From: Spirochaetota bacterium
GTDB taxonomy: Bacteria; Spirochaetota; UBA4802; UBA5550
Assembly: GCA_036821145.1 (NCBI GenBank)
Contig: DAISJZ010000001.1
Coordinates: 19,900 to 83,899, forward strand
Direction of reading: 5' to 3'
Length of the DNA stretch: 64,000 nucleotides
In this document: positions 1 through 64,000 of the stretch, piece by piece
Layout: each line of letters begins with the position of its first letter
How positions within the stretch are numbered: position 1 is the first letter of the stretch
Notes under the pieces: generated by a model
Databases searched by the model: none
Told to the model about the DNA's origin: nothing
What the model saw: the letters and a program-made list of their open reading frames with translations, nothing else
Translations under genes and position numbers: made by a program

Positions 1-336
1 AACCATAAAGATTTTTATAACAGCTTAAAACTTTATTATGAAGGTGAAGATTTTATTGCAGTACATGCCGGCCTTAATCCTGATATAAAAAAACTTTCAG
101 ATCAGAAGAAAGATGATCTTATATGGGTTAGAGAGGAGTTTTACAGAAGCAATAAGTGCTGGGAGAAAACCATAATTTTCGGACATACTCCCACTCCTTA
201 TCTGCATAATTCTTATGATGTTTTTATTGATAAAAAAAGAAATATAATTGGACTTGATACTTTTGCAATGAATGAAGAATATCCCCTGACATGCATGGTC
301 TGGCCTGACATGAGATTTTTTCAGGGGAAGCTATAA
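1..336 (+). CDS. C-terminal fragment of a calcineurin-like metallophosphoesterase (Ser/Thr phosphatase / ApaH-like family); the 5' end lies outside the window
   Basis: Frame-1 translation ...AVHAGLNPDIKKLSDQKKDDLIWVREEFYRSNKCWEKTIIFGHTPTP...MVWPDMRFFQGKL* carries the GHTP motif typical of PPP-family phosphoesterases; stop at 334-336. Confidence 0.45.
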   Translation, partial: NHKDFYNSLKLYYEGEDFIAVHAGLNPDIKKLSDQKKDDLIWVREEFYRSNKCWEKTIIFGHTPTPYLHNSYDVFIDKKRNIIGLDTFAMNEEYPLTCMVWPDMRFFQGKL

Positions 337-354
337 TACAGCAGGGGGATACCT

Positions 355-1572
355 GTGAAATATCTTAAAACCTTTTTTGCGGTTGTTTTCGCTTTTATAT
401 TTATATCTGCAGAAAATAATTCGTTCATAATCACCGGGAAAGTCGAATCGATCAGAAATGACGGCTACATTACTGTTCAATTCGATTCAGAAACATCAGA
501 AAGTGAATATCTGCTTCTTAATAATAACAAAATAATTGGTAAAATTCATACACTCCGTTTACTGGGATACTCAGGAGAAAAGCCAAGATACATTGCCCGA
601 TATGAATTCATAGATAAAGCTTCAACAGAACTCCTGAAAGCCGGTATTGAAATTGCCATTAAACCTGTAGAAAAAACAAAGGATAAACGCACTGAAAAGA
701 GAGTTTTTCTGGAAAAACCTGTTTACAAAACTGTAATTATATCACAGGTAGATAGACGTGAAATGGTACTTATCCCGTCCGGAAAATTTCTGATGGGCTC
801 AAACAGCGGTGATGAAGATGAATTTCCCGAACACATGGTAAATCTCACTGAATATTATATTGACAGGTTTGAGGTTTCCAATGAGGATTACAGGATCTAT
901 GCTGACTCAAAAGCGATTAAATATCCTGATTACTGGTCAGGGAAGATCTCTGCCGGTTCAGGCTTTAATGATCTTTTTTTCAGCAGGCTCCCGGTGATTG
1001 TTTCTTATCATGAGGCTGAAGAGTATGCAAGGTGGTGCGGTAAAAGACTGCCTGATGAGATGGAATGGGAAAAAGCCGCAAGATTTCCACCTTCACAGGA
1101 AAAAGGTAATCGCTGGAGTGATTTTACCTGGGGAAATCAGTTCAGAGAAGGGATATCGAATACTGATGAATTCTGGGACTCTGAACAGATCGGTATAAAC
1201 CTGAAAACAATGATTAAACAAAAATATAACTTAACGGTTCTTACAAGAGGGCTTATACCTGTCGATATATATGATACAGAAGCAGTAACATACCACGGCA
1301 TTGTTCATATGGATGGTAATGCTTCTGAATGGACCAGCAGCTGGTACAAAGGATACGAAATGAGCCGTATAAATAGTAAAAAATACGGAACTCAATATAA
1401 GGTTATAAAAGGCGGAAGTTATAACCTCGGCAGAAATGAAGCCAGGGTTACAGATAGAAAAATCGGCGGTATTCCGGATCTTTACAGAGATAGAATATCG
1501 GGGATCAGATGCGTAAAAGATATAACTGACAATGACAGAATAAAGGAAACAGGTTCAGGGAGTAATTTATGA
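355..1572 (+). CDS. formylglycine-generating enzyme (FGE/SUMF1) family protein, secreted
   Basis: GTG start after AGGGGGA; N-terminal hydrophobic signal; FGE-sulfatase domain motifs (MVLIPSGKFLMGS, YYIDRFEVSNEDY, HEAEEYARWCGKRLPDEMEWEKAAR, KGGSYN). Confidence 0.7.
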   Translation: MKYLKTFFAVVFAFIFISAENNSFIITGKVESIRNDGYITVQFDSETSESEYLLLNNNKIIGKIHTLRLLGYSGEKPRYIARYEFIDKASTELLKAGIEIAIKPVEKTKDKRTEKRVFLEKPVYKTVIISQVDRREMVLIPSGKFLMGSNSGDEDEFPEHMVNLTEYYIDRFEVSNEDYRIYADSKAIKYPDYWSGKISAGSGFNDLFFSRLPVIVSYHEAEEYARWCGKRLPDEMEWEKAARFPPSQEKGNRWSDFTWGNQFREGISNTDEFWDSEQIGINLKTMIKQKYNLTVLTRGLIPVDIYDTEAVTYHGIVHMDGNASEWTSSWYKGYEMSRINSKKYGTQYKVIKGGSYNLGRNEARVTDRKIGGIPDLYRDRISGIRCVKDITDNDRIKETGSGSNL

Positions 1573-3797
1573 GGCTATTTTATTTTATTGCCGGAAATAT
1601 CAGCTACACTTTTGCAGTAGCATTATTCATTAGTGTTGTTGGTTTTTTTGAAGGTACATATTTATATCTTATCGCAAGTTCATTTATTCTTACATCCTAT
1701 GAGAAAATATTCAGAATTTTTCTTCAGTGGCTCCCTGTTGTTTTCGCAATTACATCAATTTCATATTATATATTTTCAGGCTTATTTACACCTGTGAAGA
1801 TACCTGCGTTCATGAAAAGACATAGACGGATTAATCGTGTATTTAAAGCTGATTTTAAAACCGATTACCCTGTAAAGGAACTTTACGGAGATTTTTCCGA
1901 CCTCGTCATGAACAACACAACTGCTTCGGCTTTTTTTACAGTATTCATCGCATTAGGTATGATATTGGTAACTTTCTTCAAATTTTATGTTGCAGGTGAG
2001 ATTAGTCTAATCGAAGCAAGGACTATGATAAAGATGACAATACTTGCTACGATTATGTTTATGCTTGTTTACGGCATAACCGCACATCTCTTCGGAGAAT
2101 TTCTAACAAATAATGAAAGAGCTCATCTTTATAATGAGGTACTCAGGCAGGGTGAATTGATCAAACCTCATGCTCTTATCAGTGTTAAAATCAACTTCCA
2201 GTTTTTTATGATTGTAATGGTAATAATTCTGTTCACCTTTGCCGCTCTTCTCGAAAGAATCAAGATACTGCAGCAGCAGAATAATATTATTATCGTTGTT
2301 TTCCTAATTATAGCACTGGCATCAGCATTTTTCTTTATCAGAATAAACTCAGGATCGATTTTAAGTATCCTCGCGGATATGGCCAGGGTAACCAGGGAAA
2401 TTGCAGCAGGACATAGAGCCGGTTTCCGGGTCCTTTCGCTTGGTAAGGAATTTTCATATATCGAATATGCTCTCATGGAGATGGCATGGGAGATCGACGA
2501 ACACAGAAAAAACCTGGAACTAAAGGTTCTGGAACGAACAGAAGATCTTGAACGTACCATGAATGAACTTAAACTGAGAGATGAACAGATACAGAAACAG
2601 CTCGACATGGCAAGTGTAATTCAGCGGAGTATACTCCCCAGCAGGCTTGATGACTGGAATGAGCTCAAATTTGCAGTAAGATACCGTGCAATGGAAAAGA
2701 TCGGGGGAGACTTTTATGACGTCTTCCAGTTAAAAGACAATAAAATCGGTATACTCATGGCGGACGTTTCAGGTCACGGTATCCCTGCTGCTCTTGTAAC
2801 CGCGATGGCAAAAATATCTTTCGGAAATGCCGGCACAATCTACAGCTCTCCGCGAAGGATATTTCAGGAGGTTAACAGAAATATCATTGACCATATGAAG
2901 ACTCAGGACTATATGACATGCTTCATGGTAGCTATCGATGACGACTACAATGTTACTTATTCAAATGCCAGTCATCAGAAAGCTATACTTCTGCATTCCG
3001 AGAAGGAGGAAATAGAATATCTTGATACAAACGGGCTCTTTCTCGGGGCTCTCGAAGAAGCCAGGGATACATACGAGGAAAAAAATACAGCTCTTGAGTA
3101 TGGAGACAGGCTGATACTCTATACTGACGGTATACCTGAAGCCCAGAATGAATCAAAAGAGGAATATTCAAATGAAAGATTTGAAGCATCTATTCTTAAA
3201 CACAAAGGAGAGGATCTTGAGACATTCATAGACTCCCTTCTTATTGATGTACGGGAACACATTGGTGCCATGGGAGCAATTGATGATATATCAATACTTG
3301 TTGTGGAACTCGCCTGGGATGAGGCCATTGATATTATCAAGTTTTCGAAGAAGATGATTAACAGTCATAAATATCTTGAAGCAATTGACATGCTTGAATC
3401 AGGACTGAAAAAATATCCTGAAAACCAGAAAATTCTTTATAATCTCGGGAAAAACTATTTCAGAATCAACAACTTCAGTAAAGCAGTTCAGACACTTGAA
3501 AAGTATATAGAAAATGATAAAAAGAATAAATTTGCATATTACATAAATGGTGCTGCGCACTACCAGATGATGGATTACAGAACAGCAATTGAAAAGTTTA
3601 ATCTTGCTCTCGGACTGGATCCGAATATGTCAAACGCTTTGTTTGCACTGGGGATGTGTTATAAAAATTTAAACGAGTTCGAAGAAGCGACTCAAATTTT
3701 CGAACGTGTAATGAATATTGATGCCGGGAATAAAATGGCTCTGTTTGAAATTAAGCAGATTGAGAAAATTAAAGGTATGGATAGTTCAACATCGTAA
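1569..3797 (+). CDS. membrane-anchored PP2C-type (SpoIIE/RsbU-like) serine phosphatase with HAMP-like linker and C-terminal TPR repeats
   Basis: Several N-terminal TM helices; coiled-coil linker; SpoIIE/PP2C motifs (GGDFYDV, MADVSGHGIPAAL, LILYTDGIPEAQN); C-terminal TPR-like repeats (YNLGKNYF, AAHYQMMDY, ALGMCYKNL); start overlaps the upstream stop. Confidence 0.7.
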   Translation: MRLFYFIAGNISYTFAVALFISVVGFFEGTYLYLIASSFILTSYEKIFRIFLQWLPVVFAITSISYYIFSGLFTPVKIPAFMKRHRRINRVFKADFKTDYPVKELYGDFSDLVMNNTTASAFFTVFIALGMILVTFFKFYVAGEISLIEARTMIKMTILATIMFMLVYGITAHLFGEFLTNNERAHLYNEVLRQGELIKPHALISVKINFQFFMIVMVIILFTFAALLERIKILQQQNNIIIVVFLIIALASAFFFIRINSGSILSILADMARVTREIAAGHRAGFRVLSLGKEFSYIEYALMEMAWEIDEHRKNLELKVLERTEDLERTMNELKLRDEQIQKQLDMASVIQRSILPSRLDDWNELKFAVRYRAMEKIGGDFYDVFQLKDNKIGILMADVSGHGIPAALVTAMAKISFGNAGTIYSSPRRIFQEVNRNIIDHMKTQDYMTCFMVAIDDDYNVTYSNASHQKAILLHSEKEEIEYLDTNGLFLGALEEARDTYEEKNTALEYGDRLILYTDGIPEAQNESKEEYSNERFEASILKHKGEDLETFIDSLLIDVREHIGAMGAIDDISILVVELAWDEAIDIIKFSKKMINSHKYLEAIDMLESGLKKYPENQKILYNLGKNYFRINNFSKAVQTLEKYIENDKKNKFAYYINGAAHYQMMDYRTAIEKFNLALGLDPNMSNALFALGMCYKNLNEFEEATQIFERVMNIDAGNKMALFEIKQIEKIKGMDSSTS

Positions 3798-3893
3798 GTG
3801 TAAGGTTCGCAAACCTCATGTTAAGTGCACTTCAACCGGTGTACTTAACCATCATACTTTATTAAATCTTTTTTAAAAAATATTAACAATTCA

Positions 3894-4946
3894 ATGAAAC
3901 CAGGTATTAAAGATTATAATTACGAAGAGCTGCTCGAAATTTTTACCGGAATGGGTGAAAAGGAATACAGGGTAAAGCAGCTTTTTAATTGGCTATATGA
4001 AAAAAACATTGATGACTTCAGTCTAATGACTAATTTTTCTAAAGAGCTGAGACAGACCCTTGCAGATAAGTATATTCTCTCTCCTCTTACCCTGGAAGAT
4101 CGTGAAATTTCATCAATCGATGCAACAGAAAAATTTCTATTCAGGACAGAGGATAATCATTTCATAGAAAGTGTTCTTATTAAAAATGAAATGTCGGACG
4201 AGGGAAGACTTACAATTTGCATTTCTTCACAGATCGGCTGCCAGATGGGATGCAAATTTTGTGAAACTGCTAAAATCGGATTTGTAAGGGATTTGACAAC
4301 CGGAGAAATACTGGACCAGATCTGTCATGTCAGACGGATTACCGGCCTGAAAAATAATAATATCGTATTCATGGGTATGGGCGAACCATTCATGAATTAT
4401 GAAAATGTTCTTAAAGCCGCAGATATAATGAATTATTCATTCGGTTTTCATCTTTCAGTCAGAAAAATTACAATATCTACAAGCGGAATACTTCCTGTCA
4501 TTGAAAGGTATATAGATGAAGAGAGACCTTATAATCTTGCTCTTTCTTTAAATGATACTGAAGCATCAAAACGGATTGTAAATATGCCTGTGGAAAAAAA
4601 GTATCCCTTCCAGGCAATAGCTGAATTACTTAATAATAAATTTCCGGTATCACGAAACCGGCTGACAATAGAATATGTGATGAGAAAAGATAATATCTCA
4701 CATGATGACGCTAAACGGCTTAAAAGAATGTTTAAATACGCCAGAGTGAAACTGAATCTCATCCCGCTCAATCCCGGTAAACATACGCTCCCGATCCCCA
4801 CACAGGCTGAAATTGATGCCTTTGTAAAAGAACTTGAAATAATGAATGTACCGATTTCTATAAGAAAAAGTATGGGGAGCGACATATCAGGAGCATGCGG
4901 TCAGCTCTCGGGAAAAAAATACAAACATTCAGAAGAAAAGGATTAA
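3894..4946 (+). CDS. rlmN: 23S rRNA (adenine2503-C2)-methyltransferase RlmN, radical SAM
   Basis: RlmN/Cfr signature ICISSQIGCQMGCKFCETAKIGF (CxxxCxxC radical-SAM cluster) and overall RlmN-like sequence. Confidence 0.85.
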   Translation: MKPGIKDYNYEELLEIFTGMGEKEYRVKQLFNWLYEKNIDDFSLMTNFSKELRQTLADKYILSPLTLEDREISSIDATEKFLFRTEDNHFIESVLIKNEMSDEGRLTICISSQIGCQMGCKFCETAKIGFVRDLTTGEILDQICHVRRITGLKNNNIVFMGMGEPFMNYENVLKAADIMNYSFGFHLSVRKITISTSGILPVIERYIDEERPYNLALSLNDTEASKRIVNMPVEKKYPFQAIAELLNNKFPVSRNRLTIEYVMRKDNISHDDAKRLKRMFKYARVKLNLIPLNPGKHTLPIPTQAEIDAFVKELEIMNVPISIRKSMGSDISGACGQLSGKKYKHSEEKD

Positions 4947-4952
4947 CAGTTT

Positions 4953-7196
4953 ATGCCTATAATTCGATGGATTTTTTCACATAAAACAATCTGTTTCTTA
5001 TATATACCGCTAACAGCTTTTCTATTAATCTTTATTTATTCGGCCTTTGTTTACATGGAGTGGAGATCTGACAGAACTCTTGCCCTCGACAGACTCGCAA
5101 GATATAAACAACTTATTGACCGAACTGAAGAGATGAAGAAGGGGTATCCCTATACTCAGAATGAAATAGACATCAACGCAAAAGCTGTAGATATTCCGAC
5201 CCGCATATATGATAGAAACGGTGTAATAATAGGTGAATTCTTCGAGCAGAAAAGGGAAATTGTACCTTTTGATTATATTCCTGACTGGCTTGTCAAGGGT
5301 GTAATATCCAGTGAAGACAGAGATTTTTATAATCACCGGGGGATCAGTTTTATCGGAATTTCGCGGGCAATGATTAAAAATGTACTTAGCTTTGGAGTTG
5401 TTCAGGGCGGTAGTACGATTACACAGCAGCTTGCAAAAGTCCTTTTCACTGATATGGAGCGGAACCTTAAGCGTAAGATATATGAAGCTTACTGTGCCCG
5501 GGAAATAGAAAATCTATATGATAAGCAGGATATACTTTCGATGTATCTTAATCTTATCTATTTCGGAAACGGATCTTATGGTGTCGAATCTACTGCAAAA
5601 ATGTTTTTCGGAAAATCCGTACGGGATCTTGATGTAACAGAATGTGCAATGATTGTTGCAACAATCTCAAATCCAGGTTATTATTCTCCTCTAATGAATA
5701 TAAATAATTCAGTTACTAAAACAAAAAGAATCCTTTATTCCATAAGCGATGCCGGGTACCTTAAAGAGGAAAAAATCGAATCTTTATATAAAGAATTTAT
5801 AAGAAAATGGGAAATTGAATTTGATGAGAATAAAAGAATAACCAGTTCAAAAATCGGGAGCTTTATTTATAGTTCCTACAGAATCAATCTTTCCCCTTTT
5901 TTTAATGAAAGAATCCGCAGAGAGCTGGTAGAAAGGTTCGGGGAGGATGCTGTTAAAAAAGGAGGCCTTTCTGTTTATACTACTATTGATGCATTAAAAC
6001 AGGAGGCCGCTGTTAAAAGTCTTAGAAATGGGATACAGCATCAACGCGATTATCATCTTAAAATTTCTCAAAGATTAAAAAACACAATATCTTCTGAAAA
6101 AGAAAAATTAAAAGCATCAGATATTGAAGGAGCTCTTATATCACTTAACCCCCATACGGGTGAAATACTTTCTTATGTGGGGGGATTTGATTTTACCAGT
6201 ACAAATCAGAATGACAATATTTACCAGAGCAGACGCCAGCCCGGTTCATCTATTAAACCGCTCGTTTATGCTGCAGCAATAGAAAATAAAACAATTACAC
6301 CATCGACGCTTTTTACTGATAAACCTATGACTTTTAAAAATGGTTATTCTCCGCAAAACTATGGAAAAAAATATTATGGAGATGTAACAGCAAGAACTGC
6401 ATTGATTAAATCCCTTAATACTATCGCGGTTCAGATTCTTGATAAAACAGGATATGATAGAGTTTTTTCATATATCCGGAAAGCGCTTTCTTTATCAGAC
6501 AGTGAGATGGATAAAAGATTCAGTGAAACATTATCATTCGGACTTGGAGCCTATGAAATATCTCCGCTTGAAAGTGCTGTTCTAAATTCACTTTTTATTA
6601 ATGGCGGAAAATTTATTCTGCCATATGGTATCAAGACCGTTAAAGATTATAACGGCAACATTATATGGGACAATGAAAAAGAAATTATTGAAAAAATGAC
6701 CGGAGAAAGGGATAAAACCGGCACAATTATGGACCCTGCCGCAGGACGGGTCACAATCTCAATGCTTGAAGGGATCAGTGAATCCGATTCCTCTGTGAAC
6801 TGGCTATTAAAAAAATACGGCATCAATTTTTCATGTGCCGGTAAAACAGGAACAACCTCCAATTATTATGATGCATGGTTTGTGGGCTATAACAGCAGCC
6901 TGGTAACAACTGTATGGATTGGAAATAAAAGCGGTTCTATCTCACTCGGCGAGGGGAGATCCGCAAGCGGAATTGCCGCACCTGTATGGGCTGAATACAT
7001 ATCCTCCATTTACAGAAATGAATCTCCGGAAGCATTTAATTCATCTATTGAAAATATTACCACAGAAAATATCTGCATCGATTCCGGTGAAGTTGCCGGC
7101 AAAAATGGTGAATGTCCAAGAACTGCTGTCCAGTATTATTTATCAGGCACAGAACCTGGAAGATTCTGCCATATACATGTTACAAATTACCAATAA
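4953..7196 (+). CDS. mrcA: bifunctional penicillin-binding protein 1A (glycosyltransferase GT51 + transpeptidase)
   Basis: GT51 motifs EDRDFYNHRGI, GGSTITQQLAK; transpeptidase SSIKP (SxxK), SLN, KTGTT; N-terminal membrane anchor. Confidence 0.85.
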   Translation: MPIIRWIFSHKTICFLYIPLTAFLLIFIYSAFVYMEWRSDRTLALDRLARYKQLIDRTEEMKKGYPYTQNEIDINAKAVDIPTRIYDRNGVIIGEFFEQKREIVPFDYIPDWLVKGVISSEDRDFYNHRGISFIGISRAMIKNVLSFGVVQGGSTITQQLAKVLFTDMERNLKRKIYEAYCAREIENLYDKQDILSMYLNLIYFGNGSYGVESTAKMFFGKSVRDLDVTECAMIVATISNPGYYSPLMNINNSVTKTKRILYSISDAGYLKEEKIESLYKEFIRKWEIEFDENKRITSSKIGSFIYSSYRINLSPFFNERIRRELVERFGEDAVKKGGLSVYTTIDALKQEAAVKSLRNGIQHQRDYHLKISQRLKNTISSEKEKLKASDIEGALISLNPHTGEILSYVGGFDFTSTNQNDNIYQSRRQPGSSIKPLVYAAAIENKTITPSTLFTDKPMTFKNGYSPQNYGKKYYGDVTARTALIKSLNTIAVQILDKTGYDRVFSYIRKALSLSDSEMDKRFSETLSFGLGAYEISPLESAVLNSLFINGGKFILPYGIKTVKDYNGNIIWDNEKEIIEKMTGERDKTGTIMDPAAGRVTISMLEGISESDSSVNWLLKKYGINFSCAGKTGTTSNYYDAWFVGYNSSLVTTVWIGNKSGSISLGEGRSASGIAAPVWAEYISSIYRNESPEAFNSSIENITTENICIDSGEVAGKNGECPRTAVQYYLSGTEPGRFCHIHVTNYQ

Positions 7197-7207
7197 TGAG
7201 GAACAAC

Positions 7208-8062
7208 ATGAATAAAAATATACTGATAATTTCATTACTAATTCTTGCCTGTTTTAATCTTTCTTTCCGCTGGCCTCTTTCAGATTCAATTCTTACTGCA
7301 ACCTTCGGTGAATCAAGAGGCGACCATTTTCATGATGGTGTGGATATGATCGGCACAAAACCGGATGTTTATCCTGTCTGTCCCGGGAACCTTCTATTTA
7401 CATGGAATAGATTCTTTTTCCCACTCGATAATTACTGGGGAGGAGGGAATTATAAACTGATAAGCCATGAAAAAAATCTTTTATCTGTCTACATGCACCT
7501 TGAGGATGGCGATGACCTCAGGACTGTTTACAGTGAAACCGATATTCTTGGTTACTTCGGTAACACCGGGCATTCTTATGGGAAACATATTCATTTTTCA
7601 TTGCTCGATCAAACTAATAAAGAATCTATTAATCCATTTCTTAATCTTCCCGGCTATAATGATACCCGTGCCCCGGAAATTCTATATTTCTATGTACGGA
7701 TTGGTGATAGATATGTCAGGCTTAATGAAAACTCTGACATCAGGCTGACACAGCATTATCCGCTGCTGATAGAAATCCGTGATACTATCACAGGTCGTGA
7801 AAACCTTGGAATATATAAGTTGAAAGCAGTTATAAATGGAAAAGAAATTCTGAATACTGAATTCAGCAGAATCGGCATCGGTGAAAAGGGTTTGACAATA
7901 GAAAAAATTCCTTTCAACAATATTTTTGATGAAAAAGGGTATTACAAAGTCAGCGGAATACAATACAGGGAAGGGTTAAATTGTATCGAAATTTATGCAT
8001 CAGATTTCAATGGAAATACATCAGATAAAATTTTTAATATAAATATCGATCTTGATATGTAA
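7208..8062 (+). CDS. M23 family metallopeptidase (peptidoglycan endopeptidase)
   Basis: ATG at 7208 with GAGGA RBS immediately after the PBP1A stop; signal peptide; M23 motifs GDHFHDGVDM and GHSYGKHIHFS; the ORF-track start at 7112 overlaps PBP1A and is unlikely. Confidence 0.7.
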   Translation: MNKNILIISLLILACFNLSFRWPLSDSILTATFGESRGDHFHDGVDMIGTKPDVYPVCPGNLLFTWNRFFFPLDNYWGGGNYKLISHEKNLLSVYMHLEDGDDLRTVYSETDILGYFGNTGHSYGKHIHFSLLDQTNKESINPFLNLPGYNDTRAPEILYFYVRIGDRYVRLNENSDIRLTQHYPLLIEIRDTITGRENLGIYKLKAVINGKEILNTEFSRIGIGEKGLTIEKIPFNNIFDEKGYYKVSGIQYREGLNCIEIYASDFNGNTSDKIFNINIDLDM

Positions 8063-8097
8063 CGGTTTAAGCATCCTGGTCTTATCCGGAGGATTTT

Positions 8098-8514
8098 TTG
8101 AAAAACACAATATCCGTAATCAGACGTAAAAAAAGAATTAAACAGATCGATCTTGCTAAAGCGCTTAGCGTGTCCCCGTCATATCTTTGTAAAGTGGAAA
8201 AAGGTCTTGTTGAACCCACAGATTCATTCCGTGAGCTCTGTTCATCATTTCTCGAAGAAAGCCCTGAAGCTATCTTTCCTCCACAGGGAGAAAAACCTGT
8301 TTTAAATCTTGAAGAAAAACCATCTATAAACAATATATGGAGTGCGAGACAAAAGAAAAATATTAAGCAGAATAAACTTGCTGAATTGCTTGAATGCTCA
8401 CCTTCATATCTTTCAAAAATCGAAAAAGGCCTTCAGCAGCCGAATGATAAATTCAAAAAAAAATGCGCAAAGATTCTTAAAATTAAAGAATCCGAATTAT
8501 TTCCGGAATATTGA
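8098..8514 (+). CDS. transcriptional regulator with two tandem XRE-type helix-turn-helix domains
   Basis: TTG start after GGAGG; two HTH_3-like repeats (QIDLAKALSVSPSYLCKVEKG and QNKLAELLECSPSYLSKIEKG). Confidence 0.6.
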   Translation: MKNTISVIRRKKRIKQIDLAKALSVSPSYLCKVEKGLVEPTDSFRELCSSFLEESPEAIFPPQGEKPVLNLEEKPSINNIWSARQKKNIKQNKLAELLECSPSYLSKIEKGLQQPNDKFKKKCAKILKIKESELFPEY

Positions 8515-8523
8515 TTTATCCAT

Positions 8524-9780
8524 ATGAGCTATATTATAAGTCATATCAGTATTGCTTTAGTATTTCTCCTTCTATCAGCTTTTTTTTCAGGTACTGAAAC
8601 TGCTTTGTTTTCTCTAAAGAAAGCTGATTTACACCGTTTATCAATATCTGAAAAGAGCAGCGAACGCGCGATAGCTACACTCATGAATACCCCGGACAGG
8701 ATTCTTGCAACTATATTGATCGGTAATCTTTTTGTAAACCTGTCACTTGCTGCAATTGTTACCAATTTTCTTCTTGGATATTTCGGAAACTATGGACATT
8801 TTATTTCAATTTCAGTTGTTACTCCTCTTATTATTATCCTTTCAGAAATCACTCCCAAAGTTATAGCGGTAAATACTTATCTTAATTTCAGCAGAGCCAG
8901 CTTTCCGCTTATTCTTCTTTTTCATAAAATTTTTTATCCCGCGCGATTTATAACGATGAAATATACAGACCTGCTTACACGTATATTTAAACTTGATCTT
9001 ACACATGCCAACCTTACTGAAGAGGAACTCAGATTCGTAGTTAACACCGGAGAAGAGAAGGGGCTCATTGATAAACGTGAAAGTGATATTATAAAAAATG
9101 TTATGCGTTTTTCCGACAAAGAAGCATCAAATATTATGTATCCGCGTAACCAGGCGACTTTTATACAGTATGGTTCATCGATAGAACAGGCGATGGAAAT
9201 CATAATTGATAATGAACTTGTAAGAATACCTGTCTACAAAGAAGATTATGATGATATTGTCGGTTTCATTGATTCACGTGACTTAATGGCCTCTTATCTC
9301 GGCTACAAAAAAAATCTTAAAATAAATAAGTTTATCAAACCGATAGATTTTTTCCCTTTTTCAAAGGTGCTCACTGAACTCCTGGAAGACTTTCTCAAAA
9401 AGAAAATACAGATTGCGGTAATCGTTGATGAATACGGAGGTACAGCGGGGATTGTTACTTTGAGTTCCATACTATCATCTCTTCTTGGAAAGGAATTCGG
9501 AAAATGGGAAAATTACAAAAAATCGGGAATAAGATTAATAGACCAGGATCGTTATATAGTTTCCGGAAAACTGCAGCTTGATGAGTTTAATCTTTTCTTT
9601 AATGAAAAATTTACAAGTAATAACTCTGACACAATCGGCGGTTACGTGATCGAACAGCTTAATTTTTTCCCTACTAAAGGTGAGAAAATACAACTCAATG
9701 ATATTGAAATAACTGTTAAGACTGTCAGCAAGAGAAAAATAATGACCCTTGATGTATATGTAATGAGGACAAATGGTTGA
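8524..9780 (+). CDS. CNNM/HlyC/CorC family transporter (DUF21 membrane domain + CBS pair + CorC_HlyC), TlyC/GldE-like
   Basis: Four N-terminal TM helices; CBS pair; C-terminal transporter-associated domain; first of a tandem pair. Confidence 0.75.
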   Translation: MSYIISHISIALVFLLLSAFFSGTETALFSLKKADLHRLSISEKSSERAIATLMNTPDRILATILIGNLFVNLSLAAIVTNFLLGYFGNYGHFISISVVTPLIIILSEITPKVIAVNTYLNFSRASFPLILLFHKIFYPARFITMKYTDLLTRIFKLDLTHANLTEEELRFVVNTGEEKGLIDKRESDIIKNVMRFSDKEASNIMYPRNQATFIQYGSSIEQAMEIIIDNELVRIPVYKEDYDDIVGFIDSRDLMASYLGYKKNLKINKFIKPIDFFPFSKVLTELLEDFLKKKIQIAVIVDEYGGTAGIVTLSSILSSLLGKEFGKWENYKKSGIRLIDQDRYIVSGKLQLDEFNLFFNEKFTSNNSDTIGGYVIEQLNFFPTKGEKIQLNDIEITVKTVSKRKIMTLDVYVMRTNG

Positions 9781-11032
9781 GAACTGGAATTACAACACCT
9801 ACAGTTTTATGATAATTATTTGTATCTTTTTTTCTATGTTTTTTTCTGCTCTTGAAACTGCTATTGTTTCATCACGGAGAATTTCTCTTGAAGCACTGAG
9901 TATTGATGGTAAAAAAAGCGCGAAAAACAGTCTCAAGATACTCGATAACATGGAAAAAGCATTAAGCATGGTTCTTATCGGTAATAATATCACCAATATA
10001 TGCGCTACTGCTTTTATTACTTTCATTGTTACCAGGGCTCTTCAATTTAATGATACTGAACTTCTTGCTGTAACACTTACCCAGACTGTGTTCTTCTTGA
10101 TTTTTTGCGAAATAACGCCTAAAATAGTTTCTAAAGCAAAAGCTGAAAATTTTCTGATGATTTTCTCAATGCCTACACTTTCACTTATATGGATAATGAC
10201 ACCTGTTATCAATTTATCTCTTTTTGTTTCAGAGATGATAACCGGCAAATTTCACTTCAGTAATTCATCAAAAGATCCCGTAAAGACAAGGGATGACATA
10301 GATACACTTTTTCAGATAGGCCATAAAGAAGGTGTAATCGATGAAGAGAGGCAGGAATATGTCAGAGAGATCCTTTCTTTCAAAAACACTCTTGCATATG
10401 AAGTTATGACACCGGCAATCGATATTGTATCTCTGGAAGTTTCAGATTCAATAAGAGATGCTGTAAACCTTATAGCAAAAACTAAATTTTCAAGGATTCC
10501 GGTTTACGAGGAGAATGAAGATGAATTTATAGGCTATATCCACTACAGGGATATCATAGTTTCCAAACCTGAATCTATTAAAGAAATTCTTGTTAAACCT
10601 GACTTTGTTCCTGAAACAAAAAATATTTTTGAAATATTCAATGATATGCATAAAAACAGGACTCCTTTATTATTCGTAACAGATGAATATGGCGATATTA
10701 CCGGTCTCCTGACATTTGAAGATATAGCTGAAGAAATTGTCGGTGATATTCAGACTGATGATCACCCCGCAGAAAAATTTATTTCACAGATTAATGAGCG
10801 TAAATTTATCCTTAGCGGCAGGATGGATATAGATTATTTTCAAAGGTTTTTTTCAATTCCTGTTGAAAAACATCATTTTGAAACACTTGCGGGATTTGTT
10901 ATCAGTTTAGCAGGGGAAATTCCCGAAACCGGGGACAGAATTAAATATGGTGCATACGATTTTATAATAGAAGAAGTTAAAGGGAGATCTGTTGATAAAA
11001 TTCTCTTTATACTCCCTTCAGGAAAAAAATAG
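9773..11032 (+). CDS. CNNM/HlyC/CorC family transporter (DUF21 + CBS pair + CorC_HlyC), second tandem paralogue
   Basis: Same architecture as 8524..9780; start overlaps the upstream stop by 8 nt. Confidence 0.75.
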   Translation: MVENWNYNTYSFMIIICIFFSMFFSALETAIVSSRRISLEALSIDGKKSAKNSLKILDNMEKALSMVLIGNNITNICATAFITFIVTRALQFNDTELLAVTLTQTVFFLIFCEITPKIVSKAKAENFLMIFSMPTLSLIWIMTPVINLSLFVSEMITGKFHFSNSSKDPVKTRDDIDTLFQIGHKEGVIDEERQEYVREILSFKNTLAYEVMTPAIDIVSLEVSDSIRDAVNLIAKTKFSRIPVYEENEDEFIGYIHYRDIIVSKPESIKEILVKPDFVPETKNIFEIFNDMHKNRTPLLFVTDEYGDITGLLTFEDIAEEIVGDIQTDDHPAEKFISQINERKFILSGRMDIDYFQRFFSIPVEKHHFETLAGFVISLAGEIPETGDRIKYGAYDFIIEEVKGRSVDKILFILPSGKK

Positions 11033-11047
11033 CAGAATTATTAATTA

Positions 11048-11395
11048 TTATTTTACTATCATTGGACCAAGATAATCCTTTCCCCCTATAATGTGCATAT
11101 GAAGATGGAATACCTCCTGACCGGCAGCTTTACCATTATTTAATATAAGCCTGTATCCTTTTTCAGTCAGTGATCGTTCACGGGCTATCTCTTTAGCGGC
11201 AAATAAAATTTCCGCGATATCCCCTGAATCATCTCCATTTAGTTCTTCGATATCACTTATATGTTTTTTAGGAATAATCAGAATATGTTCAGGCGCAACA
11301 GGATTAATGTCTTTAAATGCAAGAACTCTTTCACTTTCATAAACCTTTTCTGAGGGTATCTGTCCGGAAGCTATTTTGCAGAAAATACAATCCAT
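11048..11395 (-). CDS. HIT (histidine triad) family nucleotide hydrolase
   Basis: HIT motif HLHMHIIGG (HxHxHxx) and DINPVAPEHILIIPKKH. Confidence 0.8.
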   Translation of the reverse strand: MDCIFCKIASGQIPSEKVYESERVLAFKDINPVAPEHILIIPKKHISDIEELNGDDSGDIAEILFAAKEIARERSLTEKGYRLILNNGKAAGQEVFHLHMHIIGGKDYLGPMIVK

Positions 11396-11411
11396 TCTAT
11401 ATCATTCTCCA

Positions 11412-12146
11412 TTACTCACAAATTTTGTATATATGATCTATTATTTCATGCTTGAAACTCTTTTTTTGTTCAGCATTAAGATCTTTTACATATTCCTCAA
11501 TCATTTTTTTAATCTCATTTATAGTTTCAGTTTCTGATGATTTTCTTGTGCCAGGTTCACCTAATATTAAACCGGGCACTACGTTTTTAGATTCATAATC
11601 ATTCTGGTTATAATCAGAGGCATATTCATCAGTTTTAGCAATATAAAAATCAAGCTGTTTAAAAAGGTAATCCATTTTTGAAAAATCTATTATAATCGAT
11701 TTTAATTTTTTATTCCCTGAAAAAACAATTAAAGAAAACTTCATTTTACTTTCATCAAAATAGTCTTTTTCAAAAGTGATAATTATTTTATTATCTGTTT
11801 GTGGTGTCGATGATTTCCAGATATATTTTTCATTTCTTACAAAGCCATCTGTTTTGATATATTTAGGGCTTCCGGTTTTAATAAACTGATAATAATCACT
11901 CATATCAATTTCAATATTATATTCTTGTGCTATGATATACATTAATTTTTTTGTGGGGAAATTGCACATAACATCATATGCATATTTAGAATTTTTATCA
12001 GTATGAATATATTGAAATTCTGCGAGGTAGAATTTTTTATCAGCAAGATTATCAAAATCGGTTTTAAGTCCGCCCATACCCGCACAACCTGAATAAAAAG
12101 CAATAAATAAAACAGTAAGCAATGACAGGATATGTTTGTTCAGCAT
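11412..12146 (-). CDS. hypothetical lipoprotein
   Basis: Signal peptide ending in lipobox-like FYSGC; no recognisable domain. Confidence 0.4.
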   Translation of the reverse strand: MLNKHILSLLTVLFIAFYSGCAGMGGLKTDFDNLADKKFYLAEFQYIHTDKNSKYAYDVMCNFPTKKLMYIIAQEYNIEIDMSDYYQFIKTGSPKYIKTDGFVRNEKYIWKSSTPQTDNKIIITFEKDYFDESKMKFSLIVFSGNKKLKSIIIDFSKMDYLFKQLDFYIAKTDEYASDYNQNDYESKNVVPGLILGEPGTRKSSETETINEIKKMIEEYVKDLNAEQKKSFKHEIIDHIYKICE

Positions 12147-12160
12147 AAATATTAACCTCT

Positions 12161-13357
12161 CTATTTAAAAAAACTGATAAGAGCCGGGAGCGCTATGAAA
12201 GTCCCTATTGATGATCCTATTGATGAGAAAAGAAATACAAGAAATATTTTAGTCAGACGGTTTTCCCACCACTGCCTGAATTTTAAACTGCTGTTATTCA
12301 GCTGTTCAAAATCTTTGATTCTCGGTTTAACTATAATTGCCTGTACAAGTGCTGTAACGAGTCCAGCTCCTATAGTAGGATTGAGACTGGTAATCGGTGA
12401 CGCTATAAATCCTGTCAATATTGTCAGGGGGTGGGCTAGGGATATTATGCACCCTAAAACAGTAAGCAGACCATGGGCAAAAATCCAGATAAGGGCAAAA
12501 TCTTTAGCCACATCCTTATTACCCGAATAAAACCCCCAGATAAATACTATTAATATTATTGCCGGAATACCCCATTTTATTATAGACCCGGTTTTTGATC
12601 TTTCCGGTATAAAATCTATATTCTGCTTTTCTGCATCACTAATATCTTCACTGAGGTACTTTAGTATGCCCGGTACATGCCCGGCGCCTACAACGGCGAC
12701 AGTTACATTTGAGAGATTTTGTTGTATTCCATATGCAAGATAAAGATCACGTTCATCAATGAGAACTTTTTTTGTTTCAGGGAGTTCTTCGGCAAAGGAA
12801 TTCACAAGTGTCTCAATAGCATCACTTTTTTTGAGCTGTTCAATATCAAGATTGTCAAATTCTTCGTTATCGCTGAAAAAAAGACTCCCCATAAACCGGA
12901 ATTTATGTTTCAAGGGGGTTAGTCGCCATGCTCTTTTCAGGGTTGTTCCGATATTCCGGTCTATTAACGCAAGGGGAATACCCTTCGTTTCAGATACATT
13001 GATAGCTCTTATGAATTCTTCACCAGGCCTGCTTCCGGTTTTTTCAGATATTTTTTTCTGGAAGGAAGCCATTATAAACTGGCCGATAAAGAAGAATAAC
13101 TGTTTATTTTTTATAATTTTAAATATATCAATGTTTTCATATTTATTTCTGTTTTTTATGCTATTAAATCGCTGTTCATCAAGTTCGATGCAGACTATAT
13201 CCGGCTTAATTTCAAGAATTTTTGATTCAACCAGTTCAGCTGAATTTTTTGAAACATGGGCTGTACCTATTAAATATAGTTGTTTTTCATTTTCGAATAT
13301 AATTTTATGAATATTCTGTTCTGTTTCTTCTATGCTTTTAATCTGGAAATTATGCAT
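12161..13357 (-). CDS. TraB/GumN family protein (pheromone-shutdown-like) with C-terminal TM helices
   Basis: TraB motifs LYLIGTAHVS and VAVVGAGHVPG; hydrophobic C-terminal region. Confidence 0.7.
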   Translation of the reverse strand: MHNFQIKSIEETEQNIHKIIFENEKQLYLIGTAHVSKNSAELVESKILEIKPDIVCIELDEQRFNSIKNRNKYENIDIFKIIKNKQLFFFIGQFIMASFQKKISEKTGSRPGEEFIRAINVSETKGIPLALIDRNIGTTLKRAWRLTPLKHKFRFMGSLFFSDNEEFDNLDIEQLKKSDAIETLVNSFAEELPETKKVLIDERDLYLAYGIQQNLSNVTVAVVGAGHVPGILKYLSEDISDAEKQNIDFIPERSKTGSIIKWGIPAIILIVFIWGFYSGNKDVAKDFALIWIFAHGLLTVLGCIISLAHPLTILTGFIASPITSLNPTIGAGLVTALVQAIIVKPRIKDFEQLNNSSLKFRQWWENRLTKIFLVFLFSSIGSSIGTFIALPALISFFK

Positions 13358-13497
13358 TTGATTTATTTTCCGGTTATGAATGATTTAGTAATTGAAAAAA
13401 GTTTTCACAACTGTTAAAAATGATTTTTATATGCATTATGGCAATTAAAAAAAATAAATATGACTTTTTTATATGAAGGTATTTTTAAGGGGGTTTT

Positions 13498-13872
13498 ATG
13501 GGAGAAATAAAAAAACTTACAAATGCTTATGACAGTAAAAACAAAGTCTTAACAGGGGCAATAACTATTGAATCTGTTGAACAGAATGATTCTAAAGAGA
13601 TTTATTCTCTTATAGAAAAATCATTGCAGGAATTTTCAGATTACAATGATTATATTCTTGATGCAAGTAAGGTAAATAATATAAAAATTGAATCTTTCGG
13701 CTACCTGATGAAAGCTCTCGGTATTGTTAAGCGTACAGCCGGTTATATGGTGCTTGTAATAAAAGAGGATATCCTTCAAAAATTTATGCTGACAAATCCT
13801 GAGATGTTTGATTATTATGCAGTATTTTTCAGCACCAGCGAAGCATTAGAATACATTTTGTCAAAACGTTAG
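13498..13872 (+). CDS. hypothetical protein, possibly STAS-like anti-sigma antagonist fold
   Basis: AAGGGGG RBS; 124 aa; weak STAS-like pattern; immediately upstream of the HD-GYP-like gene. Confidence 0.3.
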   Translation: MGEIKKLTNAYDSKNKVLTGAITIESVEQNDSKEIYSLIEKSLQEFSDYNDYILDASKVNNIKIESFGYLMKALGIVKRTAGYMVLVIKEDILQKFMLTNPEMFDYYAVFFSTSEALEYILSKR

Positions 13873-13875
13873 AAT

Positions 13876-15276
13876 ATGAGTGAAAAAAAAATCAAATATA
13901 TTGAACTGAATCTTGCTGACCTCAAAGAGAATATTAATAGAATTCAGAATAATAATATTCCAGTATGGCGGAAGAATAAAAGCGGCAGTCTTGTTATAAT
14001 TCCTCTCGAAAGACTGGAACAGTTCATAGGTAATAATGAATCCATTTCTATAATATTTTACATAGATGAAAAATGGGAAAGTAATATTAAAATTTCCTCT
14101 TCTCTGCCGGATATAAAACCGGCAGCAGCTGCACAGCACCCCTGGACAGATAATAGCGGAATTTCAGACACATATACAGAGCGCAGAAAAAAATATCTTG
14201 AAATGCATCCTGAAAAAAGAGAGCAGGAATTTGAACAGTTAATCGATTCATTAATCAGCAGACCAATCGCAGGTAATTTTATTGATACAAACGCGTTACT
14301 CCATCTTATAAATGCTGTTTCAGATGCATTTGTTATTAATAAGGCTGCTTTTGATGATTTTTATAATGAAGCAAAATCTATTTCACCCGACCATATAAAA
14401 AACATTGCTAAAAATACCACTATTCTTGTTCAAAGTGTAATGGGTATAATCAGAAACAACACCGCTGCAAATAATTTCATTAATCTGCTTGGAGAAAAAT
14501 CAACAGGTTCTACAGTTGATCACATGAATTGTGTTTTTCTCATTTTTCTTCCTTTCTGCTATTACTATAATTCGTACTTTGCAAAAGGAAAAATTTCAAA
14601 AATTCGCGCTGAATTTAAATCAAGATACTATAAGTATTATAAAAAGTTATTCCCGCTTTCACCACCCGAAAGTCTTGAGGACGTCTTTAAAGGGGGGATG
14701 AGGGAGATTGATCAGGATAAACTTCTTCAATACGGCATTGGTGCTTTTCTTCATGATATCGGTAAACTTGATAATATAGATTACTTTGAAGGTGAAGAGA
14801 AGTATGACAGAAAAATAATAATGAGGCATGCTCCAATCAGTTATAACATGATTGTAAAAACAAGAGAGTTCGACCATGATGTGGCTTATCTCGCTGCACT
14901 TCACCATGAATACTACAACGATCATTCCGGCTACGGCATTTCAAAATTACTCTTCCCTGATAATATAAAAAAATATAAGGAACCGGTTTATTGTCTCTCA
15001 TATGAGCTGGAGGATATTAAAAGCGGGCTTGCTCTTGCCTATGTCCCGGCAAAAATCCTTGAAATAGTTGATGTATTTGATGCTTTAACTGACAGTAAAC
15101 GAAAATATAGAGATAGTGAGTTTTCCGTTGATGAAGCACTTGAAATCATGCTGTCCAGTTTTATTGATAAAAATACAAAATTAGATCCGATACTTTTTTC
15201 AATTTTTGTAGATTTTATAAACAGCCATTCAATATTAAAAGATAAATCCATCCTGAGCAAAGTCCTGACAAAATAG
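13876..15276 (+). CDS. HD-GYP-like domain phosphohydrolase (GYG variant)
   Basis: HD motif GAFLHDIGK; downstream HHEYYNDHSGYG resembles the HHExxDGxGYP signature with P replaced by G. Confidence 0.6.
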   Translation: MSEKKIKYIELNLADLKENINRIQNNNIPVWRKNKSGSLVIIPLERLEQFIGNNESISIIFYIDEKWESNIKISSSLPDIKPAAAAQHPWTDNSGISDTYTERRKKYLEMHPEKREQEFEQLIDSLISRPIAGNFIDTNALLHLINAVSDAFVINKAAFDDFYNEAKSISPDHIKNIAKNTTILVQSVMGIIRNNTAANNFINLLGEKSTGSTVDHMNCVFLIFLPFCYYYNSYFAKGKISKIRAEFKSRYYKYYKKLFPLSPPESLEDVFKGGMREIDQDKLLQYGIGAFLHDIGKLDNIDYFEGEEKYDRKIIMRHAPISYNMIVKTREFDHDVAYLAALHHEYYNDHSGYGISKLLFPDNIKKYKEPVYCLSYELEDIKSGLALAYVPAKILEIVDVFDALTDSKRKYRDSEFSVDEALEIMLSSFIDKNTKLDPILFSIFVDFINSHSILKDKSILSKVLTK

Positions 15277-15294
15277 TATACAGGCAGGAAAATT

Positions 15295-16407
15295 TTGAAA
15301 AAATTCAGTGATATCCGGCTTATCCTTTATCAGGAGCAGCATTATCAGCAGTATAAAATAGCTGAACGTATAATAAATTCTGCTTATGCTGCAGGTAAAA
15401 AAACTATAGTATATAAAAATGATTTTGAATTAGGGACAATTCTTGAAAATATTAAAGCGGGATACTGTTCAAAAGAGGTGCTGATCCTAAAAGAATTTCT
15501 TGGGAGAAAATTTCAGAAATGCCCGGGATCAAATAATGTTATCTGCTGTAATTATTATCTTCTTAATACATGTTTCAACTGCCTTTATGACTGCACATAC
15601 TGCTTCCTTAATTCATATCTCAATTCATTCGGAATAGTGCAGTTCGTTAATCTTGATGAGCTTTCGACATCTGTAAATGAATACGTTTCAACCTATCCCC
15701 GTAACCTTCGTGTCGGCACCGGGGAGTTTACTGACTCACTTATGTTTGATGAAGTTACCGGGATTGCTGAAGAACTGATTTCATCAACCTGCAGTAATAA
15801 AAAACTCTTTCTTGAATTTAAAACCAAATCAGCAAATGTCGAACATCTTCTTAATATCAGAGAAAAAGGTAATACTGTATTAGCATGGACTCTTAATACA
15901 AATTATAATATCAATTTATATGAAACAGGCGCCGCAACTTTAGAAGAAAGGCTGACAGCTGCTGCTTCAGCTCAGAAGTCCGGGTATTATACAGCATTTC
16001 ATTTTGACCCTGTTATTAAGTATAAGGGTTTCATGGATGATTATTATGATGTAATTGATGCCATGCATCAATTTATTAAACCTGAAGGTGTATTGTGGAT
16101 ATCCCTGGGATGTTTCAGGTATAGCCCCGGTTTTAAGGATATCATAAAGCATAAATATCCTGATGAAAAGATTACTGTTGCAGAAATGTTCCCGGGAGTA
16201 GATGGAAAATTACGGTATCTCACCAGGGATAGAATCGATATCTTCAGAGGTCTTTCAGACAGATTAAAAAAATTATTCCCGGAGACTTTTATTTATTTAT
16301 GTATGGAAGACGCATATGTATGGAACGAGGTATTCGGTGTCCACTTCAATGAGTCAGAAGATCTTGAAAATGCCCTATCAAATCATCTGATTAAATTCTC
16401 CCGGTAA
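15295..16407 (+). CDS. radical SAM protein of the spore-photoproduct-lyase (SplB-like DNA repair) family
   Basis: Cys triad CLYDCTYC (CxxxCxxC) near the N-terminus; size and layout resemble SPL family. Confidence 0.5.
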   Translation: MKKFSDIRLILYQEQHYQQYKIAERIINSAYAAGKKTIVYKNDFELGTILENIKAGYCSKEVLILKEFLGRKFQKCPGSNNVICCNYYLLNTCFNCLYDCTYCFLNSYLNSFGIVQFVNLDELSTSVNEYVSTYPRNLRVGTGEFTDSLMFDEVTGIAEELISSTCSNKKLFLEFKTKSANVEHLLNIREKGNTVLAWTLNTNYNINLYETGAATLEERLTAAASAQKSGYYTAFHFDPVIKYKGFMDDYYDVIDAMHQFIKPEGVLWISLGCFRYSPGFKDIIKHKYPDEKITVAEMFPGVDGKLRYLTRDRIDIFRGLSDRLKKLFPETFIYLCMEDAYVWNEVFGVHFNESEDLENALSNHLIKFSR

Positions 16408-16532
16408 AACTAAACTTTATTTATTTACCTTGATTTTTAAAATTCTCAATTCTATTATGATTGACCATTGTAAGAGATTTATTAAATTGGTAAAGAATAA
16501 TAAAAGTTAAGTAATCTACAGGAGTCTCTGTT

Positions 16533-17648
16533 TTGCAGAATATCGATGTGAAAGAAATACAGAAGGAACTTTCAGCTTTAAAAGGTAAGGTTGATGAACT
16601 CTACAATTCCGTCGGTGTTGACAGAATAAAACGTGAATTAAGCGAGCTTGAAATGCAGGTTCAGAGGGATGAAGTCTGGAAAGATCAGACCAGATTCACA
16701 GACCTGAATCAGGAAATTAGCAAACTGAAAAAAAAGATTGATCCCTGGATATCAATTAAAGCTGAAATTTCTGAATCTATAGAGCTTGTCGAAATTGCAG
16801 CTGAAGAAGGTGAAAGTGAAATCCTTTCTGAAGCAGCTGAAAATCTTGAAAAGCTGAAAAACCGCTTCGATGAACTTGAAACCCGGGAACTCCTCTCTGA
16901 TAAAGATGATATAAACGATGCAATCCTTTCAATACATCCCGGAGCAGGGGGGACTGAATCTCAGGACTGGGCCAGTATGCTTTTCAGAATGTATACACGA
17001 TGGGCAGAAAAAAACGGTTTTGAAACAGAAATAATAGATTTTATGCAGGGTGAGGAAGCCGGGATAAAAAATGCTACTATTCTCATTAAGGGGGAATACG
17101 CATTTGGTTTTCTCAAAGGGGAGATGGGTGTGCATAGACTTGTCAGGATATCTCCCTTTGATGCTAACAAGAGGAGACATACTTCTTTTGCATCTGTTGA
17201 AGTAATTCCTGATATAGATGATGATATCCAGGTTGATATAAATGAAAACGATCTTAAAATAGATACATACCGAGCTTCCGGTGCCGGTGGACAGCATGTC
17301 AATAGAACTGATTCTGCGGTAAGGATAACCCATTTACCTACCGGTTTAATCGTACAATGCCAGAATGAACGTTCTCAGCACAAAAATAAAGCATTTGCTA
17401 TGAAAGTACTGAAAGCGCGAATATATGAATTATATAAAAAAGAGAGTGATGAGAAAAAGCTGGAAGCCGCGGGGGAGAAAAAGGATATTTCATGGGGAAA
17501 CCAGATCCGCTCTTACGTATTTCAGCCTTATACCCTTGTCAAGGATCATAGGACCGGTGAAGAAACCGGTAGTATTGATTATGTTTTTGACGGGGAACTT
17601 AACAGGTTTCTATATGCTTATCTGAAGAGTAAAAAAATATCCGGGTGA
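16533..17648 (+). CDS. prfB: peptide chain release factor 2 (RF2), encoded without a programmed frameshift
   Basis: SPF tripeptide (SPFDANKRRHTSFASVEV) and GGQ motif (SGAGGQHVNRTDSAVRITH); TTG start after GGAG; 371 aa in one uninterrupted frame. Confidence 0.9.
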   Translation: MQNIDVKEIQKELSALKGKVDELYNSVGVDRIKRELSELEMQVQRDEVWKDQTRFTDLNQEISKLKKKIDPWISIKAEISESIELVEIAAEEGESEILSEAAENLEKLKNRFDELETRELLSDKDDINDAILSIHPGAGGTESQDWASMLFRMYTRWAEKNGFETEIIDFMQGEEAGIKNATILIKGEYAFGFLKGEMGVHRLVRISPFDANKRRHTSFASVEVIPDIDDDIQVDINENDLKIDTYRASGAGGQHVNRTDSAVRITHLPTGLIVQCQNERSQHKNKAFAMKVLKARIYELYKKESDEKKLEAAGEKKDISWGNQIRSYVFQPYTLVKDHRTGEETGSIDYVFDGELNRFLYAYLKSKKISG

Positions 17649-17656
17649 GGACTTAA

Positions 17657-18592
17657 TTGAAAAATAAAACTCACAAGAGGAAGCGCGGGACAGTAAAAAA
17701 GTTTTTTGATAAACATTTAAATTTTAAAAATAATATGGATATCAAACTTGATGATATCGATTTCAGTGAAACTTTTGAATCTCTCCCCGGTCTTTCCGGT
17801 TCTAAAAAATTATTTCTGGGCAGATTTAATGAAAATGATCTTTTAGAAATGATGAATAAAACCGGATTAACCGAACATCTCAATAATCTGGGCTTTAAGG
17901 ACCTTCTTATTGATCTTGATAAGGATCAAAATCAGATATATTATTTTAAACTTTACTGGCAGGAAATTAAACCGGAGATGCTGCTGATTGATCTCCGTTT
18001 AAGTGAAACAACTTTTATACCGGAAAAAAAATTTTTACCGAACAACAAAGAACCTGTCCAGTATGAAATGATTGTTATAGAATGGTTATCTGCTAAAAAT
18101 CCGCAAAAGGATTTCGATCCCAATAAGCCCCAACTACCCGGACAGATAAGTCCCGGTCTTGGTGTTATGCGATATTGCTTCGATCTGCTGTATCATATGG
18201 CAAAACAGGTGTTTAAAGACGGCTTTCTTGATATTCCGGACCACATGCATGGTGCGATGATCTATTCTAAAAAATTCAAGTTTTTTGACCCTGTCCATGA
18301 AGGTATACTCAGAGCTGTTATGCGGGATCTGGCCGCTTATACGCTTTCAGATATATCCTGGGGTGTAATTACCAGTACAATAATTGAAAGATATAAAAAT
18401 GAACCTGCGAAGTATGAACCCGGGGAACAGATTTTTTATGTGTCGAAACGAATGAAAAAGTATTTTAACTCCAGAAAATACCAGACTGTATTTAAAAAAT
18501 ATTATAACCGTAAAAGATATTATTTTGATTACGAAGAGATGAAAAAGAGAAGAGAGGATATTCTTAAAACCAGGAAGATCGAAGATCTTTAG
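17657..18592 (+). CDS. hypothetical protein
   Basis: 311-aa ORF with no recognisable motif; basic N-terminus. Confidence 0.4.
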   Translation: MKNKTHKRKRGTVKKFFDKHLNFKNNMDIKLDDIDFSETFESLPGLSGSKKLFLGRFNENDLLEMMNKTGLTEHLNNLGFKDLLIDLDKDQNQIYYFKLYWQEIKPEMLLIDLRLSETTFIPEKKFLPNNKEPVQYEMIVIEWLSAKNPQKDFDPNKPQLPGQISPGLGVMRYCFDLLYHMAKQVFKDGFLDIPDHMHGAMIYSKKFKFFDPVHEGILRAVMRDLAAYTLSDISWGVITSTIIERYKNEPAKYEPGEQIFYVSKRMKKYFNSRKYQTVFKKYYNRKRYYFDYEEMKKRREDILKTRKIEDL

Positions 18593-19037
18593 AAAATTTA
18601 TTCTTAATTTTATCCATTCTGTTAAGTTCATCACTGGAAAGTGAAGTTTCAATTGAAATCTGTTCCATTGTTTTTATGTTTTCATTCCTGATCCTGTTTA
18701 TATCACTCAGCATTCCATCTATTATTCTTTTATTATTTATTAATTGATTCAATTTTATTTCATTATTTGAATTTTTAGTTAGTAAGTTATCATAAGGATC
18801 AATACCGGTTCTGTTTTTTACTTCATCAGTATTTACAGAAATATCATAATCACAGAGATCAATTTTTTCAATTATTTCATTTTCGAAGTTAATAATATCA
18901 ATAATTGAATCTTCGATTTTGCCGTGAAGCTGTTGTTTAAGTTCAAATTCTTTGTTCCGGAAATCGGTCAGTAGATCGATTTTTTTATTCTGACAATGTA
19001 TTATATTGTCAATAATTGCAGAGAGATCATCCCTCAA
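18564..19037 (-). CDS. hypothetical protein, possibly a FliT/FlgN-like flagellar chaperone (by position downstream of fliS)
   Basis: 157 aa, predicted helical, overlaps the fliS stop; position matches the fliS-fliT order in other bacteria. Confidence 0.3.
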   Translation of the reverse strand: MRDDLSAIIDNIIHCQNKKIDLLTDFRNKEFELKQQLHGKIEDSIIDIINFENEIIEKIDLCDYDISVNTDEVKNRTGIDPYDNLLTKNSNNEIKLNQLINNKRIIDGMLSDINRIRNENIKTMEQISIETSLSSDELNRMDKIKNKFSKDLRSSWF

Positions 19038-19464
19038 TACTGAAATTCCCTTTTGATCCGATATTCATATTTTTATCAGATCTTGTTTCAGTCGCAGAAA
19101 TCTGATCCCATGCGTCTCTAAGTTCTTTTAGAAGCTTTAATACATGTTTAACTATTTCAGGATCTTTTCTTATATTTGCTTCAAGAAGCTGCCGCTTGAA
19201 ATACATATAGAGATTAAAAAGATTTTGTGAAATTTCACCTCCATCCTCCATATTGAGAGAAAGCAGGAGTTCTGTAATGATGTCCTGTGCTTTAATGATG
19301 TTATTATTAACAACATCATAGCTTTTAGGTTCCATATTTTCAATAGCAATATTAAGAAACTTAATCGCACCATCATAAAGCATTACTATCAGCTTACCCT
19401 GGTTTGCTGTAGTAATTTGTGTCTGTTTATACTGATTGTAGGGATTTGTTGTAGGCACTTTCAA
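19027..19464 (-). CDS. fliS: flagellar export chaperone FliS
   Basis: FliS-like sequence NPYNQYKQTQITTANQGKLIVMLYDGAIKFLNIA...ITELLLSLNME...LFNLYMYFKRQLLEANIRKD; TTG start preceded by GGAG. Confidence 0.7.
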   Translation of the reverse strand: MKVPTTNPYNQYKQTQITTANQGKLIVMLYDGAIKFLNIAIENMEPKSYDVVNNNIIKAQDIITELLLSLNMEDGGEISQNLFNLYMYFKRQLLEANIRKDPEIVKHVLKLLKELRDAWDQISATETRSDKNMNIGSKGNFSIEG

Positions 19465-19551
19465 GCTCCATAAAAAATATTATCACTTTGATATATTATC
19501 GTAAATAAACCTGCGTAACTTGAATTGATTAAAAATACTTTTTCAAAGTTA

Positions 19552-20436
19552 TTAACTAAACAAAACCTTTATTCTGTTAAGAATCTCACCATATAATTCC
19601 GCTGTTTTTGTTACAATTTCCTCAGGAAGCGGAGGCGGCGGCGAATTTTTATCCCATGGCGTAGTATCAATATAATCCCTGATGAACTGTTTGTCAAAAC
19701 TTACCGGGGATTTTCCGACTTCATATTTTTCCATATCCCAGAATCTTGAACTGTCAGGGGTCATTGCCTCATCAATTAGAATTATCTCTCCATTATAATA
19801 ACCGAATTCAAATTTTGTATCAGCCAGAATTATACCGGCTTGACTGAGCATGGAGCGTCCGAATTCATAGGTTTTAATAGTCATCTCTTTCAGTAATCCG
19901 GTATCTTTTTCTCCAATTGTTTCTTTCACGATATCAATTGATACATTCATATCGTGACCGACATCCGCTTTTGTCGCGGGGGTAAAGATTGTTTCAGGGA
20001 GTTTTTCAGCCATCTTCAGACCGGAGGGGAGCTCTACACCGGAAACTGAGCCCTTTTCATTATATTCTTTCCAGCCGCTTCCGATAATGTATCCCCTTGC
20101 AACGCATTCGAAATCTATCCGTTTTGTCTTTTTTACAATAACAGCCCTGTCTTTGAATAACTCAGGGTAATTTGAATAGGGAGCAGGGAAATTGCTGAAA
20201 TTATCTTCGACAATGTGGTTTTTAATGAAACTCATATTTTTAAACCAGAGAGAAGATATAGTGTTTAATATGATACCTTTCCCCGGAATCCCATTCGGGA
20301 AGATATAATCGAAAGCAGATATTCTATCAGTGGACACAATAAGCATATGCTCTTCATCAATCGGGTAAAGATCCCGGACTTTTCCGCTATAAATTTTTTT
20401 TACTTCAGGAATATCAATTTTAGTAATCGGATTCAT
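19552..20436 (-). CDS. purC: phosphoribosylaminoimidazole-succinocarboxamide (SAICAR) synthase
   Basis: N-terminus IYSGKVRDLY and overall PurC-like sequence. Confidence 0.9.
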   Translation of the reverse strand: MNPITKIDIPEVKKIYSGKVRDLYPIDEEHMLIVSTDRISAFDYIFPNGIPGKGIILNTISSLWFKNMSFIKNHIVEDNFSNFPAPYSNYPELFKDRAVIVKKTKRIDFECVARGYIIGSGWKEYNEKGSVSGVELPSGLKMAEKLPETIFTPATKADVGHDMNVSIDIVKETIGEKDTGLLKEMTIKTYEFGRSMLSQAGIILADTKFEFGYYNGEIILIDEAMTPDSSRFWDMEKYEVGKSPVSFDKQFIRDYIDTTPWDKNSPPPPLPEEIVTKTAELYGEILNRIKVLFS

Positions 20437-20444
20437 AATGCACC

Positions 20445-21896
20445 TTATCCTTTGAGTTTCTTAATTAGTATTTCATTAACAATCTGGGGATTTGCCTTAC
20501 CCCTTGATTCCTTCATAACCTGTCCCACAAGGAAGCCCATGGCTTTCTCTTTTCCGTTTCTGAAATCATTAACAGACTGCTCATTTGAAAGAAGTACTTT
20601 CTCAATAATAGTTTCAATTTCGGAAGTATCGGAAACCTGTTTTAGTCCTTTCTCTTCAATTATTATTTCAGGCTTTTTACCTGTTTCAATCATATCTCTG
20701 AAAACAGTTTTTGCGATCTTGCCGCTTATGGTATCATTATCAATTAATTTTAGAAGTGAGGCCAGATCCGCAGCTTTAACAGGGAAATTCATAATATCTT
20801 CAGGATCCTGGATCTGCCCCATAAGTTCACTCATAATCCAGTTTGATGCTTTTTTGGGGTTTGCACCGTGTTTAATAACATCCTCATAGTATTCAGATAA
20901 CTGTCGTACAGAAGTAAGCACTTCAGCATCATACAGAGGAATACTGTATTCCTCTGTAAAACGTTCCCGCTTCCGGTCAGGGAGTTCGGGGAGTGATTTT
21001 TTCAGCTGATCCACGAAATCGGGTGTTATAAGAACAGGTGTGAGGTCCGGGTCAGGAAAATATCTGTAGTCATGGGCATCCTCTTTTGATCTCATGCTGA
21101 AGGTTATCTGTTTTTCAGGGTCCCATAACCTGGTTTCCTGAATTATAAGATTTTTTTCACCTGATTCTATGAGATCAACCTGTCTGTCGAATTCATAACT
21201 GATTGCAGCCTTTACGGCTTTGAATGAGTTAAGATTTTTTACTTCGACTTTTTCTCCGAACTTCTCTTCACCTTTAAGACGGACAGATATATTCACATCA
21301 CATCTAAGGCTCCCTTCTTCCATGTTTACATCAGATACGCCTGTATATTTGATTATTGATTTAATCTTCTGTAGATAATTATAGGCCTCATCCGCTGTTC
21401 TCATATCCGGCTCTGAAACGATCTCTGCAAGAGGTATTCCGGTTCTGTTGAGATCTACGAATGATGCATTTTCACTTTTATCTTCGGAGTGGATAGATTT
21501 TCCGGCATCCTCTTCAAGGTGGAGCCTGGTTATACCAATACGCTTCATACCATTATCAGTTGCAATATCAATGTAACCTTTTTTACAGACAGGCATATCA
21601 TACTGCGAAATCTGATATGCCTTCGGGAGGTCCGGATAAAAATAATTTTTTCTGTCAAACTTGCTGTATTCTGACACCTCACAATTAAGCGCGATCCCGG
21701 CAAGTATACCCTTTTTCAGAGCCTCTTCATTAAGCACAGGCAGCACACCGGGAAGTCCCAGGCAAACGGGACATGTCTGGCTGTTCGGTTCAGCACCGAA
21801 TTTTGTGGAACAGCCGCAGAATATCTTAGTTTCAGTATTCAGCTGGACATGTACTTCAAGGCCTATGACAGATTCGTATTGCATAAATTTCCTCAT
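20445..21896 (-). CDS. gatB: Asp-tRNA(Asn)/Glu-tRNA(Gln) amidotransferase subunit B
   Basis: N-terminus YESVIGLEVHVQLNTETKIFCGC and C-terminal GatB/YqeY tail. Confidence 0.9.
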   Translation of the reverse strand: MRKFMQYESVIGLEVHVQLNTETKIFCGCSTKFGAEPNSQTCPVCLGLPGVLPVLNEEALKKGILAGIALNCEVSEYSKFDRKNYFYPDLPKAYQISQYDMPVCKKGYIDIATDNGMKRIGITRLHLEEDAGKSIHSEDKSENASFVDLNRTGIPLAEIVSEPDMRTADEAYNYLQKIKSIIKYTGVSDVNMEEGSLRCDVNISVRLKGEEKFGEKVEVKNLNSFKAVKAAISYEFDRQVDLIESGEKNLIIQETRLWDPEKQITFSMRSKEDAHDYRYFPDPDLTPVLITPDFVDQLKKSLPELPDRKRERFTEEYSIPLYDAEVLTSVRQLSEYYEDVIKHGANPKKASNWIMSELMGQIQDPEDIMNFPVKAADLASLLKLIDNDTISGKIAKTVFRDMIETGKKPEIIIEEKGLKQVSDTSEIETIIEKVLLSNEQSVNDFRNGKEKAMGFLVGQVMKESRGKANPQIVNEILIKKLKG

Positions 21897-22009
21897 GAGG
21901 TTTTACTGGATATAAAGATGTTTAAATAAATGAATTTTTAGTCAATAAAGAGAGTATTTTTTTGTCAAGTAAACAAAGATTGACATATTGAATTAGTACT
22001 GGTAGTGAG

Positions 22010-22471
22010 TTGTTAATGGAAGATACGAAAAAATTCATATTTGTAGTTTTATTATTACTTTTATCGGGAGTTTTTACAGGATGGGGTTATGGTACCCTAA
22101 TTGTAAACCGGCTTATGAGAGGTGAAATTGGCCTATCTGCCTTTATTTTTACCCCTTCAAAAAATCTTTTCGATACATACATTCTGCTTAACAGCGAAAA
22201 TGAATTAAAACGTCTTGAGGGATATTACTCGTACAGGGCAACCGGCTTGAGAGATTTTGATTTTCTTTTTAAACGATATGAGCTTGAAAAATCTGATATC
22301 ATAAAAAAAACAATAATCTGGATTGCAGATGAGGAAACTTCTGAAGAGAAAATTTATTTCTTTAAAAAACTTTACGATATCAGTACTGGATCTTTAAAAA
22401 TATATTTACAGAGAAAAATAGAGAGTTTTGAATTGATTCACAATACAAAAATTCAACCCCAGGGAGAATAA
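22010..22471 (+). CDS. hypothetical membrane-anchored protein
   Basis: N-terminal TM helix; no known motif; start could be TTG at 22010 or ATG at 22016. Confidence 0.35.
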   Translation: MLMEDTKKFIFVVLLLLLSGVFTGWGYGTLIVNRLMRGEIGLSAFIFTPSKNLFDTYILLNSENELKRLEGYYSYRATGLRDFDFLFKRYELEKSDIIKKTIIWIADEETSEEKIYFFKKLYDISTGSLKIYLQRKIESFELIHNTKIQPQGE

Positions 22472-22473
22472 CA

Positions 22474-22836
22474 ATGAAAAAGGTTATATTATTCACAATT
22501 TTACTTTCAGTGGTGCAATACTTAGCATGTTCCAGCGATGACATAAAAAATGTTCAGAATATACCTACTCTTGTTAAAGAGGGTTTCGTTTCCCCGAATG
22601 AATATGAAATTGTATGTATCGGTTTACCAAAGGAAGGCCTTACCGGTATACAAAAAGATGAGTCAGCGAAAAGAGCAGCAATTCTAAACGCTTATTTCTA
22701 TACAAAAGAACGGTTCGACGATACTGTCGCTCCGGATTTAGATGGTTCGGTTAAAAAGATGGAACTTTCTGAAACTCATGCAACAGTTTATTATGTAATT
22801 TCCAAAAGCAACCTTAAATCAAGAATGAAAAAGTAA
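22474..22836 (+). CDS. hypothetical lipoprotein
   Basis: Signal peptide with lipobox LACSS. Confidence 0.4.
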   Translation: MKKVILFTILLSVVQYLACSSDDIKNVQNIPTLVKEGFVSPNEYEIVCIGLPKEGLTGIQKDESAKRAAILNAYFYTKERFDDTVAPDLDGSVKKMELSETHATVYYVISKSNLKSRMKK

Positions 22837-22857
22837 TATTTTCCGGAGTTATTATAT

Positions 22858-24117
22858 ATGTCAGTAAGTCATGCTTCCAATAGTTATGTTGATGATCTTT
22901 GTGCGAGTGCTAAAAGCGCTGTTCGTACAGCAGCCGGACTTAGTACAAATGATAAGAATAATATCCTTATGAGTTTAGCCCGTAAACTTCGCGAGAATAA
23001 AAGTTATATCATTTCAGAAAATAAAAAAGATCTTGAAAATGCGAAAAAACAGGGTGTAACAAACGCTTTTTATGACAGGTTACTGCTTGATGAAAAAAGA
23101 ATTGAGGGGATTGCTGTTTCCGTTGAAGAGATTGCGAATTTTCCGGATCCGGTAGGAAGAATTGAAAATATGAAAGTTGTTCCATCCGGTATAAGGGTAG
23201 GGCAGATGCGTATTCCTCTTGGAGTTGTCGCAGTTATTTATGAATCAAGACCCAATGTAACCGTAGATATTGCCGCACTTTGCATCAAATCAGGTAACGT
23301 TGCATTATTAAGAGGCGGGGAGGAGGCTGTCCATTCCAACATGGCCTTTGCCAATATAATCAGAAATTCTATTAAGGAATACGGACAACCGGAAAACATT
23401 GTAAATCTAATGGAAAATCTGGATCGTTCCCTCGTTCCGATACTCTTAAAAAAAGATAAAGATATCGATATAGTGATACCGAGGGGCGGTGAAGGCCTTA
23501 TCAGTATGGTTACCCGGGAATCAACAATACCGGTTTTAAAACATGAAAAAGGTGTTTGTCATATTTTTATCGATGAAACAGCTGTGAAAGAGACTGCTGA
23601 AAGAATTACAATTAACTCAAAAGTCCAAAGGCCAAGCGCATGTAATGCCGCAGAAACGCTGCTGATCCATGAAAAATATCCTCATACTGTTGCACTTGTT
23701 CAATGCCTTATAGATAATGGGGTTGAGGTCCGCGGATGTAAAAAAACGATGAGCCTTACACCGCAAATCAGGCCTGCTGAAGATAAAGACTGGAGTACGG
23801 AATACCTCGAATTAATCATATCAGTTAAAATTGTATCTTCTTTTGATGAAGCGATTGATCATATCAGCCGGTATAATTCAGGCCATACTGAAACAATTGT
23901 CACATCGGATTATTATAATTCCGAACGTTTTTTAAAAGAAATAGATTCCGCTGCAGTTATGGTAAATGCATCAACCAGATTTCATGATGGAGGGGAATTC
24001 GGACTTGGTGCTGAAGTTGGAATCTCTACTCAAAAACTTCATGCAAGGGGTGCTATGGGTATTGAAGGTCTCACAACTCTCAAATATATCATTTACGGAA
24101 ACGGTGAGGTGAGATAA
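22858..24117 (+). CDS. proA: gamma-glutamyl phosphate reductase (glutamate-5-semialdehyde dehydrogenase)
   Basis: ALDH-fold ProA sequence including the GHTETIVTSD region. Confidence 0.9.
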   Translation: MSVSHASNSYVDDLCASAKSAVRTAAGLSTNDKNNILMSLARKLRENKSYIISENKKDLENAKKQGVTNAFYDRLLLDEKRIEGIAVSVEEIANFPDPVGRIENMKVVPSGIRVGQMRIPLGVVAVIYESRPNVTVDIAALCIKSGNVALLRGGEEAVHSNMAFANIIRNSIKEYGQPENIVNLMENLDRSLVPILLKKDKDIDIVIPRGGEGLISMVTRESTIPVLKHEKGVCHIFIDETAVKETAERITINSKVQRPSACNAAETLLIHEKYPHTVALVQCLIDNGVEVRGCKKTMSLTPQIRPAEDKDWSTEYLELIISVKIVSSFDEAIDHISRYNSGHTETIVTSDYYNSERFLKEIDSAAVMVNASTRFHDGGEFGLGAEVGISTQKLHARGAMGIEGLTTLKYIIYGNGEVR

Positions 24118-24118
24118 T

Positions 24119-24706
24119 ATCAGACGTATAGGAATTTTCGGAGGGACATTCAATCCAATACATTTCGGTCATATGATAAATCTTGAGTTTATCAGGGAGA
24201 AATATTCACTTGATAGAGTACTTGTAATACCTGCAAAAAAACCGGTTCACAAAAGTATAAACGATAGAATTGAAACAACTGACCGGCTTGAGATGGTTAA
24301 GATTGCGTTTTCAGATAATCCTTTTATCGAAGTATCAGGTATCGAAATAAACAGAGAGACCCCTTCATATACAATTATCACCCTGGAAGAGCTGCATGGA
24401 ATGTATCATGATGATAAATTGTATCTTATTATCGGTTCAGATTCATTTAATGAACTTGACACATGGAAGTCTTATAAACAAATATTGGCAGACATACCGA
24501 TAATTGTAATAAAACGACCCGGAAGCGAGGCTCTAAGGGATGATATTTTTTCGTTAGCAGGTGAAGTAAATGTTTTTGAAAACCCCCTGATTGAAATCAG
24601 CTCCACCATGATAAGGGATCGAATAAAAAATAATTTATCTATCAGATATCTTACTCCGGATAATGTCGCTGACTATATTCATAAAAAGAGGTTATACAGG
24701 GTTTGA
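24119..24706 (+). CDS. nadD: nicotinate-nucleotide adenylyltransferase; apparent non-AUG (ATC) initiation
   Basis: The conserved N-terminal signature RRIGIFGGTFNPIHFGH lies upstream of the first ATG (24173). An in-frame TGA sits at 24110-24112, so initiation must fall within 24113..24121 (only ATC at 24119). A strong SD-like GAGGTGA sits 6 nt upstream. Confidence 0.75.
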   Translation: MRRIGIFGGTFNPIHFGHMINLEFIREKYSLDRVLVIPAKKPVHKSINDRIETTDRLEMVKIAFSDNPFIEVSGIEINRETPSYTIITLEELHGMYHDDKLYLIIGSDSFNELDTWKSYKQILADIPIIVIKRPGSEALRDDIFSLAGEVNVFENPLIEISSTMIRDRIKNNLSIRYLTPDNVADYIHKKRLYRV

Positions 24707-25818
24707 ATAAAAAGATCAAGATTGCCATAATTGCAGGAACAGTTATCCTGCTGTTCCTGGGAATAAATACATACCGCAAAGGAACCAGAAATGTAGTGGA
24801 TGATATTATAAGTAAGAATGGACTTATTAATATTCTAATCGCCGGTAGAAATGTATACAACGAAAATACGTTTTCTTTTTTTGCCATTGCGTCAATTAAT
24901 CCGGCAAATAATAATATTGGAATTACATTTATACCGCCGGATTACCGGATCATGATGAATGATGACGGTACAAAAGTTAAAAAAATTTCTGAAATTGATT
25001 TTTACTATTTCGATAAAATAAAAGATACTTTAAAAAAAGATATACAGCTTAATGTACCGTTTTATATCAAAATTTATTCCCCGGATGTTATACGTTCAGT
25101 CGATTTACTTGAAGGCATGAACCTTTTTTTAATTGATCAGATTGGACTGGCTGAAAATTTAAAATTCGGTCTTTCATATTTTGATGGAGAAAAAACTGCA
25201 AAATACATCAACAGCGCTGAACAGAACTCCATATATATGAAATATGACAGAATTCTGGATATACTCCTTACATTATACATGGATCGTGATAAGCTTAAAA
25301 AATTTCTTAATGAAGAGTTTATCAATGAGGTTTTCAAAAATATTAAAACAAATCTGATGCCGCAGGAAATATTATCAATAGCAGAAATCGTTTTTGAAAA
25401 GGGCAATGTTGACTCGACACTTCTTCCTGGTGGATTTAGTAACGGGCTTTATGTTGTTGATGAAATCAGTTACAGAACCTATCAGCAGGAATTCTTAACA
25501 AAAATTGTTACAGATACAGATTCGGATCCTAATGTTAAAATAAAAATACTTAACGGCACAAATATTCCGGGTCTTGCAAGGAAGATGAGAAATGATCTCA
25601 TAAGAGATGGACTTAACGTTATTGAATTCGGTACCTCAAATTTTCCTTTTATGAAGGATTCTATTATTATCTGCAGAAAATGTGATATTAAAGCAGCAAA
25701 TAAAACTGCAGAGGTTACAGGTATCAATAAAATCTACTTTGTAACTGACACAACACAACTAAGTAATGTTTTAATTATAATCGGTGAGGATATGGCAGGT
25801 GACAAAAAAGGAAACTGA
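24703..25818 (+). CDS. divergent LytR-CpsA-Psr (LCP) family protein with C-terminal LytR_C domain
   Basis: N-terminal TM anchor; NILIAGRN...ITFIPPDYRI resembles the LCP core; C-terminal KIKILNGTNIPGLARKMRNDLIRDGLNVIEFGTS resembles the LytR C-terminal domain. Confidence 0.5.
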   Translation: MNKKIKIAIIAGTVILLFLGINTYRKGTRNVVDDIISKNGLINILIAGRNVYNENTFSFFAIASINPANNNIGITFIPPDYRIMMNDDGTKVKKISEIDFYYFDKIKDTLKKDIQLNVPFYIKIYSPDVIRSVDLLEGMNLFLIDQIGLAENLKFGLSYFDGEKTAKYINSAEQNSIYMKYDRILDILLTLYMDRDKLKKFLNEEFINEVFKNIKTNLMPQEILSIAEIVFEKGNVDSTLLPGGFSNGLYVVDEISYRTYQQEFLTKIVTDTDSDPNVKIKILNGTNIPGLARKMRNDLIRDGLNVIEFGTSNFPFMKDSIIICRKCDIKAANKTAEVTGINKIYFVTDTTQLSNVLIIIGEDMAGDKKGN

Positions 25819-26176
25819 TACCACTATTATTGAACTCGGGAAAAAATGCCTGAATTTTCTTGATGACAAAAAAGCTGATAATCCTGTATTTATGGATCTG
25901 AGAAAAGTTAATTCTTATTTAAATTATTTTATTATTGCCACGGGGAACTCAAAAATTCACTGCCGTTCTCTTGCAAGAGAACTTGAAAGATTCGCAATTT
26001 CCGAGGGATTAAAACTTTACGGCAATCCTGATTATAACTCTGAATGGATTATTATTGATTTCGGAGAGATTATTGCACATATATTCACAGAAGAAATGAG
26101 AAGCTACTATCAGCTCGAAAAATTATGGGCAGATGCTGAGAAATATTATTTTGATCATACAGGAGATTACAAATGA
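25784..26176 (+). CDS. rsfS: ribosomal silencing factor RsfS (Iojap)
   Basis: RsfS-like sequence NPVFMDLRKVNSYLNYFIIATGNSKIHCRSLARELERF...EWIIIDFGEIIAHIF; exact start uncertain because it overlaps the upstream gene. Confidence 0.8.
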   Translation: MRIWQVTKKETDTTIIELGKKCLNFLDDKKADNPVFMDLRKVNSYLNYFIIATGNSKIHCRSLARELERFAISEGLKLYGNPDYNSEWIIIDFGEIIAHIFTEEMRSYYQLEKLWADAEKYYFDHTGDYK

Positions 26177-26562
26177 GTTTTTCTGAAAAAACTGATATCA
26201 GCACGATTATAAATAATAATGCATCTAACGGTTCAATGTCCTGCGCTCAAGCATTCAAAATTGCAAATGAATACAGTATATTTCCTGATATATTAGGAAT
26301 GGCAATTGATAGTAATAAAATCAAACTGAAAGAATGCCAGCTCGGTCTTTTCGGACATGGCAGTTCAAAAATTGTCAGACCTGCTGAAACTGTATCAGAA
26401 ACACTTGAGGATAAAATTTTTGAACTGCTCGAAGATGAAAAATTGCCATGTGCGGCTGCATGGAGTATTGCATCAGAGTTGAAGATAAGCAAGCTGGATG
26501 TGGCTTGTGCATGTGAAAAACTTAAGATTAAAATTTTCAAATGCCAGCTGGGAGCTTTCTGA
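26173..26562 (+). CDS. hypothetical protein made of two internally duplicated ~55-aa modules
   Basis: Module 1 CAQAFKIANEYSI...IKLKECQLGLF and module 2 CAAAWSIASELKI...IKIFKCQLGAF; overlaps the rsfS stop. Confidence 0.4.
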   Translation: MSFSEKTDISTIINNNASNGSMSCAQAFKIANEYSIFPDILGMAIDSNKIKLKECQLGLFGHGSSKIVRPAETVSETLEDKIFELLEDEKLPCAAAWSIASELKISKLDVACACEKLKIKIFKCQLGAF

Positions 26563-26584
26563 TTAAGACCCATCTGAGGTAGCT

Positions 26585-26632
26585 TGTACAGGAAACTTCT
26601 ACTATGAAGTATCCTGTACAATTATTATTTTT
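26585..26632 (+). terminator. probable terminator after the rsfS/duplicated-protein operon (convergent with the acyl-CoA synthetase gene)
   Basis: TTGTACAGG-(19-nt loop)-CCTGTACAA followed by TTATTATTTTTAAAA. Confidence 0.45.
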
Positions 26633-28415
26633 AAAACCTGTAAACACCTTTTTGTATATCCGCATAAACCTTTGGAGTTAATTTTATATATTTCTCTTTT
26701 GAGGGTTCAAAAAAATATAAAGGGTCTTTAATTTTTTGCGGGTCAAAACCTTCATTTTGCAGATGCGATTTTATCTGCTTAAAACTTGTTGTTGCATCTT
26801 TTTCTTTTCTAATCCTTATAAAGTAAGGACGGGCATATACAGGCAGGTTCTCAGAAACATATTTTGAAAAAGTAGCCGCATTAAGTTTTTTCCCTTTTAA
26901 CAGTGTAAGCGCGGCCATACCTGCTCTACCTTCCGTGTTTTTAACAGTAACTCCATATACATTTGAATCTTCAAATGTACCAAACCTGCTTAATATATCA
27001 GATACTTCATTTGTTGCAACAACTTCACCTTTCCATTTAAAGGTATCACCAAGCCTGTCAACAAATGATACATAGTCCTTTTTATGAAGCTTAAAAAGAT
27101 CACCGCTGACAAAATATCTGTCACCTTTCCTGAATACATTTTCTATAATTTTTGAGTTAGTCGCATCTTTATTGTTTTTATAACCGGAAAAAGGGTTTGT
27201 ATTGTTGATTGCGGCAAGGAACAGTCCGTTTTCTCCAGGTTTGCATTTGATTGCGAAGCCTTTATCATTTCTTAAGATTTCTTCTTTTTCAATATCATAT
27301 TTAACAACTTCACCCATACGGATACCTGCAGCAGTGAGACGGCCTATCATTCCCGGAACACCTTTTAGGTTGGATAATGCACCAACACCCTCTGTTGCAC
27401 CATAAACCTCTATTATTTTTTCTATTTTAAACCGGTTTTGAAACTCAACCCAGTAGTCACCTCTCATCCCGTTACCAAGAATATATTTCAATGGATTATC
27501 CCCGTCGTCAGTTTTTGGAGGCTGATTATTAAGATACCTGCAGAGTTCACCTATATATATAAATAAAGTTGCATTATATTTTCTAATATCATCCCAGAAT
27601 GCAGTTGCTGAAAATTTACGCCTCATGGCAAACGTACCGCCATGCATTACAGCTGTAGGCCATGCAATATTAATACCACTATTATGATAAAGGGGAAGAC
27701 ACATATATTGAACATCAGTTGATAATGCCCGGAGACTGAAGCCGCCGGCAGCATAACCTAATTGAAGCCATTTCTGATGCTTAAGCTCTGTTGCTTTAGG
27801 CATTCCAGTTGTCCCTGAAGTATAAATATATTCAAGAGTATCTTTTGAATTAATGGGAGGTTGAATTACGGGATTAGAAACAGGCTCGGATGAGAGGAGA
27901 GGGGCAAGATCTTCAAACCCCGCTGTAACTTTTATCTTTTTCTCCTCACACTCTACAAAGATTGTACCCGGCTTTTTAAGTTTAATATCTTTTCTGATTT
28001 TTTTGATTTCATCAAGATATTCATGTCCTATTATAAGGGCTCTCGCGTCTGCAATATTTATGGCATGTACAAGAGTATGACCTTTAATATTGTTATTCAG
28101 AAGAGCCGGTATAACTCCGATTTTGGCAAGTCCTGCATGTATTATGAGAAATTCCGGCCTGTTGTCCATTAGAAGAGCAACCGTGTCTCCTTTTATAAAA
28201 CCACGTTTCTGAAAAAGATGTGAATAACGGTTTGCTGCTTCATTGAATCCGGTATAGCTAATCATTCTGTCTTCAAAGAGAATCAGGGCTTTATCTTTAT
28301 GTTTCGCAGCCTGTTTTTCGATTATACTGCCGGCAGAAATCTCCTGCCTGTTTTTAAGTTTCAGGAACCATATCATTCCTTTGACATGAGAATAAAATCT
28401 TTTTAAATATTCCAT
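26631..28415 (-). CDS. long-chain acyl-CoA synthetase (AMP-dependent ligase, FATP/FadD-like)
   Basis: AMP-binding motif YTSGTTGMPKA and overall adenylate-forming enzyme layout. Confidence 0.8.
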   Translation of the reverse strand: MEYLKRFYSHVKGMIWFLKLKNRQEISAGSIIEKQAAKHKDKALILFEDRMISYTGFNEAANRYSHLFQKRGFIKGDTVALLMDNRPEFLIIHAGLAKIGVIPALLNNNIKGHTLVHAINIADARALIIGHEYLDEIKKIRKDIKLKKPGTIFVECEEKKIKVTAGFEDLAPLLSSEPVSNPVIQPPINSKDTLEYIYTSGTTGMPKATELKHQKWLQLGYAAGGFSLRALSTDVQYMCLPLYHNSGINIAWPTAVMHGGTFAMRRKFSATAFWDDIRKYNATLFIYIGELCRYLNNQPPKTDDGDNPLKYILGNGMRGDYWVEFQNRFKIEKIIEVYGATEGVGALSNLKGVPGMIGRLTAAGIRMGEVVKYDIEKEEILRNDKGFAIKCKPGENGLFLAAINNTNPFSGYKNNKDATNSKIIENVFRKGDRYFVSGDLFKLHKKDYVSFVDRLGDTFKWKGEVVATNEVSDILSRFGTFEDSNVYGVTVKNTEGRAGMAALTLLKGKKLNAATFSKYVSENLPVYARPYFIRIRKEKDATTSFKQIKSHLQNEGFDPQKIKDPLYFFEPSKEKYIKLTPKVYADIQKGVYRF

Positions 28416-28548
28416 ATTTTCCTCCTTAACTCGACAGATTTTATAGCAAATTACAATTAAAGTCTATAATTATTTTTTATAATAAAATTTATATCTTCTT
28501 ATTGATTTATTCAGGGATTTATTATTTATTAGTATTAAAGATGGGAGG

Positions 28549-29232
28549 TTGAATATGTCATCATATTACAGGACGATAAACGGAAAACATTACGACAGAG
28601 CGATGCTTGATATGGCTGACAATTCTGTTAATAAAAAGCGTGACGCAATTATTTCTCTTGCGGATGCAAGAAAAATAATCGGCAAAGCTTCTGACGCAGG
28701 TAAAATAACAGAAATAGAAGCGAGAACTTTGAATTACATTTTCGAACATTATAAATTTACAAAATCCGCAGAGGATTTTTTCAGTAATTTCGCTAATCTT
28801 GAAAAAAACGAACATGTAATTCTTGAAGAAGGCGGTCCGGCTGCTGATGATGATATTTTCGGTTTTAAAGAATTCATGGCTAAATATTATCTTTATTTTA
28901 TAATAATAGCTCTTATTCTTTTTCTTCTTTATCTTTATTCAGACAGGCTGACAGCTTTATTTACAGGAACTGCAAAAATTAATGAACCGGTTAAAGTTGA
29001 GCAGACAGCAGAACAGACAAAGGAAACCGACCGGCAGCAGGAAAATGTTTCTGTAACAGCAGGTGAAAATGAATATATTGTACAGCCAAAAGATACATTA
29101 TTCGATATCAGCAGCAGGCTGTATGGAGATCCTTCAAAATGGAAAGAGCTTTATGACAGAAATAAAGATATTATTGAAAAACCTGAATTTATTACACCCG
29201 GACAAAAACTTAAAACTGATATAACCAGGTAG
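28549..29232 (+). CDS. LysM domain-containing membrane protein
   Basis: Central TM helix (YLYFIIIALILFLLYLY); C-terminal LysM (YIVQPKDTLFDISSRLYGDPSKWKELYDRN). Confidence 0.6.
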   Translation: MNMSSYYRTINGKHYDRAMLDMADNSVNKKRDAIISLADARKIIGKASDAGKITEIEARTLNYIFEHYKFTKSAEDFFSNFANLEKNEHVILEEGGPAADDDIFGFKEFMAKYYLYFIIIALILFLLYLYSDRLTALFTGTAKINEPVKVEQTAEQTKETDRQQENVSVTAGENEYIVQPKDTLFDISSRLYGDPSKWKELYDRNKDIIEKPEFITPGQKLKTDITR

Positions 29233-29363
29233 TGTTGCTTCTAACATTTTCAATTTTAAAGCTTATAAAAAAAGTTGAAAAATTGATGTAACAAAAAAGT
29301 TTTGGCATCAACAAAACAGAAAAAGAACATTTTTAAATATAACCTCCTTTTACAACCGCAAAA

Positions 29364-29406
29364 CCCCCGTAAACTTCAATATATTACGGGGGATATTTAT
29401 TTTATT
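29364..29406 (+). terminator. rho-independent terminator downstream of the LysM gene
   Basis: Hairpin CCCCCGUA-(loop)-UACGGGGG followed by AUAUUUAUUUUAUU. Confidence 0.5.
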
Positions 29407-29419
29407 ATGCAAAATAATT

Positions 29420-29448
29420 TTGACAAAAAAAAGTTAATAATTTAGAAT
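29420..29448 (+). promoter_or_regulatory. sigma70-type promoter for cspA (TTGACA-17 bp-TAGAAT) giving a ~100-nt 5' UTR
   Basis: TTGACA at 29420-29425, 17-bp spacer, TAGAAT at 29443-29448; long leaders are typical of cold-shock genes. Confidence 0.55.
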
Positions 29449-29557
29449 GATCAAGATTAAATATTTACAATTACTATATTGCTGTAATAATCTTATTGCT
29501 TTGTTACTGGCAGTGTTACTGTAAATAAAACTTATTACTTTTTAAGGAGTTTTCTCT

Positions 29558-29758
29558 ATGCCGAGTGGTGTTGTAAAATGGTTCAATGAAAAGAAAGGCT
29601 TTGGTTTTATATCAAAGGATGAGGGGGGAGATATTTTTGTCCATTATACAGGTATAACAGGTGATGGGTTTAAAAGTCTCCGAGAAGGTGACAAGGTAGA
29701 TTTTCAAATTGAAGATTCTGATAAAGGTCAAAGGGCAGTCGCTGTCAAAGTGATATAA
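29558..29758 (+). CDS. cspA: cold-shock protein (CspA family)
   Basis: [30 protein letters not shown] with RNP motifs; AAGGAG RBS. Confidence 0.9.
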
Positions 29759-29777
29759 ATTCATATGAACCTTGTTT

Positions 29778-29816
29778 AAAAAAGAAATGGTATCCGTGGG
29801 ATACCATTTCTTTTTT
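29778..29816. terminator. bidirectional rho-independent terminator between cspA (+) and the MBL hydrolase gene (-)
   Basis: AAAAAA-GAAATGGTATCC-gtg-GGATACCATTTC-TTTTTT; 12-bp perfect stem flanked by A and T runs. Confidence 0.8.
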
Positions 29817-29841
29817 AAAGGAATAATTTACCGTCCTAATA

Positions 29842-30687
29842 TTAAAAAGTGTAAAAAACATGCTGTTTAGCCAGTCCGGCAAATCCGTATGATGATACTT
29901 TTCCTTCATTTTCCTCCCAGTTATCTCCATAATGAGTAAGGTACATTTTCTTTTTTGTATCTGCAGGGAAGTTGTTTAACTCATCAATTGAAGCGTGTAC
30001 TCCTCCGGTAAAGAACTGACAATCATGAAAAATTGCTTCGAAATTAAATTTACTTTCATAATGGTCAACCAGATCGTGATCATATCGCGTATCGCTTGTA
30101 AAAAAAACACGGTCATCGATTATTACACCACAGCTCCAGAATGAACTCTGCCAGTCATAAGATGAGTCAGGGATATGTTTTGTCCTCATAATTTTTATAT
30201 CGATATTACCAACTTTAACTCCATAAGTCTCCCGGTTATAATCAGGGAGCCATTGCGGTCTTATTATATCCCAGAAATCTTTGAAGTGAAGAACATCGCC
30301 GGCATCATCCTCATTATATTCACATCCTCCTCTCATAGACATATCCCAGAGTATATGCTGATATGTTTCTGTTATAACCATTTTCGGTTTCTTGCGGGTA
30401 AAATATCTCCCCATTAGAGACACTTCTTCGAGTCCCCCGATATGATCAGCATGTGAATGGGTTATGAGAAAATTTTGTATCTCTGTGACAGGGAGATCCA
30501 GTTCAGAGAGAGCCTGAGGACATTTCGTTCCGCAATCTATTAAAAGATGATCTTTTCCTTTAACTATAAGAAGATTTGTCTGGTATTGTCTTTTTGTGAA
30601 AGCGCTGCCGGTACCAACAAAGAATAATTCAAGCTCTCCGTCATTAACAAGCGAAAGTTTTTTTTGCTCAAGAGTAACTGTTTTCAT
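29842..30687 (-). CDS. MBL-fold metallo-hydrolase
   Basis: HxHxDH motif THSHADHIGG and beta-lactamase-like layout. Confidence 0.7.
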   Translation of the reverse strand: MKTVTLEQKKLSLVNDGELELFFVGTGSAFTKRQYQTNLLIVKGKDHLLIDCGTKCPQALSELDLPVTEIQNFLITHSHADHIGGLEEVSLMGRYFTRKKPKMVITETYQHILWDMSMRGGCEYNEDDAGDVLHFKDFWDIIRPQWLPDYNRETYGVKVGNIDIKIMRTKHIPDSSYDWQSSFWSCGVIIDDRVFFTSDTRYDHDLVDHYESKFNFEAIFHDCQFFTGGVHASIDELNNFPADTKKKMYLTHYGDNWEENEGKVSSYGFAGLAKQHVFYTF

Positions 30688-30775
30688 ATTATTCTCATCT
30701 ATTTAGTTTTTTAATGATTTATGCCTGATTTCTAAAAAGTAAAGATTTTTTTACAATTCACGGATATAAGTGTAA

Positions 30776-32809
30776 CTAATTAACCGGACTCCATTCAACT
30801 TCAACATCTCCTGTTATTTTATCCGGAGATTTTTCAGCTTCCCATATATATGTAGATTTACCATTTTTTGATCTGTCATCAATCGTACAGGTTTTATACT
30901 TGTCTCCTTCAGCATTAGGCATATATGCATTTTTTTCACTATGATAGTAACTGTCTATTGCAGAAATGTACCTTGTACCATCAGCCCAGATTTTTATCCC
31001 CTTGTTCTCACATTTCCCGTCAATAAATTCACCTATAAATCTGGAACCATCTGAGTAATACCAGACGCCTTTACCGTGAAGTTTATCTTTTTTAAAACCT
31101 CCGACATATTTATCACCAGAAGGGAGTATAAGCGCTCCATGATTTGTTTTTTGATCATTTTCAAAATTTCCAATATATTTTGCGCCAAACCATCTTGATT
31201 TACGTCCCCAGGTATAAATTCCATATCCATGTTTACGCCCGTTCAGCCACTCTCCGGTATATGAATCCCCGTCACCGGATGATGGAGATTTTTCACCCTT
31301 AAGAGATCCCTCAGCCCAATCTCCGTAAACTTTACTCAAAAGTTTACCCTTTGAGTCATATGTAAAAAGAGTTCCCTCACCATTCATCCCGGAATTTTTA
31401 AAATGCCCGGTATATTTAGATATTATATTTCCGTTTTTATCATAAGTAAAGAGCGTTCCTTCACCTTCAGGAATACCATCCACAACCTGTCCGAGATATT
31501 TAGTTATCAGTTTGCCATTCCTGTCATAAACAAACAGGACACCTTCTCCAGTCATTTTATCATCGCTGAATGTGCCAAGATATTTTTTTACAAGAATTCC
31601 CCTTTCATCATATTGAAAAAAAGACCCCTGGCCGTGACGATTACCGTTTTTATATTCTCCTATATACCTGGAACGTAGTATCCCTCTTTCGTCAAATTCA
31701 GAGTGAGTACCTTCTCCATCCTTTTCCCCGTTTTTAAATGAGCCTTCATATCTGGTAATTATTTTCCCTTTCGAATCATAACCGGTCAGTACGCCTTTCC
31801 CATCAAACCGTCCGTTTTTGAAGTTTCCAGCATATTCAGATTTAACTTTTCCGTCTTTATCATATACTGTTAATTTTCCTGAACCCTCAGGTAAACCAGA
31901 ATTAAAATTACCGGTGTACTTTGATGTGACCCTCCCTTCACTGTCATATGTAACAAGAACTCCTTTACCCTGCGGTTTACCGTTTTCGATTTCTCCCGTA
32001 TATTCAGAGATTTTTTTACCGCTGCTGTCAAAGGTAATGATGCCGGCATTCCCGTAAATTTTTCCATTTCTGTATTCACCGGTTATTGTGCTGATGAGAT
32101 TACCTGATTTATCGTAATTAGAGATCGTAACCTTTCCGCTTGGCCTGCCTTCGAAAAAATTTCCTTCAATTTTCCTGGCCAGATTGCCGTCTTTATCATA
32201 TTCATATAACACACCAGGGCCGTCAGGCAGACCATTGCTGAAATTTCCGATGTATCTGCTTTCTATTTTACCGTTGCTGCTGTATTTTATCAGTTCACCT
32301 TTGCCGTGAGGCTTATTATCTTTATAATCTCCGGAATAGGAACTGATTATTTTACCATTGGAATCATATTTAGTAAGCGTGCCTTTGTCATATTTATCAA
32401 AGGAACCGTCTTTCATTGTACCTTTGAATCTGCTTGAAACTTTACCGTTTTTATCATAATTGGTAACCAGTACTTCACCTTTAGTTTTACCGTTAGAAAA
32501 TTCTCCTTCGATTTCAGATTTAAGGCTTCCGTCATCATTATAAATAGAAAGCTTACCTTTTCCATGAGGTTTTCCGTCAGCGGTTTCCCCTTCATATTTA
32601 TAATTTTTAGACCTCAAAACGGTTTTCTTTGAATCGGCTTTTTCTTTTTCATCGGAGGTACGGATGTTAACCTGTTTATCTGCTTCCAGCTTGTTATCTG
32701 TCACCTGTTCACTGGATGGCTCAGTTTTCCTTGTTTGTTTTTTTGCAGTTTCACAAGCCCCGTTAAACAGGAATAGTGTTATAATAATTAAATAGAATAA
32801 ATTCTTCAT
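30776..32809 (-). CDS. large MORN-repeat lipoprotein (more than 20 MORN-like repeats)
   Basis: Signal peptide plus lipobox (LFNGC); repeating Y.G.F.NGK..G.G.L..Y..DG units along the whole protein. Confidence 0.75.
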   Translation of the reverse strand: MKNLFYLIIITLFLFNGACETAKKQTRKTEPSSEQVTDNKLEADKQVNIRTSDEKEKADSKKTVLRSKNYKYEGETADGKPHGKGKLSIYNDDGSLKSEIEGEFSNGKTKGEVLVTNYDKNGKVSSRFKGTMKDGSFDKYDKGTLTKYDSNGKIISSYSGDYKDNKPHGKGELIKYSSNGKIESRYIGNFSNGLPDGPGVLYEYDKDGNLARKIEGNFFEGRPSGKVTISNYDKSGNLISTITGEYRNGKIYGNAGIITFDSSGKKISEYTGEIENGKPQGKGVLVTYDSEGRVTSKYTGNFNSGLPEGSGKLTVYDKDGKVKSEYAGNFKNGRFDGKGVLTGYDSKGKIITRYEGSFKNGEKDGEGTHSEFDERGILRSRYIGEYKNGNRHGQGSFFQYDERGILVKKYLGTFSDDKMTGEGVLFVYDRNGKLITKYLGQVVDGIPEGEGTLFTYDKNGNIISKYTGHFKNSGMNGEGTLFTYDSKGKLLSKVYGDWAEGSLKGEKSPSSGDGDSYTGEWLNGRKHGYGIYTWGRKSRWFGAKYIGNFENDQKTNHGALILPSGDKYVGGFKKDKLHGKGVWYYSDGSRFIGEFIDGKCENKGIKIWADGTRYISAIDSYYHSEKNAYMPNAEGDKYKTCTIDDRSKNGKSTYIWEAEKSPDKITGDVEVEWSPVN

Positions 32810-33057
32810 TTGAACACCGGTTGATTAAATTTTTAACATCTTGCAGTAAATGAGAAACTCCATATTAAGTGTATTTTTTCCTTAATGTCAATTAGTATTT
32901 CACGGATAATTATAACTAACGAAAGATCCTTTAAAATGGATTAAGCAGATTCTGCATACTGCTACTATTATTATTTACTTAATTTTATTTTAATATTTCC
33001 CGATTAAATAATAGAATTATACATTTATTCGAACAACAGTATCATAAGGAATGGTAT

Positions 33058-33945
33058 ATGCGGAAATTTAATGGTTTGGTCATAGTAATCCTGCTTCTAT
33101 TTTTATCAGGAGTTTCAATATCAAAAGAAAAAGAATATCTGATTCTTGATCCGGATAAAATTTCCAGGTATAATGAAGATCGTATTGCATTTCAGAGGAT
33201 TGAAAACCCGGAAGAACAGATGAAAGATAATTCAGTGGAAAACCTTATAATTATTAAAGAAAACAAAATATATCACCTTGTTGACGGTTATGATATTGTT
33301 TCAGATGTTCAGATGAAAAAAATCGTAATGGATGCAGAAAACAAATATATAGAAAATAATGATTTCTGGCTCAACAAAATAAATGGTAAGCCGGATTATG
33401 TACGCATAATATACAGACGGAGTGACCTTCTTAAAAATACTAATGAAGAATTTGTAACATCTAATTTCGGTCAATTTTATAAATCAGTTCGTGATAAATT
33501 TATAAAACTGCATGTTGATAAATTCAGAACTTTAATGAAAAATCGTGGTGAGTCACATTTAACAATAAAAAAACGATTACTTTCAGTTAGAGTAAATCCT
33601 GATAATCCTAACGATATAAAACAGCGATTTTTTAAATCAGCTTCAGCGAAAGCCGGTGATGAAACAGTTTATTATTGCGAGGATGCAGATGGCGATGGTA
33701 TAACAGAAACCTTCATGGCAACCATAGATGACGGTTTTCATTGGGGAGTAGGAACCGGGCCTAATCTCCTTATAATTCACGGCAATACCGATAAGGATAT
33801 TGAAACTTTAATCGGTAAACTCGTCAATGAATCCGAAAATGGTACAGTTGAAGAGGAAAAAAAGATGTTCGAGAATTTTCCTAAAGAAGAGGAAATCCAC
33901 AGGATGATGGAGTATATTACTCCAATGGATAATTTTTATGAATAG
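33058..33945 (+). CDS. hypothetical secreted protein
   Basis: Signal peptide; no recognisable domain. Confidence 0.4.
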   Translation: MRKFNGLVIVILLLFLSGVSISKEKEYLILDPDKISRYNEDRIAFQRIENPEEQMKDNSVENLIIIKENKIYHLVDGYDIVSDVQMKKIVMDAENKYIENNDFWLNKINGKPDYVRIIYRRSDLLKNTNEEFVTSNFGQFYKSVRDKFIKLHVDKFRTLMKNRGESHLTIKKRLLSVRVNPDNPNDIKQRFFKSASAKAGDETVYYCEDADGDGITETFMATIDDGFHWGVGTGPNLLIIHGNTDKDIETLIGKLVNESENGTVEEEKKMFENFPKEEEIHRMMEYITPMDNFYE

Positions 33946-33964
33946 ATACACATTCATACTTAAT

Positions 33965-33999
33965 AAAAAACCCGGTAAACATATACCGGGTTTTTTATT
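33965..33999 (+). terminator. rho-independent terminator
   Basis: AAAAAA-CCCGGUA-aacauau-ACCGGG-UUUUUUAUU. Confidence 0.8.
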
Positions 34000-34089
34000 A
34001 AGTATCTCCCGTGCTTTTAATCTCTTTTTTAGTTTTTTTCAAATTTTTAGTTTATATTTACTTCATACGAATTCCGAAGGAGGTGATTT

Positions 34090-35133
34090 ATGGCAACTCC
34101 GGAGCACATGAATGAATTTGATGATGAAAATTACCGGAAGCATATTCCTGATGAGGATAATCCTGACAGGGAGAGTATAATTAAAGAGAGACGTCAGCAT
34201 GAAGATTTATCTGAAAGAGATGAACTTATCAGGGTAAGGCGGGCTGAAGAGGATGAAAAAAATAACAGTGAAACGATGAGTGAAAAACTTAAACTTTCTG
34301 AAATGGCTGAGCGTGACAGGGAAAGGCTCATTCGTCTCCGGCGATTACAGGAAGATCAAAAATCTATAAGAGATGAATTGATCGAAGAGAAGAAACAACA
34401 CGAAATGGATCCTGCGGACAGGGAAAGAATCATCAGATTAAAACGTCTTGAAGAAGATGAAAAAACATTACGGGATGTTCTGATAATAGAAAGGAGGCTG
34501 CAGGAACTTGAAGAGAATGACAGGGATAGAATTATACGTCTCAGGCGATACGAAGAAGATGCGGAATCATTGAGGCGTAATCTTATTCTTCAGAGAAAAG
34601 CTGAGGAGAACAAACAGCTCCCCAGGGAAAATCTAATAAGAGTCAGAAGACTGGAGGAGGATGAAAATGCCCTGCGTGAAGCAATAATTGAAGAGCGTAA
34701 ACTTGCTGAAATGGAACAGAATGAGCGTGACAGGCTAATTCAATTAAGACGCATGGAGGAGGATCAAAAATCCATAAGGGATGAGTTGATTGAAGAAAGA
34801 AGAATCCAGGAACTTGATTCTTCTGATAGAGACAGGATTATACGCATACGAAAACTGGAAGAAGATGAAAAGAATATTCGTGAAAAAATCATTGAACTGC
34901 GGAAACTTAGTGAGACCCTGCTTCCTGACAGGGACAAGCTAATCAGGATTAGAAGGCTCCAGGAGGATGAAAGATCCCTGCGTAATGCTATAATAGAAGA
35001 GAGGAGAGCCGGAGAATCAGAACCGGATGATAGAGAGAGGCTTATACGAATCAGCAGACTTGAAGAGGACCAGAAGACTATACGGGAGGCTCTTGCTGAA
35101 GCCAGAAGAAAGGAGAATGAAGATCTGTTTTGA
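34090..35133 (+). CDS. highly charged tandem-repeat protein (about ten ~34-aa R/E/D-rich repeats)
   Basis: Repeating unit DRERLIRLRRLEEDEKSIRDELIEERR.QE...; Met start after AGGAGG. Confidence 0.5.
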   Translation: MATPEHMNEFDDENYRKHIPDEDNPDRESIIKERRQHEDLSERDELIRVRRAEEDEKNNSETMSEKLKLSEMAERDRERLIRLRRLQEDQKSIRDELIEEKKQHEMDPADRERIIRLKRLEEDEKTLRDVLIIERRLQELEENDRDRIIRLRRYEEDAESLRRNLILQRKAEENKQLPRENLIRVRRLEEDENALREAIIEERKLAEMEQNERDRLIQLRRMEEDQKSIRDELIEERRIQELDSSDRDRIIRIRKLEEDEKNIREKIIELRKLSETLLPDRDKLIRIRRLQEDERSLRNAIIEERRAGESEPDDRERLIRISRLEEDQKTIREALAEARRKENEDLF

Positions 35134-35235
35134 GCGATTTAATTTAACATGAATGATTTTTTAATCAGAAATTTTATTGCAACAAATCCCTGAATTATAT
35201 TCTAATTAAAACATATTTGCAGGGATTAGTAATCT

Positions 35236-36315
35236 ATGAAACAGATAAAAAAAGTTCTCTTCGCAGCGGCAGGTATAGTTATGACAGTTTCTCTGGTATA
35301 TGGTATAAATGATGAAAATGATAAGCTGTTTGATGAAAACAGCTGGAGAGAATCTGTAAATAACGTTGACCGTTCTCTTTTTTATGCACCGCATTATAAG
35401 GATGGAGAGTTTTTTAATCCATGGATGAAAATGGACAGAAAAAGCTTTTTTACTGTTCTGAAATGGCGTTTCTTTTCTGAAAAAAAGTTATACACTGCTG
35501 ATGAGGAAAGTTTTCTTCCTGACGTAAAAACGATTACTGCTGAATATATAAATTCAAATGATAATTTCGTTTCCTGGATTGGTCATGCATCTATCCTGTT
35601 AAAAACTTCAGGAAAAATTCTGTTGATCGATCCTGTACTCGGAGAAATACCATTTGTTAAAAAAAGAAGAACACAGGCTGCACTGAATTATGAAGAAGCT
35701 GCAAAAATTAATGGTGATGTCATAATTCTGCTGACTCATAATCACTATGACCATCTCGACAAAAAAAGTATTAAAAGTTTTCCTGAAAACGCAAGGTTTA
35801 TTGTTCCATTGGGTTTATCTGATGAAATTAAAAATATGAGAGGAGAAGAGTTAATTGTTAAGGAACTTGACTGGTGGAATGAAATCATAATTGATGATGT
35901 AAAAATTACTTTTCTTCCGTCACAGCACTGGTCCAGAAGACTTTTTAGCGACGTAAACAGTTCACTCTGGGGTTCTTATTTAATAGATACAGATGGAAAA
36001 AAAATATTTATCTGTGGCGATACAGGCTACTCAGGTCTGTTTAAAGAATTCGGTAAAAAATTTAAATCGATTGATTACGCATTTATCTCCACAGGTGCCT
36101 TCCATCCAAGATGGTTTATGCATTATGCACATCAGGATGTTTCAGAGGCTGTTCAGGCGTTTCTTGATCTTGGCGCAAAAAAGATGATCCCGATTCACTG
36201 GGGCGCTTTCAGGCTCGGTGAAGAACCGGAGGGATATCTTCCGATTCATTTAAAAAAGAAATTACCCGAAGCTCTTATATTGAATCCCGGAGAAATAATA
36301 CCGCTTAAAAAATAA
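35236..36315 (+). CDS. MBL-fold metal-dependent hydrolase (NAPE-PLD/Zn-hydrolase-like), secreted or membrane-anchored
   Basis: N-terminal hydrophobic segment; HxHxDH motif LTHNHYDHLD. Confidence 0.7.
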   Translation: MKQIKKVLFAAAGIVMTVSLVYGINDENDKLFDENSWRESVNNVDRSLFYAPHYKDGEFFNPWMKMDRKSFFTVLKWRFFSEKKLYTADEESFLPDVKTITAEYINSNDNFVSWIGHASILLKTSGKILLIDPVLGEIPFVKKRRTQAALNYEEAAKINGDVIILLTHNHYDHLDKKSIKSFPENARFIVPLGLSDEIKNMRGEELIVKELDWWNEIIIDDVKITFLPSQHWSRRLFSDVNSSLWGSYLIDTDGKKIFICGDTGYSGLFKEFGKKFKSIDYAFISTGAFHPRWFMHYAHQDVSEAVQAFLDLGAKKMIPIHWGAFRLGEEPEGYLPIHLKKKLPEALILNPGEIIPLKK

Positions 36316-36391
36316 GACGGAATCAGGTAATTAAATATCTTAACTTATCATTAATAAATCATTCATATTGCATAAAGATTACAGGGATAAA

Positions 36392-36574
36392 ATGTCATTT
36401 ATTACAATAAACGGGATCAAGGGAAAAATATTCATTCCTGATGAAAAAACGATTATCAGGAAACACCCCTGCAAAGACTGTTTCTACTGCCAGTTCTGCA
36501 GTGATGAAAAATGCAGTTTATGTCTTGCAAAAAAGGCTTTAAAAAATAAACTCCATAATGACTCTTCTTGTTAA
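36392..36574 (+). CDS. small cysteine-rich protein (CxxCxxCxxCx4CxxC)
   Basis: 61 aa from ATG 36392 (alternative TTG at 36368); Cys pattern CKDCFYCQFCSDEKCSLC suggests metal or Fe-S binding. Confidence 0.3.
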   Translation: MSFITINGIKGKIFIPDEKTIIRKHPCKDCFYCQFCSDEKCSLCLAKKALKNKLHNDSSC

Positions 36575-36689
36575 ATAAAATTTCAATTCGTTTAAATTCA
36601 CCATTTTAAATATAAGGGAAGTCCCGATAATTACATTTTTAAGGGGTTAAGGGGGCGGTAACCCTTTTACAAGCCCCGCAGAGCCCCCA

Positions 36690-36720
36690 GCGGTCACAAA
36701 AACTGAGTTTTTGTGACCGC
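36690..36720. repeat. perfect 31-bp palindrome (15-bp arms around a single G) inside a GC-rich island of an AT-rich intergenic region
   Basis: GCGGTCACAAAAACT-G-AGTTTTTGTGACCGC; flanked by GGGCGG (36653-36658) and CCGCCC (36717-36722), which could form an outer stem. Confidence 0.7.
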
Positions 36721-36870
36721 CCATAAATATTAAAAATATAACCTTTAAAAAATCTTAAAATTGAAATTCAGCAACAAATCTATTATATTAAAACTGCACT
36801 AAAAAAGAATTATTAAGCAAACACCGGGAACAGATAAAACTCCTTTGAAATAATAAACGGGGAGAGTGTC

Positions 36871-38202
36871 ATGAAAATTGTTATCTGCGGTTTCGGCTCA
36901 GCAGGTTACGCTGCTGCGATGTCTGTAAAAAGGGCGGAACCTAAAACTGAAATAGTAATAATAGATCCCAAGGATAGTGATCTGATGCATCCCTGCGGTC
37001 TTCCATACGCGCTGGAAGGTATAGTTAATCCTGCTAATCTGCTTCAGGATATTGATCTGAAAAAGGGAGGAATTACCAGACATAAGGGTAAAGTGACAGA
37101 AATATCGCCTGATTCTAAAATAATTTGCTATAATAAAGATTCAGGAAGTCTGACAGAAAGCTATGATTCACTTATTATTGCTACAGGGTACAGGCCTGTT
37201 ATACCTGCTGTTCCTGGAATAGATAACCTGCTCGGTAAAGCTGTATTTACCCTCGCTGATATCACAGATCTTAAAAAAATTCTTTCAGTGAAAGATGGAA
37301 TTTCAAACTGCGTAGTAATCGGCGGCGGAGCAATCGGAATAGAAACGTCTTATGCATTGAGGAGACAGGGGAAGAGTGTTATCCTCGTTGAAATGCAGAA
37401 CCAGCTTTTACAGGGAATACTTGATTCAGATATATCTCTAATTGCTGAAAATCAATTAATATCAGAGGGTATATCTTTACAGAAAGAGAGCACGGTTACA
37501 GCCTTTGAAGAATCCGGGAACTGTCATAAAGTATTATGCAGTACCGGAACTATTGAATCAGAAATGACAATAATCGCAACAGGATTTGCCCCGGACATCT
37601 CAATTGCAGAGAAATCAGGAATCAGATTTAACAAGTCAGGTATAATTACAGATCCTTTTTTAATGACATCAGCAAAAGATGTTTTTGCCGCAGGGGATTG
37701 TATTGCAGGCTGGTCTGCAATTGACGGCAAAGCATTTAGTTCGCGGCTTGCAACATCAGCTTATAAACAGGGTACCATCGCCGGAATAAATTCTCTTGGA
37801 GGGAAAACAGAGTACCGTGGTACTGCATCAACTTTTGTTACAAAAATCGGGGATTTTGAAATAGCCGGAACCGGTTTTAATACTGAAACAGCATTTAAAC
37901 GTGGGTTTGAACCTTTATCGGGAAAGATTAAATCTAAAATCAGGCCGGAATACTATCCTGATAACAGGGATATAACCATAAAAATCATCTTCGATAAAAA
38001 CACAGGTCTGATACTCGGTGCTCAATGTGCCGGTTCAGAAGGGGCGGCATCAAGAATCAATATAGTAAGTATGGCTGTAGAGTTCGGTATTACTATTGAT
38101 GAGTTAAGCAGGACTGAACTCGCTTACTGTCCTTCGGTCAGTGAGGTCTACGATCCTCTGCTGCGGGCAGTGGATATAGGCTTAAGGAGATTAAACAAAT
38201 GA
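36871..38202 (+). CDS. CoA-disulfide reductase / NADH oxidase family flavoprotein (pyridine nucleotide-disulfide oxidoreductase)
   Basis: FAD-binding KIVICGFGSAGYAAA; redox-active Cys in HPCGLPY; second NAD(P) Rossmann VVIGGGAIGIE. Confidence 0.8.
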   Translation: MKIVICGFGSAGYAAAMSVKRAEPKTEIVIIDPKDSDLMHPCGLPYALEGIVNPANLLQDIDLKKGGITRHKGKVTEISPDSKIICYNKDSGSLTESYDSLIIATGYRPVIPAVPGIDNLLGKAVFTLADITDLKKILSVKDGISNCVVIGGGAIGIETSYALRRQGKSVILVEMQNQLLQGILDSDISLIAENQLISEGISLQKESTVTAFEESGNCHKVLCSTGTIESEMTIIATGFAPDISIAEKSGIRFNKSGIITDPFLMTSAKDVFAAGDCIAGWSAIDGKAFSSRLATSAYKQGTIAGINSLGGKTEYRGTASTFVTKIGDFEIAGTGFNTETAFKRGFEPLSGKIKSKIRPEYYPDNRDITIKIIFDKNTGLILGAQCAGSEGAASRINIVSMAVEFGITIDELSRTELAYCPSVSEVYDPLLRAVDIGLRRLNK

Positions 38203-39284
38203 AGCATACACCGTTATACAGAGTTCATATTGATACGGGTGCAAAGATGGTTGAATTTGCAGGTTATGAAATGCCGGTTCAATATTCATCAATAATAGAG
38301 GAACATATTGCAGTAAGAACTGCAGCCGGGCTTTTTGATGTTTCTCATATGGGGGAAATTACAGTAAAAGGTCCTGAAGCGGAAAAGTTTCTCTCAAGCC
38401 TGATCCCGACAACAATGTCTAAACTGGAGATAGGAAAAGGAATGTATTCATTATTCTGCTATGAAGATGGTGGGGTAATAGATGACCTGTTTATTTTCAT
38501 GGTTGGCGAGGAACATTATTTTCTTGTAGTGAATGCGTCAACTATTGAGAAAGATTTTAACTGGATGGAAAGACATCTAATTGATGGCGTGACAATTGAA
38601 AACATATCTGAAGATACAGCCAAGATTGATCTCCAGGGGCCGGCTTCAAAGCAGATAATGAAAAAAATATTTAATCCCGATTCTATCGATAAACTTGAGC
38701 GATTCAGGTTTTATTATGACAGATTCGGGGGTTCCGCAATAATGATCTCCACCACCGGCTACACTGGTGAATGGGGATATGAACTTTTCATTAATGAAGG
38801 TAAAGCTGTAGAGCTATGGAACAATATCATTTCAGAAGGTACATGCCTCGGTATAAAACCTGCAGGGCTTGGATGTCGAGATACACTCCGCCTTGAGTCC
38901 TGTTATTCATTATATGGTCATGAAATTAGTGATAAGATAAATCCGGTTGAGGCGGGATTAAGCTGGCTAATCAGTTCTGACGCGGATTATATCGGGAAAT
39001 CAGAACTGCTAAGGTTAAAAAATGGCGGTGCACAAAAAGAGCAGGTCGCTGTTAAACTGATTGATCGGGGAATACCGCGTGAACAATGCCCGGTTTTGTT
39101 TAACAATAACAATATAGGTTATGTAACAAGCGGAGCATATTCTCCGAATATAAAAAACGGGATAGCTCTTTCTCTTGTTCAAAAAGGTCTGGTTTCACCT
39201 GGTGATACAGTAGATATATTAATACGTAACAGAAGATACAAGGGTGAAGTTGTAAAAAAACCGTTCTATAAATTTAACGGATAA
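38199..39284 (+). CDS. gcvT: glycine cleavage system T protein (aminomethyltransferase)
   Basis: TPLYRVHIDTGAKMVEFAGYEMPVQYSSIIEEHIAVRTAAGLFDVSHMGEI. Confidence 0.9.
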   Translation: MKHTPLYRVHIDTGAKMVEFAGYEMPVQYSSIIEEHIAVRTAAGLFDVSHMGEITVKGPEAEKFLSSLIPTTMSKLEIGKGMYSLFCYEDGGVIDDLFIFMVGEEHYFLVVNASTIEKDFNWMERHLIDGVTIENISEDTAKIDLQGPASKQIMKKIFNPDSIDKLERFRFYYDRFGGSAIMISTTGYTGEWGYELFINEGKAVELWNNIISEGTCLGIKPAGLGCRDTLRLESCYSLYGHEISDKINPVEAGLSWLISSDADYIGKSELLRLKNGGAQKEQVAVKLIDRGIPREQCPVLFNNNNIGYVTSGAYSPNIKNGIALSLVQKGLVSPGDTVDILIRNRRYKGEVVKKPFYKFNG

Positions 39285-39334
39285 AATATTCTATCTGAAT
39301 CAATTAAAATACAGGTTTAAGTAAGGAGGTAGTT

Positions 39335-39751
39335 ATGAGCAAGCCGGTGAAAGGGATGAGCGTTCCAGAAGATCTTCTTTATACAGAAGATCATGAATGG
39401 ATAAGAATAGTAGATGATAAAAATGGAATTTGCGGTATCACCGATCATGCACAAAATGCACTTGGCGATATAGTCTTTGTTGAATTTCTGAGTAATATTA
39501 TTCATTCGAAAGTTGAGCGAAGAGAAACGGTTGCAGTTGTTGAATCACCCAAAGCTGCATCTGATGTATACTCACCGGCTGCGGGTACTGTACTGACTGT
39601 AAACCGGAAAGTTGAAGATACTCCGGAGCTTATTAACCAGGATCCATACGGAGAAGGCTGGCTCTTTAAAATTGAATTTGCTGATAAGACTTCACTGGAG
39701 GATTTATTGAAGCCGTCTGAATATCTCAAGCTTATAAAAGAGGATGAATAG
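39335..39751 (+). CDS. gcvH: glycine cleavage system H protein (lipoyl carrier)
   Basis: YTEDHEWIRI and the lipoyl-lysine region VESPKAASDVYSPAAG; AAGGAGG RBS. Confidence 0.9.
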   Translation: MSKPVKGMSVPEDLLYTEDHEWIRIVDDKNGICGITDHAQNALGDIVFVEFLSNIIHSKVERRETVAVVESPKAASDVYSPAAGTVLTVNRKVEDTPELINQDPYGEGWLFKIEFADKTSLEDLLKPSEYLKLIKEDE

Positions 39752-41087
39752 CATGAGTTACACAGGTCTTTCTCCAGAGCAGAGGGATTCGATGCTTAAA
39801 GCAGCAGGTGTCGCCAGTATAGATGATCTATTCATCGATATTCCGGATAACATTCAGACAGATTGTATTTCAGGACTTCCTGAACAGCTGTCTGAAATAG
39901 AAATTGAACGGGAACTTGATTTAATAGGTTCAAAGAATGCTTCTTACAATAAAATATTTACCGGCGGCGGGGCATATAATCATTATATCCCTCCGGTGGT
40001 AGATGAAATTGCCGGCCGATCTGAATTTTATACATCTTATACTCCATATCAGCCTGAAGTTAGTCAGGGGACACTTGCGGCAATATACGAATTCCAGACA
40101 ATGATATCATCGCTCACCGGACTTGATATAACAAATGCAAGCATGTATGATGGTGCTACATCTCTTGCTGAAGCTGCGATGATGGGAATCAGAACCAACG
40201 GACGTCGAAAAGTTATAATTAGCAGAGGCGTACATCCTGATTATCGTAAAGTATTAAATACATACGCATGGGCTGGGGATTTTGATGTTATCGAAATACC
40301 TCTGCTAAAAGGATTAACTGATTTAGAGAAACTTCAGGAACTGATTGATGAAAACACTTCATCAATAATAATTCAATCTCCTAATTTTTTGGGGAATATT
40401 GAAGATGTAAGATCATACAGCACTGCTGCTGAAAATTATGGAATAATGCTTATAACTGCGGTTGCAGAAGCAATGAGTCTCGGTCTTCTGAAAGGCCCGG
40501 GAGAACTTGGAGCTTCAGTGGTATGCGGGGAAATTCAGAGTTTTGGGAACCCGCTTAATTTCGGAGGGCCTTACGCAGGATATATCTCAGCAAAAAAAGA
40601 TTTTCTGAGGAGAATGCCCGGAAGGCTCGTCGGTCAGACAGAGGATACTTCAGGAAACAGGGCTTTTGCCTTAACCCTGCAGACAAGGGAACAGCATATA
40701 AGAAGAGAGAAAGCAACATCAAATATCTGTACAAACGAAGGTCTTATTGCTCTCAGGGCAGCAGTTTACCTGAGTTTAACAGGAGTGAAACTCAATTCTC
40801 TTGCTCGACTTAATCATAATACCGCAGCTTATCTTAAAAATCAAATTGCAGAAGCCGGTATAAAAATAGTTCATGAAGATTTACCCTTCTTCAACGAATT
40901 TCTGATTAAACCTGTTGATTCAAAAAAATTTATTACAGAATTCAGGCGGAGGGGTATTAATCCCGGCATAGAAATCGGAAGATGGTATAGTGAGTATGAG
41001 GGATGTATTCTTGTATGTGCGACTGAGATGATTTCTATAAATGACGCTGATGAGTATTGTCGTATACTAAAGGAGGCGTCATTATGA
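39744..41087 (+). CDS. gcvPA: glycine dehydrogenase (decarboxylating) subunit 1
   Basis: GcvPA-like sequence; start overlaps the gcvH stop. Confidence 0.9.
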   Translation: MNSMSYTGLSPEQRDSMLKAAGVASIDDLFIDIPDNIQTDCISGLPEQLSEIEIERELDLIGSKNASYNKIFTGGGAYNHYIPPVVDEIAGRSEFYTSYTPYQPEVSQGTLAAIYEFQTMISSLTGLDITNASMYDGATSLAEAAMMGIRTNGRRKVIISRGVHPDYRKVLNTYAWAGDFDVIEIPLLKGLTDLEKLQELIDENTSSIIIQSPNFLGNIEDVRSYSTAAENYGIMLITAVAEAMSLGLLKGPGELGASVVCGEIQSFGNPLNFGGPYAGYISAKKDFLRRMPGRLVGQTEDTSGNRAFALTLQTREQHIRREKATSNICTNEGLIALRAAVYLSLTGVKLNSLARLNHNTAAYLKNQIAEAGIKIVHEDLPFFNEFLIKPVDSKKFITEFRRRGINPGIEIGRWYSEYEGCILVCATEMISINDADEYCRILKEASL

Positions 41088-42514
41088 GTACAGAACTGAT
41101 TTTTGAAAAAAGCGCTGCGGGACAAAACAGCTATACACTTCCGGAATGGAAAGGGCCATTATCAGCTATTATTCCGGATCAATACATAAGAACAGAAATT
41201 GATTTACCTGATTGCAGTGAACCTGCTGTTGTCAGACATTACAATAATCTATCAAGGATGAATTTTGGTGTGGATAACGGCATGTATCCCCTGGGAAGCT
41301 GTACCATGAAATATAATCCTAAAATAAATGAACGGATTGCAGGTAAACAATCATTTTCATCGCTCCATCCTTTTGCGGGTGAAGAAAGTAGCCAGGGTGC
41401 ATTGCGTATACTTTTTGAATTATCTGAATACCTGTGCCGGATAACGGGTTTAGGGGGATTCTCCCTTTCCCCTGCAGCTGGTTCTCATGGAGAATTGGCA
41501 GGCGTTATGGTTATAAAAAAATACTTTGAAAGTATAAATGAAAAAAGAAAAACAATTCTTATCCCCGATTCAGCACACGGGACAAACCCCGCTTCAGTTG
41601 CCATGTGCGGTTTTAATGTTAAGGAGGTACCCTCTAACAGTGAAGGGGATGTGGATTTTGAAAAATTCATGGATATGCTTGATAAAGATGTTGCAGGTAT
41701 GATGCTTACCTGCCCCAATACTCTTGGTCTCTTCGACAGAAATATAATGCGCATATCAGAAGCTCTTCATGAAAACGGTTCACTTTTTTATGGAGATGGG
41801 GCGAATCTAAATGCTCTTGTCGGCAGAGTACGGTTCAGAGATGTGGGATTTGACCTTATGCACATCAATCTTCATAAAACATTTTCGACCCCGCATGGCG
41901 GAGGCGGGCCCGGATCAGGTCCTTTGGGAGCCGCGGAACATCTTGTTAAATTTCTTCCTGTACCGGTTATTATTAAAGATGGTGAATGCTTCAAAGAAAT
42001 TTATGACAGGCCTGACACCATTGGCAGGATACATTCATTTTACGGAAATTTCAGCATCTGCCTAAGAGCATACGTTTACATCCGTATGCTTGGCTGTGAC
42101 GGTTTAAGAGATATATCTGACACAGCCGTTCTTAATGCAAATTACCTGATGTCGCAATTAGAAACCATATACAATGTCCCGATAAAGAGAAGATGCATGC
42201 ATGAATTTGTTTTAAATGATAAAGGCCTTCCTCATGGAATCACCACTAATGATATATCAAAGAGAATTCTTGATCATGGATTTCATTCACCAACAGTTTA
42301 TTTTCCGCTTCTTGTTCACGGAGCTTTAATGATCGAACCTACTGAAACAGAAAGTTATGACTCTCTTCAAAAATTTATTGAAGTAATGAAAAAGATCCGT
42401 AAAGAATGTGACACAGAACCTGAAAAAATACTTGGTGCACCGCATAACACTCCGGTTAAGCGGGTGGATACCGTACTTGCCGCAAAAAAACCTGTTCTGA
42501 AATGGGGTGACTGA
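41084..42514 (+). CDS. gcvPB: glycine dehydrogenase (decarboxylating) subunit 2
   Basis: ATG 41084 overlaps the gcvPA stop (ATGA) with GGAGG RBS; PLP-lysine region INLHKTFSTPHGGGGPG. Confidence 0.9.
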   Translation: MSTELIFEKSAAGQNSYTLPEWKGPLSAIIPDQYIRTEIDLPDCSEPAVVRHYNNLSRMNFGVDNGMYPLGSCTMKYNPKINERIAGKQSFSSLHPFAGEESSQGALRILFELSEYLCRITGLGGFSLSPAAGSHGELAGVMVIKKYFESINEKRKTILIPDSAHGTNPASVAMCGFNVKEVPSNSEGDVDFEKFMDMLDKDVAGMMLTCPNTLGLFDRNIMRISEALHENGSLFYGDGANLNALVGRVRFRDVGFDLMHINLHKTFSTPHGGGGPGSGPLGAAEHLVKFLPVPVIIKDGECFKEIYDRPDTIGRIHSFYGNFSICLRAYVYIRMLGCDGLRDISDTAVLNANYLMSQLETIYNVPIKRRCMHEFVLNDKGLPHGITTNDISKRILDHGFHSPTVYFPLLVHGALMIEPTETESYDSLQKFIEVMKKIRKECDTEPEKILGAPHNTPVKRVDTVLAAKKPVLKWGD

Positions 42515-43355
42515 TACGGAAAGAAAACCTCACTGGATACGATATAAAATCCCCGGCGGAGAAAACTATCTGAAGGTTAAGCGTACAGTCAGCCGCCTAA
42601 ATCTGCATACAATCTGTACAGAATCCGGATGCCCGAATTACGGAGAATGTTTCGCAAGAGGTACTGCAACTTTTCTGATACTTGGAGATACCTGTACAAG
42701 AAACTGCAGGTATTGTGCAGTAAACAAGGGAATTCCTGCTGAACCGGATTATACAGAACCTGAAAGAGTAGCGCAGGCCGTAAGTGAACTTAATCTGAAG
42801 TATATTGTTATAACCTCTGTCACAAGAGACGATATCACTGATGGCGGGGCAGCTATATTTGCTGAAACATGCCGCCGCATATCGTTGTTAAATCCTGAGA
42901 GCAGAATTGAACTTCTTGTTCCTGACTTCAGGAACTCTCTGGAACATTCACTTAGTGTAATATTAAAAGAAAAAATAAGTATTCTGAATCATAATATCGA
43001 AACTGTAAAAGAATTTTTCTCAATCCTCAGACCAGCCGGGGATTATGCAAATTCATTGCGTCTCATGAAGCTTGCGTCTGAAACGGGTCCAACAGTTAAA
43101 TCAGGACTAATGATCGGATTCGGTGAAACATTAGATCAGATTAAGGCAACACTCGAAACACTCATTAATACAGGCTGTAAAATTGTAACAGTCGGACAAT
43201 ATCTTAAACCGGGCAAAAAATTTTATGACGTTAGAAAATATTATCATCCGGATGAATTTGAAGAGATTAAGGAATATGCGATTAATATAGGCTTCAAAAA
43301 AGCCCTTTGCGGCCCCAATGTACGAAGCTCATACCTTGCTGAAACAATAATCTGA
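42507..43355 (+). CDS. lipA: lipoyl synthase, radical SAM
   Basis: CTRNCRYC radical-SAM cluster plus auxiliary-cluster Cys (CTESGCPNYGEC). Confidence 0.9.
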   Translation: MTDTERKPHWIRYKIPGGENYLKVKRTVSRLNLHTICTESGCPNYGECFARGTATFLILGDTCTRNCRYCAVNKGIPAEPDYTEPERVAQAVSELNLKYIVITSVTRDDITDGGAAIFAETCRRISLLNPESRIELLVPDFRNSLEHSLSVILKEKISILNHNIETVKEFFSILRPAGDYANSLRLMKLASETGPTVKSGLMIGFGETLDQIKATLETLINTGCKIVTVGQYLKPGKKFYDVRKYYHPDEFEEIKEYAINIGFKKALCGPNVRSSYLAETII

Positions 43356-43370
43356 TAGCAGGAAAGCACT

Positions 43371-44138
43371 ATGAATGAATTCAGACTTATTATTGATCCC
43401 CCCATGAATGCGGCTGTAAATATGGCACGTGATTTAGCCATTCTTGAAATGCAATCATTAAAAAATCCGGTACCTACACTAAGAATTTACCGCTGGTCCT
43501 ATCCATCAGTCACAATAGGTTACTTTCAGAAGCTTGATGACTCCGTTAATCTGGAATACTGTCATAAAAACGGCATTTCCGTTACACGAAGAGTAACAGG
43601 CGGAGGCACAGTTCTTCATCATAAAGAGCTGACATACAGCTTCACTTTACCGGTGAAAAAAAAAATAGTTCCTGAATCCGTTGAGGATTCATTCAGATAC
43701 ATAATTGCCCCTTTAATCGACTCTATTAAATCTCTCTCCCTTGATGCAGAATACAGACCGGTTAATGATATAATAATTAATAACAAAAAAATATCAGGAA
43801 GCGCCCAGGTTAGAAAAAAAGGTATTCTACAGCAGCACGGAACGCTGCTTATTGATATTGATAAACAGCTTCTTTACTCAGCAATCAAAATAAACGTTGA
43901 TAAACTTAAATCTAAAGGTTTTAAAACACCCGCAGATTCGATAACTTCATTATGCGGTGAATTAAATAATAAAGCGGATGATGAATTTACTGACGACCTT
44001 ATAGTTAAACTGATAAGCAGTTTTTCAGAATCCATGCATATTAAATTTTTACTTGGTGATCTCTCCATGGCAGAGAGTGCAATTATGAACTCATATATAT
44101 CAAAATTTAATAATAAACAATGGAATGATTCGAAGTGA
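43371..44138 (+). CDS. lipoate-protein ligase / octanoyltransferase (BPL/LPL catalytic domain; LplA/LipM-like)
   Basis: BPL_LplA_LipB-type catalytic domain (RRVTGGGTVLHH, KISGSAQ); operonic with gcv and lipA. Confidence 0.75.
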   Translation: MNEFRLIIDPPMNAAVNMARDLAILEMQSLKNPVPTLRIYRWSYPSVTIGYFQKLDDSVNLEYCHKNGISVTRRVTGGGTVLHHKELTYSFTLPVKKKIVPESVEDSFRYIIAPLIDSIKSLSLDAEYRPVNDIIINNKKISGSAQVRKKGILQQHGTLLIDIDKQLLYSAIKINVDKLKSKGFKTPADSITSLCGELNNKADDEFTDDLIVKLISSFSESMHIKFLLGDLSMAESAIMNSYISKFNNKQWNDSK

Positions 44139-44149
44139 CAATTCCGGAA

Positions 44150-45553
44150 TTATTTAACAGGGTCAATTTTCAGTATTCCATTTTCAATTTTTAATATTGA
44201 TTTTTTCACTTCATCTTTGATAAGTTTTTGTATATCCGGAAAATTAATAACAACACCCGGATACATTATTCCATTAACACGAATAGATGCATTCTTTATA
44301 TCAGAAAGTGTATCAAGCACTGTTACCTGCTTTTCAAGAACTTTATTGATCTGTTCCTCAATACGTTCTTTCATTTTAATCAGGTCCTTTGCCTGATTAG
44401 CAATAGTAGCCGGCAGCTGTTTTTTTATCATGGAAATCCGGCTGATTTTTTTTAAAGCCTGATTAATATGACCAAGATCGTGAATGTTTTTTGTCTGCTC
44501 AGAGTCAATCAGTGTCAGCTGCTGCCGAAGTTCTGCAGAAAAGCCTGCTGAAACGATTGTCTTTAATCCGCTGCTGTTGCCTATAGTATTTGCTTCAATT
44601 CCTGAAAATGCAACAGATGTGCCACCGGCAATCATACCTTTTTTCTTTGTAACAATAATAGATCCATCTGCATGAGATACACAGTTAATAAGATAATCGG
44701 CAGCTATAATATCTTTCCCGGCCTGCATTTTGCTGTTCACCGCGTAGGATATAGTTATAGAACCTCCGGCGCGAATTATCCCCCTCTGTCCTCCTGCACA
44801 TCCATGAGCATAAATATCTCCGCCGGAGTATACTTCAGCATCCTCAATTATTCCATATACCTGTATAGAACCTGTACATTTTACTGTGAAACCTGAAAGT
44901 ATATCACCTCTAAGTATTATTGATCCCGTGAAATCAATATTTCCTACAGAATAGTCAACATTCCCCTGAATTTCAAGAAGCGGAACAACATCGATTCTTG
45001 TTTCATTAACAGGAACAACTGCACCATTTTCAGTAGCAAGAAGATATGAACTGTCTTCGGGATCAACAGCTGTATTTATACCTGAAGGCATTTTTATATC
45101 AATAGCATTTCCGGAAGTTATGACTTCTCCAGTTACAGAAATACCGTCTTTACCGGATACAGCAGGATGTAAGCGGATAATTCTATCCCCTTTGCTGACT
45201 GTTTTTATTCTGCTCCGGTTTTTATGGTCAACTGCATCCATGTCAGCAGGATCAAATTCCTTTTCCTGTTTCTTATAAAGATACTCAATCCATCCATCCA
45301 CCGAAGGTATCATTTTTACTCCCCGCGCTACACAGACGGGAGTAGAGTGAATTTTTTCATTAATGATCCGGGTAACTTCATCTTTCAATATAGTAGAGGA
45401 AATACCATTACTATTTAGCAGATTTATTATGTAATCCGTATCAGGCCAGGGTTCATTACGGGGTAGGGAGATTGAAATAAAAGCTTCAATTAAATCAGCG
45501 CTTATCTCAAGTTTAATATTATTATCAATTGGTTTATTATTTACTTCTTCCAT
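44150..45553 (-). CDS. FapA (DUF342, flagellar-assembly-protein-A-like) beta-helix protein
   Basis: Long glycine-rich beta-helical repeats (GNIDFTGSIILRGDI..., GGDIYAHGCAGGQRGIIRAGGSITI...) typical of DUF342, plus a C-terminal coiled coil. Confidence 0.55.
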   Translation of the reverse strand: MEEVNNKPIDNNIKLEISADLIEAFISISLPRNEPWPDTDYIINLLNSNGISSTILKDEVTRIINEKIHSTPVCVARGVKMIPSVDGWIEYLYKKQEKEFDPADMDAVDHKNRSRIKTVSKGDRIIRLHPAVSGKDGISVTGEVITSGNAIDIKMPSGINTAVDPEDSSYLLATENGAVVPVNETRIDVVPLLEIQGNVDYSVGNIDFTGSIILRGDILSGFTVKCTGSIQVYGIIEDAEVYSGGDIYAHGCAGGQRGIIRAGGSITISYAVNSKMQAGKDIIAADYLINCVSHADGSIIVTKKKGMIAGGTSVAFSGIEANTIGNSSGLKTIVSAGFSAELRQQLTLIDSEQTKNIHDLGHINQALKKISRISMIKKQLPATIANQAKDLIKMKERIEEQINKVLEKQVTVLDTLSDIKNASIRVNGIMYPGVVINFPDIQKLIKDEVKKSILKIENGILKIDPVK

Positions 45554-45564
45554 TTTTTAATTAC

Positions 45565-46041
45565 TTACCCTGATGCTACAAGTGAAATAATATCACGGGA
45601 TGTCACTATGCCTCGAATTTCCCTGTCTGCTGTAATTACGACATGATTTATTTTCTGTTCTTTCATTATTCGGCAGATTTCATTTACCGGGGTTTCTTCC
45701 GTTGCTGTAATTACATTTATCGTCATTAAATCATTTACAGTAATAGTCCTGTTAAATTTATCTATCATATCTGAAAAAGAGGGCCAGTTATCAGTTTCTT
45801 TATACTCTGTAAAAATCCCTTTTATCGATTTTTCATATAACGAACTTAATTCACGCTTTAATTCAAAAACCAGCAGATCAGTTCTTGTTACTATACCTGT
45901 AAGCCGGTTATTATCATCCACAACCGGAAGTCCGGAAATACCATACTCGATCAATGCTGTTATAAAATCTGAAACTACTACATGAGCTTTAGTTGTTATT
46001 ACAGGTGATGACATTATATCTTTAGCTGAAATCTTTTTCAT
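45565..46041 (-). CDS. CBS domain pair protein
   Basis: Two CBS motifs (IMSSPVITT...GLPVVDDNNRLTGIVTRTD and LMTINVITA...HVVITADREIRGIVTSRD). Confidence 0.7.
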   Translation of the reverse strand: MKKISAKDIMSSPVITTKAHVVVSDFITALIEYGISGLPVVDDNNRLTGIVTRTDLLVFELKRELSSLYEKSIKGIFTEYKETDNWPSFSDMIDKFNRTITVNDLMTINVITATEETPVNEICRIMKEQKINHVVITADREIRGIVTSRDIISLVASG

Positions 46042-46255
46042 ATATAACCTGGCCGGTTTTATTACAAATATAGAATCAAAGATTTTATCTTAATTCTACT
46101 TTTCTTATATAATATTTAATAAATAAAGTAAAGTCAAGGGGCAATGGATATTTTGCGATTCATCGTTGAATTAATGGGTATCGGTACAGCTGAATTGTTC
46201 AGGTTTTTATTCTCAACCGAAAAGTTTCGAAAGAATGACGACAATAAATGGAAAA

Positions 46256-46879
46256 TTATATTTTAAAAATATCGGGAAACACGTTATCCATTATGTAGTT
46301 AAAAAGATCATCAATCAGTAATTTAATATTGGCGATAATATCAGCATCTTTATCATGTTCAGCAGTATCAGTAATCATTTTCCAGATATAAGCTTCAGCT
46401 CCGAATGTCCTGCAGGACTGGAGAAAACCGGCTCCCTCCATATCAATAATATCAGCATATTGTCCGACTGCTTCTCTGTCTTCAGGAGTAATTACAGGCC
46501 TGTCAAGTGTGGCAAGGGTAGCATTTTTATAACCGGGCAGTATATCAGGCTTCATAAGCCTGATCTTTTTATTAATAAGTTTCGGCCTGTCAAAATCAAC
46601 AACCTGTGTAATATGCAGAATATCCCCTGTATTAAACCCTGTACGGAGCCCTCCGGCAGCGCCGGTATTTATTAGACGAAGCAAGCCGTATTCTCTTATA
46701 AGAATTGAAGCAGCTAAAGCGGCATATACTTTTCCTATACCGGATATTATCAGTTCAAAACTGTCAGATGAAAAAACCGGAAAAGGTTTTTCAACAGTTT
46801 TTTCAAGAGCAAGACCTTTTATAAAAGGTGAAGCCTCAAGCATTGTCGCCATGACAATGCCGGTTTTTTTATCTGTCAT
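46256..46879 (-). CDS. mqnB: PNP/MTAN-family nucleosidase, probably futalosine hydrolase
   Basis: PNP_UDP_1-like fold (GIGKVYAALAASIL, INTGAAGGL); adjacent and overlapping with mqnD. Confidence 0.5.
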   Translation of the reverse strand: MTDKKTGIVMATMLEASPFIKGLALEKTVEKPFPVFSSDSFELIISGIGKVYAALAASILIREYGLLRLINTGAAGGLRTGFNTGDILHITQVVDFDRPKLINKKIRLMKPDILPGYKNATLATLDRPVITPEDREAVGQYADIIDMEGAGFLQSCRTFGAEAYIWKMITDTAEHDKDADIIANIKLLIDDLFNYIMDNVFPDIFKI

Positions 46880-47730
46880 ATAATACCTTTCTCTGAAGCA
46901 AGAGTTTCCAGTACATGAACAGCTTCAAGACCTTCATTCCCCAGATCAACAGAATAATTATTAACATATAATTTAATGTGATGATTTATTACATCATCAT
47001 TCATCTCTGCTGCATGCTGTTTTATAAAACCGCGTGATTCGACAGGATGAAGAAAAGCATACTGAACAGATTCCCTTATCATCCGTTCAATAGATTTTGT
47101 CAGTTTATCCCCGAGAGATCTTTTTATTGCAATACATCCAAGAGGGATAGGCATACCGGTCTTAGTTTCCCACCATTCACCAAGATCAACAACCTGATTT
47201 AAGCCATAATCATTGTATACAAATCTCCCTTCATGAATAATAACACCTGCGTCAAATTCTCCTGAAACAATACCCGGCATAATATTATCAAATCTTGTAT
47301 AAACCAGATCTGCTGCATCAGGTAAATATATTTTCAGCAGAAGAGCTGCCGTTGTAAGCTCACCGGGCACAGCGATACGGTGATTCTTATCAAGACTGCC
47401 GGATTTGCTAACAAGTATAGGGCCGCAACCGAAACCGAGGGCTGCTCCGGATCTGAGAAGTTTATATTTCTCTTTTAATTTAAGCCAGGCATGAAATGAA
47501 AGCTTTGTAACATCATTCAACTCAGACATCGCGGCCCTGTTCAGCTCTTCTACATCAGTTATATCTGTTTCAAATAAGAGCCCGTCAGTATCAATAAGTG
47601 AATGTGTCATCGCATGGAAAATAAAAGTATCATTGGGACAGGGTGAAAATCCGAGTTTTAATGTTTTCATAATTGAATAATCATTTTTTAAAACTATCCC
47701 GGTCAATAAAAAAACCGGGTTTAAATGCAA
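46876..47730 (-). CDS. mqnD: 1,4-dihydroxy-6-naphthoate synthase (futalosine pathway of menaquinone biosynthesis)
   Basis: N-terminal LKLGFSPCPNDTFIFHA signature of the MqnA/MqnD family. Confidence 0.6.
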   Translation of the reverse strand: MHLNPVFLLTGIVLKNDYSIMKTLKLGFSPCPNDTFIFHAMTHSLIDTDGLLFETDITDVEELNRAAMSELNDVTKLSFHAWLKLKEKYKLLRSGAALGFGCGPILVSKSGSLDKNHRIAVPGELTTAALLLKIYLPDAADLVYTRFDNIMPGIVSGEFDAGVIIHEGRFVYNDYGLNQVVDLGEWWETKTGMPIPLGCIAIKRSLGDKLTKSIERMIRESVQYAFLHPVESRGFIKQHAAEMNDDVINHHIKLYVNNYSVDLGNEGLEAVHVLETLASEKGII

Positions 47731-47816
47731 TAATACAAGGCTTTTCCATTATAAAATTTGACTGTGAGCGCTTTATATATTAATTATAATTAGCGAAAAT
47801 ATAAAGGAGGTTTTAA

Positions 47817-47993
47817 ATGGCTTACAGGATCAATGCTGATGAATGTACTGCCTGCGGCGCCTGTGAAGCAGTGTGTCCCGTTTCATGCATTACTGAAGAA
47901 AAAGACGGAAAAAGAAAGATAAACGAAGACGAATGTATAAGCTGCGGCTCATGCGCTTCTGAATGTCCTGTTGAATGTATTACTGAGGTATAA
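47817..47993 (+). CDS. 2x[4Fe-4S] ferredoxin (58 aa), absent from the supplied ORF track
   Basis: AAAGGAGG RBS; MAYRINADECTACGACEAVCPVSCI...DECISCGSCASECPVECI has two CxxCxxCxxxCP motifs. The overlapping minus-strand ORF 47822..48013 is rejected. Confidence 0.8.
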   Translation: MAYRINADECTACGACEAVCPVSCITEEKDGKRKINEDECISCGSCASECPVECITEV

Positions 47994-47999
47994 AATTCC

Positions 48000-48024
48000 G
48001 GAGCCGCAAACAAAAAGCGGCTCC
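48000..48024. terminator. stem-loop between convergent ferredoxin (+) and OMP (-) genes, a probable weak bidirectional terminator
   Basis: GGAGCCGC-aaacaaaaa-GCGGCTCC; only modest U-tracts on either side. Confidence 0.45.
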
Positions 48025-48046
48025 ACGAATTTAATGTTTCTTATTA

Positions 48047-48721
48047 TCAGAAGAGGTCAGTTCTAAAAAGATACCCGGTATTAAATGTATAATTCACAAG
48101 ATGAAGCTTATCTTTATCGTGTACTTTTAGTAAATCAGTAAAATAATATTCGGTCATGACTCCCATAAAAAAATCACTATAGGTCGTAACCATAAATCTC
48201 AGAATCAATCCTCCGGATGCGGCAACCTGGCTGGAATTTGTAAACCGCATAGCATTATCACTGGTCATACCTGATGCGAGTGTGGCATTTGTTGACATTT
48301 CGGATGAATAAATGTATGTATATGTAATCCCCGCATGAATATCTAATGAAGATGCCGGTCCTTTAAGTGTAGCAATAAAATGAAATGGTGCGGATATTCC
48401 TTTAAATTTCCAGGTAGCATCATAATCAAGGCCTGTTGCTTCTTCAGTCATTGAAAAATCAACTTTGAAATACCTGTATTCCACACCTGTCCCGGCTGAG
48501 AGATATTTAGCAAGGCGTTTCTGTAAAGTAATTCCTCCGCCTATAATATATCCGGGATCAAAATCGTCGCCAGGTTCATTTGAATCAAGTGTGTTTGTTC
48601 CGAATAAACCAGTAATACCGATACTTATACCGGGCCCATCAGCACTTTCACCCTCAGCGAAAACTGAAACTGAAATAAATAAAAACAGAATAAGTGTCAA
48701 TATCACAGAGAAGTTTTTCAT
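48047..48721 (-). CDS. outer-membrane beta-barrel protein (OmpW/OmpA-like small porin)
   Basis: Signal peptide; alternating amphipathic beta-strand pattern; C-terminal aromatic residue (...RTDLF). Confidence 0.6.
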   Translation of the reverse strand: MKNFSVILTLILFLFISVSVFAEGESADGPGISIGITGLFGTNTLDSNEPGDDFDPGYIIGGGITLQKRLAKYLSAGTGVEYRYFKVDFSMTEEATGLDYDATWKFKGISAPFHFIATLKGPASSLDIHAGITYTYIYSSEMSTNATLASGMTSDNAMRFTNSSQVAASGGLILRFMVTTYSDFFMGVMTEYYFTDLLKVHDKDKLHLVNYTFNTGYLFRTDLF

Positions 48722-48726
48722 TAGTA

Positions 48727-49095
48727 TCAGCCCTGTGGTTCTCCATCCATAATACAGGTTCCGTTGAATACAGCACCGCTTTCCATCACTATTTCAGGTG
48801 CAACTATATCTGCGCTGGTTTTACTTTTCTTATAAAGCTCAATTTTTTTTGCAGCTTTTATTTTACCGTTGATATTTCCGCTCACAGAGACAGTTGTTGC
48901 ATTGATTTCAGCGCTGGTATTCGATTCCCTGCCGATTATAAGATGTCCGTCAGAGAATATTTTCCCTTCAAATTTACCTTTTATTTTAAGGGAATTTTTA
49001 AATTTCAAAGTCCCTTTAAATTCAATATCTTCAGCAATGACTGTATCAATTTTATTTTCATCTTCAACTAATTCTTTAATGTCAGACATTATCAT
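48727..49095 (-). CDS. bactofilin family cytoskeletal protein
   Basis: DUF583 beta-helical repeats (TLKFKNSLKIKGKFEGKIFSDGHLIIG...VSVSGNINGKIKAAKKIEL). Confidence 0.8.
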   Translation of the reverse strand: MIMSDIKELVEDENKIDTVIAEDIEFKGTLKFKNSLKIKGKFEGKIFSDGHLIIGRESNTSAEINATTVSVSGNINGKIKAAKKIELYKKSKTSADIVAPEIVMESGAVFNGTCIMDGEPQG

Positions 49096-49222
49096 CTCCG
49101 GAATTTTTATAATTGTAAATAATAAACCGGTACTATTTTATTGTCAAACAAAAAGGTATTGATTTCTCTTATTATTAGTACTCTTTGTAATACAGGTTTC
49201 AATTCAAATAAAGAAGGGAAAA

Positions 49223-49546
49223 ATGGAAGATATACTTATAAAAGCTAACGAACTGGGCCTCTTGATTAAAAAAACAGATGCCTGCAAAAATTTCGAAAAA
49301 CTGTCTGCAGAAATAGAGCAAGATGAAGATGCATCTTCACTCCTGAATAAATATAACGAAATTGCTGAAACAATTCAGAAAAAACAGGAATCAGGGGATA
49401 CAGTTGAAAAATATGAACAGGAGATGTTTAAAGCCCTCACAGATACAGTTACCGGGAATAACCTGATACTTGAATATCTTAAAGCAAGGGATATATATAT
49501 TGATCTTCTAATGAAAATTCATAACTCGATTAGCGGGGAAAAATGA
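49223..49546 (+). CDS. YlbF/YmcA (UPF0342)-like helical regulatory protein
   Basis: 107 aa; size and helical pattern resemble the YlbF/YheA/YmcA family. Confidence 0.4.
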   Translation: MEDILIKANELGLLIKKTDACKNFEKLSAEIEQDEDASSLLNKYNEIAETIQKKQESGDTVEKYEQEMFKALTDTVTGNNLILEYLKARDIYIDLLMKIHNSISGEK

Positions 49547-49757
49547 TTTTTTTGATTCTATTTTAAAATATCGTCCCGCCCTAAAAACTCTTGACGGATT
49601 ATAATTTTAAGATAAAAATTATACTATAAGATTTAAAATATTTGAAATCTATCCGGATTTTTTATATTTTTATTATAACATTTTTGGTATTCTTTTCCCT
49701 TATTTCGCTGTATATTATACCGGTATACGGCAATCAAAAAAAATAGAGGGTGGTGAA

Positions 49758-50285
49758 ATGCAACCTGATTTAAATAATTTAAAAGCAAAAATTCAGGCTA
49801 ACAGGGATTTTATCGACAGGATAACTGTACAGATACCTTTTTTCAAGGGATACGTCGAAAAATCTGAAAATTATGATGCTGACAGGATCATAAGAGAATT
49901 CATTGCAGATAGAATTCTTTCAACTAAAAAAAGTTTAAATGTGATGTCCGGTGACCTTGTTAAAAGCGGCGATCTTGCTATGATTCAGGAGATTGATTCA
50001 ATTCAGAATCTGCTTGAAGGCCTTCTGAAAAAAGTTCAGTATGCTGATTATGGTGTAACCGGCGGTTTTTCCAGAATAAAAATCACCGAAGATGATCAGA
50101 ACAGGCTCCTTGAGTACGACTGGAGGCTTATATCTTCATTTGATGAAATAAACAGTTCCACCTCAAATATGCAGACACTCCAGGGTGATTCGCTGCTTCA
50201 GGAGTTAAAAAACCTGAAACAGAAAATCCGTGATTTTGATAAAAGTGTTGATGACAGAAAATATGTGATTATGGAGGTTATATAA
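49758..50285 (+). CDS. hypothetical coiled-coil protein, first gene of the SPFH/DUF4178/DUF350/SpeE cluster
   Basis: 175 aa, no PspA/IM30 N-terminal helix signature; its stop is 1 nt before the next start, so translationally coupled. Confidence 0.4.
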   Translation: MQPDLNNLKAKIQANRDFIDRITVQIPFFKGYVEKSENYDADRIIREFIADRILSTKKSLNVMSGDLVKSGDLAMIQEIDSIQNLLEGLLKKVQYADYGVTGGFSRIKITEDDQNRLLEYDWRLISSFDEINSSTSNMQTLQGDSLLQELKNLKQKIRDFDKSVDDRKYVIMEVI

Positions 50286-50286
50286 A

Positions 50287-51414
50287 ATGGCATTACTGGA
50301 TGTAGTACAATGGGATAATAAACAGGGAGAAGTTATTTCGAAGTTTGAAGAAGGTGCAATTGCTCTTGGTTCGCAGCTTATAGTAAAAGAAGGGCAGGAG
50401 GCTATTTTTTTTAAAAACGGACAGGCCCTTGATTCTTACGGCCCGGGTCGTCATACTCTTTCAACAGGTAACGTTCCAATCCTTGAAAAACTTGTAAATC
50501 TCCCCTTTGGCGGAAAAACTCCCTTTCCCGCAGAAGTATATTTTATAAACAAAACTGAGATACCGAATCTGAAGTGGGGAACAAAGCAGCCTATGCAGCT
50601 TATGGATCCTGTATACAACCTCCCTGTGCCGATAAGGGCATTCGGCTCCTATTCAATACGTATTACAGATATAAAATCATTTCTTGTAATGGCTATCGGA
50701 ACATGGCGTGCATTTACAACAGAGGCAATCGGAACAGCATTAAGGGATATGGCAATTCTCCCCAAGGTCCAGGATCTTGTCGCTGAATTCATGATAAAGC
50801 AGAATATAACGATACTCAAACTCCCGGCTTATTACGATGAAATAGGTGCCGGCGGTAAAGCGAAACTTATTGAAGACTTTACAAGCTTTGGTGTAGAGCT
50901 TCTGAGGTTCGCTGTCGAATCAATCAATATACCTGATGATGATGAAAATGTAAAGCGGCTTAAGAAAGCACTTGCTGATAAAGCTGAAATGAACATCATG
51001 GGTGAAGACTACAAAACAAAAAGAACTTTTGATACTATGGAAAAAGCTGCGTCCAACGAAGGAATGGCCGGCGGTATGGTTGGTGCCGGAATGGGTGTAG
51101 GTATGGGGCAGCAGATGGGAGCCATGATGGGCTCAGTAATGGGCAATGCTGCTCCCGGACAGCAGCAGGGACAACAGGTTGCATGTCCCAAGTGTAATGC
51201 GATGAACCAGGCTGGCGCAAAATTCTGCCATTCCTGCGGCGCACAGATGCAGGTTCCTCAAGGGGTATGTCCTGCATGTAAAGCAAATGTTCCTGCCGGA
51301 ACAAAATTTTGCCCTTCATGCGGAGCTAATTTACAGGCAGTAAAATGCAAGAACTGCAACGCTGATCTTCAACCCGGCGCTAAATTCTGTCCGGAATGCG
51401 GTTCACAACAGTAG
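50287..51414 (+). CDS. YdjI-like SPFH (Band_7_1) protein with Gly/Met-rich linker and three C-terminal zinc ribbons
   Basis: Clear similarity to B. subtilis YdjI (GSQLIVKEGQEAIFFKNGQ, AEVYFINKTEIPNLKWGTKQP, PIRAFGSYSIRITD); tail has CPKCN..CHSCG, CPACK..CPSCG, CKNCN..CPECG. Confidence 0.75.
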   Translation: MALLDVVQWDNKQGEVISKFEEGAIALGSQLIVKEGQEAIFFKNGQALDSYGPGRHTLSTGNVPILEKLVNLPFGGKTPFPAEVYFINKTEIPNLKWGTKQPMQLMDPVYNLPVPIRAFGSYSIRITDIKSFLVMAIGTWRAFTTEAIGTALRDMAILPKVQDLVAEFMIKQNITILKLPAYYDEIGAGGKAKLIEDFTSFGVELLRFAVESINIPDDDENVKRLKKALADKAEMNIMGEDYKTKRTFDTMEKAASNEGMAGGMVGAGMGVGMGQQMGAMMGSVMGNAAPGQQQGQQVACPKCNAMNQAGAKFCHSCGAQMQVPQGVCPACKANVPAGTKFCPSCGANLQAVKCKNCNADLQPGAKFCPECGSQQ

Positions 51415-51423
51415 GAGGCGTTT

Positions 51424-52026
51424 ATGTCATCAATGAATTGCGCTTCCTGCGGAGCACCTGTTGAAATAGTAAACAGGTTCAGCAAAGTGCTTGTCTGCGG
51501 CTACTGCGGAACACACCTTAAGGTAAGTGATGGCGGTGTAGCAGTCGCAGGTAAATATCCGAAACTCGCTGATTTCCCTTCAATATTCCAGGTTGGTACC
51601 CGTGGTACTATCCTGGGTAAAACATTCACTGCTCTCGGCAGAATGAGGTATAAATACCAGGGAGGGCATTTTGACGAATGGTTTATCGAATACGATGGAG
51701 ACAAAGCCTGGTTCACTGAAGACGACGGAACATACACTCTTTACACTGATCTCTTTGAAGCAGTAGAAATACCTGACATATCCACTGTAAAAGCAGGGCA
51801 GAATATGCTTGTAGGGGATAAAAAGGTTATGATTAAGGAAAAGGGTAAAGCTGTTGTGGAAGGGGGGGAAGGTGAACTCTTCTTTTACGTGGAACCGGGT
51901 TCCGAGGTTATATATCTTGATGCAGTATCAGAAGGGAAAAAAGTTTCAATAGAATATACAGAGGATGAAGTGGAAATGTTTACCGGCCGCCCTCTGCTGA
52001 AGCGCGATATAGTGGTCGAGGGGTAA
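51424..52026 (+). CDS. N-terminal zinc ribbon + DUF4178 domain protein (YdjG-like)
   Basis: CASCG...CGYCG zinc ribbon, then a DUF4178-like core (ILGKTFTALGRMRYKYQGGHFDEWFIEYDGDKAWFTEDDG). Confidence 0.55.
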   Translation: MSSMNCASCGAPVEIVNRFSKVLVCGYCGTHLKVSDGGVAVAGKYPKLADFPSIFQVGTRGTILGKTFTALGRMRYKYQGGHFDEWFIEYDGDKAWFTEDDGTYTLYTDLFEAVEIPDISTVKAGQNMLVGDKKVMIKEKGKAVVEGGEGELFFYVEPGSEVIYLDAVSEGKKVSIEYTEDEVEMFTGRPLLKRDIVVEG

Positions 52027-52065
52027 GCCCGCTTTAATCATTTTTTTAGTCAAACAGAGGATGCC

Positions 52066-53472
52066 ATGGGAGATAATAGAGAAGAACTTCAGGCATTGAA
52101 ATGTCCTTCTTGCAGCGGTGACCTTGTTAAAAGCTCACGCACTTATTATGATGATGACGAGGAGGAGAACGTAACTGTTCCCCTGGCCAGATGTGTTCAA
52201 TGTAATACTGAATACGATCAGCATACTAAGGAATACTACGAAGTTTTTGCCGATGAACTTACCGCTGACAAGGATTCAACTGTTTTTAAACTCGGTCTTA
52301 AAGGGAACTTGAAAGGTGTACAGTATGAAATCATCGGCAGGCTCCGCTACCAGGATGAGGAGGAATACGAAAAATCCACCTGGGATGAATGGGTAGCTGT
52401 AACTGATGAGGGCTCCTACCATTATTTCGTGGAAGAGGATGGTGAAATTTATTCCTATTCAGAATACACTCCTGATTCTATTGACATGGAATCCAGCAGC
52501 AGTTATATCGAATTTGACGGACGTAATGTAAACAAATCTGACGGATATAACGCAAGAATAGTACTTGCTGAAGGTGAACTTCCATGGCAGCCGGAAATAG
52601 GTGAAGCTGTTCTCTGCTACGATTTTAAAAACGGCGGAAAACATTATACAATTGAGCAGTCTGAAGATGAAGTTTCAATAACTCAGGGTGAAAGGATAAA
52701 ACACGGTGAGATAATTGAAGCATTTAATATTGAAAGCTATAAAGAAATTTACCAGAATACAGTTAAAAAAAGATCCGAATTTCAATGGAAAAGCCGTATA
52801 TATTTAACAGGCATGTGTCTTTCTTTTGCTGCTACAATTTTCAGCTGTTTCAGCAGTACCCCTGTTAAAGGTGTAATGAACACAAAACAGATCCTTACCA
52901 GTAATGAGACGGTACAGGATACTGAGGGTAGAATATATAGCAGCCAGATCCTATACGGACCATTTGAAATCAGCCAGGGTAATTCGCTTTATGATGTCGG
53001 TTTCTCGGTAGATGAGTCTGTTCAGAATTTCAATCTGGAGTGGCAGTCCATCAGAATGATGCTCGTCAGTGAAAAAAGACTGCAGGAAACCGTAAAAGAT
53101 GGAATAAATAATCCGTCCGTACTTAAAGATTTATTTGAAGAGATTGATGCAATGCCTGAACCTGTTGAATCATTTATAATAACCGGTGATTTCTGGGATG
53201 AAGAGGGCCGAGACAGTGACGGATACTGGCATGAATCAGATCTCAGCTTCAGTAATGATTTTGTACTGGATGAAGCAGGGAAGTACTATGTCTATCTTGA
53301 ACTCTACAATAATAAAATGCGAAGAGCTGATTCAGTGATTGTTGAAATATCAAGAGTTAAAGGTTACAGGTATTATATATTTGCATTTATAATATTCTTT
53401 ATTCTCTGGGGAGTCAGCCAAATCCGTTCCAAATCTTACAATGAACTCCCCTTTGAAATGTCAGGGGTATAG
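52066..53472 (+). CDS. zinc ribbon + DUF4178-like domain protein with extra ~250-aa unknown region and C-terminal TM anchor
   Basis: CPSCSG...CVQCN ribbon; DUF4178-like LKGVQYEIIGRLRYQDEEEYEKSTWDEWVAVTDEGSYHYFVEEDGEIY; C-terminal YYIFAFIIFFILWGV. Confidence 0.5.
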   Translation: MGDNREELQALKCPSCSGDLVKSSRTYYDDDEEENVTVPLARCVQCNTEYDQHTKEYYEVFADELTADKDSTVFKLGLKGNLKGVQYEIIGRLRYQDEEEYEKSTWDEWVAVTDEGSYHYFVEEDGEIYSYSEYTPDSIDMESSSSYIEFDGRNVNKSDGYNARIVLAEGELPWQPEIGEAVLCYDFKNGGKHYTIEQSEDEVSITQGERIKHGEIIEAFNIESYKEIYQNTVKKRSEFQWKSRIYLTGMCLSFAATIFSCFSSTPVKGVMNTKQILTSNETVQDTEGRIYSSQILYGPFEISQGNSLYDVGFSVDESVQNFNLEWQSIRMMLVSEKRLQETVKDGINNPSVLKDLFEEIDAMPEPVESFIITGDFWDEEGRDSDGYWHESDLSFSNDFVLDEAGKYYVYLELYNNKMRRADSVIVEISRVKGYRYYIFAFIIFFILWGVSQIRSKSYNELPFEMSGV

Positions 53473-53481
53473 GGGTGTACT

Positions 53482-53676
53482 ATGATACGAAGTGTAATAA
53501 TATCATTACTTCTTTTCGGCGGAGCAGCGGCTCTTACAATGAATAACATCGGCTATTCAGGTGCAGGTAAAGAATATCACAAAAAAGTCAGAGATGAAAG
53601 AAAATCTCTCAGGGCTGGAAGCGGTTATTATGTTCCATATCATGGCGGTTCAGGCAGTTTTAGAACAGGCAAATAA
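53482..53676 (+). CDS. small membrane/secreted peptide (64 aa)
   Basis: N-terminal hydrophobic helix then Gly/Ser-rich tail; tightly spaced within the cluster. Confidence 0.3.
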   Translation: MIRSVIISLLLFGGAAALTMNNIGYSGAGKEYHKKVRDERKSLRAGSGYYVPYHGGSGSFRTGK

Positions 53677-53714
53677 TTTAATATAAGAATATAAACTCAG
53701 GGGGTAATAAATTT

Positions 53715-53987
53715 ATGGATTGGACAATGATCCTTTATGGCGTAGTAGATACAGTGATTTATTCACTGATTGGCGTTATTCTGATGGGGTTAGGTTTTCT
53801 GCTTATTTCTTTTTTCACTCCATTTTCAATTAAGAAGGAGATTGAAGATGATCAAAATATCTCTCTCGGGATTATTATAGGAGCCGTTATTCTCGGCATA
53901 GCTATAATTGTTGCATCAGTAATATCCTCACCTTCAGCAAGTGTTCCTAAAGGCGCTCCTGCTCAGAATATCGAGCAACAGAAATAG
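53715..53987 (+). CDS. DUF350 (YjfL-like) two-TM membrane protein
   Basis: 90 aa with two TM helices separated by an acidic loop (KKEIEDDQNISLG), as in DUF350. Confidence 0.5.
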   Translation: MDWTMILYGVVDTVIYSLIGVILMGLGFLLISFFTPFSIKKEIEDDQNISLGIIIGAVILGIAIIVASVISSPSASVPKGAPAQNIEQQK

Positions 53988-53990
53988 AAA

Positions 53991-55517
53991 GTGAAATATA
54001 TACTCAACAAAAACGAACAGAGGATACTCTTATTCTCTGTTTTTATTTTATCCCTCTGCGGAATTATTTATGAGCTTGTACTGGGCTCTCTTGCTTCTTA
54101 TCTGCTCGGGAACCCGGTGCAGCAGTATTCCATAACAATCGGTGTATTCCTCAGTTCAATGGGACTCGGCTCCTATCTTTCACGTTTTTTCGAAAAAAAT
54201 CTTCTTCAAACTTTTGTCAGAGTTGAGATAGCCCTTGGTCTGGTTGGCGGTCTTTCTGTAATTATTCTGAATTATCTGTTTTCGTTTTCAGCTTCATTTT
54301 ATGCTCTTCATGTATTTTTTCTCACAATTATTGGAACCCTTGTTGGACTTGAAATACCATTACTCACCAGAATTCTTAAAAGTTACGGAGCGCTTAAAGA
54401 TATTATCTCCAGCGTCTTAACACTGGATTACATAGGAGGGCTTGCCGGCTCTCTCCTTTTTCCTCTTATTCTATTCCCCTACGCAGGGAGGTTCCTGACT
54501 TCCCTGATAGTTGGAATGATGAATATCATCGTTGCTGTTTATGTTATTTTGAAAATACAGGATTATCGGGAAAGACGGAAAGATATAACTTTTGCAATTG
54601 CTTCACTGCTTATCCTTGCAGTTCTTGCATTCAACTCGGACTGGATAAATGCTATTCTGCAGAAAAAAATGTTCTATGATGACATTGTATTCTCAAAGAG
54701 ATCCAAATACCAGGAGATAGTACTTACAAGAAACGGTGATGACTTCAGACTCTATCTTGACGGTTCACTTCAGTTTTCAACATCTGATGAATACAGGTAT
54801 CACGAAATGCTCGTATACCCGGCTATTCTTGCTTCACAATCAGATGCCTCCCGGATACTGGTCATGGGAGGCGGGGATGGCCTTGCAGTAAGAGAAATAC
54901 TTAAATTTGAATCCGTTCATAGCATAACTCTTGTTGAACTTGATGGTTTCATGGCTGACCTTGCAAAGAATAACTCGACAATGAGAATGATAAACAGAAG
55001 TTCACTTTTAAATCAGAAGGTAGAAGTTATTATTGGAGATGCTTATGATTATCTCATAAACAATCGTCAGGGTTATGATGTAATTATTGCTGACTTTACA
55101 GACCCGCATGATGAGACAATATCTAAACTCTACACTGTTGAATTTTTCAGACTGGTTAAAAGATCTCTTAAGCCTGGCGGGATTTTTGTAACCCAGTCAA
55201 CATCATCTCTTTTCGCAAGAGATGCTTTCTGGTGTATTCATAAAACAATGTCAAATGCATTTAAAAATGTCTACCCGTACCATGCATTTATACCTACTTT
55301 CGGAGACTGGGGATTTAACATGGCTTCTGATAAAAAATTGGATATATATGATGACAGGATGGAAAAAACCAGGGGGCGATTCTACAGCAGGGAAATTCTG
55401 ATATCTTCAACAGTGTTCCCGGATGATTCCTCAAAAATTTATACAGAAATTAACACCTTCAATAAACCGGTGCTTTATAAATATTACCTTAAGGGCTGGA
55501 AAAATTCAGATTATTAA
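53991..55517 (+). CDS. polytopic membrane domain fused to a spermidine-synthase-like aminopropyltransferase (SpeE family)
   Basis: GTG start; ~6-7 TM helices in the first ~220 aa; then SpeE-type Rossmann domain (ILVMGGGDGLAVREI, VELDGFMADLAK, IIGDAYDYL, VIIADFTDPHD). Confidence 0.75.
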   Translation: MKYILNKNEQRILLFSVFILSLCGIIYELVLGSLASYLLGNPVQQYSITIGVFLSSMGLGSYLSRFFEKNLLQTFVRVEIALGLVGGLSVIILNYLFSFSASFYALHVFFLTIIGTLVGLEIPLLTRILKSYGALKDIISSVLTLDYIGGLAGSLLFPLILFPYAGRFLTSLIVGMMNIIVAVYVILKIQDYRERRKDITFAIASLLILAVLAFNSDWINAILQKKMFYDDIVFSKRSKYQEIVLTRNGDDFRLYLDGSLQFSTSDEYRYHEMLVYPAILASQSDASRILVMGGGDGLAVREILKFESVHSITLVELDGFMADLAKNNSTMRMINRSSLLNQKVEVIIGDAYDYLINNRQGYDVIIADFTDPHDETISKLYTVEFFRLVKRSLKPGGIFVTQSTSSLFARDAFWCIHKTMSNAFKNVYPYHAFIPTFGDWGFNMASDKKLDIYDDRMEKTRGRFYSREILISSTVFPDDSSKIYTEINTFNKPVLYKYYLKGWKNSDY

Positions 55518-55522
55518 AAAAT

Positions 55523-55552
55523 AAAAAAAGACTGTTTGCACAGTCTTTTTTT
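55523..55552. terminator. bidirectional rho-independent terminator between the SpeE-like gene (+) and rpmB (-)
   Basis: AAAAAAA-GACTGT-ttgc-ACAGTC-TTTTTTT. Confidence 0.8.
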
Positions 55553-55574
55553 ATATGAAATTGATATTATTTCA

Positions 55575-55763
55575 CTAAACTGCTTTCTGGATTGCTCCTG
55601 AACGGATGCAGCTTGTGCATACGTTTTTCCTTACAGTTCTGTTGTCCTCAACAACTCTGATCTTTTTAATGTTCGGTCTCCACATTTTATTAATCTTTTT
55701 ATGTGAATGGCTCACGCTGCAACCGAACTGAACAGATTTTCCACAGATTTCACATTTTGCCAT
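55575..55763 (-). CDS. rpmB: 50S ribosomal protein L28
   Basis: MAKCEICGKSVQFGCSVSHSHKKINKMWRPNIKKIRV...CTSCIRSG matches L28. Confidence 0.9.
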   Translation of the reverse strand: MAKCEICGKSVQFGCSVSHSHKKINKMWRPNIKKIRVVEDNRTVRKNVCTSCIRSGAIQKAV

Positions 55764-56043
55764 TATCTTTTCCTTGAGTAATAGGATTTGTTGGCAATAT
55801 AAAAACCTGTATTTATATTTTCAAGTAAATTATGTCATTTTTTTATAAAAATAAAAAATAAATGTTTTAATCACAGGTGATATGAAAATTCATCGGCCCC
55901 TTGATTTGAATACCTTCTTTTTTACGCTTGACAAATCATGGTATGAAAAAAATATCCTAAGCAAATTAATCATTTCTGTAAAGCCGACACCATCAGCAGC
56001 GATCAGAAATAAATTCAGAAATAAAAATATTCCGGAGAGATAA

Positions 56044-57819
56044 ATGTTCAGCAACAGGATTTACTGCGGTGAAATAAACGCTAAAGATAAAGACAGGGAA
56101 GTCACTGTATTCGGCTGGATCGATAGAAAGAGGGATCTGGGCGGCATTGTTTTTCTTGAAATTCGTGATGTCACAGGTATTATTCAGGCTGTTTTCGATT
56201 CATCAATATCAGCTGAAAATGCTGAACTGGCTGACAGTGTAAGAAGCGAATATGTTGTTTCAGTAACAGGAAAAATCAGGGAAAGATCTCCTGAAACAGT
56301 AAATCCGAATATCCCAACCGGAAATATAGAAATCGTTGCTTCTGATATTACAATTCTCAATAAGGCCCTTGTCCCTCCATTTCCCATTGACATCAGGGAC
56401 AGCATAAACGAAGAGGTGAGGCTGAAATACAGATTTCTCGATCTCCGGAGAGAGGATATGCGTGAAGCAATGCTGAAACGGCATAAAATGATGCAGATCA
56501 CAAGGCAGTATCTCTCTGACAACAGATTTTTTGAAATTGAAACTCCGATACTGAATAAATCAACACCCGAAGGTGCAAGAGATTTTCTTGTACCCAGCAG
56601 GATAAATAAAGGCGAGTTTTATGCTCTTCCCCAATCACCGCAGCTGTTTAAACAGATACTTATGATTTCCGGTTTTGACAGGTATTTCCAGATAGTTAAA
56701 TGCTTCAGGGATGAAGATCTCAGAAATGACCGTCAGCCTGAATTTACACAGATAGATATGGAATTATCATTTGTAACTCCTAAGATGGTAATGGAGATTA
56801 TTGAAGGTCTCATTAAGAAAACCGTTAAAGAGATAACAGGTAAAGATGTAGATTATGACTTCCCTGTTATGGATTATGATGAAGCAATGAGTAAATACGG
56901 AACTGACGCACCTGACACACGTGTGGGTCTTGAAATCCGGGACTGTACAGACATTTTTGTTAATTCTACGTTTAATGTTTTTGCTTCAGCGCTCAGCAGT
57001 AATGGGGTGATAAGAGGTTTCGCTGTTGAAGATGGCGGCAGGCTCTCCAGAAAAATGACAGATGATTATTCCGAGTATGTTAAAAAATTCGGGGCCAAAG
57101 GGTTTCCGATGTTCAAGTATAACGACGGCCGGCTTGAGGGTGGAATTGCAAAATTTATAACTGATGATGAAAAAGCTAAACTTATAGAAAGATTTAATCT
57201 TAAAGATCCGGCTGTTGTATTCTTCTCAGTAGATAAAGAAGCAATTGTCAATTCAACACTTGCACATATGAGAATGAAAGTTGCCCGTGACCTTGATATG
57301 GTTGATAATGATAAACTTAATTTTCTCTGGGTAACCAACTTTCCCCTTCTTGAATACCATGAGGATGACAAAAGATATTATGCTGTTCATCACCCGTTTA
57401 CCGCGCCTCTCCCTGAACATGCCGGGATGCTTGATAACATAACTCCGGAAACCGCACGCAAAATGAAGGCCCAGGCTTATGACATTGTGCTTAATGGTGT
57501 TGAAATCGGAGGCGGTTCAATAAGAATAAGCGATTCAGCAATTCAGTCAAAACTGTTCAGTGTTATAGGAATGTCAGAAGAGGAGGCGAGGGTGAAATTT
57601 TCATTTCTTCTTGATGCGCTTCAATATGGCGCACCTCCTCACGGCGGGATTGCTCTTGGCCTCGACAGGATAATGATGCTTCTTCTTCAGAGAGGTTCAA
57701 TCCGGGAAGTTATGGCTTTCCCGAAAACTCAGAAAGGACAATGTATGATGAGTGAAGCCCCCTCTCCTGTAACAGAAGATCAACTAAACGAGCTGTCGAT
57801 CAGGGTAGTAAGGAAATAA
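56044..57819 (+). CDS. aspS: aspartyl-tRNA synthetase (likely non-discriminating, given gatB in this genome)
   Basis: Class II motifs (FLEIRDVTGIIQAVF, QSPQLFKQILM, GGGSIRI) and GAD insertion. Confidence 0.9.
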   Translation: MFSNRIYCGEINAKDKDREVTVFGWIDRKRDLGGIVFLEIRDVTGIIQAVFDSSISAENAELADSVRSEYVVSVTGKIRERSPETVNPNIPTGNIEIVASDITILNKALVPPFPIDIRDSINEEVRLKYRFLDLRREDMREAMLKRHKMMQITRQYLSDNRFFEIETPILNKSTPEGARDFLVPSRINKGEFYALPQSPQLFKQILMISGFDRYFQIVKCFRDEDLRNDRQPEFTQIDMELSFVTPKMVMEIIEGLIKKTVKEITGKDVDYDFPVMDYDEAMSKYGTDAPDTRVGLEIRDCTDIFVNSTFNVFASALSSNGVIRGFAVEDGGRLSRKMTDDYSEYVKKFGAKGFPMFKYNDGRLEGGIAKFITDDEKAKLIERFNLKDPAVVFFSVDKEAIVNSTLAHMRMKVARDLDMVDNDKLNFLWVTNFPLLEYHEDDKRYYAVHHPFTAPLPEHAGMLDNITPETARKMKAQAYDIVLNGVEIGGGSIRISDSAIQSKLFSVIGMSEEEARVKFSFLLDALQYGAPPHGGIALGLDRIMMLLLQRGSIREVMAFPKTQKGQCMMSEAPSPVTEDQLNELSIRVVRK

Positions 57820-58781
57820 TGCAGCACGAAAATTTTGAGGTTGATGATACCGGTCTTTATAAACGGCTATGCGGTTTAAAAGATAAAAACCTCAGACAGA
57901 TTGAAAAGATTCTTGATGTTACGCTCATTCCGAGAGGTAACACAATAATCATTCAATCTGAACATGGCACAGAAAAAACTTCTGAACTTTTGCATCTCCT
58001 TTCTGATTATCTGTCATGTAAAGATACGGCATATGAACTTGATGATTTTGAAATCCGGTATATTACCTCATCAATAAAATCCGGACAGAAATTCAAAGCG
58101 GACGATATTAACCGCCTTAAAATATACATTCCGGATACAAACCGTACAATAGTTCCCCGAACAATAAATCAGGCAAATTACCTTAATGCGATTCATAAAT
58201 CACCGGTAACTTTCGGTATCGGCCCGGCAGGTACCGGTAAAACCTACCTTGCAGTTGTTGCGGCAATTCACTACTTTTTAAAAGGGAAGGTGGAAAGAAT
58301 TATACTTACACGTCCCGCTGTAGAAGCCGGTGAAAATCTCGGTTTTCTTCCTGGTGACCTGGTTCAGAAGATAAATCCATACCTGAGGCCTCTTTATGAT
58401 GCACTTTTTGAACTTCTTACTCTTGACCGGGTTTCTTCTTTTATTGAAAAAGGTTATATTGAGATTGCACCTCTTGCTTATATGAGAGGGCGGACCCTCA
58501 ATAATGCATATATTATTCTTGATGAAGCGCAGAATACAACAGTCTCGCAGATGAAGATGTTTCTGACGAGACTTGGAGTTAATTCTAAATTTGTAATCTC
58601 CGGAGATATTACACAGATTGACCTTGCGAAACCTCATAATTCCGGGCTTTTACACAGCCGCAAAATTCTGCAGGGTATTGAGGGTATTGAATTTATAAAT
58701 TTCACAAAAGAGGATATTTCCCGGCACCCGGTAGTGGAAAAAATTGTTGCTGCGTACGAAAATGCAGGGTATAATGAATAG
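57819..58781 (+). CDS. phoH: PhoH-like ATPase
   Basis: Walker A GPAGTGKTYLAV and ILDEAQNTT; canonical phoH-pgpH-ybeY arrangement. Confidence 0.85.
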   Translation: MQHENFEVDDTGLYKRLCGLKDKNLRQIEKILDVTLIPRGNTIIIQSEHGTEKTSELLHLLSDYLSCKDTAYELDDFEIRYITSSIKSGQKFKADDINRLKIYIPDTNRTIVPRTINQANYLNAIHKSPVTFGIGPAGTGKTYLAVVAAIHYFLKGKVERIILTRPAVEAGENLGFLPGDLVQKINPYLRPLYDALFELLTLDRVSSFIEKGYIEIAPLAYMRGRTLNNAYIILDEAQNTTVSQMKMFLTRLGVNSKFVISGDITQIDLAKPHNSGLLHSRKILQGIEGIEFINFTKEDISRHPVVEKIVAAYENAGYNE

Positions 58782-58790
58782 TATAACATT

Positions 58791-61073
58791 ATGAGATATA
58801 TTCGAGACATATCAAAACAGAACTTTCTAAGAATTTTTAAAGATAAGAAGATCCGTTTCTATTATATCTTTGTGCTGATTCTTATCTTTATGTCAGCCGG
58901 AATACTTGCATATAGAATAACGGACAAAACTTATACATATAATGTCGGAGATATTGCCCAGTCAGATATTCGTGTTCAGCGTGATATTTATTTTGTTAAA
59001 GAATCAGAAACTGATATTGAAAAGAAAAGAGCCCTGCAGGCTGAAAAACTTGTTTTTGATAAAAATTCATCTGTACTTCAGGAAAACCTCAAAATTGCGG
59101 ATGAACTGTTCAGTGCAGTTATTAAGACTCTTGAAGATTACCCCCCGTTAAGCAATAATGATCTCAGCATTCAGCTTGAAGTTCTTAAAAACAGACTTCC
59201 CGGGTCGGTAAAATATTCTGACAAAATACTCCTCAGTCTCATAAGTTATGACAATCCCCGCCAGTTGAAAAATGCCGTATTAAAAATGCTTATTTACATT
59301 TATGATTACCGTGGACTTGGCGTCCTTGGAAAAGAATATAACAATCCTTTAAATCTTGAAATCAGGACAATAACAGTAAGGAACGAAGACTCTGCGGAAC
59401 TGAATGATGAAGTATCAGCTGTAATTGAAGATCTTGTTACAATTGATAACGTAAAAGGGAGACTGTATAGTATTTGTTACTCGGTAGCCCCATATCTTCC
59501 GCAGGAAACAATCCTCGCAATAGCAACCGTAATTAAAAGTAATCTTAAACCAAACCTTGCTTTTAATGAAGAGGAGACAAAAAGACGTATTGATGAAAAA
59601 CTTAAAAGCATAAAACCTGTCACCGGTGTTCTGAAAAAAGGTCAGACTCTGGTAAGGGAAGGCGACACAATAACGAATGATGTATTACAGAAAATAACAA
59701 TTTTAAACAGGCATGCAAAGACCTCTCATGTTAATTTTATAATTGGCGTGATTCTTTTACAGTTCATCTTTGTAGCAATTATGAGTTTTTTTACATTTAC
59801 TTACGAAATATTTTATTTTCCCGATCGCAAAGGTATAGTGGTAGTTTTCTCTCTCCTTATCTTTTTTATGGCTTACTCTTTTTTTGTAGATAATTTTGAG
59901 ATGGCCAGCACTTCCAAGATCGCCATGATTTTACTTATGCCGATTCCGTTTGTTACAATGATGATATCTATTCTTTATAATATATATCTTTCATTATTTG
60001 TAGCTTTATACATTGTATTCTTTACATTCATGATGGTGGAAGTTGATCTTCAGGTTGTAATTCTTACTTTCAGTTCAGCTCTCATCGGTTCATTCATTAA
60101 TATTAATGTGGACAGAAGAAGCGATTTTTTTAAAGGCGGTATGATACTTGGTGTTATTAATTCAATAATAATTATCTCACTTTCATTTATTGAAAATGCT
60201 CCGTTAAAAATAACACTTACACATTGTCAGCTTGCTATTGCTAACGGTATACTGAATTCAATACTTGTTCTTGGCATATTCCCTATATATGAACATATTT
60301 TTGATATCACGACCAAATTTAAACTTCTTGAACTTTCCGATCTTAATGCTGATATTTTCAAAAAGATGCTGCTTAATGCACCCGGCACATATAATCATTC
60401 TCTTCTTGTATCAACTCTTGCTGAGGCAGCATGTAAAGAAATCCGGGGTAACTACATGCTGGCCAGAGTAGGGGCATTTTACCATGACATAGGCAAGATT
60501 CCTGATGCGGGTGTTTACATTGAAAACGGAATTACTGATGTTCGGGCAAAAAAATTTTCACCGCGTGAATACTCAAAACTTATAATATCACACGTTGATA
60601 AAGGGGTAGCAATGGCTAAAGCTTCCGGGCTCCCTGAGTCAGTAATAGATTTTATCAGTGAACATCACGGTACATCAACAATGACATATTTTTATCATCA
60701 GGCACTGGAAAACGCCAGCACAAGTAACGAGGAATTTGTTGACAAAGATGATTTTCAGTATCATGGCCCGAAACCTAGAAGTAAAGAAACAGCAATAGTT
60801 ATGCTTGCTGACGCTATTGAGGCTGCCTCAAGATCAATCAAAGATCCTACAAGGGATAAGATTGAAGGTATGGTGAAAAAAATAATATATAACAAGCTTA
60901 ATGACGGAGAACTTGACAGTTCCGGTCTTTCAATGGTTGAATTAAAAAAAGTTCAGAATGTATTCCTCAACATGCTTTACGGTATTTTCCATACACGAAT
61001 TGAATACCCTGATGCAGACAGGGTTAAGGATCTTGAAAAAGAGGTGAACGAAACAAAAGGCCAGGTTGACTGA
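58791..61073 (+). CDS. pgpH: 7TM-receptor HD-domain phosphohydrolase (PgpH-type c-di-AMP phosphodiesterase)
   Basis: Large extracellular N-domain, seven TM helices, C-terminal HD domain (HSLLVSTLAEAA, FYHDIGK). Confidence 0.8.
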   Translation: MRYIRDISKQNFLRIFKDKKIRFYYIFVLILIFMSAGILAYRITDKTYTYNVGDIAQSDIRVQRDIYFVKESETDIEKKRALQAEKLVFDKNSSVLQENLKIADELFSAVIKTLEDYPPLSNNDLSIQLEVLKNRLPGSVKYSDKILLSLISYDNPRQLKNAVLKMLIYIYDYRGLGVLGKEYNNPLNLEIRTITVRNEDSAELNDEVSAVIEDLVTIDNVKGRLYSICYSVAPYLPQETILAIATVIKSNLKPNLAFNEEETKRRIDEKLKSIKPVTGVLKKGQTLVREGDTITNDVLQKITILNRHAKTSHVNFIIGVILLQFIFVAIMSFFTFTYEIFYFPDRKGIVVVFSLLIFFMAYSFFVDNFEMASTSKIAMILLMPIPFVTMMISILYNIYLSLFVALYIVFFTFMMVEVDLQVVILTFSSALIGSFININVDRRSDFFKGGMILGVINSIIIISLSFIENAPLKITLTHCQLAIANGILNSILVLGIFPIYEHIFDITTKFKLLELSDLNADIFKKMLLNAPGTYNHSLLVSTLAEAACKEIRGNYMLARVGAFYHDIGKIPDAGVYIENGITDVRAKKFSPREYSKLIISHVDKGVAMAKASGLPESVIDFISEHHGTSTMTYFYHQALENASTSNEEFVDKDDFQYHGPKPRSKETAIVMLADAIEAASRSIKDPTRDKIEGMVKKIIYNKLNDGELDSSGLSMVELKKVQNVFLNMLYGIFHTRIEYPDADRVKDLEKEVNETKGQVD

Positions 61074-61075
61074 TA

Positions 61076-61528
61076 ATGAGTAAAGTGGAAATTTTTACAG
61101 AAGGTGAGTTATCCCTGCCGTATTCAGGTATTACAAAAGAATATATTTCATCTGTTTCAGAAAAAGTCCTTGAGCTCACTCAGGCTGTTAATGTTTCAGT
61201 TTCAGTAATTTTAACAACTAATAAAATAATTCATGAAATAAACAGGGAATACCGCGGGAAAGATACCCCCACTGATGTCATAAGCTTTGCCTACAGGGAT
61301 GAACCGTTTCCTTCACCGGAAAACATAGTGGAGGAACTCGGAGATGTTTATATATCACTTGAAAAAGCTGATGAACAGTCTGTAGAGTACGAAGTCACTC
61401 TACAGACAGAAGTAAAAAGACTGCTGATACACGGCATTCTTCATCTCCTTGGATATGATCATGAAACATCTCCTGAAGACGAAAAGAAGATGCAGGACCT
61501 CGAAGAAAAACTTACAAATATCATCTGA
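61076..61528 (+). CDS. ybeY: rRNA maturation endoribonuclease YbeY
   Basis: Zn-binding HGILHLLGYDHE motif. Confidence 0.9.
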   Translation: MSKVEIFTEGELSLPYSGITKEYISSVSEKVLELTQAVNVSVSVILTTNKIIHEINREYRGKDTPTDVISFAYRDEPFPSPENIVEELGDVYISLEKADEQSVEYEVTLQTEVKRLLIHGILHLLGYDHETSPEDEKKMQDLEEKLTNII

Positions 61529-61546
61529 AAAACTGATATTGAACTG

Positions 61547-62986
61547 ATGACCGATATCTACAACAAATTCAAGGAAACAGTAGAAACCAGGAACCTGATA
61601 TTTCCGGGAGACAAGCTCCTCCTTTCTCTTTCAGCAGGAAAAGATTCCATGGCAATGCTTGATCTAATCCTGAGACACAATGAAACTGTCCCGATAAAAA
61701 TTGGAATATTTCACCTTAATCACCTGATGCGGGGAGTCGATTCAGATAATGATGCGTCACTCGTCAGGGATAAAGCTGTCGAATGCGGAGTTCCCTTTTA
61801 TGAAAGGAGGTTTAATTTTAAAACATGCAAAATCCCCGGCAGATCATTTGAAGAGCATGCCCGTGATGTACGATATGCAATGATTGATGATATAATGAAT
61901 TCAGAGGGATTCAACAAAGCAGTAACTGCACATAACAGCCAGGATAACATCGAAACTTTACTCATGAGGATTTTTTCCGGCACCGGAATTTTCGGTCTCA
62001 GGGGAATAAGCTATAATACAGGCAATATAATACGTCCTTTGCTGGACATATATCCCGATGAAATATATTCCTATCTGAAAAATAGAAATTTACAATGGCG
62101 TGAAGACCTTTCCAATTCTGATAATGAGTACAAGCGAAACTACATCAGAAACATTATATTTCCCGCAATCACAAAAAAATTCCCTGATGCCGCAGAAAAT
62201 ATAGCAAGGCTTTCCAGGCATGCGGAGGAGAATGAAAACCTTCTTTCATTTTTATCAGACAGAATCAATCAAAACTGTATTACCGGGACAGATTCAGGTC
62301 ATTTTATCATAACTGAGGGATTGGAGGATAATATCCCATTTATAAAATATATGCTTTCAAGAACACTATTCTTTAATTACAACATCAGGCTCAACAGTGT
62401 TATCTTTGAAGAAATAATCCGGAAATTCAAATCACCCAAAAGCAATCTTCCTTTATATCAGAAAGATAATATCATTATAAAAAAGGTATTCCGGGATAAA
62501 AAAACCGGTATTGAAATAACCGATAAAACGAAAATAATAAATCCGCCTGAGAAGTGGGAATATAATTTAAATAATGAAAGTAATGCTTCTATCCTGATTA
62601 CAGAAATTGATAGATATCTGAATTACAGACGTTCCTGTTTTGAAGACTTTACCAGGTTGAAAGAAGATAAAAGGTTTATCTTTATCAATATACCCGAAAA
62701 TACCAGGTCTATCCAATTGAGAAACCGCAGAGATGGAGATCGTATTTTACTCGAGAAAGGTACAAAAAAAATTAAAGAATTGATGATAGAAAAGAAACTT
62801 GACACGAGGACAAAAAAAAGTGTACCGCTTATTGTTATAGATGGTGAGATAGCTGCATACCTTCCCGGCATTATTGGTCCCTATCCGGATAGAGTTTCAT
62901 GTAACTTTTGGATCAATGATTGTACAAAAAATATGTTTGTCTTTTATTTTACAGATTTACCGGATTTTAATATAACAGATAAGTGA
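61547..62986 (+). CDS. tilS: tRNA(Ile)-lysidine synthetase
   Basis: PP-loop LSLSAGKDSMAML (SGGxDS) and TilS substrate-binding C-terminal domain. Confidence 0.85.
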   Translation: MTDIYNKFKETVETRNLIFPGDKLLLSLSAGKDSMAMLDLILRHNETVPIKIGIFHLNHLMRGVDSDNDASLVRDKAVECGVPFYERRFNFKTCKIPGRSFEEHARDVRYAMIDDIMNSEGFNKAVTAHNSQDNIETLLMRIFSGTGIFGLRGISYNTGNIIRPLLDIYPDEIYSYLKNRNLQWREDLSNSDNEYKRNYIRNIIFPAITKKFPDAAENIARLSRHAEENENLLSFLSDRINQNCITGTDSGHFIITEGLEDNIPFIKYMLSRTLFFNYNIRLNSVIFEEIIRKFKSPKSNLPLYQKDNIIIKKVFRDKKTGIEITDKTKIINPPEKWEYNLNNESNASILITEIDRYLNYRRSCFEDFTRLKEDKRFIFINIPENTRSIQLRNRRDGDRILLEKGTKKIKELMIEKKLDTRTKKSVPLIVIDGEIAAYLPGIIGPYPDRVSCNFWINDCTKNMFVFYFTDLPDFNITDK

Positions 62987-63007
62987 AAGAGTCATCAGGA
63001 GTAATAA

Positions 63008-64000
63008 ATGAATAAAGTAACAAAACAGATAGCCTTCTTTCTTCTTGTGGGGCTTATAATTATGGCAATTTTCCGGATGAGCGATTCCGGTAACAATAAA
63101 GTGACACTCGATTACAGTGTTTTTATTGAAAAAGCTAAAAATGGCGAAATATCAAAAGTACGAATTGATAACAATAAAAAAATCTCAGGAAAATATAAAA
63201 ACTCTGAAGGCAAGAGTAGTGCAGTTTCCGGTGGAGATGGATTTGATTTTATAACAATGATACCATATGATGATCCGGAACTTATTAAAAGCCTTATGGA
63301 GAATAAAGTAGCGGTTGAGGGCTCTGATGAGGATGACAAGCTTTTCCTTAAAGGACTTCTTAATTTTCTTCCATGGCTGCTGTTCTTTGTGTTTATATGG
63401 TTTCTTATGTTCAGACAGATTCAGGGAGCAGGGAACAAGGCTCTCGCTTTCGGGAAGAGCAAGGCAAGACTTAATCCTGATCTAAAAAACAAAGTTAATT
63501 TCAATGATGTAGCAGGTGCTGATGAAGCTAAAGAGGAACTCAGGGAAGTAGTTGAATTCCTTAAAGAGCCAAAAAAATTCATAAATATCGGTGCTAAAAT
63601 CCCCACAGGGGTGCTCCTTGTGGGCCCTCCCGGAACAGGTAAAACTCTGCTTGCAAGAGCAATTGCAGGCGAAGCAGGAGTACCTTTTTTCTCAATAAGC
63701 GGTTCGGATTTTGTTGAGATGTTTGTCGGAGTCGGAGCTTCCCGGGTACGGGACCTTTTTGAACAGGGTAAAAAAAGTGCACCCTGTATTATATTCATAG
63801 ACGAGATTGACGCAGTAGGCCGTTTGAGAGGTGCAGGCCTTGGCGGAGGCCATGATGAACGTGAACAGACCCTAAACCAGCTGCTTGTTGAAATGGACGG
63901 TTTTGAAACGAATGAAGGAGTTATTATCATTGCTGCAACAAACAGGCCGGATGTTCTCGACCCCGCGCTTCTCAGACCTGGACGTTTTGACAGGCAGGTT
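63008..64000 (+). CDS. ftsH: ATP-dependent zinc metalloprotease FtsH (N-terminal part; continues past the window end)
   Basis: Two TM helices flanking a periplasmic domain; AAA+ Walker [12 protein letters not shown], Walker [12 protein letters not shown]. The ORF-track minus-strand ORFs here are antisense artefacts. Confidence 0.9.

What the first reader, a model, noticed from the sequence alone, without database searches (positions are those of the whole stretch)
49758..55517. PspA-less YdjI/YdjG-type SPFH + DUF4178 module joined to a DUF350 + membrane-fused spermidine-synthase module
Seven co-directional genes sit with 1-40 nt spacers, consistent with a single operon. In order they are:
- an unknown coiled-coil protein;
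- a YdjI-like SPFH/Band_7_1 protein with three C-terminal zinc ribbons;
- a zinc-ribbon + DUF4178 protein (YdjG-like);
- a second, much longer zinc-ribbon + DUF4178 protein with an unknown ~250-aa insert and a TM anchor;
- a 64-aa membrane peptide;
- a DUF350 (YjfL-like) protein;
- an aminopropyltransferase (SpeE-like) fused to a ~7-TM domain.

In Bacillus subtilis, ydjG-ydjH-ydjI follow pspA and YdjI tethers PspA to the membrane. In E. coli the PspA homologue YjfJ sits with DUF350 (YjfL) and a glutathionylspermidine-synthase-like gene. Here the two halves are joined, no PspA/IM30 gene is present, and a polyamine-synthesis catalytic domain is embedded in the membrane. I read this as a candidate undescribed membrane-stress / envelope-polyamine system.
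Basis: partly seen in the sequence, partly recalled or inferred. Interest (0 to 1): 0.85.

Follow-up and report, generated by a model that had tools for sequence, protein, structure and literature searches.

The report
Spirochaete variant of membrane-polyamine operon
This is a real, conserved seven-gene operon that couples a membrane-embedded polyamine-making enzyme to scaffold-like and sensor-like membrane proteins; the operon type is widespread in bacteria and was already noted by comparative genomics, but its function has never been tested.

Summary
Seven co-directional genes (49758-55517) are separated by 1-39 nt, and Pfam/NCBIfam recover every predicted domain: Band_7_1 with three zinc ribbons, two DUF4178 proteins, DUF350 and a 7TM-fused aminopropyltransferase.

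In 80 loci from about 15 phyla anchored on the fused SpeE, DUF4178 lies upstream in 66 and DUF350 in 60. Band_7_1 heads the operon in 19 and PspA in only 2. The "joined halves without PspA" is therefore the common form. Ravi et al. 2024 already mention both the PspA form and a Band-7 form of this operon.

The window carries a Spirochaetota variant. It has a three-zinc-ribbon tail instead of SHOCT or one ribbon. It adds a clade-specific five-helix protein that is not PspA-like. It lacks the AdoMet decarboxylase, amine oxidase and polytopic protein found in most other versions.

New details found here:
- The long DUF4178 protein has two TM helices around an outer beta-sandwich.
- The 64-aa peptide belongs to a family that always ends in [H/G]-Lys.
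- The positive-inside rule places the catalytic domain outside the membrane.

Function remains untested. Verdict: new variant of a known, uncharacterised kind.

The parts
49223..49546 (+). YlbF/YmcA-family gene. It is a conserved upstream neighbour within the Spirochaetota clade only, separated from g1 by a 211-nt leader, and is probably not part of the operon.
   Evidence: Pfam Com_YlbF 1.4e-16. Same position in L007 and L008. Not recurrent in other phyla.
49547..49757 (+). AT-rich leader, presumed to hold the promoter. No structured RNA was detected.
   Evidence: Two weak sigma-70-like matches at 49591-49619 and 49642-49670, not above shuffled background. No Rfam match at E <= 0.1. Sequence read.
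49758..50285 (+). g1: clade-specific soluble five-helix-bundle protein, 175 aa. It is translationally coupled to g2 (1-nt spacer) and is not PspA-like.
50287..51414 (+). g2: cytosolic SPFH (Band_7_1) protein with a Gly/Met-rich linker and three C-terminal zinc ribbons, an architecture like YdjI/SamI.
   Evidence: Pfam Band_7_1 4e-47, DZR 6e-24. No hydrophobic segment. Six CxxC motifs conserved in L007 and L008. 27-31 % identical to the Band_7_1 proteins of acidobacterial and melainabacterial operons.
51424..52026 (+). g3: soluble zinc ribbon + DUF4178 protein (the short paralog).
   Evidence: Pfam DUF4178 2e-11. No TM. A short and a long DUF4178 gene lie side by side in about half of the 80 loci, and single 630-690-aa proteins (probably fusions of the two) occur in about a dozen more.
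52066..53472 (+). g4: long paralog. It has a cytoplasmic 4-Cys zinc ribbon and DUF4178 domain, then TM1 (~245-263), an outer beta-sandwich (274-430) with a conserved acidic/aromatic loop (FWDEEGRDSDGYWHESD, residues 376-392), TM2 (433-456) and a short tail.
53482..53676 (+). g5: small single-TM peptide with a Tyr/Gly/Arg-rich tail ending in Gly-Lys. It belongs to a positionally conserved family that always ends in [H/G]-K.
   Evidence: No Pfam hit. HMM built from counterparts in other phyla scores 2e-16. All 37 genuine small TM ORFs found end in K. 64 of 69 loci have a frame ending in [HG]K in this slot, against a 1.2 % background. It corresponds in position to Ravi's 'LipoSIG+Ctha_1186+low-complexity' gene.
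53715..53987 (+). g6: DUF350 (YjfL-family) small membrane protein, half the length of E. coli YjfL.
   Evidence: Pfam DUF350 1.4e-14. Two hydrophobic blocks. Present directly upstream of SpeE in 60 of 80 loci.
53991..55517 (+). g7: seven-TM domain fused to an intact aminopropyltransferase domain. The catalytic domain is predicted to lie on the outer face of the membrane.
   Evidence: NF002956 576 bits against a cutoff of 472. Pfam Spermine_synth 1e-38. Closest solved structures are thermospermine synthase 6bq2 (4e-41) and Thermus 1uir (2e-35), and the QxxDExxYHE, GGGDG and DFTDP motifs are intact. The family-invariant residues are all present. K+R counts alternate between loops across 49 homologs.
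55521..55554 (.). Bidirectional intrinsic terminator between g7 (+) and the convergent ribosomal protein L28 gene (-).
   Evidence: The terminator scan reports a 15-pair palindrome made mostly of A/T pairs. Read directly, the sequence is AAAAAAAGACTGT-TTGC-ACAGTCTTTTTTT, a 6-bp G/C-containing core stem flanked by A and T runs.

Best explanation
The locus is the Spirochaetota version of a widespread, experimentally uncharacterised envelope operon. Its invariant core is a pair of zinc-ribbon/DUF4178 proteins, a small [H/G]K-tailed membrane peptide, a DUF350 membrane protein and a 7TM-fused aminopropyltransferase. It is often headed by a cytosolic SPFH (Band_7_1) protein.

Shown:
- The gene content, the conserved order and the intact catalytic motifs.
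- The two-TM architecture of g4.
- The absence of PspA from the locus.

Inferred mechanism:
1. g7 sits in the cytoplasmic membrane and uses decarboxylated AdoMet to add aminopropyl groups to an amine acceptor at the membrane surface. By the positive-inside rule its catalytic domain faces the periplasm. The 7TM domain would supply or position a substrate.
2. g4 spans the membrane. Its outer beta-sandwich, with a conserved acidic/aromatic loop, binds a cationic envelope ligand, plausibly the polyamine product. It passes that state to its cytoplasmic zinc-ribbon/DUF4178 module, which pairs with the soluble paralog g3.
3. g3 and g4 recruit the cytosolic SPFH protein g2 to the membrane, as YdjG/YdjH recruit YdjI in B. 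subtilis. g2 and its clade-specific partner g1 then form a sub-membrane scaffold that organises or gates the enzyme complex.

The net role would be adjusting envelope polyamine content or charge for membrane homeostasis, without a dedicated PspA.
For: - Operon structure and domains.
- Conservation of the whole order within Spirochaetota.
- Conservation across phyla: DUF4178 in 66 of 80 loci, DUF350 in 60 of 80, and Band_7_1 in 19 of 80, always together with DUF4178 and DUF350.
- In-operon AdoMet decarboxylase in 35 of 80 loci and an amine oxidase in 44 of 62 tie the family to aminopropyl chemistry.
- Catalytic motifs are intact, and the closest structures are thermospermine and long-chain aminopropyltransferases.
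- g4 model and the cross-phylum two-TM layout plus loop motif.
- Topology inference. It agrees with Tat-like signals on at least 19 of 52 sister-operon oxidases and with the lipoprotein signal on the small protein in Ravi's Shewanella example.
- Precedent for membrane recruitment of a cytosolic SPFH-zinc-finger protein by operon-encoded membrane proteins: PMC8581546. PspA is dispensable for part of that system's function, according to the bioRxiv preprint 10.64898/2026.02.06.704340.
- The operon type is recognised in PMC11237479.
Against: - No experiment exists for any member, and every mechanistic step is inference.
- The window and the Spirochaetota operons lack AdoMet decarboxylase, so the aminopropyl donor must come from an unseen gene.
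- An outward-facing catalytic domain would need decarboxylated AdoMet outside the cytoplasm. That is unprecedented, and the prediction rests only on loop-charge statistics.
- No direct evidence links DUF4178 to Band_7_1 binding. YdjG is reported to have a different globular domain, and the YdjH-type TPM protein is absent.
- The fold searches gave no specific functional homolog for g1, DUF4178 or the outer domain.
- The census is biased. It kept the 80 best tblastn matches among the first 600 hits to one peptide pattern, so PspA-containing forms such as the Shewanella type may be under-sampled.
Confidence: 0.55

Rival explanations
1. It is a PspA-dependent stress system after all. g2 recruits a PspA/IM30 protein encoded elsewhere in the genome, as YdjI does in B. 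subtilis, and the polyamine enzyme merely modulates PspA-mediated membrane repair.
For: YdjI tethers PspA (PMC8581546). Ravi et al. find the same SpeE/DUF350/DUF4178 set with CesT-PspA in Shewanella. Two of the 80 loci (L048, L025) carry PspA in the operon, and three more carry a PspA-like gene on the opposite strand downstream.
Against: 78 of 80 loci have no PspA in the operon, and there is none in the 64-kb window. g1 is not PspA-like. The 2026 SamGHI preprint reports PspA-independent roles. The rest of the genome could not be searched.
Confidence: 0.2
2. It is a peptide-modification system. The small [H/G]K-tailed membrane peptide (g5) is the aminopropyl acceptor, giving a membrane-tethered polyamine. 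The SPFH and DUF4178 proteins assemble or regulate the modifying complex.
For: The terminal [H/G]-Lys is nearly invariant in an otherwise poorly conserved peptide across about ten phyla. The peptide gene sits next to DUF350 and SpeE. The peptide tail (lipoprotein signal in Shewanella) and the catalytic domain are predicted on the same side. The E. coli sister operon encodes YjfC, which RefSeq annotates as a peptide-spermidine ligase (Pederick 2023, cited in PMC10948618). Ravi et al. raise 'aminopropylation of other substrates'.
Against: No aminopropyltransferase acting on a peptide lysine is known in bacteria. Clostridial versions lack the peptide. The terminal Lys could equally be a binding or sorting motif. 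The topology of the peptide tail is ambiguous by charge rules.
Confidence: 0.12
3. g7 is an ordinary housekeeping polyamine synthase, and its neighbours are functionally unrelated genes kept together by synteny alone.
For: g7 passes the equivalog cutoff for polyamine aminopropyltransferase. The locus sits among housekeeping genes (aspS, rpmB, phoH, ybeY).
Against: The neighbours recur in the same order and on the same strand across about 15 phyla whose flanking genes differ. The spacers are 1-39 nt. Sister operons contain dedicated AdoMetDC and amine oxidase genes.
Confidence: 0.08
4. It is an anti-phage defence or mobile island.
For: SPFH and zinc-ribbon proteins occur in some defence systems. 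g7 has a weak PADLOC hit to mad2 through its methyltransferase-like fold.
Against: No other PADLOC hit. The chromosomal position between ylbF and rpmB is fixed throughout the clade. GC content is not anomalous. No mobility genes are nearby.
Confidence: 0.02

Closest known systems
PspA-free Band-7 variant of the polyamine-linked PSP operons (Ravi et al. 2024, mSystems, PMC11237479)
   Same: A Band-7/SPFH protein stands in place of the CesT-PspA pair, in an operon with DUF350 and polyamine enzymes. My census shows this form also carries the two DUF4178 genes, the small peptide and the 7TM-SpeE, in the same order as the window.
   Different: The published description has a C-terminal 2TM+SHOCT tail on the Band-7 protein, plus AdoMet decarboxylase and polyamine oxidase. 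The window has three zinc ribbons, none of those enzymes and no polytopic TM353 protein. It also has an extra clade-specific gene, g1.
Shewanella oneidensis SO_3765-type operon: lipoprotein Ctha_1186, YjfL-TM, 7TM-Spermine_synth, CesT/DUF2170, PspA, DUF4178, RHH (Ravi et al. 2024, supplementary table)
   Same: It shares the small exported peptide, DUF350, the 7TM-SpeE and DUF4178 in one operon.
   Different: It contains CesT-PspA and an RHH regulator, one DUF4178 gene placed after PspA, and no SPFH protein. The gene order differs.
Bacillus subtilis pspA-ydjGHI (samGHI)
   Same: g2 has the YdjI/SamI architecture: a cytosolic SPFH protein with a low-complexity linker and a zinc finger. It is encoded next to zinc-ribbon membrane proteins that could anchor it (PMC8581546).
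   Different: The window has no PspA and no TPM-domain YdjH. YdjG is reported with a YpeB-like NTF2 domain rather than DUF4178. The B. subtilis operon has no polyamine enzyme and no DUF350.
E. coli yjfIJKLMC
   Same: It shares a DUF350 membrane protein (YjfL) in an operon with a polyamine-handling enzyme.
   Different: The enzyme there is the ATP-grasp peptide-spermidine ligase YjfC, not an aminopropyltransferase. YjfI, YjfJ (PspA), YjfK and YjfM have no counterparts in the window.
PRK03612 / NF002956 membrane-fused polyamine aminopropyltransferase; soluble thermospermine synthase ACL5 (6bq2) and Thermus SpeE (1uir)
   Same: g7 scores above the curated cutoff over its full length. Its catalytic domain aligns to the solved enzymes at 4e-41 and 2e-35 with the motifs intact.
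   Different: The solved enzymes are soluble. The substrate, product and orientation of the fused form are unknown.

Membership tests
7TM-SpeE / DUF350 / DUF4178 polyamine-linked envelope operon (Ravi et al. 2024) | Spermine/spermidine-synthase domain fused to an N-terminal ~7TM domain | tested here: met
   NF002956 576 bits against a cutoff of 472. Seven hydrophobic helices.
7TM-SpeE / DUF350 / DUF4178 polyamine-linked envelope operon (Ravi et al. 2024) | YjfL-family DUF350 membrane protein adjacent to the SpeE gene | tested here: met
   Pfam DUF350 1.4e-14, 3 nt upstream of g7.
7TM-SpeE / DUF350 / DUF4178 polyamine-linked envelope operon (Ravi et al. 2024) | DUF4178 beta-rich protein in the operon | tested here: met
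   Two copies, 2e-11 and 2e-14.
7TM-SpeE / DUF350 / DUF4178 polyamine-linked envelope operon (Ravi et al. 2024) | Small exported or lipoprotein peptide (Ctha_1186 plus a low-complexity tail) | tested here: inconclusive
   g5 matches an HMM of the positional counterparts from other phyla (2e-16) and shares the [HG]K end. No Ctha_1186 sequence or model was available to test identity, and g5 has no lipobox cysteine.
7TM-SpeE / DUF350 / DUF4178 polyamine-linked envelope operon (Ravi et al. 2024) | CesT/Tir-PspA pair (canonical form), or a Band-7 protein replacing it (variant form) | tested here: met
   The variant form is met: Band_7_1 heads the operon, and no PspA or YjfI-like gene is present.
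7TM-SpeE / DUF350 / DUF4178 polyamine-linked envelope operon (Ravi et al. 2024) | Band-7 variant carries a C-terminal 2TM+SHOCT tail, plus AdoMet decarboxylase and polyamine oxidase genes | tested here: not met
   g2 ends in three zinc ribbons with no SHOCT. No AdoMetDC, amine oxidase or TM353 is found anywhere in the window. These are present in other phyla.
B. subtilis PspA-YdjGHI (SamGHI) system | PspA/IM30 gene in the operon | tested here: not met
   No hit in the window. g1 against a PspA profile gives probability 0.4 %.
B. subtilis PspA-YdjGHI (SamGHI) system | [quoted passage not shown] | tested here: met
   Band_7_1 plus a G/M-rich linker plus zinc ribbons, with no TM. The architecture is as described in PMC8581546. 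Orthology to YdjI itself was not tested because no YdjI sequence was available.
B. subtilis PspA-YdjGHI (SamGHI) system | TPM-domain membrane protein YdjH | tested here: not met
   None of the seven proteins has a TPM_phosphatase hit.
B. subtilis PspA-YdjGHI (SamGHI) system | YdjG: two zinc ribbons, a YpeB-like NTF2 domain and a TM | not tested
   No YdjG sequence was obtainable with these tools. According to PMC11237479 its globular domain differs from DUF4178. g3 and g4 share only the N-terminal zinc ribbon, and g4 also the membrane anchoring.
E. coli yjfIJKLMC operon | YjfI (DUF2170), YjfJ (PspA), YjfK (DUF2491), YjfM (DUF1190) and YjfC (ATP-grasp ligase) | tested here: not met
   phmmer with the real E. 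coli proteins against all window ORFs gave no significant hit. The only family shared is DUF350, recovered by Pfam for g6 (1.4e-14); single-sequence phmmer with YjfL did not reach significance on g6 (E 0.09).
Polyamine aminopropyltransferase (SpeE superfamily) | Residues that bind decarboxylated AdoMet and catalyse transfer (GGGDG; D-x-x-D in D(F/L)(T/P)DP; Q...DE..YHE) | tested here: met
   Alignment to 6bq2 and 1uir, and the family-invariant columns Q241, Q261, Y270, H271, E272, G295, D318, D350, D368 and D371.
Polyamine aminopropyltransferase (SpeE superfamily) | Demonstrated aminopropyl transfer and an identified amine substrate | not testable with these tools
   This needs enzymology. The nearest structures are thermospermine and long-chain polyamine enzymes, so the acceptor cannot be inferred.

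The most novel reading that the evidence does not exclude
The whole operon family builds a membrane-tethered polyamine on the outer face of the cytoplasmic membrane. The outward-facing 7TM aminopropyltransferase would aminopropylate the invariant C-terminal lysine of the small [H/G]K peptide, or another envelope amine. The 7TM domain would deliver decarboxylated AdoMet across the membrane. The two-TM DUF4178 protein would sense the product and couple it to an SPFH scaffold. That would be the first bacterial peptide-lysine aminopropylation system and the first extracytoplasmic use of decarboxylated AdoMet.
Probability: 0.12. Interest if true: 0.85.

Novelty: new variant of a known kind. Interest (0 to 1): 0.45.

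Why it matters
This operon type occurs in at least 15 bacterial phyla, including cultivable genera such as Flavobacterium, Hymenobacter, Chitinophaga, Labrys and Archangium. It contains four protein families with no known function: DUF4178, DUF350, the [H/G]K peptide and the 7TM module of the fused SpeE. It may explain why many bacteria carry AdoMet decarboxylase linked to a membrane enzyme.

The window itself adds only a lineage variant. The comparative analysis it prompted gives concrete, testable handles:
- PspA is the exception rather than the rule in these operons.
- The SPFH partner swaps its membrane- or partner-binding tail (zinc ribbon, SHOCT or GYF-like).
- The long DUF4178 protein is a transmembrane protein with an outer binding domain.
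- The catalytic domain is predicted to face outward.
- The small peptide has a near-invariant terminal lysine.

Resolving the function would clarify how polyamines or aminopropyl modifications act in envelope homeostasis, and what SPFH scaffolds do when no PspA is present.

Tried and rejected
2. PspA elsewhere in the window: none.
3. Leptospira data for the LIMLP_15305 family: the only paper that mentions these tags lists a small RNA nearby and nothing about function.
4. Solved-structure relatives of DUF4178 and Band_7_1 by sequence: none useful.
5. Fold of DUF4178 and the g4 outer domain: only generic jelly-roll/CBM/Eph-LBD-like matches and a weak seipin-like resemblance. AFDB50 was unavailable.
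6. Defence system: PADLOC negative apart from a generic methyltransferase-fold hit.
7. Riboswitch or leader RNA: no Rfam hit. Promoter matches are not above background.
8. Compartment-specific fused domains in longer SpeE family members, as an independent test of topology: none found.
9. Experimental literature on membrane-anchored spermidine synthases or DUF4178: none in the held library. Li et al. 2019 (Biochem J) is not held.
10. One window gene (30776-32809) could not be looked up by exact match.

Full report
OBSERVATION

The spacers are 1, 9, 39, 9, 38 and 3 nt, with Shine-Dalgarno-like sequences ahead of most starts. A 211-nt AT-rich leader precedes gene 1. An A-run/hairpin/T-run terminator at about 55524-55553 follows gene 7 and faces the convergent L28 gene.

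Pfam recovers every predicted family: Band_7_1 (4e-47) with three zinc ribbons in g2, DUF4178 in g3 (2e-11) and g4 (2e-14), DUF350 in g6 (1e-14) and Spermine_synth in g7 (1e-38). g1 and g5 have no Pfam hit. NCBIfam puts g7 above the curated cutoff of NF002956/PRK03612, the membrane-fused polyamine aminopropyltransferase (576 bits against 472). That fusion is therefore a catalogued family. An exhaustive search found about 1,050 clusters at 50 % identity with E <= 1e-30, most of them full length.

SOURCE AND LOCAL CONSERVATION

The window comes from an uncultured Spirochaetota bacterium. Exact copies of g2 occur in several MAGs and metagenomes, for example GCA_035396665.1. The g1 family (151 hits, nearly all about 175 aa) and full-length g4 (159 hits) were found only in uncultured bacteria, and every hit that carries a name is from Spirochaetota, apart from one or two labelled only 'bacterium'. 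In relatives whose g1 is just 43-45 % identical, the order ylbF | g1-g7 | rpmB is unchanged, with a LysR gene added after g7. A short contig shows the distal half again.

IS PspA HIDDEN IN THE LOCUS?

WHAT IS ALREADY KNOWN

Only one work in the searchable library mentions DUF4178 at all: Ravi et al. 2024 (PMC11237479).
[quoted passage not shown] The example is Shewanella SO_3765.
- It also describes polyamine-operon variants that lack the PspA pair. [quoted passage not shown]
- These are brief computational statements.
- I found no experimental work on any member.

[quoted passage not shown] It is recruited to the membrane by YdjG/YdjH and in turn recruits PspA (PMC8581546). A 2026 preprint reports PspA-independent roles for this complex.

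CENSUS

I aligned 49 diverse fused SpeE proteins and scanned one genome per GTDB species. The scan kept 80 loci from about 15 phyla. I clustered the neighbouring ORFs without prior assumptions, labelled them with HMMs, spot-checked them with Pfam and counted:
- DUF4178 upstream on the same strand: 66 of 80 loci. About half of the loci have a short (~210 aa) and a long (~440 aa) gene side by side, and about a dozen more have a single 630-690-aa protein, probably a fusion of the two.
- DUF350: 60 of 80.
- Band_7_1 heading the operon: 19 of 80, always together with DUF4178 and DUF350.
- AdoMet decarboxylase in the operon: 35 of 80.
- A flavin amine oxidase downstream: 44 of 62 loci with enough flank. 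At least 19 of 52 carry a twin-arginine motif.
- An unassigned polytopic protein ('TM353'): 25 of 62.
- PspA on the operon strand: 2 of 80 (Acidaminobacter and Frackibacter).
- g1: 0 of 80.

The Band_7_1 partner carries interchangeable tails: one zinc ribbon (11 proteins, mainly Acidobacteriota), SHOCT (8) or a GYF-like segment (2). The Spirochaetota have three zinc ribbons.

One caveat applies. The scan kept the 80 best tblastn matches among the first 600 hits to one peptide pattern, so forms far from the query, such as the Shewanella PspA type, are probably under-sampled.

WHAT IS PARTICULAR TO THE WINDOW

- It has the three-ribbon tail.
- It has the extra g1 gene, with a 1-nt spacer to g2 that suggests translational coupling.
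- It has no AdoMetDC, oxidase or TM353 in the operon or anywhere in the 64 kb.
- Within the clade it sits at a fixed position between ylbF and rpmB.

NEW ANATOMICAL DETAILS

1. g4 models confidently (pLDDT 88). It has a zinc ribbon with four invariant Cys and the DUF4178 beta domain. A long helix then ends in a hydrophobic stretch (~245-263). A ~160-residue beta-sandwich with a helical insert follows, then a second TM helix (433-456). K/R-rich flanks lie on the cytoplasmic sides. 39 of 43 long DUF4178 proteins from many phyla share the two-TM layout. They also share a conserved outer loop, (Y/F)(Y/W)xGxDx4W(S/H)E, which reads FWDEEGRDSDGYWHESD here. Fold searches give only generic binding-module sandwiches.
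2. g5 is not an orphan. A small TM peptide sits in the same slot across phyla. All 37 genuine ones found end in [H/G]-Lys. 64 of 69 loci have a frame ending that way, against a 1.2 % background. The clade keeps ...GK.
3. In 49 diverse fused SpeE proteins, K+R counts alternate between loops. The N-terminus and loops 2-3, 4-5 and 6-7 have 1.9, 1.1, 2.9 and 2.9. Loops 1-2, 3-4 and 5-6 have 0.18, 0.02 and 0.16. With seven helices this predicts an outward-facing catalytic domain. That fits the Tat-type oxidases and the lipoprotein signal on the Shewanella peptide, but it is an inference only.
4. The catalytic domain is intact and closest to thermospermine synthase and the Thermus long-chain polyamine enzyme.

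MECHANISM (INFERRED)

A membrane aminopropyltransferase modifies an amine at the membrane surface. The two-TM DUF4178 protein senses an outer ligand and, with its soluble paralog, recruits the cytosolic SPFH protein and g1 as a sub-membrane scaffold. The role would be envelope or polyamine homeostasis without a dedicated PspA.

The rivals are a PspA supplied from elsewhere in the genome, peptide-lysine aminopropylation of g5 (the most novel reading), a housekeeping enzyme with neighbours kept only by synteny, and a defence system. The last two are disfavoured by the cross-phylum conservation and by the PADLOC result.

VERDICT

It is a lineage variant of an operon type that is already described computationally and is widespread. 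Its function is unknown. Interest is moderate. It rests mainly on the uncharacterised family and the testable leads above rather than on anything unique to this window.

Noticed in passing
window 53482-53676 (g5); counterparts in L015-L092, e.g. L024:9583-9768, L040:8148-8333, L092:5589-5768: The small TM peptide between DUF4178 and DUF350 always ends in [H/G]-Lys (YHK, GGK, HHK, WGK, TGK) across about ten phyla, although the rest of it is poorly conserved. 64 of 69 loci show this, against a 1.2 % background. It may be a substrate or a recognition motif for the adjacent membrane aminopropyltransferase.
   Followed up: partly
window 53991-55517 (g7) and alignment A3: The loop-charge pattern across 49 homologs predicts that the aminopropyltransferase domain faces out of the cytoplasm. 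This would need decarboxylated AdoMet outside the cell membrane.
   Followed up: partly
L022:6492-6857, L022:11623-13254, L022:13251-14447 and equivalents in other loci: Most non-spirochaete versions of the operon also encode AdoMet decarboxylase and a flavin amine oxidase, which often carries a twin-arginine signal. They also encode a ~350-400-aa polytopic protein with no Pfam family. All three are missing from the window.
   Followed up: partly
L033, L039, L064, L072, L048, L025 (Clostridia and Halanaerobiales): Most Bacillota versions have two DUF350 genes, and four of the six lack the [H/G]K peptide. The two loci with in-operon PspA (L048, L025) belong to this group.
   Followed up: no
L007:15810-16715, L008:16000-16905: More distant Spirochaetota relatives have a LysR-type regulator directly after the SpeE gene. 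The window lacks it.
   Followed up: no
window 48727-49546: A bactofilin gene (-) and a YlbF/YmcA-family gene (+) lie just upstream. The YlbF gene keeps this position in distant clade members, so it may share regulation with the operon.
   Followed up: partly
window 46256-47730 (-): A PNP_UDP_1 nucleosidase lies next to a VitK2_biosynth (futalosine pathway) gene. Enzymes of this nucleosidase family can also cleave methylthioadenosine, the by-product of aminopropyl transfer.
   Followed up: no
window 29842-30687 (-): A metallo-beta-lactamase-fold protein scores above the Pfam cutoff for the anti-Pycsar Apyc1 family (5e-36, 125 bits against 50), in a bacterial chromosome context.
   Followed up: no
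window 30776-32809 (-): A 677-aa protein made largely of MORN repeats (2e-52), with a weak RHS-repeat hit.
   Followed up: no
L009 (E. coli NC_000913.3 4410133-4414191): RefSeq now names YjfC, from the DUF350-containing yjf operon, 'peptide--spermidine ligase'. Peptide-polyamine conjugation is therefore already a theme in a sister operon.
   Followed up: partly
window 8524-11032 (+): Two tandem CNNM/CBS/CorC_HlyC paralogs (418 and 419 aa) whose reading frames overlap by 8 nt.
   Followed up: no
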